From: Tubulanus polymorphus
Taxonomy: Eukaryota > Animalia > Nemertea
NCBI RefSeq assembly: GCF_964204645.1
Contig: NC_134029.1
Span: 12,054,850-12,118,849 of the forward strand
Direction: 5' to 3'
DNA: 64,000 nucleotides
In this document: piece after piece, positions 1 to 64,000 of the stretch
Layout: each line of letters starts with the position of its first letter
Position numbering within the stretch: position 1 is the stretch's first letter
Made by a program: the position numbers and the translations under genes
Notes under the pieces: generated by a model
Told to the model about the DNA's origin: nothing
Databases searched by the model: none
What the model saw: the letters and a program-made list of their open reading frames with translations, nothing else

Positions 1-689
1 TTGGCCCGACCCGATTCTGGCACGGCTTTAGCTTAGTGGGTTCGAATCCCTTGACGGGAGAAGATGATGGATCCTATCGATGCTATCAAGAAATAAGTTT
101 CCCGGTTGGGCAGCTGTGGATATCTACCGAAAGTGTTGCGGTTCGATATTTCGAGGTTTCTTTGAATTTTGGAGTGATATCGAAATCCGGTAAACACCGG
201 CGGTAGATTGTGTTGAAAACCCATTGCTTGATATTTGTACTACTTAATCAACGAAAAGCGTCGGGGCCGCGCCAGGAGTTTTCGCGATTCAAGTAGCTCA
301 ATAGCCTACTTCTTCGTGTTCGTCCACCTCCGCAATTTTCACTCCGCCGATCTCTGACACGGCTCTGTCGCCGTCGGCGCTGTGATTGCACTATTCGTAC
401 CACCAAAAAAATTTTTTATTTCTATATCAGGGAGGTCTGGAGAATAAAAAAGTCAAAATTTGGATATCACATAGGCCTGATTTCATCGAATAAGTCGACC
501 ATGGTCGTTACGTTTCCGTACTAATTACCACCTATAACCGTCTGAACAATTTTGTCACAACCAACATTTCGTTTACAGAAATCAGGTGTTCACGTGAACC
601 CGCGGTATCGTCTATTGTTTTACTTCCGGGTTTTATTTTAAGATTTAAAATTGTATTTGAAGATCGATTTCTATGAAATCTTTAGTTGA

Positions 690-1967
690 TTTGGTGTTTG
701 GGAGGAATTTTTATTTGCTCTACAGAAAATTCATCCTTGACAATTGCGCAAGGTTCGCAAAAAATTGCTTTTCCCAAATCGAGTGTATGAACTTGATATG
801 CTAATTAGCCATGTGCTCGAATTGCAAATTCAATCAAATTTTATTCTGCCAAAAAAAATGTTAAATCCAATTCGCTTTCCGAGAGTTAATGGTATGCTGC
901 ATGGAACAAAGTTGTTTTGAGATGGGTCTTGAAGCAATTGAGTCGAGAGATAACCATCTAGATAGTTCGTGAGAGTTCCAAAGTTTTGAAGACGCTTCAA
1001 GGTAATGTCTTGATATTTGGTTTATACGTGTATCTACCCTAGACACATCTTCAGGCCAAAAACTGGCCCTGTCAGATTCAAGATGGCCGACTGGCAGCCA
1101 TTGTTGTTCGCCAAAATCAGCACTTTTTACACATTTTAGAAGTTTTCGAGGGAAATTTGAAGACACTTTTATCAATAACCTTGATCATTCGTATATATTT
1201 GTATCCCCCAAGGGCCCATCGGCATGAGAAAAATTGGGTCGATCGGACTCAAGATGGCCGTCCTGTGACCTTTTTTGTTCCCAAAAATGTTAATTTTGGC
1301 CTGAATTCTGAGTCCTGTAGCTTTCTAATGGTGTGCCATTTTTCATTGCAATTTGTAATGGGTATTCTTTGGAAAAGGATCTTTTATATCCGAGAGGGTA
1401 TTTTTGACCAGGCAATTATGACGCAATTGGCGGCCATCTTGGGGTCATCAGTACTCATTCGTAGGTGGAAAAAAAGTTTAGCCACATCATTTTGATACTT
1501 AAGCATATTTTGCTACCATAATTAATTGGAAAGTTGTAGCTCATGACATGTTCTATGATTGAGGTGAGTTTCAAGCTCATTGGTTTTTGTTTATGGCCAC
1601 CAGGGGGCGTTGAACAATACAATAACTTAGTATTTCTATATTACATTCGTACCTATGCATATTTTGCTACCACAATCAATTTGAAAGTTGTAGCTCATGA
1701 CATGGTCTATTATCTTGGTGAGTTTCAAGCTCATTGGTTTTTGTATATGGCCACCAGGGGCGTTGAACAATACAATAACTTCGTATTTCTATATTACATT
1801 CGCTCCTGCTGTCTGTGTTAACACACGATTGTACTATGTAAATGACATTGAGCAGGGAGTGTATATTGATAAATATAAGTGTATATTGATAAATATAACC
1901 CACAGATTACATCATTTATAAAAAACAAATCTGACAGGCTGGCCATTGTGCCCCTTGGGGCTCTTGT
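690..1967 (+). mobile_element. Chimeric Helentron-type non-autonomous element: family-B body and 3' end, with family-A internal modules at ~985-1800
   Basis: ~690-900 matches the reverse complement of ~17700-17960. 985-1800 matches HINE-A copies at 46260-47100 and 55360-56150. The 3' end GGCTGGCCATTGTGCCCCTTGGGGCTCTTGTT (subTIR plus hairpin) matches the reverse complement of 16667-16790. Confidence 0.6.
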
Positions 1968-4900
1968 TTTATATAATCATTTCAATTGAATTGTGGTTTT
2001 TGGTAATCAATATTCGCACACTTTACTGAGATTCAATCTTAGGAGTAGTTTTTATAGTACACTATAATTGAATTCATTCTATGCTAGGACACGTTCTCAT
2101 ACATATCTCAAATAGGTCTAGATTGACTTCGGTTTTTGATGATTGATACTTATACAGCATGAAAAAGACTTAATCGATAGGAGTCGTTTTTACATTTATC
2201 TCAAATACACTGACATTGGTTCTAAAGATAAATATTTATACACAATACTGAAATTAATTAATTCTATGATTGGACACATTCTTATACTAATCTCAAATAG
2301 ATTGTTTTTTAAAGATTATAACTATGACTGGTTATTAAAAATAACGTTTATACACTATAAAAATGGCTTAATGTATAGTAGGAGTCGTTTCTATACTCAT
2401 CTCAAATAAACTGACCGTTGGTTTTTGATAACTGATATTTATACACTATAAAAAGCTTAATCTATGATATGAGTCGTTTCTATACTCATGTCAAATACAC
2501 TGATTTGGTTTTTTATGACAAATAGTTATACACTATAATAAGGCTTAATCTATAGTAGGAGTTGTTTCTATACTCACCTGAAATAAACTGACTTTAGTTT
2601 TTGATGACTAATAGACACAATAAAGAGGCTTAATCTATAGTAGTAGTTGTTTCTATACTCATCTTAAATAAACTGACTGTTGGTTTTTGATAATTAGTAT
2701 TCATACTCTATACAAAAGACTTAATCTATGGAAGGAGTCGTTTCTATACTTATCTCAAATAAAGTGACTGTTGGTTTTTGATAACTAATACTTATATACT
2801 ATAAAAAGGCTTAATCTATAGTAGGAGTTGTTTCTATACTCATCTTAAATAAACTGACTGTTGGTTTTTGATAATTAATATTCAACACTGTAATCAAGCT
2901 TAATCTATAGTAGGAGTTGTTTTTATACTCATCTCAAATAAACTGACTTTAGTTTTTGATGACTAATAGACACAATGAAAAAGCTTACTCTATAGTAGGA
3001 GTCTTTCCATACTAATCTCAAATAAACTGACTTTTGGTTTTTGATGACTAATAGACACAAGAAAGAGGCTTAATCTATAGGAGTAGTTGTTTCTATTCTC
3101 ATCTCAAATAAACTGACTGTTGGTTTTCGATAATTAATATTTATATGCTATAAAAAAGCTTAATCCATAGTTGGAGTCGTTTCTATACTCATCTCAAATA
3201 GACTGATTTTGGTTTTTGATAATTAATACTTATACACCATAAAAAGACTTAATCTATAGTAGGAGTTGTTTCTATACTCATCTTAAATAAACTGACTTGG
3301 TTTTTGATAATTGATATTCAACACTATAATCAAGCTTAATCTATAGAAGGAGTCGTTTCTATACTCATCTCAAATAAACTGACTATAGTTTTTGATGACT
3401 AATAGACACAATGAAAAAGCTTACTCTATAGTAGGATTTGTTTCTATACTAATCTCAAATAAACTGACATTTGGTTTTTTGATGTCAAATAGACACAATA
3501 AAGAGGCTTAATCTATAGGAGTAATTGTTTCTATTCTCATCTCAAATAAACTGACTATTTGTTTTCGATAATTAATATTTATACACTATAAAAAAAGCTT
3601 AATCTATGGAAAGAGTCGTTCCTATACTCATGTCATATACACTGATTTGGTTTTTGATGACAAATAGTAATACACTATAAAAAGGCTTTATCTATAGTAG
3701 GAGTTGTTTCTATACATAGGCCTATCTCAAATAAACTGATTGCTGGTTTTGATAACTAATATTTGTTCACTATAAAAAAGCCTAATCTATAGTAGGAGTC
3801 ATTTCTATACTCATCTCAAAAAGACTGATTTTGTTTTTTGATAATTTATACTTATACGCTATTAAAAGATTTAATCTATAGTAGGAGTTGTTTCTATACT
3901 CATCTCAAATAAACCGACTATGGCTTTTTATAATTAATACTTACACTATAAAAAGGCTTTATCTATAGTAGGAGTTGTTTCTATACATATCTCAAATAAA
4001 CTTACTGCTGGTTTTGATAACTAATATTTATACACTATAAAAAAGCTTAATCTATAGTAGGAGTCATTTCTATACTCATCTCAAATAGACTGATTTTGGT
4101 TTTTGATAATTAATACTTATACACTATTAAAAGACTTAATCTATAGTAGGAGTTGTTTCTATACTCATCTCAAATAAACTGACTATGGCTTTTTATAATT
4201 AATACTTATACACTATAAAAAAGGCTTTATCTATAGTAGGAGTTGTTTCTATACATATCTCAAATAAACTGACTGCTGGTTTTGATAACTAATATTTATA
4301 CACTATAAAAAAGCTTAATCTATAGTAGGAGTCATTTCTATACTCATCTCAAAAAGACTGATTTTGTTTTTTGATAATTTATACTTATACGCTATTAAAA
4401 GATTTAATCTATAGTAGGAGTTGTTTCTATACTCATCTCAAATAAACCGACTATGGCTTTTTATGATTAATACTTACACTATAAAAAGGCTTTATCTATA
4501 GTAGGTGTTGTTTCTATACATATCTCAAATAAACTTACTGCTGGTTTTGATAACTAATATTTATACACTATAAAAAAGCTTAATCTATAGTAGGAGTCAT
4601 TTCTATACTCATCTCAAATAGACTGATTTTGGTTTTTGATAATTAATACTTATACACTATTAAAAGACTTAATCTATAGTAGGAGTTGTTTCTATACTCA
4701 TCTCAAATAAACTGACTATGGCTTTTTATAATTAATACTTATACACTATAAAAAAGGCTTTATCTATAGTAGGAGTTGTTTCTATACATATCTCAAATAA
4801 ACTGACTGCTGGTTTTGATAACTAATATTTATACACTATAAAAAAGCTTAATCTATAGAAGGAGTCGTTTCTATACTCATCTCAAATAGACTGATTTTGT

Positions 4901-6192
4901 TTTTTGATAATTTATACTTATACGCTATTAAAAGATTTAATCTATAGTAGGAGTTGTTTCTATACTCATCTCAAATAAACCGACTATGGCTTTTTATAAT
5001 TAATACTTACACTATAAAAAGGCTTTATCTATAGTAGGAGTTGTTTCTATACATATCTCAAATAAACTGACTGCTTTTAATTGTGTCTATTAGTCATCAA
5101 AAACTATAGTCAGTTTATTTGAGATGAGTATAGAAACGACTCCTTCTATAGATTAAGCTTGATTATAGTGTTGAATATTAATTATCAAAAACCAGCAGTC
5201 AGTTTATTTAAGATGAGTATAGAAACAACTCCTACTATAGATTAAGTCTTTTTATGGTGTATAAGTATTAATTTTCAAAAACCAAAATCAGTCTATTTGA
5301 GATGAGTATAGAAACGACTCCTACTATAGATTAAGCTTTTTTATAGTGTATAAATATTAGTTATCAAAACCAGCAGTCAGTTTATTTGAGATATGTATAG
5401 AAACAACTCCTACTATAGATAAAGCCTTTTTAATGGTGTATAAGTATTAATTATAAAAAGCCATAGTCAGTTTATTTGAGATGAGTATAGAAACAACTCC
5501 TACTATAGATTAAGTCTTTTAATAGTGTATAAGTATTAATTATCAAAAACCAAAATCAGTCTATTTGAGATCAGAATAGAAATGACTCCTACTATAGATT
5601 AAGCTTTTTTATAGTGTATAAATATTAGTTATCAAAACCAGCAGTCAGTTTATTTGAGATATGTATAGAAACAACTTCTACTATAGATTAAGCCTTTTTA
5701 TAGTGTATTACTATTTGTCATCAAAAACCAAATCCGTGTATTTTACATGAGTATAGGAATGACTCTTTCTATAGATTAAGCTTTTTTTATAGTGTATATA
5801 TATTAATTTTTGAAAACCAACAGTCAGTTTATTTGAGATGTAAGCTTTTTCATTGTGTCTATTAGTCATCAAAAACTGAAGTCAGTTTATTTGTGATGAG
5901 TATAGAAACAACTTCTATAGATTAAGCTTATGATAGTGATGAATATTAATTATCAAAAACCAACAGTCAGTTTATTTAAGATGAGTATAGAAACAACTCC
6001 TACTTTAGATTAATTCTTTTTATGGTGTATAACTATTAATTATCAAAAACCTAAATCAGTCAATTTGAGATGAGTATAGAAACAACTCTTACTATAGATT
6101 AAGCTTTTTTAAAGTGTATAAATATTAGTTATCAAAACCAGTAGTCAGTTTATTTGAGATATGTAGATAGATAGATTAAGCCTTTTTATAGT

Positions 6193-6472
6193 TGTCAATA
6201 CCTTTTCTCCAGAAAGAAGTGACTAGCAGTACGACTCGGTGTTGACATTAAAGTAGTTTATTCTCAAAAGTGACTCCCTCTACCCTTTACATATCAATAT
6301 ATATAGTGAAATATCACATGATGTGTACTGAGCATGACGTACAGATGTAATGCAGTTTAATACAGTTTAATACAGTTGAACACAGTTGAATACACGTTAC
6401 TGCAGAACAAGTTACTGCTCTAGTGAGCAGTATTCTATAGTTGATATGAATGTATGTATAACCATTCCAATA
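6193..6472 (-). repeat. 3' LTR of the BEL/Pao element
   Basis: Near-identical to 12102-12381 (about 3 substitutions seen). Preceded on the minus strand by the purine-rich PPT GGGCGGGAGTA (6473-6483). Confidence 0.95.
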
Positions 6473-6562
6473 TACTCCCGCCCGGCGTAAGCGTGATTAA
6501 AGTACGCATATAAATTTGAAAGAGTTATCAATATATACACGATTTTAAACTACTATCCCATA

Positions 6563-6640
6563 TTCATTAATACAAAATTTGAAAGTACACATTGTTCATT
6601 AATACAAAATTTTAAAGTACACATTATTCATTAATACAAA
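6563..6640. repeat. Short ~33-bp tandem repeat in the BEL 3' region
   Basis: TTCATTAATACAAAATTTGAAAGTACACATT repeated ~2.4 times, overlapping the pol stop codon. Confidence 0.7.
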
Positions 6641-9600
6641 TTGTCGGATTGCTCCACCGCCGCGATGGCGGTGATCTTCTCCTCTGCTGCAACGGCAGCA
6701 GCTCTTTTCGGTCGCACATTCGCTTCTCCCGCTGTTTTTGTAGCCGAATATTTCGATACGGATGCAAAATCGGTTGACGCATAAACTTCGAGAGGGTACA
6801 GTTTCGGCAACGCTCTATTCGTGTGACCTCTCGCGGTTTTTAACGAAACATTGCGTACTTTTCCGTCCTTTCCACGATGTAATTCCGTAATTACGCCAAG
6901 TCGCCATTTCAATCGTGGCCCATCATCGTGAATTTGAACGACCGAACCTTTTTTCACTAATTCCGTATCAACTCCCTTACATTTCTGATATTCGCACAAA
7001 TTTAACAAGTATTCACCTTTCCAGCGTCTCTTATATTCACTGAGGAGCAAGGAAATATATTTCATCCTACGTGTTAACAATTCGCGAGTGACACAAAAGT
7101 TCGGATCATTCAACTCATAATCTCGCACACTAGGTTGAGGTAACCCGGTTATCCGGTGACCGAACATTAACATGGATGGCGTCAAAGCTTCGAAATCTGA
7201 AACATCTGAAGTTAGATAGGTCAACGGCCTATCATTTAAATGAGATTCAACTTCAATTAAAAAAGTATTTAACTCATCATAGGTAAGTAGAGCTCTACCG
7301 AGTACTTTTTTTGTTATATTTTTCACCAACCCAATCAATCGTTCGTAAAACCCCCCTTGCCAGGGGGCCCTCTTAGCTATGAATTGCCATTTCACCCTGT
7401 TCACGGATAGATAGTCCGTTACTTCAACCGATGAAATAATTTCATCTATAATTTTATTCGCCGATGTAAACGTTGTTGCGTTATCAGAAACACAAGTCCT
7501 CGGCAAACCTCTACGACCTGCAAACCTACGTAACGCTAACAAAAAACAATCGGGAGTTAAATCCCGAACTAGCTCTAAATGCACTGCTCTACTGACCGCA
7601 CATGTAAATAAACAAACGTGGCATTTAGAGGTTTCGCCACCAGATCCCTTAATCACAAGTGGACCTAAATAATCAATACCAGTATGGTGAAAGACTGGAA
7701 CCTCTGAAACTCTGATACCAGGTAGTGAAGGAGGTAACGGTAAGAAAAAGGGTCTACCTTGCACACGTTTGCACTTACAGCATGATTTTAGTAGGTCCTT
7801 TACTCTTTGACGGATACTCGGTATCCAATATTTACATCGAATATCGGCAACAGTAGCATTAACGCCTTGATGCATTATTCTGAAATGTGATCGACGAATC
7901 ACCAAATTGACATACTGGTGATATTTTGGAAGCAGTATTGGTCGTTTAGCCAAATCGTCCAAATCTTCATTCTCTAACCGACCATTCGAATGAATCAAGC
8001 CATCATTACCAATAAACAACTGTAAATCTTTTATCAACCTGTCAACAACCGGAGCTCTAAATGACTTGTCACCCGACAATCGCGCAAACACCAGAGGATA
8101 TTCTGATCTTTGAATACACAATAACCACACTTTCTCAGAATTGTTTAGATCATCAGCCGAAATACTGTCAAAGTTTCTATCAGAAACTTTTACCTTACAA
8201 TTATTTATGAAACGAAGTACTAAGGTAGTCATTCTGAACAACTTAGTTAATGACGAGAAACCATCTGCATCTACTACTTTCGAAATGCCGACAGGTTCAC
8301 TTTTTTCAAGTGAAACATATTGTACACATGTAGATGTATTTATGTGTATAATCGGAATTTGATTTATTCGATCTGCGATGTCAATTGGACCGCACAACCA
8401 CTGCCCGTTAGAAAATAGGCATTGTGCAGATACGCCTCTAGTCAATAAATCAGCTGGATTTCTATCACCATTACAAAATTGCCACTTATCAAAGTCACAA
8501 ATAGATTTTATAGCACGAATTCTATTGGCAACAAATTCTGGTAATTTTTTATCACTTCTCAGCAACTCAACACAATCTGACTATCCGAATGATATTGCGT
8601 TTCGATTACAGGATACGATTGTTTTAATTCATCACAAATATATTGCCCTAATTTAGCGCCTAACATCGCGGCCATGAGTTCTAAGCGTGGAATTATGACC
8701 TGCTTCAACGGGGCTACACGGCCACGACTCAATATGAATTGAATCTTACCCCCTTGATCAAGATAAGCCACAGCGCCATAAGCCGGCTGACCGGCATCGA
8801 CAAAAACATGTAATTTTACCGGTAAATTGGTATCGAATCCATACCATCTTGGTACGTGCATATTTCTGATCGCATAATTCAGATCTGATACTATTCTTTG
8901 CCACAGCAGACCAAATTTCTCTGGTACTGGTGTATCCCAATCATATGATTCTCTCCACAATGTTTGAGTTAATATTTTCCCCCTAATAGAAATTGGTAAT
9001 ATAAGACCTAACGGATCATAAATCTTGGCTAAATTTTGAACAATAGTCCGTTTCGTAGTACCAGAGAATTCGTCTAATATAACCTTTTCTTTGAAGGTGA
9101 ATCTTGCTCAATACTCCAATTCAATCCTAAGACATTCACATGATTTGAATATTCCAATACTTTCTCAGATTCTGCCAATGAACGTACCTCTTCACTGTTT
9201 GAAGACCAGGACCTTAAATTCATTCCTGCTAGAGAAAAGATCTCTCTCGAAGACTTAAAATAATCTTAATCTTAAAATAAGCTATTCTCCTCGGAATTGC
9301 ATGATGTCAATATGTTATCTACGTAAATGTTTCGTAGAATATCGGAACTCGTTCGACAATTTTCAGTGACTACCTGATTCCGTAAATGATGTAAAATTGT
9401 GCAATTCAAAATAAATGGAGAACAGGTAGCACCAAATAATACTCGTTTGAAACGATAAGTTACTAGTTCAGAATCTGGATTTCCTGGCTCTCTAAACCAA
9501 ACGAATCTAGTTACATCCCTATCTTCAGGGTCGATGCCTATTTGGAGAAAGGCTTTTTCGATGTCCGCACAAAGACCAATCTCGTTCAATCTAAATCTCA

Positions 9601-12033
9601 ATAAGATACCTGTGAGATCGTTCTGTAGAGCTGGACCAGGTTCTAAACTATCGTTCAAACTAGGTGATCCAAAACTACAATCAAAAACAATTCGAATTGG
9701 AGTTGTATTCGATTGTCTGTACACAGGATGATGTGCCAAATAATGTACTCGTCTCGATGATGGATGTAGATCAACCACCGGAACAATCTCAATATAATCT
9801 CGTTTCAAATGCTCAACGATAATCTCCGAATAGATTTTAAGAATTTCCGGAGTTTTTGAAAGTTTCTTCAAAGTTGATTTAGTTCTATTTACAACAGCAC
9901 AATAATTAGCTGTTAACGTATCATGTTCAGTTTTCCAAGGTAATTTCACATTGTATCGACCGTCATTGTCTTTCCATATAAAATCACAAATGTACTTATC
10001 AACAAAACTCTCATCCGATAATTTTGCAATCCCAATTTCGTCACAATTCAAAGAAAATTCAGGGTATGACAAAACACTCATTATCGAAATTTTATCATTG
10101 GAAGTACCAGTCGGACCCGACACCAAATAACCAACACATGATTTTATAGCTACAGGACCTTGTTTTGATCTGATTATCTCAGAACTAACAAAATCGTAAT
10201 AATGATCGCTTCCAATCAAAAGTTGAACTTCAAATTTGCACTCGAGTGAATTGGATTAGCCAAATTTAAATCTTTGAATTCAGGAATCTCAAGAAAACCA
10301 CCCATGTCTAATGGACGTGTAATCATCGGAACCACCAAAACAGATACTTCGATTAAATACGAATTCTCACACTCGATGCATATTCTTACGACATCCAAAG
10401 TTCTAACTTTCGAATTCTGTGATTCAAATGCACCTAAATCTAGTATTTCAGTCCTACTGGATTTCAAACCTAACTGACTCGCCATTTTGGCCGTCATAAA
10501 TGATCGCTGCGAGCCATCATCGAACAATGTATTACAGGACACAATAGAACCACTATACGGGTTCTCGATATTAACAACTGCAGTCTTCAACAGAACATTT
10601 CCGAAAGATTTACACAAACTAATATTCTGAGATGCCGTTTGTGTCTCAATGTGATCATCACTTTGTATTAAAGACTCTGTTTCAAAAATCGGAACCGATG
10701 AAGACTGCGTTGTCACAGAATTTGTCATATTGCTTTTGATTCTATTTTGCTCATTGCCTATACCACGGTTTTGACCTTCCTCAACGGAAAAATTGACACC
10801 TCTAGAATTCGGAACAGAATAAGGTCATGTTTTCCGCGTTTGAAAACAAATACTGGTGTGATGTCGCTTTTTACACATACGACACGAATATTTAGACTTG
10901 CAGTTTCCGGCATGATGCTTATCTCCTAAACAATTAAAACACAAAGATTTGTTTCTCAGAATTTCCATCCTCTTTTTAACATCATTAACTACAGTGCGCT
11001 CGTTGGATGCATGCAAACCTTCGCAAAAAACACACTTCTTTTTAGAATTCTGAGCTCCGGTCGATAAGAATAATTGACTTACGGTGCTTGTAGGTTCAGT
11101 AATAGTACAATTACTCACATCTTTGACATCAAGAGATACAGTGGACTCAATAATTTCTAATTCGAATCTAAAACAATCAAGAAGAGATGTTATTGACCAT
11201 TCACAATTTTTGTTTGTGCGACACATATTTCGATAGATTTCATACGGAAGCTTTCTTATAATTATTGGTACCAACATTGCGCTGTAATTATCATGAGACG
11301 TCCCAAGTGCATTCAACTGACGCATGTGACAATTACATTCGTCGTAAAATTTACGCAGGGATGATCGTTCGTTGTTCGGTGGACTTAAATCAACAAGCGC
11401 GGAAACGTAAGCCTGTGATATCTTGTGATTCTGTCCAAATCTTGTTTTCAACAAACTAACAGCCGCTGAATAATTGTCATTCGTCAATGGCAAACCGTCA
11501 ATGCACGATCTTGCATCGCCGATTAACAAACACTTCAAATAGCTAAATTTTTCGATTTCCGAAAACTGTGAGTTGAGATGAACTGACGTTTCGAATAAAC
11601 CCCAGAACGTTGGCCACTCTTTCAAATTTCCGTTATATTTAGGAAGTTGTAACTTTGGTAGTAAAGCTGTTTTAATTTCAGTTGATCTCACTGGTGACTG
11701 TTTCTCTAGCGAAGACATTTTCCCGATTTCACGGTTAAATTTGAAAATACTGCCATTCAAATTGTTCAAATAATCTTCAGCTTCCAAAATAAATTGTTCT
11801 ATTTCATTATCAGACTGGATCTCGTCTAATAAATGGGCATCAATCATCTCTTACTGGCTGAATTTGCGTTTGAGATTGTTCAAATTAATACTAGCCTTTA
11901 GTAAGTCGTGTTCTCTGATAGCTGTATCACATGCTGAGGTAAGAGCGTTCGCGACTCTTCTGTTTGCTGAACGTCCTGCTCTCGAAAGTTTTACACCAAC
12001 TCCTGATTTTTCGGTAGCTGAATTCTCCGCCAT
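6631..12033 (-). pseudogene. BEL/Pao gag-pol polyprotein broken into at least 6 ORF pieces
   Basis: Gag LPKLQLPKYNG...W..FW and zinc knuckles (10825-11847); protease LFDDGSQRSF (10216-10728); RT ADIEKAFLQI...FGATCSPF...YVDN (9272-10219); RNase H LHVFVDAG..AYGAV...IPRLELMAA (8559-8960); integrase HHCC...GIDYLGP...SDNAT...GGFYERLI (6631-8565). Confidence 0.95.
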
Positions 12034-12082
12034 TGTTCTCTGATCCTCTGGCTTCTTCTAAGAAGTTTGGTTCATCTCTTTC

Positions 12083-12098
12083 TCGGCTCGAGGGACCA
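12083..12098 (-). promoter_or_regulatory. Primer-binding site, tRNA-Tyr type
   Basis: Minus strand reads TGGTCCCTCGAGCCG 3 nt after the LTR end, nearly complementary to the tRNA-Tyr 3' end (...CGGCTCGAAGGACCA). Confidence 0.8.
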
Positions 12099-12101
12099 TT
12101 A

Positions 12102-12381
12102 TGTCAATACCTTTTTTCCAGAAAGAAGTGACTAGCAGTACGACTCGGTGTTGACATTAAAGTAGTTTATTCTCAAAAGTGACTCCCTCTACCCTTTACA
12201 TATCAATATATATAGTGAAATATCACATGATGTGTACTGAGCATGACGTACAGATGTAATGCAGTTTAATACAATTTAATACAGTTGAACACAGTTGAAT
12301 ACACGTTACTGCAGAACAAGTTACTGCTCTAGTGAGCAGTATTCTATAGTTGATATAAATGTATGTATAACCATTCCAATA
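12102..12381 (-). repeat. 5' LTR of the BEL/Pao element
   Basis: Direct repeat of 6193-6472, followed on the minus strand by the PBS. Confidence 0.95.
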
Positions 12382-15300
12382 ATAGTGTATAAGTATTAAT
12401 TATAAAAAGCCATAGTCAGTTTATTTGAGATGAGTATAGAAACAACTACTATAGATTAAGTCTTTTAATAGTGTATAAGTATTTATTATCAAAAACCAAA
12501 ATCAGTCTATTTGAGATGAGTATAGAAACAACTCCTCCTATAGATTAAGTCTTTTTATAGTGAATAAGTATTAATTATCAAAAACCAGCAGTCAGTTTAT
12601 TTGAGATGAGTATAGAAACAACTCCTTCTATAGATTAAGCTTGATTATAGTGTTGAATATTAATTATCAAAAACCAAAATCAGTCTATTTGAGATGAGTA
12701 TAGAAACAACTCCTACTATCGATTAAGTCTTTTTATGGTGTATAAGTATTAATTATCAAAAACCAAAATCAGTCTATTTGAGATGAGTATAGAAACGACT
12801 CCTACTATAGATTAAGCTTTTTTATAGTGTATAAATATTAGTTATCAAAACCAGCAGTCAGTTTATTTGAGATATGTATAGAAACAACTCCCACTATAGA
12901 TAAAGCCTTTTATAGTGTATAAGTATTAATTATAGAAAGCCATAGTCAGTTTATTTGAGATTAGTATAGAAACGACTCCTACTATAGAGTAAGCTTTTTC
13001 ATTGTGTCTATTAGTCATCAAAAACTATAGTCAGTTTATTTGAGATGAGTATAGAAACGACTCCTTCTATAGATTAAGCTTGATTATAGTGTTGAATATT
13101 AATTATCAAAAACCAACAGTCAGTTTATTTTATTTAAGATGAGTATAGAAACAACTCCTACTATAGATTAAGTCTTTTTATGGTGTATAAGTATTAATTA
13201 TCAGTCTATTTGAGATGAGTATAGAAACGACTCCTACTTTAGATTAAGCTTTTTTATAGTGTATAAATATTAGTTATCATAACCAGCAGTCAGTTTATTT
13301 GAGATATGTATAGAAACAACTCCTACTATAGAGTAAGCTTTTTCATAGTGTATTATAAATATTAGTTATCAAAACCAGCAGTCAGTTTATTTGAGATATG
13401 TATAGAAACAACTCCTACTATAGATAAAGCCTTTTAATAGTGTATAAGTATTAATTATAAAAAGCCATAGTCAGTTTATTTGAGATGAGTATAGAAACAA
13501 CTCCTACTATAGATTAAGTCTTTTAATAGTGACTGTTGGTTTTTGATAATTAACATTCAACACTATAATCAAGCTTAATCTATAGAAGGAGTTGTTTCTG
13601 TACTCATCTAAAAAAAACTGACTTTAGTTTTTGATGACTAATAGACACAATGAAAAAGCTTACTCTATAGTAGGAATTGTTTCTATACTAATCTCAAATT
13701 AACTGACCTATGGTTTTTTGATGTCTAATAGACACAATAAAGAGGTTTAATCTATAGAATTAGTTGTTTCTATTCTCATCTCAAATAAACTGACTGTTGG
13801 TTTTCGATAATTATTATTTATATACTATAAAAAAAACTTAAAATCTATAGAAAGAGTCCTTCCTATACCCATGTCATATACACTGATTTGGTTTTTGATG
13901 ACAAATAGTTATACACTATAAAAAGGCTTAATCTATAGTAGGAGTTGTTTCTATACTCATCTCAAATAAACTGACTTTAGTTTTTGATGACTAATAGACA
14001 CAATGAAAAAGCTTACTCTATAGTAGGAGTCGTTTCTATACCAATCTCAAATAAACTGACTTTTGGTTTTTGATGACTAATAGACACAATAAAGAGGCTT
14101 AATCTATAGGAGTAGTTGTTACTATTCTCATCTCAAATAAACTGACTGTTGGTTTTCGATAATCAATATTTATACACTATAAAAAAAGCTTAATCTATAG
14201 AAAGAGTCGTTCCTATACTCATGTAAAATACACTGATTTGGTTTTTGATGACGAATAGTTATACACTATAAAAAGGCTTAATCTATAGTAGGAGTTGTTT
14301 CTTTACATATCTCAAATAAACTGACTATGGCTTTTTATAATTAATACTTATACACTATAAAAAGGCTTAATCTATAGTAGGAGTTGTTTCTTTACATATC
14401 TCAAATAAACTGACTATGGCTTTTTATAATTAATACTTATACACTATAAAAAGGCTTAATCTATAGTAGGAGTTGTTTCTATACATATCTCAAATAAACT
14501 GACTGCTGGTTTTGATAACTAATATTTATACACTATAAAAAAGCTTAATCTATAGTAGGAGTCGTTTCTATACTCATCTCAAATAGACTGATTTTGGTTT
14601 TCGATAATGAATACTTATACACTATAAAAAGACTTAATCTATATATAGTAGGTGTTGTTTCTATACTCATCTCAAATAAACTGAGTATGGCTTAATCTTA
14701 AGCCTAAAAAGGCTTAATCTATAGTAGGAGTTGTTTCTTTACATATCTCAAATAAACTGACTATGGCTTTTTATAATTAATACTTACACTATAAAAAGGC
14801 TTTATCTATAGTAGGAGTTGTTTATATGCATATCTCAAATAGACTGACTGTCGGTTTTTGATAACTAATATTTATACACTACAAAAAAGCTTAATCTATT
14901 GTAGGAGTTCTTTCTAATCTCATCTCAAATAAACTGACTTTGGTTTTTTATAATTAATACTTATACACTATAAAAAGACTTAATCTATAGTAGGAGTTGT
15001 TTGTATACTTATCTCAAATAAACTGACTGTTGGTATTTTGATAATCAATACTTATACACTATAAAAAGACATAATCTATAATAGGATTCGTTTCTATACT
15101 CATCTTACATAGACTGATTTTCGTTTTTGATGACTAATAGACACAATAAAGAGGCTTAATCTATAGGAGTAGTTGTTTCTATTCTCATCTCAAACAAACT
15201 GACTGTTGGTTATCGATAATTAATATTTATACACTATAAAAAAGCTTAATCTATAGAAAGAATCGTTCCGAAACTCATGTCAAATACACTGATTTGGTTC

Positions 15301-16825
15301 TTGATGACAAATAGTTATACACTATAAAAAGGCTTAATCTATAGTAGTTGTTGTTTCTATATATCTCAAATAAACTGACTGCTGGTTTTGATAACTAATA
15401 TTTATTCACTATAAAAAAGCTTAATCTATAGTAGGAGTCATTTCTATACTCATCTCAAATAGACTGATTTTGGTTTTTGATAATTGATACTTATACACTA
15501 TTAAAAGACTTAATCTATAGTAGGAGTTGTTTCTATACTCATCTAAAATAAACTGACTTTAGTTTTTGATGACTAATAGACACAATGAAAAAGCTTACTC
15601 TATAGTAGGAGTCGTTTCTATACTAATCTCAAATAAACTGACTTTTGGTATTTTGATGTCTATTAGACACAATAAAGAGGCTTAATCTATAGGAGTAGTT
15701 GTTACTATTCTCATCTCAAATAAACTGACTGTTGGTTTTCGATAATCAATATTTATACACTATAAAAAAAGCTTAATCTATAGAAAGAGTCGTATACTCA
15801 TGTAAAATACACTGATTTGGTTTTTGATGACAAATAGATATACACTATAAAAAGGCTTAATCTATAGTAGGAGTTGTTTCTATACATATCTCAAATAAAC
15901 TGACTGCTGGTTTTGATAACTAATATTTATACACTATAAAAAAGCTTAATCTATAGTAGGAGTCGTTTCTATACTCATCTCAAATAGACTGATTTTGGTT
16001 TTCGATAATGAATACTTATACACTATAAAAAGACTTAATCTATATATAGTAGGAGTTGTTTCTATACTCATCTCAAATAAACTGAGTATGGCTTTTTATA
16101 ATTAATACTTACACTATAAAAAGGCTTTATCTATAGTAGGAGTTGTTTATATACAAATCTCAAATAGACTGACTGTTGGTTTTTGATAACTAATATTTAT
16201 ACACTACAAAAAAGCTTAATCTATAGTAGGAGTTCTTTCTAATCTCATCTCAAATAAACTGACTTTGGTTTTTTATAATTAATACTTATATACTATAAAA
16301 AGACTTAATCTATAGTAGGAGTTGTTTGTATACTTATCTCAAATAAACTGACTGTTGGTATTTTGATAATCAATACTTATACACTATAAAAAGACATAAT
16401 CTATAGTAGGAGTTGTTTCTATACTCATCTCAAATAAACTGACTTTGGTTTTTGATAATTAATACTTATTCACTATAAAAAGATTTAATCTATAGTAGGA
16501 GTTGTTTCTATACTCATCTCAAGTAAACTGACTTTGGTGTTTGATAATTAATACATATACAATATTAAAAGACTTAATCTAGGCCTATATAAGGAGTTGT
16601 TTCTATACTTAGGCTATCTCAAATAAACTGACTTTGTTTTTTGATAACTAATATTTATACACAATTACAAGAGCCCCAAGGGGCACTATGGCAAACGTGT
16701 CAACTTTTCATAAAATGGCAAATGATGATGCATTTTGTGGGTTAAATTTGTCCAAATACACTCCCAGCTCATAGACTAGTCAATCCCAGGCTAATAATTT
16801 ACACTATTCAATTGTGTTTTCATAA

Positions 16826-17605
16826 AGGCTGACTTATGTTGACAAGCAACGCGACGCCTACCGACGCAACTGGGTTTATCGCCGATTAGCGGCAACTAGC
16901 GGCCTACGAGAGGCTGCCAGTTGCTGCTCTATCGGTTCGACATAAGCCGGCTTGCGACGGCAACCCGACGCCTACTGACTCGTCGCAAGCCATATCCGGC
17001 TAGTTGCCCATGTTCTACTCCGGACAGTTGCTTTCGATCACAACCGACATAAGCTCATCTGCGACGCGACGGAACTGAGCGCAAGGGTTCCAGCCAATAA
17101 GAGGCCGCAAATACATAGTACAAATTATGACCGCTAGTTAGCGTCATTCGTAATTAGTCATAAACTTTCAAATTCAAGTAGTTCGAAAAGTTCAAAGTTT
17201 CAGCACGGCAGATGACTGGACTGAAGATCGAGAAGCGAAATTGGTAGAATTATGGTGTGAGCGGCAATCTTTATATGATGTCGCTAGCTCATTGTATTCA
17301 AAACAGAATCAGAAAGATAAAGATCTTAAAGAAATAGCTTTTCTAATGGAAACGTTTTTCCCAATAATTCAAAATAAATCAAATTTATTCTCAAATACTT
17401 ATCACGTGACCATCTGGGCCCTTGCAGTTGCCAGTAATCGTAACCGACATAAGCAAGGAAGCAACTGGGAGGATCTCGTATCCCGATAGTCGGCCTCAGT
17501 TACTGCAAATCGGAGCGCAGTCGACATAAGCTGGGCTGCGATCGCTGTCTGTTGCGTCGGTAGGAGTCGGTAGGCGTCGCATTGCTTGTCGACATAAGCC
17601 AGCCT
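16826..17605 (+). mobile_element. Non-autonomous PIF/Harbinger element with a MADF (Myb/SANT) gene remnant
   Basis: ~45-bp TIRs AGGCTGACTTATGTTGACAAGCAACGCGACGCCTACCGAC; TAA TSD on both sides; internal frame reads DDWTEDREAKLVELWCERQSLYDVASSLYSKQNQKDKDLKEIA. Confidence 0.85.
17210..17345 (+). pseudogene. MADF/Myb-SANT DNA-binding domain fragment (Harbinger ORF2)
   Basis: W-x7-LVELW-x4-LYD-x5-Y pattern typical of the MADF N-terminal half. Confidence 0.75.
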
Positions 17606-18165
17606 TAAGTAGCACAAACAGTGACTCGAGCTGGCAGGAACAAATACCTCTGATTTTCCTTGGTCTTATTGATTTGAATGCGGAATAGAATTGAATTTTC
17701 TGAAATTTGCTCGATAAAACAAAATTGAATTGGATTTGCTGTTTGACCTTGTTCAATAAAGTAAAATTGAATTGGATATTTTTTGCAGAATACAATTGGA
17801 ATGAATTTGCAGTTTGAGCACATGGCTAATTAGCATATCCAGGTCATCCATCCGATTTGAGAAAAAGCTATTTTTCCTTGACTTTGCACAATTGTCAATT
17901 ATATTTTCTGTAGTGCAAATAAAAATATTCCTTCACAGGGGTTGGAGAATGGATAATGCTCTAATGAATGATTTGTATGAATATATGCTCAGTTGCACAA
18001 AGAGCCTTTAATCTGGAAACCATGTCATTTAAATTCGCTCCATTTGTTTAGTAATAGACTCAGCCTATGGCTGGCCTAAAAAGACTTAATCTCGAAGGAG
18101 TCGCTTCTACACTCATCTCAAATAAACTGACTGTTGGTTTTTGATAATTAATATTCAAACACTAT

Positions 18166-18360
18166 AACTAGGGGTCCAGGGACACCATGTCCACTTAGAA
18201 AGTGGTTTCAATTGCTCAACTATCTAACAATTTCAATATTCAACACCCCCTGGTGACCATATTCAAAAACCAATGACCTCAAAACTCACCAATCATAGAA
18301 CATGTCAGCAGCTACGATTTTGTAATTGATTGTGATAACAAAATAAGCCTCATTACCAAT
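18166..18360 (-). mobile_element. HINE family A 3' end fragment
   Basis: Reverse complement of 47100-47289 (AACTAGGGGTCCAGGGACACCATG...). Confidence 0.8.
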
Positions 18361-19574
18361 CTACTATGGAAATACTAGGAGTCATTTCTATACTAGTAAC
18401 TCAGGACTAACTAGGACTCAGTAACGACTTACCTATTTCATGGCTGACAACTTTCACGTCGAAATTGTGTTTTGGGAGAGGTGACAAGACCTTTCCCCTT
18501 CCGATCTTTTTGATCTCCTCATTGTTTATTCTGAAAATGTAAAAAAAAACTGATTTAGCATAGGCGCCTTAATGATAACGATGGAAATTACAAAATTGCA
18601 TAGAGCTTCATGATGTTCAATCATCATATAGGCCTACATGTAGGCCTACCAATATAGGCCGAAGTGCACAACATTGTTCATACAGAAGGAAATCAAATGA
18701 GACTTCTCATAGTTACTTATCAAACTGCCAGAGCCATGAGAGCAGATACTGTGCTTAATTGAAACCATAATCTTAGAACATGTCACAAGCTTACAATTTA
18801 ACAATTGATTGTGGAAATTGTGATCGAAATTCAACAGATGTCATTTTCAAGACTGATGACACTTAAGATGTTGGCCAATTGCACGATAATTGACTGATTG
18901 CAAAAGCGCTCAAATATGATCTCTTCTCAAAGAATATCCATTACGGTAAAGATTCTAATAAAAAATGCAAAACCACTAGGAAGCTGCTGTCTCAGCATTC
19001 AGAGCAAAATTTACATTTTTGGGCAAATGACCACCACCACACATCCACTCGACTCAATTTGCCTTATGCTGATGGGCCTTGGGGGGATACAATTATCGCT
19101 GAAAGATTAAGACAATGAATTGATTTCAACATTTGCCTTGAAAACATCAAAAATGTTTAAAAAGTGCTGATTTCAGTGAACAAAATGGCCACCAGTTGGC
19201 CATCTTGTTTCTGACCGTGCCAATTTTTTCGGCTGAAGATGTACCTACGGTGGGCCTAGATGCATGTTTAATTTCAATTCCTAAACGATCAATTGAAAAC
19301 TTCTTCCAATTCTTAAATAGCTTGAGTCCAACTACTGACCCGCATAGGCCTAAGCACAAACGAAAACTTTAAGTGAACGCAATAACCTCAAGTCCAAGTA
19401 GTCTAAAAACTACTGAAAAGTGCGGATTTCGGCAAACAACAATGGCTGCCAGTTGCCCATCTTGAATATGATCGGGCCAGTTTTTAGGCTGCAGATGGTG
19501 TCGGTTCAACTCTGGATTAGGTCAATATAGTTCTGTCATGGTGGGTTTTCTTTTATGAAGTGAGTGGTTCGGTT

Positions 19575-20340
19575 CCTGATTTTCGACCGATTCTACTCCT
19601 CGACAATGTCTACAATCTAATTGTCGATCGATTCTACCTGTCGACAATGTCTACAATCTGATTGTCGACCGATTCTAGCCTATCCGTCGACAATGTCTAC
19701 AATCTGACTGTCGTCCGATTCTACTCATCGACAATGTCAACAATCCTGATTGACTGTTAATCAAATGATTGCAGACAGTGTTGATGAGTAGAATTGGTCG
19801 ACAATCAGGATTGTAGACATTGTCGACGAGTAAAATCAGCCAAAATTTAGGATTAAAATCGGTCGACGATTAGAATTATTCCAATAGCTCAACTCCAGAA
19901 CAGGTAAAAGTAGATAGGCCTATGTGCAGAATCTAATCACATCAGACTGATAGGCCCTATTTGAAATTAATCCGCCTGAACTATAGGCCTATTGAACTGA
20001 TTCTAATCATCAACCGATTTTGCTTCTCGACAATGTCTACAATCCTAAATTTTGGCCGATTCTACTCATCGACAATGTCTACAATCCTGATTCTTACCAA
20101 TTCTTCTCGTCGACACTGTCTGCAATCCTGACTGTAAATCAATTTCTGCGTGTAAGGCTGTGTGTGTGTGGATTAACCTTATAGTGTCTATAAAGTGGCT
20201 GGGATCGAGGGTCACCTACCTCCATCAGTTGATTTTCACAATCAGGGTTGTAAACATTGTCGATGAGTAGAATTGGTCGTCAATCAGGATTGTAGACATT
20301 TTCGTCGAGTACAATCAGTCACCAATCAGATTAATGAATA
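19575..20340. repeat. ~39-40 bp minisatellite in alternating orientations
   Basis: Unit approx. TCGACCGATTCTACTCATCGACAATGTCTACAATCCTGATTG. Forward ~19575-19760, reverse ~19770-19880, forward ~20000-20140, reverse ~20240-20340. Confidence 0.85.
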
Positions 20341-21266
20341 GACAAGTACGATCAGCCGACAAACAGGATTTTAGAACTAGGCCTAGGGCTAGGCCTGTTT
20401 AAGATAGACTTGACTTCGACTGAATTCAGATGCTTATGCTTACCCAGAAAATTAAGTGACAGGCCTAGGCCTATCCCAAAAAGATCACTGTCAATCAAAA
20501 ACAAATAGACTTTAGGTCGCAATGGGATCCGATACGGCAAGCAACATTGCGGCTTACTCGATAGCCGATACTCACTCTCTCCTCTACTTTACTATACTAG
20601 ATTGAAGATAATCTCTTCTTCTAACCAAAAAAGGCCTCGGCGAATTCGGCCCTAAATGGGGAATAATTGCTTTCTCAAGGTACCACGGAGCACCGGTTCG
20701 GCTGAAAGACGTTTTTACATTAGATGAATAAGAAGAGACACTTCTAACCTACCTGTGATTAGGCCTACCAACGAAATTTAGCAAAATTCAGGGAGAACAG
20801 CCGCCGCCATTATCAACGGTTATCAACGGTTTGGTTATCAATTCAATTCAATTCACCGGCTCTGATTCGAGTTATCCGACTTCGTTCTTAGGTGCTACAT
20901 TTTCTTTACACCGCTTTGTTGGTAAACGTAGATAGCTGTAGGGTAATTGAGACGCTGAAAACTTTTTAGAACTGCGTGTGCGACAGCTTAATTTTAGAAC
21001 TATTTTCATAGTGCATGTCGACCTACTAGAGTAGTGCGCCGCCAAGTTCGAGATTCGGCCGCCAGAGGCACCACCGTATGATGCGATGTATATATTTTCG
21101 GTATGAAACTCGATTACGCGAACTACCCTAAAACGAATCTGCCATCTATCTTCAGATGATTTAAGTCAAAATCTGGTGCGCGTTCTTTTGGCTGACGCGC
21201 TATAAAAATCTGGCGCACAACAAAGGTTTTAAATTGAAAAAGAGCGCGTATCTCGGAAATATGGAA

Positions 21267-21267
<1 letters not shown>

Positions 21268-21318
<51 letters not shown>
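21268..21318. repeat. (TA)n microsatellite
   Basis: About 25 perfect TA units. Confidence 0.99.
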
Positions 21319-21322
<4 letters not shown>

Positions 21323-21417
21323 ATCTATATATACTGATGTAAAATAACAGCAGGGCAACCTGAAACCAAAAAATTAATTTGACGCCTGCGAAAAAATGTA
21401 GAATTTCTCTAATGTGG

Positions 21418-21502
21418 AATTGCAAATTTGAAATCGAATTTTTAAGAAATTTGGGGAATTATGAGATTTGGCGATTGGGTAGATGATACAGGTCTTCGAC
21501 TG
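21418..21502 (+). repeat. Unclassified interspersed repeat fragment (second copy ~45617-45700; 22010-22070 also matches 46030-46091)
   Basis: Direct sequence similarity between the copies. Confidence 0.7.
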
Positions 21503-22619
21503 GTCTAAAAAAAAAATGTTAACTTGCGACCGACTTCGATTCACTTTTGCCACTAAGCTGGTCTGCAACTTCATTGCCTCCATGGTTGAAGAAAGAGCTC
21601 TTCTGATGCCTGCTTCATCATGACTTAGAGCATATCGTGTAGCCAGCCGGCCCGGTCCGGCTGTCACGCGATATCCTAGACTTGAGTCTGGGTTGAAGTA
21701 GACATTGTCATTTAAATAACTTATTCATGTTATTCTGTATGAATTACACGTGTGTCTTGTATTTTCTATTTTCTTATTTTAAAATTTGAAACTTTATTGA
21801 ATTTGGGAATATTATCCCGGAATTTCAATGTGATAAGGATCAATAAAGAATTGAATTGTCACCTAATACACATGCCAACAGTGGACGCAGAGCCGTATAT
21901 GACAGCTAGGCTATTATAAATTGCTTATCTCATGAATCCTGCATACCCCTTATATCGAACATATTTTCTAAAACATTTGAATATTGAAATTATATGTTTA
22001 CACGTTTTTATATTGACCGCTTGTAGCCGCCAATGAAATTCACGCCGGCCCTACACAGATCGTAGATAGCTTTGTCATTCCACCAGCATCCCCATGTCAG
22101 AGTCTGACTTTTATATCAGACTTCCAAATCGTGTATACATTCGCCAATTAACTGAATAATCCGATTTACTTATCATTTCTATTCATGCCCGCCGCTTCTG
22201 ATATAATCATACATCCTTTACTATTACAATAAGTCTTCTCATGATATTCAATGCAATATAACATTTCGACGTTCAAATAGAGGTCATTATATAATCACAG
22301 GAAGCCATTCTGCATCTTTGTCAATAATATTTTGCCAAATAGCTTGTATGTGTACACATAGACCTGTGACGTTTTGCACACCGATTTATGGTTGTCGTTT
22401 GTAAAATGGCGCTAAATGGTTAACATTGTTAAGGTTTCATAATGGTAACGTTTTATAAGGCGTCAAAAAAGCAAAGCTTATAGTATCAGGCACCCTAAAA
22501 GGAAAACAAAATAAGGAAAACAAAAAAACACACATATTCACACATGGTTCATGCATACACACGCATATATACTTTCAGACGGGCGCAATACTAGATTTCA
22601 AACTATGTTCACATGAGTT

Positions 22620-23680
22620 AGTAATTGTCCATGATGGACTTCTTTAAATTGCTTTTGAAAGAACAGAGATTTTTAGATAGTTTGAACTTAGGATTCAAAG
22701 TGTTCCAAAGTCTTGGACCTTTCGATCTTAATGAATTGTTGGTTCTTGGTTGGTTCTTGAATATGGGATTACAAAATTGATACCAGTACTATTTCTAGTG
22801 TTGTGGCTGTGAATTTGTGAATTATGTAAAAAGAAATCATCGAAGGCTTTAGGGACATCATTTTTATTATATAAGTACATGAACTGGCAAATTTGTAGTT
22901 TGTTGATATCCTCTAATTTCAATAGTTTGTACTTTTTGAATAAAGGTGACGTGTGCGCTAAGTAGCCGCTTCCAGTAATTGCTCTAAACGCTTTCTTTTG
23001 AAATACCACAAGACAGTTAAGATTAGTAGTGGTATTATTTGCATAGTCATGTTACAATAATGAATGTATGGATGAATAAGAGAATAGTACAATTTTAGGA
23101 GAACAGATCGTGGAACAAAATATGATAAGCGTCAGATGATACCATTACCTTGTGCCACTTTCTTCGCAATATGTTGTATATCGGCTTTCCAATTTGAATG
23201 ATCAATTTGGACTCCTACATATTTGGTGTTACTTACTTTTTGGAAAGGTACATCTCCGAGATATATTCGGTAGTCCTTTTTTCGTAGCTCTACTAAACAC
23301 CATGAAATGTGTTTTGTCAAGATTTAATGAAAGTTTATTTGACTTAAACCAGACATCCAAATTTGCAAGTTAAAAATTGACAGTTCTCTCCAAAATTCTG
23401 TACTCTTTATGAGAAGCAAAGATATAAGTATCATCCGCGAACATTATAGTGTGAAAAATGGCTGACGCATTGGGGCAGTCGTTAATGTACAATATAAAGA
23501 GTAGAGGACCCAAGATCGATCCTTGTGGGGCTCCACATATTATGTTTTATCTCCATATTTTACACACTGAAGTCGGTTACAAAGATAATTTTTAAACCAG
23601 ATATTAGCTAAACATCTGATACCATAGTGTTCAATTTTGGTTAATAGTATTGCATGATATATGCTATCAAAAGCTTTAGA
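22620..23680 (-). mobile_element. Degenerate CR1/L2-clade LINE, 3' part of ORF2 (RT)
   Basis: Minus strand encodes GAPQGSILGPLLFILYINDCPN...MFADDT (~23430-23535) and QKKAFRAIT...HTSPLFK...HSHNTRN (22728-23009); multiple frameshifts. Confidence 0.88.
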
Positions 23681-23814
23681 TCAATTATAGCGCTATTGGT
23701 GGCCATCTTGGTGTCATCAGTACTCATTCGTAGGTGGGAAAAAGTTTTTCGACATTATATTGATACCTAAGCATATTTTGTTACCGCAATGAATTAGGAA
23801 GTTGTAGCTTATAA

Positions 23815-25270
23815 TTTTTGGTTTACCTTTGTCAGCGATATGAGGTTGGCATTGAGCCAATTCAGATAAAATCGTGGTACGTTTTTTTATGTGAGCATTT
23901 GTTTCATTGGTTCTCGGCTTAAACGACATATAATCGATGCGATTGAAGACATAGCGAACCTCCGTCGATGTACATGGTCAACTGAGTTAAAATTCTTCGA
24001 AAAACTGTTTTTGGCGGGAAAATTCTTAGCTCTCGCGTATAAAATTGCAATGACCTCGATTGGGGGCGTCGTCTCTACGAGCCAATGGGATTGGCTGGGA
24101 TATACGGGGAATTCCGGCGCTACCAAAATAATTATGGGAAAGCCATAGAATGGCGTACGTTTCATTGGACTAGGTGCCGTATACGTGCGAATTTTAAATG
24201 CTCATTGCTGTCGAGGATGTAATTATTTCACACATCCGCCATAGGTATCGTTTAATTCTAATACCCGGTGATTGTTTTGATTGACATTGAAGTGTAAGCG
24301 AATATTCACTTACACGAAGCCTCCACCTGTGCGCGCAGACTGCTACACGACACACACACAAGCTCGTACAGTACACTACTCAAGGTGATGCTGTAACGCG
24401 TGCGCGTTTGACATGAAATAGGCTGAATAATAGTAGCAGAAGATGAGCGCTGTGTTTTCTGTTTGATAGAATTTGTAATAAATTGTAATTTCTTGTGACC
24501 TGAAAATATTAAGCAGCAAACTAAAAGTATAGGTCGAGGTCTGAATATTGTAGTCGTAAATTCCAGGATTTAAAACGATCTAATAACCGATTTCTTCTGT
24601 ACCGGTATTTTAACTTCCGCGGCCATACATTGGAAGAGGATTCCATGACCCAATATTCAGCCACCCTCTGATATGTGACATCATAATGAATTTTAGGCCA
24701 TCCCATATTAATGGTCTGTTTGCCGTAACCTGACCGACCCGACTTCAAAGGTACCGAGTGAAAACTTTTTTTCTGGGATTCATTGAAATAAATTTTATTT
24801 TTGATAAAAACGGCTGACCGACCCACTGCCTACGTATGAGCTACGTATTATGTATGTTTGAATCCAAGTGCATCGTGTGAAAACATGCCTTGTCAATGTG
24901 GCCTAATTTAAGTTTGAAATGACGCTCTGGACGAAGTTATAATTTTAGAATAATTCTCGAAATCTACGCTATTAGACAAATTTCCCGTGCACAACGTAGA
25001 TGATTTTTGCGACATTGTTTCCATGTAAAAAGGTGATAAATTTGGTTTTTTTTTTGCCCAAAAATTTAGCAAAAAACATTTTTTCTCACCTACTGACTCA
25101 TCCTGAAAATTTGAGTCGGTGTTACGGCAAACAGACAATTATTTTGGGATGGCCTTATTTGAATATTTTTTTCATATTGTGAAACATATTTTTTTGGAAA
25201 ATATAAAATGATTTCCCTGCCACGCCTACCTGTACCCTATAAACTTTTGGACGTGGACCGTAACCAAGTA
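23815..25270 (+). mobile_element. Unclassified interspersed repeat family C, copy 1 (other copies ~27190-27790 and 60280-62135)
   Basis: 23815-24300 aligns to 60280-60740; 24560-24690 aligns to 60740-60870; 25155-25260 aligns to 27255-27355 and 61891-61975. Confidence 0.75.
24696..25154. mobile_element. Harbinger/Tourist-like MITE
   Basis: TIRs GGCCATCCCA...TGTTTGCCGTAAC; TTA TSD; the empty site is visible in the paralogous repeat at ~27249-27270. Confidence 0.85.
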
Positions 25271-25274
25271 ATTG

Positions 25275-25750
25275 AGGATTCGAGCGTTCGTAAGTCAGAC
25301 AATTCTATCCAATATTGTATGGATTTTTGTAAGCTAAACTCGATTACAAAAATTTACCCAGAAACAGTATCTGATCAAGAGTTAATTTTGTCTAACCTAG
25401 GAAAAACTTAAGATTTATAGCAAGATCGATTTAGCAAAAGGGTATTGGTCAATCCCTATACGTGCTTGCTGTAAACATTTGACTGCGTTCCAAACAGAAC
25501 AAGGCTTGAAACATTTCTGTGTCATGTCATTTGGTCTTGTTAATAGTGGAGCTGTATTTTGTAGAATGCGAAAATTACTGAAGGATATTGAAGATGTAAA
25601 AAACTTCATAGACGATTTGATAATCGGTAATCTGAATTGGGATGGACATCTTGGTACTCTCCGGCAAATTTTTATCTGATTAAGAGAACACAATATCAAA
25701 ACGCGTCCATCAAAGTGTAAATTTGGATACGAAAAAATGCATTTTGTAGG
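25275..25750 (+). mobile_element. Gypsy reverse transcriptase fragment (degenerate)
   Basis: CMDFCKLNSIT..., IDLAKGYW, TAFQT...VMSFGLVNSGAVF...NFIDDLII, RPSKCKFG motifs. Confidence 0.88.
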
Positions 25751-25752
25751 TA

Positions 25753-25985
25753 CCCAGCTAACAAAAAAACGTTCAAAGAACGTTTCCTAAAAGTTTTTCA
25801 CTAACGTTTTAACGTAAATGTTTAACGTTCATGCAACGTTTGTATAAAATTTTCTTTTAAATGTTTTATAAGGTTGACAGATCGTTTTTGATAACGTTGA
25901 TTGAACGTTACTTCACAACCTCTCTGCAACCATTGAGCTTGATAAAAACGTTCCAATAACGTTTGTATTGCGTTTCATTATAACC
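25753..25985 (+). mobile_element. Possible DNA transposon end (CMC/EnSpm-like) with AACGTT subterminal repeats
   Basis: TA|CCCAGCTAAC start that abruptly truncates the Gypsy RT, followed by many AACGTT motifs. Confidence 0.4.
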
Positions 25986-26298
25986 ATGCTGTCCTCTTTC
26001 ATGAGCTCTAATAAATCCCTTTGAACTAACGTTAATATTTGAATAATTTGACCTAACTTTTATTTTGTAACTACGTATGTACATATATTATATCGAAATT
26101 ATTCACTCGCAAGTTAGTCCTCCAGTGCACTAGGCATTGTCGTTACATCGTAGCTGCAGCTTTTGTGATTCCTAAAATAAAAAGGAAATAATAAAGAAAC
26201 TTTTATTTTCATAGTTGTGTTAAGCCTTGAAGTTCATTTCGATCATACAGTCCATACATACAGGGATTGTTATGCTTGTTATTGGAGAACAACAGTTA

Positions 26299-26953
26299 CC
26301 GTATTTTCCGGTGTATAAGTCGAGTTTTGAGACCAAAAATCATGTCCAAAAAACGTAGGTCGACTTATACACCGGCTACACTTTCGAAATCGTTTTAAAC
26401 TGACGATGTTTAGAGTTCAAGGTCGCCATGATGAAATGGAATATTAATTTATGTTAGGCTACACTCATATACCAATTTGAATTTAGGATGTTGATAAAAA
26501 TAGTTTCTTATAGTTTGGAAATGTTTCAAAATTAACTAATGTTAAAAATCAAAAAAGAAAGAAAACCGCGTATATTCATTGTACAGTGTTTATATAAGCC
26601 ACGATGCTGTGGCAGCGTGCCAATAATCGATACACAGCAGTCTAATACTAGACTACAGGAGCGCGGCATTCAATGTATACACTATACATTCAACACGTGG
26701 ATACAAACAATGAGCACTAATCCAGTAATTTAATATTAGAAACAACATATCCCAATGATTTAATAATGCAAACAGTGGTAAAGACTCTCAACTACTATGA
26801 GAATGACATCGGCACTGTTTTCAATGTGCCATATGTAAACACATGAAGAAGCGACTCGACTTATACACCGACTATAGCCCTAGCACAACTTTTTAAACTG
26901 AAAATTTGACCTCGACTTATACACCGGGTCGACTTGTACACCGGAAAATACGG
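26299..26953. mobile_element. Tc1/pogo(Tigger)-like MITE
   Basis: TIRs CCGTATTTTCCGGTGTATAAGTCGA; TA TSD; second copy at 54891-56743 in the opposite orientation. Confidence 0.9.
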
Positions 26954-27476
26954 TAAGTCATTTCATTGATATAAAACCCGACGAAAAGGTCTCTAACATG
27001 GGTTTCTACATAAAAGATTGTTTCAAAAACATTCTATCGTATTTTTCCATATATTTACAGTATCAAAATTTGTGGATTGAATAACGTACCTTCGTAAATA
27101 CTTGATTTTTAAATCCCTTCAACACGCCGTTTAAAGCTGATTGCTGAACAATGGCGGACACTTCCTGTTTTGATATGTCATGATATCCATGGAAGAGGTT
27201 CCGTTTCCTAGACTCAATATTCAGCCAGCCTCTGATAAGTGACATCATATGAATTTTATTTGAATATTTTTTCATATTGTGAAAAATATTTCTTTGAAAA
27301 TATAAAAAGGTTTCCCTGCCAAGCCTACCTAACCCTACGAAATTTTGGACGTAGACGATGAACAAATGTTCATCTTTGGTCTTATTTGACTACAAAATAA
27401 TTCTTTAAGAAAGATAAAATACAATATAAACTTCGAGAACTTTGAAGTCACGAATTAAAAACATGTCTAGCTTTCA

Positions 27477-27750
27477 CATCCTCCCCCGGCAGGGATTCGA
27501 ACCTGATGGCATCGAGATTGCCACGGCATGAAACCCTGCCATAATCGACCGTGTGCGCAGATACATGCGCAGTTCAGATGATGTGATTTTTAGCCAATCA
27601 GATATCCCGTTTTATTTTAAGAAATCTGATTGGTGCCGCCAGTTTTCGTTCGGAAAGCTGCGCATGTACCTGCGCACCCGGTCTACTGATGCAGGGGTTC
27701 GTGCCGTGGCTGAGTGTAGCGATGCCATCAGGTTCGAGTCCCTGAGGATG
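27477..27750. mobile_element. Palindromic hAT-like MITE (274 bp)
   Basis: CATCCTC...GAGGATG termini; perfect 8-bp TSD AGCTTTCA; arms are imperfect inverted repeats over >100 bp. Confidence 0.85.
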
Positions 27751-27787
27751 AGCTTTCAAGGTAAACCATATTTTTCCCATGGGCAAT

Positions 27788-29058
27788 TTAATATATGCTG
27801 CCTTGAATAAGAATATCCAAGTTTCTGCAATTCCTTGGAGAGCTTTTTCCAAACAGTCCTTTTCTTGATTCACAGATCCAAAAATTCCCTGGTATGCTTT
27901 TTGTGCAGCTGTATATGATATGAATCACTGCCTCCCTTAGCATTGCAGTATTAAATGTAGCACCAACAGCAGATGTTTCTGTTTCTGTTTCTGACAATTC
28001 CGTGTTTTCTGATCTTGGTGGAGCTTCTGTTGCAACAGATGCAGCTGAAGAGAGAAGCAATGTTGCAAATTGAATACTAGTAAGACTTTCAACAATGTAG
28101 CTGGGTAACGGGTGGTTGCTTTGGGAATGATAAGAGTAAATTAACTAGATTAGCTTAGAGCAAGACTAGCCGGTGGAATTAGAAAATAACAAGGATTTTT
28201 TTCTACCGAGAATATTATTTATTTCCCATCCCACATAAATGTTTTAAAAAAATTGAGAAATGAAATTCTAGAAAGTATATCACATCCCTCCCTTAAGAAA
28301 ATTAGACTTACCAAGTTCACATTGAGCGTCTCTCTCTGATTCAACTACCGTTTTCAATTCTTCGATGGTCTCTATCTAAAATGCGAATATTAACAAAATG
28401 TATGGTTGATAAATTTCAAAAACCAATCCACTACCTAATGTTGATACAAATGATGGCATCGATTAGGATGGAATTGTTGACACTAACCATTTTTCCTGCC
28501 TACAAATGTAATAAAGCCAATTTTTTAGGAACTTTAACTTTTTAAGAAGACAATGCTCATTTGGACACTGCTCATTTGTATGTCAGATGTGATGCAGCAT
28601 GATAGGCCTACCACCACGTGCATTGTGTGGTGACTGACGGCGTAGTGCCAAGAATGGTCCTAAGAGTTAACGAAGGCCAGGTCTTGGGCTACACGCATTT
28701 TTTTCATCATATACTCGTTTCACCATTTTTTAGTTTGTTAACAACATTGACATGAATTTGAGTTTTCTCAGCAAATAATAATATAGGCTATAGAAACCAT
28801 GCCACCTAAACCGATATTAATCACGAAAGGAGCCGGACAAGCCAATAGAGTCAGCCCGGGCCCATCGTATGATCGATGAATGATGATGAATGAAGGCGAA
28901 AGTAGGACGACATACATTGTTTCGCTGATCAACGATCAATGCACTGATATCTGTATTATACATCCAAACAGATTTAGCTGTCGAAAATTTCGCCAAAAGT
29001 ATAGAATGATGCAATTATTTTAGTGACCTTACCGTGTATAACTTTCCCTGTCTGCCAT
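27788..29058 (-). pseudogene. Degenerate spliced Myb/SANT (trihelix-type) DNA-binding gene, probably transposon-derived
   Basis: Putative exons 29058-29033 (MADRESYT..|gtaagg), 28375-28312 (IETIEELKTVVESERDAQCEL|gtaagt) and from 28044, the latter two phase-compatible. They lead to EAV..IQLHKKHTREFLDL*IKKRTVWKKLSKELQKLGYSYS, with a frameshift and a stop. Confidence 0.55.
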
Positions 29059-29411
29059 TTTGCAAACGTCATCAAACTGACCAAGTATACTCCGTAGCAT
29101 ACTTAATCGGTTCAGCTAACCGTTTTAAGTGATTATTGATGGTTAACGAATGTAGGTTTCGTCGAACTGGTTTGGTTTCGATGGTAAACATATGCGTTAG
29201 GAGCAAACCGTCTTGAAAACCTAAACGGTTTTGGTATAAACGAATACACCTCTGTTCATGTAACCGAAAGCATCAATAAATAAATTTTGAATTGATCAAG
29301 TTTAAATCAAGGTCGCTGAGTCGCGCGTGGCTACTAGAATTACGTTCAGGTTCGACTGCATTCAGACAATTCAGCTTCAGAGAGAAAAGAAAGGACAGAA
29401 AAGTACTACGG

Positions 29412-30461
29412 CAGTGTTCTCCACGGGCTGTTTTAGCAGGGCGGGCTGCCCTGCTAAAATTTAATGCTGCCCTGCTAAAAACTCGGCGTCCTGCCTAATG
29501 TTTTTACTGCCCTGCTTAAATTTTTTTTCGGTTTCGTTGTGGTATGCGTAATTTACGGGAAGCTAAATCACGATGTGCCTACAAAGTTGTGAAATCGGAT
29601 GCGTGAAATGTTCTGGTAGTTGGAACATAGCCAACTTCAAAGATAACGGTGGTCTCTAGAATGATTGGCAGCTAACTGTTCGGAGCCTACTATCAGTCTC
29701 TACGAGAGCGCTGCATATGGCACGTGTCTCTGATCAATAAAGTTTGTTTAGCGTGTGTGGATCATCAAAACATGTATGCGCAAATGAAGTTTTTTGTTGA
29801 CTGCATAATTGATATTGTGTCATATATATCTAGTATTATTTTCTTTGAGCTGAGTAAAGGTAACACATCAAAAAAGTGATATGTAGCGGTGATAGTCAGC
29901 CTCAACTTGTGATAGTCAGCCTCAACTTGAGTGTGACAATGTATTCATATCCCTGGCCAAGTGCCAAGTAACTGGTTTCCTGGAAAACTACAACTAAGCC
30001 ACGTGTTGAGGCATGTTCTTCTCACTACACGCCGCGCTGCCTCAACGCTGTTGCTTGTAAAATATCTTATATGTCCCATTTCAAAATCGTCTCGCTTTAT
30101 TTTCTAAAAAAATTGCATGTAAGTGTTCATGCATTCATTCTGTCCAGTGTGTATGTCGTCATCAGTTTCTCTAAAAAAGACAACCATCATAGTAACTGAG
30201 CCACTCGCCCAGTTTTCGTTGATAGATTTATTGTGATATTTGGCATCCAGCATTAAAACCATCTGTGACTTGTCATCAATTCCAGTATGATTTTCTGTCT
30301 CAGACACTCTGAGGGGCGTTAAATTTTAAAATTTTCTTGGGGGCGGCCCCCCGAAACCCCCCGCAATGGCTTCGCACCTTCGGTGCTCGCGTCCTCGATG
30401 AAGAAGAAGGATAATATATCTTACTGCGCCCTGCCATAAATTTGACCCGTGGAGAACACTG
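29412..30461. mobile_element. hAT-like non-autonomous element
   Basis: TIRs CAGTGTTCTCCACGGG; flanks gTACTACGG / cTACTACGG (best read as a 9-bp TSD with one mismatch); subterminal GCCCTGCT repeats. Confidence 0.8.
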
Positions 30462-30669
30462 CTACTACGGAACACACAGTTTACAAAAAGTGTTAGGCCT
30501 GTGTTGGTTGGTGCGTACTGGGACTAAAATATACTGGTTGATCAGTTGGCTCGGTTGTGAAGTGTGGAAACTTAGTAAAAACTATAATCTACATGCTCGC
30601 ATGTGTGAAAGAATAGGGTTTAGGTTAGGTGAGGCTATATGTAAATTAACTTTCATTAACCCTGCAGTT

Positions 30670-30742
30670 GCGTTCTGTAGCTCAGTGGGTAAATCACAGG
30701 ACTACTGCTGGATTTTTTTTCGCTTGGTTTCGAATCCCAATA
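30670..30742 (+). pseudogene. tRNA-derived SINE head or tRNA pseudogene
   Basis: A-box TAGCTCAGTGG and degenerate B-box GGTTTCGAATCC; no intact cloverleaf, and an internal T8 run. Confidence 0.45.
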
Positions 30743-33514
30743 TTGCAAGTCAGAGCGTCAACGTACTCACATACAGCTAACCAGTTGAAATCACCGTACA
30801 GTCAGGTAGGGGTAACAACAGCGTTTTTAAGTATTAAGTGAGTATGATAAGCCTTCCATGCCTACATACAAACACAACTTTTTCCCTCTTGTCGGCCTGA
30901 TGTCTATACTGGTGCCTTTATCACATGGATAGGATTTCGTCAGGACTAACCAAAAGTCTCATTCAGTCTATGCACTATTCACTCGATATTATAAAAACAA
31001 TACGATGAAGTATTCATACGCAGAAAGGCTAATCGATTTGAGTCATCCGATGAAATTTTGCTCAGGCCTTGTCTGACGTGCTGACATTTATAGTCAAACC
31101 TAGATCCATAATGTTTATGTGGTCACGGCGTGTATACCAGAAATCATTGTGGAACATCATCGTGACTAGTGGAATGGGTTTGATATTTACACACATGTTG
31201 CAGGTATAAATTATTTATCAGTTTAGAATTTGTAATCCATAAAAGCCGTAATCAACATCGGCCCGAAACCCACACCAAATCAATTCATAATTCATCGATT
31301 GAATCTACAATACAATATATGTACTTATTCAAATATTTCAATAAAATGATTAATTCCTTAAATCTATTCCAAATCCTAATACGTCATCTGTATATATACT
31401 CAACCTATTGACTCAGCAGATTCTTGAAGATCAAGTAGCGCTTAATTTGTCAAAATGCTTATTTTGATCTCATTCAATAGTTAACTAACCCATATAACAG
31501 TACAGTATATTATTTTTTCAATAAACACTGAACTTAAATGAATATCTGAGTTTGAAAAATAAATAACAGATGCGTGAATTTCAGAGCGCGCACTGACTAT
31601 TAGCTATGCGTGTGACATCAATGGGTCGACAATGAATACACAGTATACTGTAAACGCGTTAGTAGGAATAAGTTTTATTGGTTTCTAACATACTCATACC
31701 CTATAGAATGTCAATTTCCATAAAAATATTTCCATCACGTTTGTGATAATATTTATATATAATAATCAAGAAATGACTCAAATGTTTACCTTAAATCATT
31801 GCAGTAGCGAGGTATCCGACAACAAGTTATGACACGACTACCAGTATAACCGTATAAGTAGAGATTTCCCACTGAGATATGCCTCTAAGAGACATATACT
31901 GCATACTGATGCTTGTATTGTTTGTACTATACAGGTCATGTAAGATAAACAGGGGTAACTAAGACTTGGGTACCATACCTATCTATATCTAGCTAGGAGT
32001 TCACGCTGATGGGAATACAGCATATAGACCGTATTGCATCATCATCAGCGCCATCTACATGGTTATCAGATGAACAATGCGCTGTAAAAATTCCTTCAAA
32101 TTTACACTTTTTAATCGTTTATATTTCAGTATTCCATCACTCATTGCAGCTAAAATTTCTCAAAAATTCTCAAAAGATTATTGTGTATTTATGTAAAATA
32201 ATCTATCATTAAAAACAAAAACCATTTAAGGGCTACTTGACGTATCGGCCCCACTCTGCGCGCTTGCGCCACCGCGCAGGATTTATGCGAAGCAGCAAAC
32301 ACAAACATGGCCACTCTCTCAATTTTCAATGATAGAAATCGTGTGTGCATTTCAATTATTTTGGCTGTTAGGGTTTAAATGCACAATATAAGTTGATGAT
32401 GTGATATGGCGATGTTAATTAATGATAATTCCGCAGTGAAGCTAGTCACGAACGGTGCCGATTGAGTGTACAGCTGCCAAAAACACTGAAATGTGCGTAG
32501 TTGCGTAACTATTTGCAGTGAATTGCAGACGAAACATGAAGCCTTAACGGCCGTTAAAAAGGAAATTATACCAATAATTGTAAAATAAAAATGAGATAGA
32601 ACCTAAGTTAAAATTCTGGCCATTTCTAAAATGTTATTACTAATTTTTAGTCAGTGCCGAACGTTTAGTTTTCCAACAATAATGAGGGGTGGTAGGTAGT
32701 CATGCAATTCAAGTCATCATTTATTACACGTTACTTCCGTGTTGTTGAAAATCTCGCGAGTCCTGCACCAAACCCCATTGAACAATGTGATCTGTGTGCT
32801 GGCCACAAATGCACACAGATCACACTACACTACCCATTACACACTCCAGTACCCACAGCTTTCATACATCCATCCAAATATTTAGAGTGTCTTTCTTCCT
32901 GGATCTTTAAGATGAGTTCTTAATAGAACAGATCCCTTTTTTAAGGGTGGTGATAATACAGTATCATAAAGTTTGAATGCCAAATTAAATGCCTGGTCGA
33001 ATCAATTCATATTTATTGATTGTACGTCCGCGTAAGTTCAGTTTCAAAGCTGAAACACATTGGACGTTGACACTGTGGTTGCTTATTTAGGTTCGAATGT
33101 GTCAATGCATTTTATTCTATGTATCGATATTTAGATTTTCTGCAATTCCCAGCAACCTGAAATGCTATGCAGAAAACCTGTTATCGCTGCTTTGCAGCTA
33201 TAATTTTCTTTTCATTTTGAACTATTTTTTTGCAATTTAATAATTCAATTAACAAAATGCTGTCGATTATGTCAATTTGCAATTTGTGCGTCTCCAGGCT
33301 GGCCATAGTGCCAACGGGCTCTTGTTTAATTTCAAATATGCTGTGGAAAATCATCAATTCATTCTAGCGACAAATCACCATCAGATTTTTGCAACATCAT
33401 TGAGGCAAAGTGAATCAACTTATGTATTACAGTATAAGTTGTTGTCTTATTATTTGGCATAATATATTCTTCTGACCATAATATAACCCTTATTATCATT
33501 ATTTTTTTTTTCAG

Positions 33515-33659
33515 ATCGGTCAGCATTTACTTGGGCAATTCAAACGGTCTGATCGTGGAAAGTATTCTATTGCTTTGGATTTGAAGAAACCAGATGGAGT
33601 GAACATTCTGAATTCCTTAACTACGCAGGCAGATGTATTGATTGAACCATATAGACCAG
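33515..33659 (+). CDS. AMACR: Alpha-methylacyl-CoA racemase (CoA-transferase family III), internal coding exon
   Basis: Polypyrimidine-CAG acceptor and GTTAAG donor; encodes IGQHLLGQFKRSDRGKYSIALDLKKPDGVNILNSLTTQADVLIEPYRP(G). Confidence 0.9.
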
Positions 33660-33941
33660 GTTAAGTATGGCTTTGGCCTGAAGTGATAGCAGTGGTCTGG
33701 GGTATGGCTCTTGTCCCAAAAACCTTTAATATGTACATGTACCTAATGGCCGATGAGGCATATCAGGATTTTTTGGTCCACGACATCAGGCATCACTGCG
33801 CTGCGCTAACTCAAAACTGATTTAGTTACATTTTTTGACCATTTAAGGCAATATTCTATTGCAATGGGCTATTGTTCATCCATCTTCCCCTCCATACACG
33901 GCATGTGGTTTTTAGCTCTCGAGGAACGAATTAGCGTGTCG

Positions 33942-35212
33942 CAAGCCTGTAAATAATTTTTTTGCCAGTGCCTGCCACATGTCAGGCACCAACTATAATG
34001 CTGCCTGACATTAATGAGTTGGTGCCTGCCATGTAAATGGCACCAACTGTATGGTGCCTGACATAAATGATTTTGGTGCCTGCCATTTAGCAAAGTACTA
34101 CTGTTTTATAGAGAATTTCCTAATTACTAACATTAAAAACATATGAAGAATTGCACACAACCTTTATTAATATTGGAACTTCAACATTAAAATTTACTTT
34201 CACAATACCATAAAATCTCTAACAGCAATCAGGATGAACCTTACCAACTATACCATAAAATCAATCTCTAATAGCAGCAAACGAAACCGGAACCAACAAC
34301 AGGCGATAGAATACATTCATGATTAAACTTACAGGGTGTCACTTGACTTTGACTGATTACAATATTTTGTTTCTTATATATTTACATGTGTGTACGAAAT
34401 ATCGTGATCGGCTTATTGGGCGGATACGATCTGACATAAAAAATCACTTCCTGATTTATGCCACTCTAATGCTCTCAATGATCGTCAAAATCAAGAAAAG
34501 TGGTCGATATTTATTTGAGGTCATTATTTACTACCAATTATAATCTTTTTTGAACTATTTTATTTTTACTTTGATTGTTTCATCACCGCACAGCGGCTAT
34601 GGTATACATTTATATAACGCGCGAGTTCATCGTACTACCACGTGTCAGTTCATACATTAGTATATATGCAAATCAGCAGTGAGCCGCGTACTGCGTGTAT
34701 GGCTGTGTGTATAGTAACCAGCTGAGTGAGTATATATAGCACAGTCACTTGGCGATGATAGTATACACAGAACTCTCACACATTGGCGGGCGCTATTGTC
34801 AGCCTCTTAAATTGTCAATTAAGACGAACTAATTGACAAATATGTGAATTAAAATCTCTGATGAAGGGCCTCGGCTTATTGGGCGAAGCTTTATGAAATC
34901 CATGTATTTTAGGCTAAAAAACTGCCCTCGGCTTATTGGCCGGAAAATACGGTAGCGCGATTTCAACGCAATAAGCAACGGAATTGATCATAAGACAACT
35001 GGCGCGATTTATCGCAATAAACATCGGAATTAATTGATCAGTAATTGGAAACGGCGCTATTTATTTTCATATCGGTTCAAAAAAGCTAAAACTATTAGAA
35101 CCATGAAAATTTTCGTGCCGGTCAGCGTGACAGGCAGGAGCGATTTTGCAACGGACACCGTAGTGTTTTGAGCCGGCCAGTGTCCGTGACCGGCCGCTTA
35201 TTTACAGCCTTG
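33942..35212. mobile_element. TIR non-autonomous element with a 6-bp TSD
   Basis: TIRs CAAGCCTGTAAATAA / CAAGGCTGTAAATAA; GTGTCG duplicated on both sides; subterminal TGCCTGCCA repeats; internal pogo-like end at ~34953. Confidence 0.7.
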
Positions 35213-36059
35213 GTGTCGGTGTCTTGTCATATATGTTTACCGCGAACCAAAGCACACTGTTTTACCATCATTGAGTTAATGAAAGATCCGATAAATGAGG
35301 TTGAATACCCTGCAAAAATAGTTCCAGTAACTTTGTATTCAAGGTTATTTCACATTATATTGGGTTGAATGGTGATAAAAGTTGATCAGGTTAATATCAA
35401 AAAGATTTTTGAATAATATTTCACCATTAATTCATTCAGATGAATTTATTTTGCCATGTGAATTAATATGCGGATGACTACGTCACTGGGTGTAAATGGG
35501 CACCTTGCACCAACGGTCCGTAAGCGATCTTGAATCTCTTGAAATTTTTTTGCATAAGTCAGGAGGAATCCTTGAATTCGAACGGTTGGCAGACAATGTT
35601 CTTGCGTTCATTTTTGTTTCAGTGAGACGGAAAAATGGCTGAGTTGCACAGCAGTGTGGCCTGCATCTAGTTGTATTTCGTAGCAACAGTTGGCATCTTG
35701 CCTTGTCAGTGTACGTGAGGCAAGCGCTTACCGGAAGATTACTACTGTGTGCCTCACACTGCATATGCTAAAGAGACAGTACAAAGGTGCTCATATTGGC
35801 GTGCGCGTTATGAATAGGCATGTTTTTCATACCGTGTTTGATTGAAATAAGTTGTTTGAATAAGATAAATCATCATGGATTTTCCTTTAAGTTATAACTG
35901 GTCTAATTAGTATCAAAAAGTGTTTAAAAGTTATACACATTGGTCATGATGTCTTTGAATCTGGACGACTGTTATATCTGTCAATCTTTTTGAACTATCA
36001 CTTTGACTCTATTTAGCCATATTTCATGCTAAAATCTTAGTTGTAGTCGAGTAACATGC

Positions 36060-36569
36060 TCCTATGGTCTCCCATGCTGCATAGGCTGCGGGCGGGGACT
36101 TGGTATCTGCCTCAATCCGTCCACATCAGCTTGTAAACGCGATTCAAGAAGAATCATTGATGGCAGGCCCATGATATTACAGATTTTGGGGTCCAAGGAT
36201 CAAAGGTGTGAAACACAATTCATGTGAAAACACTTTGAACGTGATTCAAGAAGAACCGTTGATAGCAGGACCATGATATTATGTATTATGATTTCCCCTA
36301 GGGAGAGGATGTGCCCTATTGATTTTAGGGTCCGAGGATCAAAGGTCAAGGGCACTACAGGTCATTCATGTGAAACCTTGTATACATGATTCAAGAAGAA
36401 CCTTTGGTAACAGGACAATGCTATTTCATAGTATGATTTCCTCTGGGGAGAGGATATGCCTTAGTGATTTTGGAGTTTAGGTTCAATGGTCCAGGTTAGA
36501 AGAGGTTTTTGCCTAAAACCCTCTAAACTCAATTCTTAAATGACCATTGATAGCAGGACATTGATATTT
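36060..36569 (+). mobile_element. HINE-like repeat with internal tandem units (GATTCAAGAAGAA...GGAGAGGATGTGCC...AAAGGTCAAGG)
   Basis: Three to four diverged tandem units at ~36140, 36242, 36387 and 36530. Confidence 0.55.
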
Positions 36570-37311
36570 TGTAACGATCCTCCCTTTCGCAATCTCTAAT
36601 GGGGCCTACCTCCTTTAAGGATGATCTACACTTCGACGATAGGCTATAAAGGGGCAATTTATTCCGAACAAAAGAACAATGAACTTACTCGGACAATGTA
36701 TTCACTTCTAAGAGACTGCACTTGGCGGTTATTTATTACACTATACATTGCACTAATTACCGACAGTTAACTATATACATAATAACAGGTATGAGACCCA
36801 TTGCACCACTCCCCCACACATGTCCAGTATTTACAGTTCATCTATCATGTCGATATTAAGTGTCCGTTACAAAAGTGTCATAAACTACGGGTTACAACAG
36901 CACACAGATTCGCACACATTCGGTAGTTCGCAATTGGCAATAAATCCAATCACCTAACGCGACCCAACTGATACACCATCACTACGCTCATGTTCCACTG
37001 GGGGGTAGATTAGAGGCAATTAAACCATTTGAAGGTACTCGCCTAATAATCAATACATTTGCCTTGGTCGGTGAACATCAGGTTCCTTCGTGCTGAAATC
37101 ACGAAAAGGTTCATCAGGTCGGTTGGACTTCCTGCAGATGGTTCCAATATGAGTCTGATTCCGTATCAACAAGGTAAGCTAAAAATAATAATTAATAACA
37201 ACGGTAGTACCCAAATTCGAGGTAAAACATGTCAGCTGGATAACCAGTTATGGGTAATGAAAAGAGAGTATGGTCATTTAACCGCTGTATGGTGCCCACC
37301 CTTCTACCACA
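36570..37311 (-). mobile_element. Possible LTR (Gypsy-like, 3' LTR)
   Basis: TG...CA termini (minus strand TGTGGTAG...GTTACA), preceded by purine-rich GGGGATATTA. No second copy lies in the window. Confidence 0.3.
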
Positions 37312-37681
37312 TAATATCCCCAAGTGATCCTTAAAGATCAATTGCAGCCTAAATCATTACACACAATTTTAGTTTTGATAGATTGTTTCATCAATACTTA
37401 TGCTATCTTTGAAATAATTTGCACCAAAAAAATTGGTAAAGCATTTTTAAACTCAATTGAAAGTTGTCACTTTCTCTGTGCGCACCGCGCTATATACTAT
37501 GAGAGTAGTTCATACTCAACGTTGGTAGATTGCGCTCGCACTGACATCATTGGGAGGGCTGCCTCTGGTAGATGGGAATGAACCGGAGGGCTGCCTCTGG
37601 TGGATGGGAATAAACCGTATAAACCGTCACCGCATAGTTTACTTCCGCGTTTAAAAATTCTTCCTTCTTGGTTAAAAACTG

Positions 37682-39374
37682 TTACGTTATTAGATAAGCT
37701 TTCATTTCGAAGCGCCGAATCTGGTTATGCCGAATCTGACGACCAGGTTGATGAGGTGCACGTTGGTAGTCAGCAATAAGTTCATGGCATAACTTCAAAC
37801 GAAACTGTCTACTGGTCAATGCATCAGCAGCATTGGACACCTTGTGCATTATGTATGCATTTGTTACTGCTGTGATAAGCAAGTGGCAAAAAACCTTTTT
37901 CCACCATTTCACTGAACGATGTAGTATGCTGAAATAGGAGTTGTATTGATCATTCAAATCAACTCCACCCATATACGTGTTGTAGTCCTCAATTGCATTT
38001 GGTTTTTCGATTTGTCTGTAACCATCCTCTCCTTCACGTGAACGAATACGCTTCACAGTAACACCTGCATTGCTAACAGTAGACAATACACAAACTGGGC
38101 GTTTGTCATACCAACCAATTGCTAACATGTCTGACGCGTTATGCCATAACATCAAAGGCGACATGTCCTGCAATTGTCGTTTGTTGGTGCGGGCCGTGAA
38201 TTGCTTCAGTTTTAGTGGATTTCCTGCACGATTCGCCCTAACTGTGCCACAGGCACCAATGTTTCGATCTTTTAGGTCCACAAATAATTTCACACTAGTG
38301 AAGAAATTGTCACATGTTATGACCTGGCCAGCCCGAACATTCTGCGATGCGTCCATAACAACTCGATACCCAAGGTCAACTTGACCACCGTCCGCTCCTT
38401 TGTACAGCGTCCAATTGTGGGCGTAACCAGTTTTCGACCCAGCCAGTATCCATGCTTTCATGCCCCACTTGACGGGCTTACTCTTGATGTATTGCAACAT
38501 AAAAGTTCGACCCTTGAAGGCTATCATGCCTTCATCCACGGACAGAAACTTTTCCATATGGAAGGCGTCATTCCATGCGCGAAATAGCTGTTCAATCAAA
38601 GACTTGACCTTGAATGTCCTGTCATAACCAGGCTGCCCTCTTTGAATTTGTGTTTTGTTATTCACAGGGTGCAAGAATCGTAATAGCATCAAAAACCGAT
38701 TGCGGCTCATTACGGCTCGGAATCCTGGTTTATCAGTCAGAGGATCAGTAGACCAATGTGCACGAAAAGATCCCCGATCTTCATATCCCGTCAGTAACAA
38801 CAATGCCAGGAATGCTTTCATTTCGTCACTAGTGACATTATACCAGGTTTCTAGAACACTATCAGTAGTATTTCCACTGTTTTGATATTGTTGAAAATAA
38901 CGATTTGTTTCAGTCACTGGCATGTCTATGATAGTGTCCGGAAAAGCTTTTGTGAAAAAGTCAATTGGCGTGTAGTCCGTTGTATCGAACTTGGGCTCAC
39001 CTGGATTCGGACAGTTGTACTGCGGCAACCAGTTAGGAGGGGGGTGGTTTCTATCTTCAGCCCAATCAGGATCCTGATCAATGTTGGCACCTTGTGCACG
39101 TCCACCAGGTCCACCACGACCACACACTGGGGCATGACCTCTCCTCAGCAGACTGATTATCATCACTATCAGGAGTACTATCGTCACTTACAGGACTATT
39201 TTTACCATTATTGTCACTTACTTCCGCATCTAAATCACTTCCGGGTTCACTTTCGGTTTCATTTCCGGGTTCAAAATCGCTTTCTGAACCACTTTCAGCG
39301 TTTGAGTCACTGTCATTAGAGTCACTGTCAGCAAATATCTCTCTTATTTCATGATCACTAAACCTGCGTGACAT
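37682..39374 (-). pseudogene. piggyBac (PGBD4-like) transposase with one N-terminal frameshift and no C-terminal cysteine-rich domain
   Basis: Acidic N-terminus (39078-39374 frame) followed by a 501-aa frame with SVDEGMI, TCDNFFTS, MGGVDLNDQ and KWWKKVF motifs. Confidence 0.9.
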
Positions 39375-39668
39375 TTTATGAACGTTCCTTTCACCAAAAA
39401 CCGTGCCGGAAATGTCACATTTACTTCAAATTTATCGATAAAATTCCAAAAACTGTAATTCGCTTCAACTTCAATTTTCTCAAAATTCTTGAGTAGGACG
39501 CATTGAACCTTTACTTGCATACACAGGCGGTATCAGCTAAAATCCGGCGCAGGTTACGCTGAAACGTCGGGGTAAAGTAGGCATGCCTGGTGCTCGCAAT
39601 TTTGCGAGAGTGGGACCGACGGAACTGCTCCCGGTGCTCGCAAAATTGCGAGAGTGGGTCTCAAAGGG
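37682..39668 (-). mobile_element. piggyBac transposon, 5' end intact, 3' end truncated
   Basis: TTAA|CCCTTTGAG terminus at 39668; two subterminal palindromic repeats GGTGCTCGCAAWWTTGCGAGAGTGGG; transposase ORF. Confidence 0.92.
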
Positions 39669-39672
39669 TTAA

Positions 39673-40094
39673 GGACATTAGTTATTCTATATTGTCACCA
39701 GGCGGTGTTGAATAGTAGAATAACTTAGTATTTCCTCATTAAATTGGTACCTAGGCGTATTTTGTTACCATGCCCAATTGCAAAGTTGTAGTTTATGACA
39801 TGTTCTATGATTGTGGTGAGTTTCAAGGTCATTGGGTTTTGCATATGGTCACCAGGGGGGCATTGAATAGTAGAATTACTTAGTATTTATATCTCAAATT
39901 GGTAATGAGGCATATTTTGTTATCACACTAAATTACAAAATCGTAGCTGCTGACATGTTCTTTGATTGTAGTGAGTTTCAAGGTCATTGGTTTTTGTATA
40001 TAGTCACCAGGGGGCATTGAATATTGAAATTGCTAGATTGTTGAGCATTGGAAACCACTTCACAAGTGGGCATGGTGTCCCTGGACCACTAGTT
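39673..40094 (+). mobile_element. HINE family A 3' portion
   Basis: ~155-bp units with GGTCACCAGGGGGC and the terminal CAAGTGGGCATGGTGTCCCTGGACC(A)CTAGTT. Confidence 0.85.
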
Positions 40095-40479
40095 TCATGT
40101 AGTGTGATCTTTGGGGCAGCTAGAATGGGCTTGTCTTTTCATGTAAGGATATATTAACAGCAAATGAACATTATCGCCACATAGCCTATACCATCTTAAC
40201 TATTCTAAAACTTGTTACATCGTTACAATGTAAATCTTTCTGTAAAACTTTGAATACTGAATGATTCTTCTTCTACTGCGTCATGAAGATATAACTTGTT
40301 ATAGTTATGCGTTCTAAGAGATTTACCATGAAGGTGCTCTCTCTCCAACAATGATCTCCCTTTCTCTAGCCATTTTGCCTTGTTGTCCATTATTCTAGAC
40401 CAGCGCTGCTGACAGCAGGTGCATGCTTTCGATGAACCGACACATGACCTGGCGAACTCGCGGTATTTTACTGGTGGTC

Positions 40480-42190
40480 TAATTAATTCCAAGGCCGAAG
40501 CTGTCTGCTATTGTCCTGGAAAACCTCAGCAGGCAACGCTGAAGCTTCCACTGGGTCAATATCCGCTCCTTGCGGAGCGGGCTCATTGTCAGTCCCCTCC
40601 CGATCAGGGGTTAATTCCTCCTCGGACCCCGAGCTGTCCAAATTCATTTCTGGATTTTGGTGCCGTACCCACACAAATGCCTCATCCTTAGGGCTCGTCG
40701 TATGGACTGGCGGTTGGTGGGTTCTAGGGCATCCCCGTATTTTCATCCCCGACTTGTTTGGGGAAACCTCAACTATGGGTCCATGACAGAGCTTCAGATC
40801 ATTGAAATGCACTGTCCGAACCTTCGTCCCTAAACCCCCCTCCAACTGAACCCGGTAAGTGACCTCAAGAGTTTTTCTCAATTATGTAAGGACCCATCCA
40901 GCGCTTATGGAACTTGGCAGCCTCATCAGTCTTGAGGGCATGGCTATACCTCCATACTTGGTCACCCGCGTTGTACCCGGCACGCTGAGCAAATCTATCC
41001 TAATTTGCTGCCTGAAGTTGTTGGGCTTTTCCAAGGCAGTAACGGACTCTCTGATTGACTTCAGTCAGGTTTCTCCACATGTCCTGGCTAGACAGGTTCC
41101 TCAGGAGGGCTAACTAAAACAAGTGGTCCAGTGGTAGGGTCATCTCACTGCTGAATGTCATAAAAAAACGCGTTTCACCAGTCGATGGACACTTGAACGA
41201 AAAGCCATCAAACAAGACTGAAATTTCTCATCTTAGTCATTCCCCATGTCAATCAGTCATCATTGATTTTATAGATTTGTTAAAATTCTAGACCTGGCCG
41301 TTTCCCATGGGGTGATAGGCGGTCGTTCTGGTCTTTTCAATTTCAACCAGGCCCAACATCTCACTGCACTGTCGAGATTCAAAATTGGATCCACGGTCCG
41401 AATGAATACTTTCGGGACATCCGTAGTGTGTGATCCACCCATTCACGACCTTCCTGCCAACTGTTGATGCTTTCTGGTTTCTAGCTGGCCAGGCCTCGAC
41501 AAATTGCTTGTTATGGGGCGGCAGACGTCATTGGTGCTGCCTATTCAGCTTCTGCTCCCCAGTATTGATTTCAAACTCTGAGGGGTGTCCTCCCAATATC
41601 AAAATCTCCCGAGAAAATACACCCTGATGCTGCGCTAAGACCCTCTACAAATCATCCTGATCACCAAGAATTGGTCACGCGCCAACTCATCTTGCAAACT
41701 GTGATCAACCCCTGGGTATGCGCTCTGCCAATGCATCCGCATAGTGCCTGATGTTTTCTTGGGGTTTCTGCTCCTGAGATTTCAACATTATTTTGAAATT
41801 GGAAGCTGATAGTGTCAATGACATATGGTCCTTTATCACCTCAAAGAAACTAGCAGGGATTGGGCGAGACGGAGGTTTTTAACCGCCTGGTATGACTCGT
41901 GGTCCAGGTACGTCAGTAAATGTTGTTTCTCAAGCTCACTACTGTATACACTGGACAATGTGCAGTAGCTCTCAGAACGCTCTAACCAGGCGGGAAAATT
42001 ATGCCCCATAACTGTACATTTTGTTGCATGGGACTTTTACCCAGCATCCTCCCTGGTCCCTGATGGCGATTCGGATTCCCATTTTTATGCTACGTGAGAC
42101 ATATTGGGTAATTGAGCTTAAAAAGTCATCCAAACCTGCAGTTGGATGGACTCCTTCCTGGGCCGCATCCGGGTCAGAATGAGACATTCC
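40480..42190 (-). mobile_element. Degenerate Gypsy LTR-retrotransposon internal region (gag-like region plus integrase)
   Basis: Integrase NGWITHYGCPESIHSDRGSNFES...KTRTTAYHPMGNGQ (~41295-41480); C-terminal YRVQL...VHFNDLK (~40790-40880); gag-like FPAWLER... (~41900-42000). Confidence 0.8.
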
Positions 42191-43094
42191 TAGTGTGAAT
42201 ATATTGTATAAACCGAATAAAAAAAACTAATTTCAAAAATAAAATTTCAAAAGTTATTCTATGAACCTATGTGCATGTCTTTCAGCTTCGTTAATGGTTT
42301 TGTAATCCGTAAACGCATTATAACTTCGGCCAGTTATCTCCAGTCGGTCTACAAATCTTCACACTTAATGACAATTTGTGACCATAAGTGGATTTGAGCT
42401 TGTTCGTACAATGTAAACCATGTTCTGCAAATACTAGTGGAGAGAACACGAATTGTGTTTGATTTTAATAACAAAGTCACTGCTCAGTTTATTCGGCTGC
42501 ACAAACTTTCACTAGGTTCGTTCTCCATCATTGTTTTTTAGTATGGTTTTAGAAGTCCAAAAATCTAGTATCAACAGCGGCCCAGGACCAGAATAGATTT
42601 GATTTTTAATAATAATCATAATAGTGCTTTATCGACGATTTACAACTTACACATGCACGTATTGAAATATTTCAATAAAACATTTTGTGTCTTTTATCCA
42701 ATCAACAGTGATATATTCTTATTTCTCTTATTTTGTTCAGCAAGTCAACTAATTAAATTAAAATTTTAAAATTAAGATTGAGTTCTTAATTGCGCAAATC
42801 AAGATCTTTAATGATGTGATCTATCAAAATGCTTCATGAATGCATGTTGAAATCAATTAACATTTATTGAGTACACGTGGTTTAGTTCAGTTTCAGCTGG
42901 ATCACATCAAAAACATGGTATAAGTACATATACTGATAAGTGCCATGCCAACGGGTAAGATTATAGAACGATAACCACACTCAAACGTGGGGAACGGATT
43001 ATAAGATAAAAACCCACTATCTACAAATTAAAAGAATTTTAAAATCAAGAAACTTATTAATTCGATTATTATTATCTAAAATATATAAAATACA

Positions 43095-43162
43095 TGACGT
43101 TTCAATCTCACCCTAGAGATCTGACACATGATGATGATCTCTAGGGTGAGTTTGAAACGTCA
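43095..43162. repeat. Inverted repeat resembling tail-to-tail Penelope pseudo-LTR ends with a degenerate hammerhead-like core
   Basis: TGACGTTTCAATCTCACCCTAGAGATC ... GATCTCTAGGGTGAGTTTGAAACGTCA. Confidence 0.55.
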
Positions 43163-43369
43163 GATACAATTAGTTCATGTTACTCCCAACGGAACTATGA
43201 AACCACCAAACAAGGTACACCAGCACTTTTTACGTGGTAGCCCTGTGGATCCACATATCCAGGATATGTGTCGCGCTCCTTCAAAATAGTCGCATGTTGT
43301 AAACTGATAAGAATTATTTGATGAAATCTTTGTGCGCTTCCCAGTGTGACATTTAAACCAGCAAGGCAG

Positions 43370-43985
43370 AAACCCATTGTCGCTGCTTTGCTGCTATATT
43401 TGGACATTATGCTCCCAAGGTAGCAGAACCTTTCAACAGCATTGAGGGTGTGACCATCAATGGGTGTTACAGGAGGAATATGCATCTGACCAGGTGCTGG
43501 TTTAAACATGGCTTCGTCTTGCTTAGACTTACAGTCAGACCAAATGCTTTGGTTGCGGCAGCAAATATGAATTTGTCTGTTATCAGCTGCATGTCATGGG
43601 GGCTGAATGCAGAAAGAGTGCAGTCATCAGCAAACAGTAGATCCTTGATCAGCAAATCAAAGGTCCTGCGTTAGGTTGCGAAACATCGGTGGTTGAAGAC
43701 CTTACCATCTGGCTTGACTTGAAGGTATACGCCCTGGCCAACTACTTTGAAAGCATGGTGAAGAGTTTACCATTCCGAACGGTGTGGGAGTGAAAACACA
43801 ACCTTGTTTGGTGCCATTACTTATCAGGAAACCACTGTCTGAAAAAACATGCCACTCCATGCCTTCGTGAAAAGCTTTGATAATGGTGACAATCATTATA
43901 GGGCAACCAATTTTCTGAAGTAGTACCCATAGAACATCTCTGCTAACAGTGTCACATGATTTGGTAAGATTAACAAATACCATAT
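43370..43985 (-). mobile_element. RTE-clade LINE RT fragment
   Basis: FVNLTKSCDTVSR..LW, GTKQGCVF, LLFADDC, FGLTVSLSKT, VERFCYLGS motifs. Confidence 0.85.
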
Positions 43986-44029
43986 AAAGATTTCAATTTT
44001 AATGGGTTCTTACATTAGTTGAACTCTTC

Positions 44030-44790
44030 ATATCTTACTTTGAATTTCACTTTTGAGTGGGAAGAAAATAACTGCATCCCGTTTCTCGATGTACTCATTC
44101 ATAATTCTGAAATATAGAAAACCGACTTATGCTGAAGCTTATCTTCATTTTTTCTCATTTACTCCTCTGAACATCAAAATTGGAATAGCCCAAGGATTAT
44201 TTCTTTGAGCTCTACATATTTGTGATCAAATGTTTTTAGATAAAGAAATCAAACATATAAGATCTGCTCTCAAGAAAATAGCCTATCCAGACAAAATTTT
44301 GAACAAAGCTTATTTCAAAGCCCGAATTTCTCACTTTGGACATAATGACCTGACGACACAACCCAGAGCTCAAAAGAATATTATAATCCCGTATTTACCT
44401 ACTTTTGAACGCTTTAAATCCACATTAAGCACCATTGACACTAGATTAGTCTTTCAATATAACCTCACCAACGTTTTAACCAAAAACAAACCCAACAGTG
44501 AGCTAGTTCAGTCTGGGGTCTATTATAAGATACCATTTAATATGATGTACATTGGTGAAACGGGGCGTAATGTTAATCAGCGTGTTAAAGAACACAAGAA
44601 CACAGAATAGATATACACAACCAAATGCCAAAGAATGGGATAGCAAATCATGTCTTTACAACCAATCACCAATTTGACATTCAGAATTCGAATCTCATTT
44701 ATCCTTGTAAAGACATACGCAAGCAACTCATAGTAGAATCAGCCCTAATATGTAAACTTTCAAAATCCAATTTATCGTTGTACGGCTCTG
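44030..44790 (+). mobile_element. Penelope-like element: RT C-terminus plus GIY-YIG endonuclease (degenerate)
   Basis: FTFEWEENNCIPFLDV, YRKPT, GVYYKIP...YIGETGR...RVKEH, IANHV...NHQFD, IVESALI motifs. Confidence 0.88.
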
Positions 44791-45012
44791 ATAGATCATA
44801 TAACGACATAACATAACAACCTCACGAAAAATGAATACTATATTATAGTATATAATGCCCTTGTGGCAAAAACTAGTGACGCATTTCACTACTCCAAATC
44901 ACGTACTCAAGGTTTTCCCATGGATTTTTTTGGTGAATATTGTGTACATATACACTGAGTAACCATAGTTCCTTATGTATAGGGGGGCCTTAATAGTTTG
45001 CTTATTTTGTAG

Positions 45013-45156
45013 GGGTTATGGAGAAACTAGGCTTAGGGCCTAAAATCTTAATGGATGCTAATCCTCGTTTGATTTACGCAAGACTAACTGGATACGGAAC
45101 AGATGGACCTTTCGCTCACAAAGCAGGACACGATATAAATTATTTGGCAGTTTCTG
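45013..45156 (+). CDS. AMACR: Alpha-methylacyl-CoA racemase, next coding exon (144 bp)
   Basis: TTTGTAG acceptor and GTAAGT donor; phase-1 join with the previous exon; encodes [48 protein letters not shown](G), including the GHDINY catalytic His motif. Confidence 0.93.
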
Positions 45157-46138
45157 GTAAGTTTGAAGACCTTTCTTCTAATGAAGGATACCTACCTCCA
45201 TAAAGAATCATAAAGATAAGTGATGTTATGGTCAATCTTTCATAAGTCGGATCTTTTGGGGCCAAGAAAGATGATTTTCAGCCTTTCCCGGGAAACTACA
45301 ACTTCAGAATTAATTTCTGTAAATGGACATTTAGAAGTGATTTAAAAAATCAATTTCAAACTATGAACAGGGAAGAAATCAAACCGCCATGGGAAGAAGA
45401 TTGCCTTCCAAATTTTGTTGAGGGACTTTTACTGATTTTCTATTTTGGTCCCTAGAGAGGTACTACGAGATAGGCAAGTTTCCTACTTGTAATATCTTTT
45501 ATGACTCATGATATCCGACTTAAATTTGAATGCCTTTGAACAAGAAGATTAATTTTGATGAATTATTTGATGCATGCAAAAAAGATGTAGAATTTTTGGG
45601 ATAGGCTAATGTAGGATTGCAAATTTGAAATCAAAGTTTTAAGAAATTTGGGGAATTATGAGATTTGGCAATTGGGTGGTGATACAGGTCTTCGATTGTA
45701 AATAGTGGTTTAATTTTTTTATTGAAACTTGTCAATAATGGGTTGTCTACATTTGAATATGTATTATGAATTATAAATCGGGATATTTTCATTCAGTTTT
45801 CATATAATAAAGCAAATTGTAAATGTATCAGTCTGGCCGGTGTTTAAGTGAACGTAAAATCATTTTATATAGTAAGGCGTCGCAATCGCCTGATAATGAT
45901 CCTTATTGACTATTTGCATATCAGAACTTAATAGCGGATAAATAAAAAATATCAACACAAGGTATTTCTGTGATATTTTGAATTTATTTGCAGTTCAAAT
46001 TTAGCGCCATTCAATGTTTACAAATCTATATATTGACCACTTGTAGCTGCTGACAAAATTTACACCGGCTCGACACAGATCGTAGATAGCTAAATAAAAG
46101 TTTATTAATTTGAATTTGTTTTGATTTAGGTTTATTAG

Positions 46139-47289
46139 ATTTTAGCCCACTTGGGACTTTAGTCCCAGCGGGCTATTGCGTTCACTTTTCGTCCGTCGTC
46201 CGTCCGTCCGTCCGTTGTAGCGTTCATCCGTCCGTAGACGGAATCCAGTTATTTTGGGAAGTTTTGAAGACGCTTCAAGGTAATGTCTTGATATTTGGGT
46301 TACACATTTATCTACCCTAGATACATCTTCAGCCCAAAAACTGGCCCTGTCAGAATCAAGATGGCCGACTGGCAGCCATTGTTGATCGCTAAAATCAGCA
46401 CTTTTTACACATTTTTGAACTTATTGAGGGAAATTTTGTAGACGCTTTAATCAATTACCTTGATCTTTCGTATATACTTGAATCCCCCCAGGGCCTATCA
46501 GCATAACAAAAATTGGGTCGATCGGACTCAAGATGGCCGTCCTATGACCTTTTTAGTGCCCAAAAATGTCAATTTTGGCCCGAATTCTGAGTCCTGTAGC
46601 TTCATACTGGTCTGCCATTTCTCATTGTAATTGCTGATGGGTATTCTTTGGAAAGGGATGTTTTATACCTGGGATAGGTATTTTTGATCGGCCAATTATG
46701 ACGCAATTGGCGGCCATCTTGGTGTCATCAGTACTCATTCGTAGGTGGGAAAAAGTTTTTCGACATTATATTGATATCTAAGCATATTTTGTTACAACAA
46801 TTAATAAGAAAGATGTAGCTTATAACATGTTCTATGATTGTGGTGAGTTTCGAGGTCATTGGTTTTTGTATATTGCCACCAGGGGGCGTTGAATAATACA
46901 ATATCTTAGCATCTTATCAATATCTTATTTCTATATTATATTTGTACCAATGCATATTTTGTTAGCACAATCAATTGCAAAGTTGTGGCTCATGACATCG
47001 TCTATGATTGTGGTGAGTTTCAAGGACATTGGGTTTTGAATATGGTCACCAGGGGGCGTTGAATAGTAGAATAACTTAGTATTTCCATGTTAAATTGGTA
47101 ACGAGGCATATTTTGTTATCACAATAAATTACAAAATCGTAGCTGCTGACATGTTCTATGATTGTGGTTAGTTTCAAAGTCATTGGTTTTGTATATGGTC
47201 ACCAGGGGGCGTTGAATATTGAGATTGTTAGATTGTTTAGCATTTGAAGCCACTTCCCAAGTGGGCATGGTGTCCCTGGACCCCTAGTT
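46139..47289 (+). mobile_element. Complete HINE/DINE-1-like (Helentron non-autonomous) element, family A
   Basis: 5' hairpin TAGCCCACTTGGGACT-TT-AGTCCCAGCGGGCTA; (CGTC)n microsatellite; internal ~155-bp tandem units; 3' subTIR CCCAAGTGGGC (inverted copy of GCCCACTTGGG) plus short hairpin and CTAGTT; T-rich flanks. Confidence 0.85.
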
Positions 47290-48118
47290 GAAATAATATT
47301 CTGTTTAGGAATTGTTTCTGTTTCTAAATTAGTATTGATTATTGACTTTGTCGACTATGTCGATGAAGTCTTCATAATGGTCTGGAGATCTTTCCGGAAA
47401 TAACTTTCTCACAAAATGCTGTGCATGTAAAACTTGTCTTTTGTATCGTACACTTTCGTTATGCGATTAGTGCCATTTAAAACGTTACCAAACAAAGATG
47501 GTGAAACTGAAACGTTCCAGTTACGCAGTAATTAGCAGTCAAAGTTCGGTATTTTTTCGCGAAATATATGTTCCATCTGGAAAATGAATACCTTCATTCT
47601 GCGGAGGTCACGTGGACTCTTTCAGCTAATCACTGTTTCAACGGGAAAGGCTGCGGCCTGCGTGATGTCACTGTGAGAAAGCTCTGATTGGTTGTTGAGG
47701 GAATACCAGGGAATTCCCCGGCAGCTGTTCCCCAAACAACCAGTTTAGCTGAACAAGAAATTGCACAAGGGATATATGCCATTTTGACCACTTGGGTAAG
47801 TGAAGTTCATGTTTTTTGCTGAATATGATAGAATTATCTTCTGTAGGAATCCAGTTAAGTATGGCAATGCTGGGTCCAATGTTGATGGAATTCTGGCTTT
47901 GATTTATTCTGTCAATGTCTTAAGCACGCAAAATTCTTATGCCTAGTAAATTAAACAACAAAGTGGCTATTTTTACGTCGCCCATAAGAGTTAACCTCCA
48001 GCTATATTTACGTCCGTTCCCACGTCCGCATGCACCAGATATCCCTACGCATGCGCCAGCTCGAGAGCGGCCATTTTGTAATGCGCTTTCAAGAAGACAA
48101 GTATGTACAGATGATATA

Positions 48119-51100
48119 ATGGCAAAACTTTTCGAAATTGGACGCTCTTTTGCAAATATTGAAAACATGAAACAAGTGATAAGTGAATACGGACGAAGAT
48201 ACTTCATAAACTTGTACATAAGAAATAGCAGGATGCTTGAATCAGCAAGAAAGAAGGCCCCAAAACGTCAGTTTTCTGATGCCTTGGTATTTTCTGAAGT
48301 GACAGGAAGGTATTCATGGAGGGAGGCGTCAACGTCGACAGGGAAGCGCCCGAACTAAAAGTAAGTTATTATATTCAAACATATATATAGTGGAAGCTAT
48401 TCCATTTAATGTATTTAGTTTCTTCTACAAAATATTACAACTCACAGTCTCCAATAGATAAACTGATAATGAAATACACTACGACCGGAGAGCGTGTGTG
48501 ACAGGCTCTACTAAAGACTAAGACTTTACCCGAACACCAAAGGTCTGGTGTTAAACCATTCGCTGTGATTTTTACTTTGATGTCTCACTTATTGCCCCCA
48601 TTCCCAATGGCAATGCGTTACCAACCACGTTATTCCATTATAACCATGAACTTTCATTTCAGGACATTCATAAAAAAATGCCCTTTCCGTATTAATATAG
48701 GAGCAGCTAATGATGGGAGATTGTTGGTAATTAAAGCCTTGAACTTGGACCATAAGCACGAAACTAGCAAGGTCGGTATTAACAGCACGTATAAGCAATT
48801 GTTCAGTATCAACAATAACCTAATGATTGTCATATCATTTTGGAAGATCCGTTTTTATTTTTTCAGAAAACATATAAACATCTGCCAAAGCAGTGAAAGT
48901 TGGATGGGGAGTCTAGGCAGCAAGCAGAAAACATGCTGAGGGTACAAGGCAATAAGAAGCTGGTCCAGGAACATTAGGAAAACCATTGGAAGTACTGTTG
49001 TCTTGAAAGACTTACATAATAATGCGGCAACTCCGAAACCTCAGCATCGAAATGATTTCCGCGAATTGCTCCAAGAAATGAAGAAACACAATTGTATGCA
49101 TTTTGAAATTTTCATTTGATTTCTACCAATTTTGTCCCTCCCTAGACCCCGAATTAATTTTTCAAATTCTTTGGCCTTCTATCTCTTCTACAGGTGCTAT
49201 AGTCAAAGCCATTGTGAACAAGGAAAATGTCTTGAGCGCGATTTATTTCCAAACTCCAGAGATGAAGGGGACATTTAGTGCATACCCGGAATTACTTCAG
49301 GTCGATGCCACCTACAAAGTAGATAACTTGCGTATGCCTCTTTATCTGGTCATGGGATGCAATAGAAATGGAGAGTCTGAGATCGTATCATTATGGATAG
49401 TACAGCACGAAGATAAGGAAACATAATCAAATCTAACTGATATTTTCCAGCGTCACAATAGAAATCATATTCGTGTTGAATGTATATTGACTGACGAAGA
49501 TATGACCCAACGTGATGTCTTTGCTACGAAGTTCCCGGATGCTGATGTGCAATTGTATTTATTTCATTGTTTGTGATCAATGCGTACAATTTTTAATTTC
49601 GGCGTGAAATTACAACCGAAAAACTAGGGATAAGTTCAGGAGATTTATCATTATGTTTGCTCAATAAAATGCTTGTGACCGGTCCGAATACGAATCGTTG
49701 AAGGAACAATTAGAACAAAGTGTACCGAGAACTGTGTTTAACTACTTCACAAAAACTGGGACAATATTAAGGAACAATGGGTCGATGGACTAAAAATGGG
49801 AAAGTGTAACTTCATGAACAGAACCAACACTAGGGTTGAATCAAACAAGTTGTGAAGCATCACTCAGGGATGACAGAATTCTTTGCCAATATGATGATAT
49901 GTATCAACTCGCTACAAACTGAAAGAGATCATCGTGCGGTAAATTTGTTACATAAGCGGACTATCTCGGCATTTCCACAAAGCTCTGCGAAAGATAGATA
50001 TTCAAAACTACTGACACCATATGCATCCAGTTATGTACAGCGGTAATTAGATCGAATGACTTATGTGAAAATTCTCGTAAAGATAGCAGATAATGTTGTC
50101 ATTATTGATTCTGTGTCATCAAAAGAAAACTTGACTGTTAGTGACGTTAATTGTGAATGCGGTTTTATGGCTTGAATGCGTCTTCCTTGTCGCCATGTCC
50201 TTGTGACCAGAAAATTTCTTGATATGGAGGTGTTTTTTCAGTGGACCTTTGCAATAAGCGATGGTGGCAAAGTGAATATTTCAAGGAGCAAAGAGTGTTC
50301 GTGATGATTGATGAAAATGTAAATCCAAGTCACGATGATATTATCCATAATACTAGCCAGCCTTGTGTGTTGAATGAGCATGAAAAATACGGAAAGGCCC
50401 TTTAAATCGACACAGGCATTGGCACATCACGTATCTTCGTGTTGCATGCATGATTTTGAAAGTAAGATTGTTGTTCTCAGTGAATTAATTGAGTCGTGGC
50501 AACAAGGGAAGAAAGTTGTTCTATCAGAATTGGATGAGGATGGTATGTATCTGTTTTATATCATACTTTGCCCCACAATTTAACCCGGTATCGGCTAATC
50601 TGATCTAATATGTTCTCAGATCAAGGAAAAGAATGCAGTGTAGCTGTAAGAGAACCGTCGACTTCTGATGTGCGCAGTGTAGCTGTCCGAGAACCGTCGA
50701 CTTCTGATATGCGTAGTGTAGCTGTACGAGAACCGTCGACTTCTGATGTGCAGTCTTTTTTAGTACATGGTGTGTATGAAATACTTAAAACGTATTTGAT
50801 TTTTTTTAGGCAACAGCAAAGAACACCTACATTCGTGCAATGCAGTATCAAACTATTTGAACCTAAATCATTTTGTTTAGTTCAATATTACAGATCAACT
50901 GAACTGTTGTGATACCAGCGACCAGACAACAGATCCTGCTCGACGGCCAACATTACTTCAACAATCTTAAATGGTTTGTATAATTTCAATTACAATTCGC
51001 ATTTGTTTTTATGATTTTACGAATTAAATTATTCATTATGATTTATCATTTTTAAACCTTTTTATAAAATACCTCAAGAACTATCAGAAAAAAATCAACT

Positions 51101-52560
51101 TCAACAGCTTGTTACCTGGGCTTTGGAGAAACGAGAAGCTGGAAGAGCAATGTTAAGACTTGATGTAAAATCTCAAACGATATAGGTATGATGCATCACA
51201 GAGACATATGTTGATTATCGAAAAGATTGGAGGGGAATTTGAAAGTATTGTTGTTAAGCTGATGCACCTGGATTCTCGGCTTAAGGGTGATGCCAATGCG
51301 GTTATTGTGTTAGTCGATGCCTTAGTGGATCAGTTTGCGAAGGATAATAAAATAGTCATCTCAGATGATGATGGTATAAGTGAAGGTAATTAGAATTTTT
51401 GAGTTCTGAATCTGCTGCAAAATGCTGACTAAAACCACCTCAGCTTATCTGCATGCTTATGTTTTATGAAAATTCCTCCATTGTATTTTCAGTTGATGAC
51501 AACAATAGTAGTTTCAACATTAACCATTCGGAAGTAATGGAAGTGGAATCAACACTCAATGATCATTCTGATATAGGTATGAGTCAGTATTGCTGCTTCT
51601 GGATTGAACTCTTTAGACATAATATATGTATGTACAGACTGTGAAGAAAGTATCTCCTTTTTCATTTCAGCTGTGAGAATACCACCAAAATGTCTTGTTG
51701 TTGGTCATACCAAGGGCGCTGGTCGTTGTACTCCTGACATGAAAAGGAAATTGAAAAGGAAAGTTCAAGACAAGTCAAGTGCCAATGCTGGTCGGAGCGA
51801 TTTATTGCATACAGGTATGTCATATTACTTAAGCTATATATAGAAATTCAAGATTTTTGGGTCACAACTCAATATATGAACATTTCTCATTCACAGTTCA
51901 ATGTTCCATGGACGACCCTTTGTCTGAAATAAAGTTACCGGAAAGGGTGCCAAAATGTGGGCGACCTAAAGGTGTACAACTTACTGCCATTCGATTGCCT
52001 AAGAAGCGACTTGAGCTTGAAGAAAAGCCTATTCCATATATCCGACTTCACTCAAAAGAAACGGAAAGAGGTAGTGTATTTACTTAAGTACATATTTTTA
52101 ATAATACCACAGCTCTAGTCAAAAGTGGTTTCGGAATTTGAAGCACAGGAGAAAACTGAATTTGAAGCACAGGAAAGAAGTTCCAGAATAAACTACAATT
52201 TCTTATCTTCTTTCCAGTTATAATACAATAGTTGACGCAAGATTCAGATGTTATGAAATTATTGACTTCGTCGGATGGTGATACGTTGTTAGAAAAGGCA
52301 GATGTCCTGAAACCTGAACTGTGCTCTACAGGATGAACTAGTCAATTTTTTTATGGTAAAAAACTTTGCGCATTTGATTGCTGGAAACATATCGAAAGAG
52401 GATTAAAGAAGTTGAAAAAACAGGGCTATGATTGTGATGTTTGTTGTAATGCATTAACGGATGATCAAAGCATATGTTGTGACTGTTGTTTGAAGTGGAC
52501 TCACATGTAATGTGCTGGCTTGTAAACATTGCCTAAAGCTAAACACTGTTTCTGAGTACA
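48119..52560 (+). pseudogene. Intron-containing MULE transposase, ZSWIM1/ZSWIM3-like, with a SWIM finger and a C-terminal PHD-like finger
   Basis: MAKLFEIGRSF..., CPFRI...DHKH, YFQTPEM...YPELLQVDATYK...MPLY, ILTD.D...LFHCL, NRTNTRVES, CECGF..MRLPCRHVL, CDVC...CCDCCLKWTHM*C; GT-AG introns (e.g. 48361-48662); many stops. Confidence 0.85.
50636..50752. repeat. 39-bp tandem repeat x3
   Basis: GCAGTGTAGCTGTAAGAGAACCGTCGACTTCTGATGTGC units (SVAVREPSTSDVR in frame). Confidence 0.9.
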
Positions 52561-52801
52561 GTGTCTCCAAGTTTTGACTGATTCTACTAAGTAGTGTTGA
52601 GTATTTTAATGCATTTATAATTTGTCTGCAAATATGTTATATTTCTATTTCTACTGTTAATCTTTTTGATATAACTAGCTATTTGTGATTGGAAATGTGT
52701 TGTATTTTTATTGATTTATAGCAGAAATTTATAAATTAGAAAATGTATTTCTAATTTTACCAATGCAGCCAAGATGTTAGATGTTGTATATCTAGCATAT
52801 A

Positions 52802-54142
52802 TTTAGGGTTTCTGCTGCCTCGGCAGAAACCCTATTGGATTCCTGCTGATTATTATTTTAACATATTTTCCACTGAGTTTCGTCACATAAAAATCATCTT
52901 CTATTAGATTTGACTACCAACAACTTTGAAACGAAATGTTAAACTCTGATAATAATATAACAGTCTCTTTCTGCGCGTAGTTTCTATGGATGTACTGTGC
53001 TTCCTATTTTAAACTTGAAGTTATTTAAAGATAGCACCGGTGGAAATAGCACTCATCAATCATTCTGTCGCGAGTCTGAAAGTTTGTGACGTCATTTCAT
53101 AAATAAATAAAAAAGGAAGGCTCCAAGAATATCCAAAACACAGGTTGCTGTCAATAACTGGGGTTCGACCATTCACTAGTTAAAAATGTACTTCCTTGTT
53201 TGTGAAGTAAGTTTATTCATACTGTTATTAAAAGCAGTTCCTTTTAAACATTCTTTAATAGTATAGTTTTGTTCGTGGATATCAATACTTCGAAAAATCA
53301 ACAGCGGTTTATTTATTTATTGTACCGGTACGCGTTTTCTTAATTGAATTGAATTGGTCCGGTCCAAAAGGCGGGTCATACTAGTTAGCGTCAGAAAATG
53401 TCAGCGTCGGTGATACCTTGTTATCGTCGATATTAAACAGTCTAAAGTCAGTTTACATCACATACATTACAAATTGGAGGTCCCTTGTACATGTACATCA
53501 CATCGTGACGCAGCGGCGATGGTAATGTCATAGAAGAACAAAGTCAGTTGAAAATACCTACCCACTGCACCGATAAAGAATGATTGCTAGCCAGAGACCA
53601 GTGACAGTTAGTAATGAGGAGTGATGGTACCGTTCGTGATTATGTTTTTATAATGGTTATTGGACGTCAATTTCATATGTGAATTGTAGTCCCCATCTGA
53701 TCGCTTGACTTGTCAGACTGACTTGTCACTCCCCTACTAATAGTAACACTATAAGGCCTTCCCTCCTGCATAGTTTACCCTATAGGCCAAATTTGTGCTT
53801 TGGGCCAAATTCGGTTTTCTTATCAATTCGACTTTTTTTCGGAACTAATAATAACGGAATATGCGCTTAAACTGTCACTAGGGAATGGTAAAAACACCGT
53901 AGCTTTGTTCTTCTCGATGTTATTTCCCCCAAAACCTGGCACATTAGTACTTTGAGCGTAGTAGCACATGCGCGTAGCAGCACATGTGGGTCAACATATC
54001 TATGTTGTGAGTTGACCCCTAGGTGGCACTCTTTAAAAAAACGGAATGTAACGAACTGATTTCCGGTGAAATCTTTGCTCGCATCCCTGAACGACATTCT
54101 ATCCAGAAAGCAGAAACCCGTTATCGCTGCTTGCAGCTATAT
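52802..54142 (+). mobile_element. Third HINE-like family (distinct from A and B)
   Basis: 5' hairpin AGGGTTTCTGC...GCAGAAACCCT; 3' subTIR GCAGAAACCC plus hairpin CGCTGCTTGCAGC; T-rich flanks. A 3'-end fragment also occurs at ~33168-33205. Confidence 0.7.
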
Positions 54143-54164
54143 TTTGTTTTTGTATTTTTATTAA

Positions 54165-54510
54165 GAGTATTTTAGTAATGCAGTAATAATTTTTTCTTTA
54201 AATATGTTATATTTCTTCTGTTTATCATTGAATATGATATTATTTGACATTAATGCAATAGTTATTTGTGATTAGAGTGGTGTTTTATTTTCATTGATTC
54301 GTCCATTATCATTTAAGAAATTGAAAATGTATTTGAAATCCTTTTAGAGACTTTTTTATTGTTTTCCGATATAGAGTATTTTTTAGTAAAGCAGTGATAA
54401 TTTTTTTGTCTATATGTTATATTTCTTCTGTGTGTCATTGAATGTAATATTATTTGATATTAATACAATAGTTATTTGTGATTGGAATGGTGTCTTGTTT
54501 TTCATTGAAA
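54165..54510. repeat. ~210-bp tandem duplication (related copy ~52597-52760)
   Basis: GAGTATTTT...ATATGTTATATTTCTTCTG...GTTATTTGTGATT units. Confidence 0.7.
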
Positions 54511-54890
54511 ATTAGATGTTTTGTAACCTGCCAAATGAAATTTCGTTTGTAACACTTTTATTGTATGTAATTCTGTATGCTGCTGTCTCAATATATTCCA
54601 TCCTACGACTACATACTATGTGCTTGTAACAGAAAATACATATAAATCAATTCGAATTTCACATGAAGGATTGAAATTTTGGTGCGTTTTTATCTGATAT
54701 TACCCTTGGTTATTTGCCAATCTTCCATTTCATCTATAAAAGCCAGTAGTTATCATTGCACTATGTAGCTGAATAAACAATTGCCCTGAAAACGAATTGG
54801 AGACGTGCATAAATGTTCCTTAAATTGTTCCTAATTTCTTTGTCCAGCGCGACGTAAGAATACTCAGAATTTATTTCTACGGGAGACGTA

Positions 54891-56743
54891 CCGTATTTTC
54901 CGGTGTACAAGTCGACCCGGTGTATAAGTCAAGGTCAAATTTTGAGTTGAGTGGCTTCTTCATAAGTATACATATGTCACATTGAAAACAGTGCCGATGT
55001 CATTCTCATAGTAGTTGAGAGTATTTACCACTTATTGCATTATTAAATCATTGGGATCTGTTGTTTCTAATATTAAATTACCGGATTAGTGCTTATTGTT
55101 TGTATCCAAGTGTTGAATGTATAGTGTATATGTTGAATGCCGCGCGCCTGTAGTCTATTATTAGACTGACTGTGTATTGATTATTGGCACGCTGCCACAG
55201 CATCGCCGCTTATATAAACACTGTACAATGAATATACGCAGTTTTCTTTCTCTTTTTATTTTTAGCCCACTTGGGACTTTAGTCCCAGCGGGCTATTGCG
55301 TTCACTTTTCGTCCGTCATCCATCCGTCCGTCCGTAGACGGAATCCAGTTATTTTGGGAAGTTTTGAAGACGCTTCAAGGTAATGTCTTGATATTTGGTT
55401 TATACATGTATCTACCCTAGACACATCTTCAGCCCAAAAACTGGCCCTATCAGAATCAAGATGGCCGACTGGCAGCCATTGTTGTTCGCCAAAATCAGCA
55501 CTATTGACTGTGATCAAGACGATTTGATCAATTACCTTGATCTTTCGAATATATTTGAATCTACCAAGGGCCCATCAGCATAAGAAAAATTGGGTCCATC
55601 TGACTCAAGATGGCCGTCCTATGACCTTTTAAGTGCCCAAAAATGTCAATTTTGGCCAGAATTCTAGGTCCTGTAGCTTCCTACTGGTTTGCCATTTCTC
55701 ATTGCAATTTGTGATGGGTATTCTTTGTAAAGGGATGTTTTATACCTGAGATAGGTATTTTTGATCCGCCAATTATGACGCAATTGGCGGCCATCTTGGT
55801 GTCATTAGTACTCATTCGTAGGTGGGAAAAAGTTTTTCGACATTATATTGTTACCTAAGCATATTTTGTTACAACAATGAATTAGAAAGTTGTAGCGTAT
55901 AACGTGTTCTATGATTGGGGTGAGTTTCAAGTTAATTGTTTTTTGTATATGGCCACCAGGGGGCGTTGAATAATACAATATCTTAGTATTTCTATATTAT
56001 ATTTGTACCAATACATATTTTGTTACCGCAATCAATTGAAAAGTTGTAGCTCATGACATCATCTATGATTGTGGTGAGTTTTAAGGAAATTAGTTATGCT
56101 ATATGGTCACCAGGGGGCGTTGAATAGTAGAATAACCTTGTATTTCCTTATTATATTGGTACCTAGGCACATTTTTTGTTACCATGATCAATTACAAAGT
56201 TGTAGTTCATCACATGTTCTATGAATATGGTGAGTTACAAGGTTATTGGGTTTTGAATATGGTCACCAGGGGGCGTTGAATAGTAGATTAACTTAGTATT
56301 TCCATATTAAATTAGTAACGAGGCATTTTTTGTTATCACAATCAATTACAAAATCGTAGCTGCTGACATGTTTTATGATTGTATTGAGTTTCAAGGTCAT
56401 TGGTTTTTGTATATGGTCACCAGAGGGCGTTGAATATTGAAATTGTTAGATTGTTGAGCATTTGAAACCACTTCCCAAGTGGGCATGGTGTCCCTGGACC
56501 CCTAGTTAACATTAGTTAATTTTAAACATTTCCAAACTGTGAGAAACTATTTTTATCAACATCCTAAATTCTGATTGGTATATGAGTGTAGCCTAACATG
56601 AATTAATATTCCATTTCATCATGGCGACCTTGAACTCTAAACATCGTCAGTTTAAAACGATATCGAAAGTGTATAAGTCAACCTACGTTTTTTGGACATG
56701 ATTTTTGGTCTCAAAAACTCGACTTATACACCGGAAAATACGG
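54891..56743. mobile_element. pogo-like MITE, copy 2, interrupted by HINE-A
   Basis: Same TIRs and body as 26299-26953, reversed. Confidence 0.88.
55258..56507 (+). mobile_element. Complete HINE family A copy with four CTCF-like tandem units
   Basis: Same termini as 46139-47289; inserted in a T-run of the pogo MITE without a TSD. Confidence 0.88.
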
Positions 56744-59700
56744 TTTGAATAAAATATGATATGTATTTCTACGTCCGGCGCACGTAAGGATAGCTGGGAA
56801 TAAATTTTGGTTATTTTACGGGAGACGTAAGAATAGTATACTTGACTTATTTCTACGTCTGATACGACGGACCGATAGCCAAGGAATTTATTTTTACGTC
56901 CACTAATGCGCATGCGCATGCCCATCGCACCGGACGTGAAATCAGACGTAAATATAGCCGCAAGTTAATTCTTACGGGCGGCGTAAAAATAGCCTGACAA
57001 CTGTGGTGTTAGCTGGTGTTTTCTGTTGATTTCTTCTTTCTGTCGAAACTTTCTTCCTTTGATACAAAATAATTTCCAAATGAGGCTTAGTTTCTTTTTG
57101 GAACTATTAAAACATTCAATGCAGTTATAAAAGCTCTAACCGTATTGAATTGCATCGGTATCCATTGCTTATTTATCTATAGTTATTTATTTGTTGGAAG
57201 TATATTTCGTTTCGGAGGAACACATGCCGTTTTACGTATATTCATGCTTCACACACGTGCTCATTACAGACTCGCTGCTATATGATGTATTAATGATCTG
57301 TGCATGAAAAGCACGCCTCGCGCGTGGCCTAGTTAAAGTTTTCCTGGAAACTGCAAATGATTCAACTGCCAGGGTTCGTCGAGGCTGGCTGTGAAAAGCA
57401 GGGGAATTTATAGAAGGGCAGTAAAATTGGGAACTTGGAAATTGTTCAATTTTACGTTAATAAAGTCTAACAAACTTCATACACCGTGTACAGAAATCGT
57501 CACACCATGAACGTGGAGAGTGTCTATTTGAGCCGTGGAAAAGCCCACTACCATGCATATTTTTCAGATGAATCATCATGCGGCTGCTGTGTGATGGAGA
57601 TCGTATCAATAGGCAGATTTTCAAAAACTTCTGGACTCAATCTAGGGGTCGTCTTATCAACGGGGTCCCTATGCATCTTAACAACCAATCAGAGCTACGC
57701 GCACATGCTACGGAGTCCCGTCGATAGACTGTTTAGTAACACATTTTCCTTGCCAACTTGTATTCTAGATGTATATTCTATGAAAATAGATACATATCAA
57801 TTTGAAAATATTTTGCATTCCAAAATTTATTTTTGGTGCACCAGTGCTTAGTTTGGTGAATAAAACTCTGTATGAATATTCGGATGAATTTTATGCAATA
57901 CTTATTTTTTATCATATAGAAAACACCGAACAGGTGAACTAGTATTGTTTAGGATATAAGAATCATCAGTTCGATGCTGCTGCGGCTGCGGCTGCCCCGA
58001 TACGCGCAATGGGACCTGTCTGGCTTTACCGCAGATTAATCTGGCGCAGTACCGCAGCTTGCGATTTTTTTTTTCAGATGAGAGTTTCCGCCATTTTATT
58101 TGCAGTGCGCATGCTTGACATTCAATTTGTAAACACAATCCATACGCGTGCGCTACACTCGCTGTATCAGCGTTCGCAGCAACTCATAACTTTTGGAGGA
58201 CATGAACGCACGTGATCGGCCGTGCTTGAAATGGAAAATTAAAGTATCTTGTACGATGATGAGGAGAAAATGAAAGATGAAATCTAAATAATTCAATTCT
58301 TTCAAAGATTGGCATTTGGAAAATGCGTGGTTTTGAAATCTATGTAAGAAAACACTACACCCCGGTTTGATTAGCAGGTTTTCCATCTGAACAGTAGACC
58401 ACACACACGTGTCAGTGTATTAACAGTAGCAGTAGTATATACACTCCTATTACGTGCATATACAGTATATTTCATGGTACGCAGGCACAGGCCTCGTACA
58501 CTACTAACAGTGACACAGTTCTCGACAGAGTTCAGCGATTCCTCGGCATTTGTTTACAAATACTGCAGAGTATGCGCACTGCAAACAAAATGGTGGAGAC
58601 TCTCTTGTGAAAAAAAATCACCCGCAGCTAGCTCTGTCCTTGGATTTGCTAAAGCTTAGAGCAAAACAAATCAGTCTGACGTATTTGTTCCTGCCTACCA
58701 CTGTCCGGGGCGTTAAGTCTCACCATAGTGCCCAGGGCAGTTGTTAAACCAAACAGTTCTGCATGATTTAAAGACAAGTAGAATGAACGATGTAATATGT
58801 TTTCATCGATATTATAAAAGAAACTACCTCGAGAGCACAGGACCTTTGGTCCTCTAGTATGATATCTTCACAAGAGAGTAGATTTTTGCCTGGATTTTGT
58901 CTTGAGATCGTCACAATTTTTGAATTAGACACCATATTGGATGGGTCAATGTAAAGTGAAGATTCGTTTAGAATATTTGGTGAAACTGTTTCATGAACCA
59001 CTCGATTTGAGGAAGAAAAATAAAACTTTCTTGTTAATTTCAACAAACATATCAGACAATTTGGCTAACATTGATAACCCCAGTGACTGTTGACAAAAAT
59101 TGGATTAGTTTTTTGCACTGATTACCCTCACATCGTTTCAGCAGTATTTTAGACAAATCTTCACTTTAGATTTCCCAATCCATTATGGCATCCTATTGAA
59201 AGATCGTCACAATTCTTAGATATAAACCGGGCCAAAAATCTACTTTCTAGTGAAGATATCATAAAATAAATCACTGCATTGGATTCCGTGAGAAGCTAGC
59301 ATCTGCACTTTGAACCGTGTGCCCTTCTAATGATTATTGATTATCAAATTCAAATTTCAACTAAATTTATTTCGCCTGGGAGACGATCTGCTCTCAGCCG
59401 CGTATGGGCCTATGTAACCATAAAATGAGTAAAATATTTCCATTTTTTCAGATTCATTGTTCCCAATCTGTGCTTCGAATTCCTGCTTATGTGAGTTTTT
59501 TTCAGTATTTCTGTCATTTCAATATGGAACCGGGGCAAATTATTGTGACAGTTGTCTTAGACTTGCATGGGGTTGGGGGATGAATGAAAATGGCTTGGCT
59601 CTTGACTTTGACGGTAATTAGATCATGGGGTTTTCCATGGTCGGCCTAATAGATATCCTAACTGACAAGCCCTGACAGTGCATTGAATACTTTTTATTTT

Positions 59701-60279
59701 TGTATTGATTAGGCAGAAACTAAATTGGTACATTTCTATCGTTTCAGATTTGTCAAATGGATGTTGAATGATACGTACAATCCCTATCTACACTAGACAG
59801 TCGTTTCTATTCGTCTATACTTCAGCAAACACCGCTTTCCTCGGAATAGCTTCAAAATCGATACTCCACCGGAGTAAAGGCATTTCCTATCTGAAACAAC
59901 CTAGTGGTACCAGCACGTGCTCTAGTGATAGATCGGACATTGAATTTTCCTCAGACCGCACATTTGAAAAAAAGTTGAAGTTAATACAATTCAAGTCTCA
60001 ATTGACTCACTGTTCGTCTAAAAAAACTTGTTGGCAATCAAACTGTTGCGCGTTTTCAAAAATATCGAGAAGCAGGTCGATTTTGATCTAATCACAAATG
60101 TTTCATTCAGCCACCTAACTTCACTTCAAATCCAGAAAATAAAGAGCATGGTTCAATGTTTATTTTTATGTGATCATAGAATTTGTTGTACAAGTTAGTT
60201 AAAATGTCCGAGCTTATTCTTATACTTTGCTAGTGATAACGACTAACCTTTAAGTCCTAATAGCAAAGACAGTCTTGTT

Positions 60280-62135
60280 GATTTTTTGGTTTACCTTTCT
60301 CAGCAGTATGAGGTTGGCATTAAGCCAATTCATGTAAAATCATGGTACGTTTTTTATGTGAGCATTTTTTTCATTGGTTCTTGGGTTAAATGACGTATAG
60401 TCGATGCGATTGAAAACATGACAACCTCTGTCGAATACATGGTCAACTTTGTTTAAATTCGACGAAAAACTGTTTTTGGTGGTAAAATTCCTAACTCTTG
60501 CGTGTAAAATTGCAATGACCTCGATTGGGGGCGTCGTCTCTATGAGCGAATGTGATCTGTTTTTGGGATATACGGGGAATTCCGTCGCTACTAAGATAAT
60601 TATGGGAAAGCCATTCATGGCCGTATATGTGCGAATTTTAAATGCTCATTGCTTGTGAGAATATAATTATTTCACATATCACCATAGGTATTGTTTCCTT
60701 TTATACCCGGTGATTGTGTTGATTGAGATAGAAGTGAAGCAATTCCAGGATTTAAAACGATCTAATACTACGCCCCGTTGTTTTAGCTTCCGCAGCCATA
60801 CATTGGTAGAGGTTTCGTTTCCAAGACTCAATATTCAGCCACCCTCTGATATGTGACATCATATGAATTTAATTTGACAGGGGCGTAGCCACCTAAAATT
60901 CAATGGTGCGACAATCCGGAGCGCACATCCAAACGAGCGCCGAAGGCGCGATGTCTAGAAGGGGGGTTTTGGGGGCCCTCGCCCGAGGAAAATTTTGAAC
61001 ATTAAAACGTCTGAGATGCATTCTGATGGCTATGAGAGCTCATATTTGAATAGTTTTTCTATAGATAATATAATGCCTCTAAGGTTATCTTTGGTCTAGG
61101 GACGGATCCAGATGTTTCACCATCCCAGAGCGGTTTCTGAGTCCTGCTGAACTGGAAGGGCAACTATATAACGGGGGACCTGGGGGCACTCCCCCAGAAA
61201 ATTTTGATTTTTCAAGGCTCTAAGATGCAATCTTTAAGCATATTTTGGGCATATAGTCTATCCCGCTTGAAGTTAACTATTTTCGTTTAGATTCATTTAG
61301 ACCATTTTCTATACTACTTCCAGAATACTTGCCCGGATAAAACATTCATGTTAGTACAAGAGCCTGTCAAAATCACGAACTAGAAAAATAGAAGGGCAAA
61401 CCTGAGTACCCCTCGATACAAGTGGTAGGCTGGATCTGCCCTTGACCATCTATTGATGAATAGTAAACTAATGTTAGCTTATTGTACATCAATACCGGTA
61501 CTCTCTCGATTTTCTCAGTTTCTCAGTTTCAGAATCAGTGAAATATAACCAGAAGAATACCGGTTTGAGTCGCTTTAAAGTAATATGAAAAAAGTCTTCT
61601 GAATTCGGCAACTTTGATACTGTGAGATCAGGTGCATGGTCCAGATGTGATACCGTAAACACTATAAACAAAACTCGCTGGAGTCACTGGGTTGGATGTG
61701 GCCTACACCGAAAATCTCAAGTGCATTACCAATGCCTCTGTATTAGCAACACTGACATCTTCAAAAGAACTTGATAACCCCCCCCCATGTAAATACAGAA
61801 TAACGTTTATTATGATGTTTTAGCATAATGGGTTTTTCGATTATTGGTGCGACATATGTCGCAGTTGTCGCACTGGTGGCTACGTCCCTGTTTGAATATT
61901 TTTTCATATTGTGAAAAATATTTTTTGGAAAATATAAAATAGTTCCCTGCCGCGCCTACCTGTACCCTACGAAATCTTTGGTCTTATTTGATGACAAAGT
62001 AATTCTTTAAGAATGATAAAATGCAATATAAACTTCTAGAACTTTGATGTCACAAATTAAAAAGATGTTTCAAGCAATGCCCTTACTCCAAACAACCTCT
62101 AGCTATTAAGGTAAACCACACTTTGCCCATGGGAA
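60280..62135 (+). mobile_element. Interspersed repeat family C, copy 3
   Basis: Aligns to 23815-25260 and 27190-27790. Confidence 0.75.
60878..61890. mobile_element. hAT-like non-autonomous element with an apparent 5-bp TSD
   Basis: TIRs CAGGGGCGTAGCCACC / CAGGGACGTAGCCACC; TTTGA is duplicated relative to the empty paralogous site at ~27255. Confidence 0.8.
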
Positions 62136-62149
62136 ATTTACTCTGGTTT

Positions 62150-62574
62150 TAATGTACCCGAAAGAAGTTTTCTTAAAACTATTGATGTTTGTCCAGCATC
62201 TTTTCTGGATATTGGGAAACTCCATACATCACGACTAAAAATATCAATTACATTTATTATCCACCATTAATTATTATTATTTTTTAAAAGATTTTTCATA
62301 TCAATTAAATCTCCCTGCCATTGTTGATCTACATAACTGACCATAGTTTTATGAGTTTTATATTTTCTTACAATCTCTTTTTGTGTTGTATATGTTGGTT
62401 GTTCTAACATAAATTCATTTATATCTTTATATTTAATTAAATTTTGCCGGATTATCTTGTTTGATTCGTTGCCAAATATTTTTTTACAGAAGAATAGGCA
62501 ACCGAAATCTTAGGATTATAATATAAATTTCTTAAATATTGTTCTTTAGTATTAGGAGATTGTTTACCTCCCAT
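62150..62574 (-). pseudogene. Maverick/Polinton c-integrase (rve), N-terminal part, frameshifted and truncated
   Basis: Hand translation across frameshifts gives MGGKQSPNTKEQYLRNLYYNPK...QPTYTT..., QQWQGDLIDM..., IDIFSRDVWSFPI, matching the Maverick integrase pattern YYNP...WQADL.DM...IDVFSKYAW..P. Confidence 0.85.
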
Positions 62575-62599
62575 TTATATATCATTGATATTAACTGTT

Positions 62600-63834
62600 T
62601 ATTTTTGATATTGAATACTATGTAATTGTGAATTTGTTATATTGCGCATCAGAAATAATATATACATGCATTTTATAATTATCGATTCCTTTTTCATGAA
62701 TAATTGTATTCCATCTTTTGTATTATCTAATTTTTTACCAGAGTCATGTAATGAATTATCTTCAGTTGTTCTTAAATATAACCGTAGTGCAAATTTATTA
62801 CCAGTATAATAATCAATATATTTGATATTACAATTCTCAGATAATTAATTTTTTTCATTCGTGAAAGGTTTTTTTATTTCTACCCATTGATCTATCATTC
62901 TCATTCCTTGACAAAATATTTTATTTGCTATTCTTTCAATAGTTATTTCTACTTTTAATATCTCAGGATTATTATATTTATCAACATCTATTGTACCATT
63001 TGAATATATTTTAGTAAAAGATATTAATATACCTTTAATTGATCTCCTTGGAAAGTTTATATTTTCATTAATCATTTCATCAGCTGAATTAATACTAACA
63101 GTTTTGAATTTATCAATATAATCATATAATAATGAAAATCCTTGATTAGTTTGAATTGTCCTCTCAAAATTTTCTTTAGTTACTGTATCATATTCTATAC
63201 ATATATTCGATAATTTATAATCCATATCTTTAATTACACTCGATAATACAATTTCATTTACAGGTGCAAAAGTTATTTCGAATATTAAATCTTCTTGAAT
63301 TGCATATTTATATAATGAAGAATTATCATTTATTAATTCAAAATCTAATGGAATTTTATATTTACTTCCATAAATGTTTTTTATTAAATTATCTGCAGCA
63401 TAAGTTACTATTGTATTATTGGCTTTTGTTCTTAATTTATCTTGATTTAAGGTTGGAATACCTTGGAAAATCATATTATTTCTATTCTCTTTAGTTAACC
63501 ATAAATCTTTATAATGCACAAATAAATTATAATCATCTAATGTATAAACAGTTTCTGTTCCAATTTGTATAGTTAATTTTTGTATTGAATATCTACCAAC
63601 ATTATCTACAACATAATTATTATCATGACCAGTTATTTCTTTATCAGCTGATAGATAGATACTATTTGGGACATAAAAAGTGTTTTGATTTAATCTCAGA
63701 ATACTAACATATACAGTTTCATTCCGATTAATACTAGAAGGATTATGAATAATTATGTGATGACAACGTTCTGCTTTAATCGCATTAGATATTCTCCTAT
63801 TTTTTGAAGGATCTATATACTTCCCATTCACCAT
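62600..63834 (-). pseudogene. Maverick/Polinton (adintovirus-like) putative major capsid protein
   Basis: 329-aa ORF (HNPSSI, DNVGRY, YKDLW, IPLDFE, NICIEYD, PRRSIKGIL, NPEILKVEITIE). Homology continues past a premature TAA at 62845 (NKFALRLYLRTTEDNSLHDSGKKLDNTKDGIQL...ISDAQ). The region is intronless, very AT-rich and adjacent to the c-integrase. Confidence 0.72.
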
Positions 63835-63861
63835 TTATTTAGAAAAGAAATTACTTATTTA

Positions 63862-64000
63862 TTTTTAGGCCAACCGTAGGCTGAGCCTATTACTATACAA
63901 ATGGAGCGAATTTAAATGACATGGTTTCCAGAGTAAAGGCTGTTTGACTGTGCAACTGAGCATATATTCATACAAATCTTTCATTAGAGCATTATCCATT
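63862..64000 (+). mobile_element. HINE family B 5' end (runs out of the window)
   Basis: Reverse complement of 17950-18082; TTTTAGGCC...GAGCCTA 5' hairpin. Confidence 0.8.

Follow-up and report, generated by a model that had tools for sequence, protein, structure and literature searches.

The window analysed here, a 64,000-nucleotide stretch of the Tubulanus polymorphus genome, contains two CoA_transf_3 exons, at 33515-33661 and 45012-45155, with the next exon 7.7 kb past the window end. The best PDB hits of these exons are methylacyl-CoA racemases, and the second (+ strand) lies upstream of the intron that hosts the element described below. The AMACR-intron location given in the initial annotation is therefore borne out by the flanking exons. 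Within the intron, a MITE with 26-nt terminal inverted repeats (54890-56744, recognized by its repeats and by a paralogue that lacks the insertion at another place in the window) is interrupted by a non-coding HINE, or non-autonomous Helentron, of 1,246 bp (55262-56507, + strand). The ends of this HINE are common to 28 of 30 fetched relatives. Elsewhere in the window, 89-bp satellite arrays of changing orientation (2347-6160 and 12382-16662) flank broken ORFs at 6631-11850 that by eye look like an LTR retroelement. A 501-aa ORF at 37682-39187 (-) has, also by eye, the look of a piggyBac-type transposase, and a 329-aa ORF at 62845-63834 (-) begins much like ORFs found in the Maverick-like sequence beside Helentrons.

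The accessible text of PMC4067079 and PMC7492417 defines HINEs by 11-15-bp subterminal inverted repeats that start 2-4 nt in from the 5' end and stop tens of nt short of the 3' end, together with a 5' inverted repeat, a short microsatellite, central tandem repeats and a 3' palindrome or stem-loop. In the element at 55262-56507, the subterminal inverted repeats are 12 nt long and 100% complementary (55265-55276 and 56473-56484). The 5' copy is folded back on an internal inverted repeat, and the resulting hairpin (55263-55295) is stable (DNA fold -9.9 kcal/mol, z -4.2). The 3' copy lies 23 nt from the 3' end, less than the 38-60 nt given for mite HINEs. A (CCGT)n microsatellite at 55310-55335 differs in length between copies, and a central tandem array at 55831-56436 was delimited by TRF (period 154, 3.9 copies, 79% matches). 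The terminal segment (56487-56507) consists of a weak hairpin and a CTAG-TT end; it is conserved by 13-mer count, and its imperfect 5-bp stem is no more stable than that of shuffled sequences (z -0.09). No ORF of note is present in the element. Insertion was into T-runs: among 57 full copies, each of the positions -3 to -1 is a T in 53-55. Where the empty site survives as a paralogue, as it does in the window for this very copy, it differs from the filled one by the element and 1-3 T's only, and no clear target duplication accompanies insertion. The element is a HINE, as the initial annotation had named it, and its hallmarks agree with the definitions in those parts of the two sources.

Every unit of the central array carries a CTCF-type word on the + strand. 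The 19-mers start at 55950, 56104, 56260 and 56414, with 2, 3, 3 and 4 mismatches, respectively, to the consensus quoted in the initial annotation, and spacings of 154, 156 and 154 bp. Both the 17/19 match claimed for the first and the co-orientation of the remaining three were thereby confirmed. The 12-bp cores were located as exact matches at 55954-55965, 56108-56119, 56264-56275 and 56418-56429, the last having A at an A/G position. The three YY1-type words that had been reported were also found by sequence match: CAAGATGGCCG occurs at 55457-55467 (+) and 55606-55616 (+), and reversed at 55788-55798 (-). A single 172-bp duplication within the element (68-70% identity) accounts for the two forward words, having copied the region of the first. 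Exact matches to CACCAGRGGGCR number nine in the window against 0.01 expected. Since the nine all go back to a single repeat unit, the question of chance concerns a single origin, for which the probability is ~2e-4 per 154-bp unit or ~1e-3 per element; for the YY1 9-mer it is 6e-3. The spacing had been described as nucleosome-scale. The 154-156-bp period is real, but it is ordinary among HINEs: most monomers of oyster HINEs measure 140-180 bp in the accessible part of PMC7492417, and a sister family without the motif has units of 144-146 bp. With sites 154 bp apart, less than 147 bp remains between footprints, so that full occupancy would imply an open stretch and not a phased nucleosome array.

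The coordinates given earlier for other copies in the window were accurate to within 4 bp (1594/1748, 39846/40001, 46873/47043/47196 and, reversed, 18241). They belong to a second full copy with three units (46143-47289, +), a 5'-truncated copy with two degenerate cores (39669-40094, +), a 5'-truncated copy whose one core has its CpG decayed to TG (18166-18380, -), and a related element (981-1967, +) that combines the same body and two CTCF units with other 5' and 3' modules. The latter arrangement is seen in four local copies, and its alternative 5' junction was found in 942 reads of run X8. At 981-1967, L055, L234 and L010 the CTCF-bearing body has a different 5' part and a different 3' end, the latter in common with a Rep/helicase element on C6 (L089-L090). 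An old relative of the HINE 5' body, with 66% identity and YY1-type words, lies at 18852-19271 (-). A 550-bp derivative without any of the four units (L357-L371) has 53 dispersed copies as a passenger of another repeat. It was rejected as evidence that elements can do without the array, because all 15 copies examined share flanks and represent one insertion in that repeat.

The searched genome comprises 268 Mb in 77 contigs. Exact 13-mers of the HINE 3' end occur 2,699 times (control 9), and near-full copies are on average 92% alike. At least one core is present in 89 of the 99 distinct copies obtained from the first 100 3' ends on contig C1. Rep/helicase elements gave 58 matches, one with an endonuclease, and among the 10 loci examined no autonomous partner with both ends of the family was found. 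In a candidate on C6, 262 bp of the HINE 5' end precede the Rep ORF by 3.3 kb; it was rejected, the DNA that follows this piece being part of another repeat and the junction being repeated at none of 11 other loci. The motif-less sister family includes an autonomous-type Helentron on C3 (G000:C3:12177311-12190882, L087:4311 to L088:7882) with five 146-bp units containing a palindromic ATGCAAAT and, ~80 bp before its own end, a decayed copy of the HINE-family 3' end. Copies of Helentrons of 10-15 kb (L095-L100, L091/L092 and L105/L106) are 99.4-99.7% identical, indicating recent activity, and several adjoin Maverick-like sequence.

A host with no CTCF had been listed as a refuting case; it does not apply, since a CTCF gene was found at G000:C3:3429780-3432857. 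Human CTCF (7w1m_H) gives the best alignment for its zinc fingers 1-9, fingers 3-7 are close to the human ones, and its named relatives are CTCF in molluscs, Lingula and arthropods. N-terminal to the fingers is an IYDF stretch, which we take to correspond to the cohesin-binding YxF motif. A YY1 gene lies at C1:5884636. The word CACYAGRKGGCRC, whose degeneracy we assume to be that of the canonical CTCF motif, occurs 1,723 times genome-wide against 20 reversed controls, and 33 distinct sites outside the family have no common flank. The number of matches and the unrelated flanks together indicate that the host has words of this class in its own right. Exact 12-mers of the HINE core number 4,686 (control 4), and in 3,832 of them (82%) the next three bases are those of the HINE family. 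The element has thus spread CTCF motifs through the genome as had been suggested, and its exact cores amount to more than twice the canonical word class.

The distribution of these sites along C1 (32 Mb) was compared with that of native words. The CA-variant HINE sites fall within 8-20.4 Mb in 63 of 67 cases, as do 15 of 16 matches to the motif-less sister, and 34 of the first 100 native canonical words listed lie in the outer ~3.5 Mb. HINE copies therefore crowd the repeat-rich chromosome middles as the sister family does, many of them inside other repeats, and native words reach their highest density toward the tips. Clusters of native words were observed at 0-0.9 and 29.5-31.6 Mb of G000:C1, and small local clusters at L393, L394 and L397.

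Inserted copies lose the core neutrally. In a tree of 67 of the 127 copies, terminal-branch changes at non-CpG G/C sites were 36 at 32 sites in the core, compared with 137/97, 80/57 and 243/169 elsewhere, rates that agree within error; at CpG sites they were 31/8 in the core and 63/24 in the body. Core CpGs mutate at or above the rate of other CpGs in the copies. In an unbiased sample of 94 of the 99 copies, chosen by their 3' end alone, 0.104 of G/C sites in the unit-4 core differ from consensus versus 0.101 in the remainder, and 50 of the 94 unit-4 cores still match the degenerate motif. The excess of motif conservation that the initial annotation had proposed to look for is accordingly absent from this sample. 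Genome-wide, CpG decay has affected 919 of 4,751 family-context cores (581 to CA and 338 to TG, with 3,832 intact). On terminal branches the two kinds of event are about equally frequent (12 vs 11). The core CpG decays as if methylated. The YY1 words show no excess conservation either (ratio 0.200 vs 0.288, p=0.65). These data demonstrate that the core is under no constraint and its CpG under no protection after insertion, at a resolution that a small exapted minority of copies would escape. Two contrary signals were set aside. Strong core conservation in HMM-collected units was rejected as ascertainment, since those alignments had to span the motif, and faster core decay in a core-masked alignment was partly an indel artefact and was replaced by the 3'-end-selected sample.

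The reading that we favour, by a modest degree, is that the CTCF-type sites are selfish cargo multiplied by HINE transposition and not insulators maintained by the host. An ancestral unit would have gained one CTCF site, captured or arisen by chance, and duplication of the unit would have turned that site into four. A Helentron Rep/helicase acting in trans could then have copied the element a few thousand times. Young unmethylated copies are likely bindable and may be bound by CTCF in some cells, and most copies would then drift, losing their sites.

A clearly less probable reading places selection on the element itself. Copies with intact CTCF (and YY1) sites would stay open or unsilenced in the germ line and would source new copies more often, and the transposing lineage would keep the motif while inserted copies decay. 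The 12-bp core is invariant in the four unit consensuses (12/12 positions vs 96/129, p=0.035) although the units are ~79% alike, but the same holds for a second box, of 20 bp. Internal-branch changes in the core fall at CTCF-tolerated positions, presumably those at which the CTCF motif is degenerate, in 6 of 11 cases. The internal/terminal ratio is 0.153 for the core and 0.288 for the body (p=0.065); against the fair control, 0.241, the difference has p=0.22. Among copies of less than 90% identity the core is kept slightly better (0.178 vs 0.251, p=0.04). Genome-wide, tolerated G>A changes exceed breaking ones (123 vs 67 per site), the tolerated CA form of the core CpG outnumbers TG, and one subfamily has two core changes, both at tolerated positions; tolerated C>T changes are, however, rarer than breaking ones (130 vs 175 per site), and the variant counts are of copies and not of independent events. 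The family also has ~20 times more end matches than its motif-less sister (2,699 vs 139).

Metagenome contigs bear on the same question. They were scanned for two cores 142-172 bp apart, and were thus selected by motif and without a control pattern, which yielded at least 118 loci in 67 clusters. Five clusters, picked by eye, consist of low-GC tandem units of 141-160 bp with one core per unit. The CTCF words of these motif-selected contigs occur in four mutually unalignable unit classes of 143-160 bp. Locus L319 is homologous to the HINE unit outside the motif (z 10.8), contains YY1-type words and keeps the core with one tolerated change. L257, which carries a full HINE 5' end, is a homologue of the sister unit (z 16) but has the core that the sister unit lacks. 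L346, L241 and L318 form the third class and L311 the fourth. The recurrence is treated as a lead, because the contigs were found by motif with no control pattern and the unselected units of the metagenome arrays show no greater conservation of it (0.245 vs 0.265, p=0.40). An apparently significant test for compatible variants in these arrays was rejected, since high-GC arrays gave significance too and those variants had been permitted by the search pattern. As separate observations, a 143-146-bp unit in L346, L251, L282, L324 and L330 combines octamer, CTCF, GC-box and E-box words within ~40 bp, and minisatellites of 30-55 bp in L298, L344, L354, L323, L245 and L353 have a CTCF-type word in most units, on contigs of 40-53% GC.

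The invariant core, the fewer internal changes, the slightly better retention in copies of less than 90% identity, the excess of tolerated variants and the core of L319 point toward retention in the source lineages, for which the evidence is weak and mixed; the motif has possibly been retained there. A wider form of the argument holds that the central repeats of bilaterian HINEs repeatedly gain sites for constitutive chromatin factors since bound copies stay open and transpose more. We put it forward tentatively, on the CTCF words here and in three other unit classes and the octamer, E-box and GC-box words in others. If it were true, rolling-circle elements would be the main generator of perfect invertebrate CTCF sites, selfishly and not for the host.

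It is improbable that the word is a look-alike, due to chance or related to the Rep/helicase, in copies that CTCF does not bind. A chance of ~1e-3 per element is not small where a genome holds many repeat families, the core CpG decays as though methylated, and the core is followed by T, in contrast to the C of the canonical pattern. However, the HINE core is the same as that of native sites outside the family, four of which also have T next, and the CTCF fingers 3-7 of the host are close to the human ones. A general Rep site would, moreover, be expected in the sister family, and neither its autonomous Helentron nor the HINEs belonging to that Helentron have the word.

Least probable is that the host keeps many copies as boundaries, the ready-made insulator or looping cassettes envisaged in the initial annotation: the sites are co-oriented and near-consensus, the host CTCF has the IYDF stretch, and exapted transposon-derived CTCF sites are known in mammals (PMC7786948, in its accessible part), but the motif shows neither excess conservation nor CpG protection after insertion, and the copies, many of which lie inside other repeats, are few on the distal arms, the part of the chromosome with the highest density of native sites.

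The family is of interest for several reasons. Little is known of the origins of CTCF landscapes outside vertebrates and flies, and this HINE puts its cores in repeat-rich chromosome middles, away from native clusters. Two questions could be put cleanly with it: does an invertebrate tolerate, silence or use CTCF arrays produced in such numbers, and does CTCF recruitment help a transposon? It also calls for caution, as one repeat dominates motif-based CTCF maps in such genomes.

Among known systems, the closest in structure are the HINE, DINE-1, Pearl and Cg_HINE elements. According to the accessible text of PMC4067079 and PMC7492417, they resemble the present family in target (T-rich), in module swapping, in central repeats of 140-180 bp, in a GTCY-type microsatellite and in the 5' inverted repeat and subterminal pair; their 3' palindrome may correspond to its weak terminal stem. 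The subterminal inverted repeat of the present family is not among 11 from oyster. Unlike known HINEs, it has a CTCF word in every unit; the term "ctcf" has 0 occurrences in the same text of these two sources. No report of CTCF sites or arrays in HINEs was found in the literature covered, which leaves aside most subscription papers and Repbase/Dfam. A supplement on the oyster satellitome (PMC8268682), which may hold no monomer sequences, gave 0 matches to six short terms.

Rolling-circle supply of sites for one host factor has precedents in the Helitron-borne heat-shock elements of Caenorhabditis, with HSF-1 sites (PMC6927752), and the DINE-1-like MSL sites of Drosophila miranda (PMC4067079). 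Those sites are described there as bound and co-opted, whereas the factor here is architectural and co-option is unsupported. Helitron minisatellites have also been proposed as a source of insulation in the PATC insulators of C. elegans (bioRxiv 10.64898/2026.08.08.743475, accessible part), which differ in relying on a mechanical 10-bp periodicity, with no CTCF motif and in a CTCF-less animal. A parallel for CTCF itself is the rodent B2 SINE, beside other transposon-borne CTCF sites: a transposon wave that supplies a large share of CTCF motifs, mostly lineage-specific (PMC7786948, accessible part). By comparison, the present family is a rolling-circle DNA element, belongs to a bilaterian outside the vertebrates, bears four co-oriented sites in each copy, and is described here at the level of sequence. 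Read at that level, it is a real CTCF-motif-spreading transposon, and gives rodent B2 a new rolling-circle counterpart among invertebrates.

Follow-up and report, generated by a model that had tools for sequence, protein, structure and literature searches.

The question raised by this locus is whether the AT-rich block near the right end of the window (by which we mean the whole stretch of 64,000 nucleotides of the nemertean Tubulanus polymorphus analysed here) is the trace of a virus-like element and, if so, what kind of element left it. The earlier note had described, at this place, a long ORF with a late premature stop and an integrase gene just downstream. All of these components are present on the minus strand (Table 1), in a block with a GC content of 23.6% compared with 36.3% across the window. 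The block is almost certainly a dead fragment of a Polinton, and by itself it is ordinary. Its relatives elsewhere in the same genome constitute a new variant of Polinton, i.e. one with a giant-virus-type intein, a VLTF3-like gene (in the subfamily termed type A), poxvirus-style gene starts and no detectable protease.

Table 1. Coordinates of the Polinton relic and adjoining features (position 1 is the first nucleotide of the window).
Feature	Position	Strand	Remarks
Whole Polinton-type element relic	62136..63867	-	Internal fragment without TIR; blastn to full copies 83% over 1,755-1,769 columns
Major capsid protein gene, open part	62845..63834	-	329 codons (63834-62848); ends in premature in-frame stop 62845-62847
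Rest of capsid gene, same frame 3' of stop	62599..62844	-	81 codons; open-frame analysis
rve integrase gene, 5' part	62136..62574	-	About codons 1-151 of 375; tblastn in two frames
TAAATG at capsid start	63832..63837	-	Poxvirus-late-type start signal (putative function)
TAAATG at integrase start	62572..62577	-	
Start of dispersed repeat bounding relic on right	63850..64000	.	91% match to repeat in L047

An unbroken sibling capsid (residues 1-415) could be aligned in one frame to positions 63831-62608 (tblastn), the relic gene also having small gaps relative to the siblings. The integrase ATG lies at 62574, 24 bases past the capsid frame (30 in unbroken siblings). This gene had been described as broken by frameshifts; there is indeed one frame change (near 62480-62490), together with a stop (62267-62269), but the gene is also truncated, DNA similarity to the siblings ending at 62136. 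In the integrase of an unbroken copy, WQGD, QFDDG and VERFN, which we take to be the D, D and E catalytic motifs, are found at 90, 153 and 188; because of the truncation at about codon 151 the relic retains only the first of them, and the chromodomain is gone as well. No other part of the element was found beside the relic in the 62 kb leftward or, past position 64000, in the next 18.6 kb rightward. The dispersed repeat starting at about 63850, the putative HINE-B insertion of the earlier note, has a second copy 2.4 kb further on in locus L021. Pfam searches gave no useful match for the window ORFs, and Capsid_N alone (E 0.013) for the unbroken sibling capsid.

Endogenisation had been judged fairly recent. 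This is true of the relatives, whose median DNA distance is 3% over 900 bases (19 sibling copies), but not of the window copy, whose capsid gene differs from those of the siblings by dN 0.10 and dS 0.52. Among 40 matches scored from 1,778 candidates, none other than the relic itself exceeds 84% identity to it. Of 177 residues that are otherwise fixed, 19 are changed in the window copy, as against 0-1 of 179 in five siblings; in a tree it clusters with the siblings (SH-aLRT 99). Judged from these sequence comparisons, the relic stems from a sister lineage and decayed in place, and the recent burst belongs to the siblings.

The family was searched across the 268-Mb assembly (77 contigs), whose many Wnt genes mark it as that of an animal. 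The window ORF gave 122 scored matches, including itself, among 1,705 candidates; the other 121 are 78-81% identical to it, most of them in open 415-codon frames, and the suspicion that intact relatives exist elsewhere in the genome is thus confirmed. At the polymerase gene, 115 intein-bearing and 150 empty sites were recorded, and since the two states exclude each other they represent at least 265 copies. When a capsid-anchored sample was counted by hand, 7 of its 12 loci with an intein and 3 of its 17 empty ones proved to be in these site lists. There are perhaps roughly 200 intein-bearing and 850 empty copies, i.e. about 1,000 in total, which is a crude figure, the lists being top-scored rather than random.

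Type A elements span 16,437-17,435 bases (six elements), or about 16.5 kb, and carry, in order, pPolB, a zinc-finger gene on the opposite strand, ORFs of 250, 117, 73, 140, 144, 462 and 476 aa, the capsid, integrase and ATPase genes, and ORFs of 201, 125 and 108 aa. Type B elements have the integrase-ATPase block reversed and are without the zinc-finger gene. The type A pPolB, found in siblings and absent from the window, is a 1,688-aa open frame matching PF03175 (57.5 bits, cut-off 25.8). The sibling integrase matches PF00665 (40.7 bits, cut-off 32.6) and, weakly, PF00385, while the packaging ATPase matches the A32 profile PF04665 (48.7 bits, cut-off 22.8). AGTA-type ends with a perfect 6-bp target site duplication (TSD) were present in 7 of the 9 elements tested, with terminal inverted repeats (TIRs) of about 80-140 bp in type A and 460-620 bp in two type B elements. 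The relatives therefore link the capsid homologs to the Polinton core genes (pPolB, integrase, A32 ATPase and the penton discussed below), TIRs and 6-bp TSDs. The paired TIRs of one copy are 95-99% identical, TIR sequences clearly differ between copies, and inner repeats of the terminal motif occur within them (L039-L042, L027, L029, L055-L058). Two type B elements lie about 2.5 kb apart in the same orientation (L047-L050, G000:C8:5.48-5.51 Mb). The 144-aa ORF (L042:701-1132) has weak SLATT-domain matches, the best (E 4e-5) being below the cut-off.

Could the copies be contaminating viral contigs or an assembly artefact? Their GC content is very low compared with that of the host, but they reside inside contigs of 12-32 Mb, with varied host flanks, distinct 6-bp TSDs and host-type sequence adjoining them, and we consider the chance of such an origin negligible. 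By eye, the copies crowd in the middle of the large contigs (for example C1, 12-22 of 32 Mb; C2, 10-17 of 32; C4, 8-19 of 27), which may reflect chromodomain targeting or survival in heterochromatin.

The virion proteins were approached through predicted structures. An unbroken sibling capsid, modelled on 83 sequences (pLDDT 91, pTM 0.89), matches the PBCV-1 capsid (E 8.7e-18, TM 0.64) as well as iridovirus and other double jelly-roll capsids in a search that included a viral library. The model thus shows a predicted double jelly roll, and bears out, for the unbroken sibling, the divergent capsid of this type that the earlier note had recognised in the long ORF. The 250-aa ORF, modelled on 9 sequences with moderate confidence (pLDDT 70), matches virophage and adenovirus pentons; for the mavirus penton the E value is 3.9e-9 with a TM of only 0.35-0.44, and for a PBCV-1 chain Z is 11.1 with an rmsd of 2.9 over 127 aligned residues. 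Its predicted fold identifies it as the penton, with a single jelly roll. An atlas search with P0002 returned unnamed viral clusters and double jelly-roll leads only.

An adenain protease was found neither among the 14 type A ORFs nor among 49 ORFs of relatives, and the adenain profile PF00770 gave nothing over the cut-off in the genome, the control genomes being silent too. The label "adintovirus-like" is accordingly apt only in part, no adenain protease having been detected. This gene is not universal in Polintons, as it was found in 74% of 72 of them (PMC4028283). The failure to detect it, the broken genes of many copies and the fact that no virion is known would fit an element that is now nothing but a cut-and-copy transposon, with virion genes that serve no purpose and are decaying. 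The capsid gene, however, appears to be under purifying selection, its dN/dS being 0.16 when 19 copies are compared with one another and 0.20 when they are compared with the window lineage, and the capsid, penton and ATPase genes are open in most copies examined; a transposon of this kind is therefore very unlikely.

The type A pPolB contains 355 extra residues inside its motif C (YFD/SVTADTP...xN/TD, slashes marking the junctions). The insert passes the profile TIGR01445 (32.7 bits, cut-off 24.5), matches PI-PkoII (E 3e-8) and is 37% identical, over its full length, to the Mimivirus PolB intein, with which it shares the junction D/S...N/T. N-terminal splicing blocks with Ser1 and Thr-x-x-His are present in 30 of 30 loci, and the insert measures exactly 1,065 nt in 29 of 35 copies. 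Among the 28 colinear copies of the 35 extracted (most of them selected for their resemblance to a single copy, a choice biased towards intact ones), Ser1, Thr83, His86, Asp150, Asp337, Asn355 and Thr+1 are invariant; Asp262 is kept in 25, and three contain stops. The dN/dS ratio is 0.18-0.24 across the splicing and nuclease parts, compared with 0.11-0.16 in the exteins: it is 0.18-0.22 in the splicing blocks and 0.24 in the LAGLIDADG nuclease part, in which both acids are kept. These values indicate purifying selection on the intein. We regard the intein as very probably real, and its conservation suggests that it probably splices. The type A polymerase would require splicing, because the intein splits a catalytic motif and type A copies are both young and many; this requirement is weakened by the possibility that type B elements supply the polymerase in trans. 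The penultimate intein residue is K, V or F (12, 8 and 8 of 28) and never His, K being found in the Mimivirus intein too. The C-terminal end has the highest dS of the intein (L059-L088).

Occupied and empty alleles coexist in the genome. Forty capsid-anchored loci comprised 14 occupied type A copies (12 whole, 2 partial), 2 cleanly empty type A copies and 15 type B copies, all of them empty, the site not being visible in the remaining 9. Precise empty sites were seen in L146 and L159 (type A) and in 29 type B loci. The two empty type A copies have exteins that are 94-96% identical; from -64 to +36 round the intein site these copies are B-like (distance 0.10 to B, as against 0.20 to occupied A) and outside this segment A-like. 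Taking this mosaic into account, recombination between the subfamilies at the intein site is likely in both copies: either a B copy served as the donor in a conversion that removed the intein, or a patch entered the occupied copies together with it. Ongoing homing into type B was considered but is not supported, none of the 15 sampled type B copies being occupied, although empty sites abound, and the occupied copies forming one side of an N-extein branch.

The intein is not confined to this genome. Among the 120 longer homologues listed, 11 Polinton-type polymerases carry one at the same site, two of which fall into large clusters, one of 136 members (those listed lying on contigs of up to 1 Mb) and one of 121; these clusters look like further multi-copy expansions. 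One polymerase, P0125, has other polymerase motifs and no BLAST similarity outside the intein. In a quick tree of 68 inteins (4 of our own, 10 Polinton-type and 54 of 106 others; midpoint root, several long branches), all 14 Polinton inteins fall on one side of a branch with SH-aLRT 99, a pattern that suggests one old acquisition followed by movement between Polinton lineages. A reference search of 50% clusters returned a single Polinton-type row among the best 150 and did not widen the host range, and no intein was seen in 80 metagenome loci of the capsid family, only 7 of which reach motif C. In the literature searched, as far as its available text extends, neither a Polinton nor an animal chromosome has been described as containing a Hint-type intein, and in this respect the present case appears to be new.

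A second unusual feature is the sequence at the gene starts. When one copy of each type was scored, 26 of 27 starts proved to read TAA/ATG behind a T/A-rich run, against a background, in the same DNA, of 121 of 1,314 ATGs (27 of 390 internal ones); in only about one case does the TAA double as the stop codon of the preceding gene. The capsid gene starts with TAAATG in 69 of 69 family loci fetched (duplicates included), and both starts in the window share the motif. In the capsid family from metagenomes (80 loci, 59 of them scorable for this signal), TAAATG occurs in 13 of 15 close outside relatives (44-76% identity), whereas of 44 distant ones only 3 have it. This distribution is not a matter of base composition, since the motif is present at 36-44% GC (L169-L171) and absent at 26-28% GC (L185, L186). 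In L197, a distant relative (37% capsid identity, 34% GC) with a different pPolB, TAAATG stands at 10 of 11 starts, and given this case several branches may have retained the signal or acquired it independently. We found no published TAAATG starts in a Polinton within the accessible literature searched. Depletion of TTTTTNT was considered as a poxvirus early-terminator signal and rejected as unspecific (sense strand 10 against 20.5; any TTTTT 34 against 58.8).

The zinc-finger gene of type A weakly suggests a VLTF3-like late transcription factor. A genome search with the VLTF3 profile PF04947 gave 78 matches, most over the cut-off (23-30 bits), which fall in this gene and involve the C-terminal half of the profile; hmmscan finds VLTF3 in one of four copies (E 3.6e-6), and none was recorded in the Pfam scan of the 14 type A ORFs. 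A distant relative, L219, has a VLTF3-like ORF (5082-5576, E 3.6e-5, just under the cut-off) and TAAATG at 0 of 11 starts, while type B has TAAATG starts but neither VLTF3 nor intein. Other outside relatives encode a deoxynucleoside kinase (L164:10343-10981) or a helicase-like gene in place of pPolB (L210:9970-13596). The search for a helper virus in the assembly with PF04451 gave no match (the controls being equally silent), neither the capsid alignment nor P0121 retrieved a relative when scanned against IMG/VR, and no ATPase match was found in phage records.

That VLTF3 and TAAATG do not always occur together is one of the points in favour of an autonomous nuclear Polinton virus or transposon, in which TAAATG would be a compact promoter or start context belonging to the element itself and transcribed by host Pol II (possibly aided by the VLTF3-like protein), and the intein an old passenger picked up once during co-infection in a protist or an animal. 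The very high copy number with TSDs and the separation of the Polinton inteins from the sampled PolB inteins, which implies an old acquisition, agree with it. It has more difficulty with TAAATG itself, which, placed at the start codon behind a T/A-rich run, corresponds to the poxvirus late start (PMC3061580, available part) and is limited to one clade in a way that base composition leaves unexplained. It is also at odds with the presence of internal AATAAA, which is not avoided (81 seen, 71 expected), and with the occurrence of two Nucleocytoviricota-type parts in one subtype. We consider this autonomous cycle possible but doubtful.

The likelier reading is that this high-copy Polinton, whose type A carries a predicted self-splicing intein, replicates in the manner of a virophage, at the expense of a large DNA virus of the cytoplasm; for a helper-dependent cytoplasmic cycle as such, to judge from gene content and start signals, we find the balance even. 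In such a cycle, a poxvirus-like or related virus of the Nucleocytoviricota would infect the cell and its transcription machinery would read the element's genes from TAAATG promoters, in type A with the VLTF3-like protein acting late in transcription. Splicing through Ser1, the block B Thr-His, Asn355 and Thr+1 would remove the intein from the pPolB precursor and rebuild motif C. The polymerase would then start at the TIRs to replicate the linear genome, which would be packaged by the ATPase, and the integrase would insert new copies with 6-bp duplications. Replication sites shared with large DNA viruses could have been the meeting place at which a Polinton ancestor encountered the intein and VLTF3, and the LAGLIDADG domain may spread the intein among copies. 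The hundreds of germline insertions mean that access to the nucleus is needed, a fact that a plain transposon explains equally well. More tentatively, and with rather less than even confidence, the element may be seen as an animal virophage that accounts for up to several percent of the genome, with promoters of the TAAATG type read by the helper, a late factor of its own and a working giant-virus intein.

Mavirus is an integrating virophage dependent on a large DNA virus, and it encodes pPolB, an rve integrase and a maturation protease. With Polintons/Mavericks in general, the family shares pPolB, the rve integrase, A32 ATPase, double jelly-roll capsid, penton, TIRs, 6-bp TSD and a length of 16-17 kb; the occurrence of both virion proteins in Polintons is described in PMC4028283. 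It differs from them by its Hint-LAGLIDADG intein in motif C and near-universal TAAATG, while adenain protease and phospholipase were undetected in it. The available part of a recent classification (10.64898/2026.06.19.733378) sets apart a group 1, a group 2 and an Aquintovirus-like set from animals; it also records VLTF3 for some Polinton-like viruses, and VLTF3 and SLATT are named in its figure keys. In its group 2 a helicase replaces pPolB, as in the relative L210. Adintoviruses, in the accessible text of Starrett et al. (PMC8502044), likewise have an animal host, PolB, a chromodomain rve integrase, an FtsK-type ATPase and capsid proteins, but they were gathered by the adenain gene, which was undetected here, and their PLA2X or gasdermin-like gene was not recognised in our family. 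Entomopoxvirus-associated Polinton-like viruses (PMC11296320) are integrated, have pPolB and rve integrase, and their use of a large DNA virus has been proposed or shown; they encode a maturation protease, none being detected in our family, and promoters or TAAAT are unmentioned in the available portion of that paper.

As regards the intein, the closest known system is the pol-c allele of the Mimivirus PolB, whose site is YGD/TDS (Ogata et al., PMC549080, available part): it occupies the same motif C site and has the same Ser...Asn/Thr ends, Thr-His block and two LAGLIDADG motifs, with 351 residues as compared with 355 here. By contrast, the host protein here is a protein-primed polymerase, encoded by an animal-chromosome element in more than 100 copies with empty alleles alongside. 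HNH and VSR inserts are known in the pPolB of nematode, oomycete and mollusc Polintons (Jeong et al., 10.1101/2023.08.22.554363). They too are nuclease domains within pPolB, and homing, Hint and LAGLIDADG are unmentioned in the accessible text; the present insert differs from them in having full splicing blocks and in splitting the catalytic motif. Nuclease inserts in pPolB have been suggested to result from intein invasions (Krupovic et al., PMC11071308, available part). Eukaryotic inteins are placed in fungi, algae, some protists and large DNA viruses, no animal being named in the accessible parts of two sources (PMC5784728, PMC10710043), and a relevant case is absent from the available text of PMC12220804, PMC3671162, 10.1101/2023.10.06.561300, 10.64898/2026.10.13.758929, PMC13768754 and PMC11296320.

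With more than 100 chromosomal copies of the intein and hundreds of sites that lack it, both the homing and the loss of inteins can be studied within one animal genome. The intein further bears physical witness to genes having passed between Polintons and Nucleocytoviricota, and the TAAATG signal, together with the VLTF3-like gene, bears on the question of whether animal Polintons are nuclear or, like mavirus, dependent on a large DNA virus. If the animal-virophage reading is true, no self-splicing, homing intein would have been known before to reside in the chromosomes of an animal, and this one would be common to several Polinton lineages, including a distant pPolB class.

The rest of the window contains further repetitive elements. 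An 89-bp AT-rich satellite forms two arrays (2347-6160 and 12382-16662), each of which switches orientation internally (near 5080 and 13530, respectively). It accounts for the blocks of high AT content at 2-6 kb and 12-17 kb, which had been considered as possible parts of the element. The arrays flank a retrotransposon with LTR-type ORFs on the minus strand (6634-11850; gag-, RT- and integrase-like parts), which is presumably of the Bel/Pao type. An open 501-aa transposase-like ORF, which we assume to be piggyBac-like, lies at 37685-39187 (minus strand). Finally, a dispersed repeat about 1.1 kb long, inside which a 154-bp unit is tandemly repeated, occurs at 1050-1800, 18166-19491, 39669-40095, 46328-47289 and 55428-56514, and also in L021, L043 and L051.
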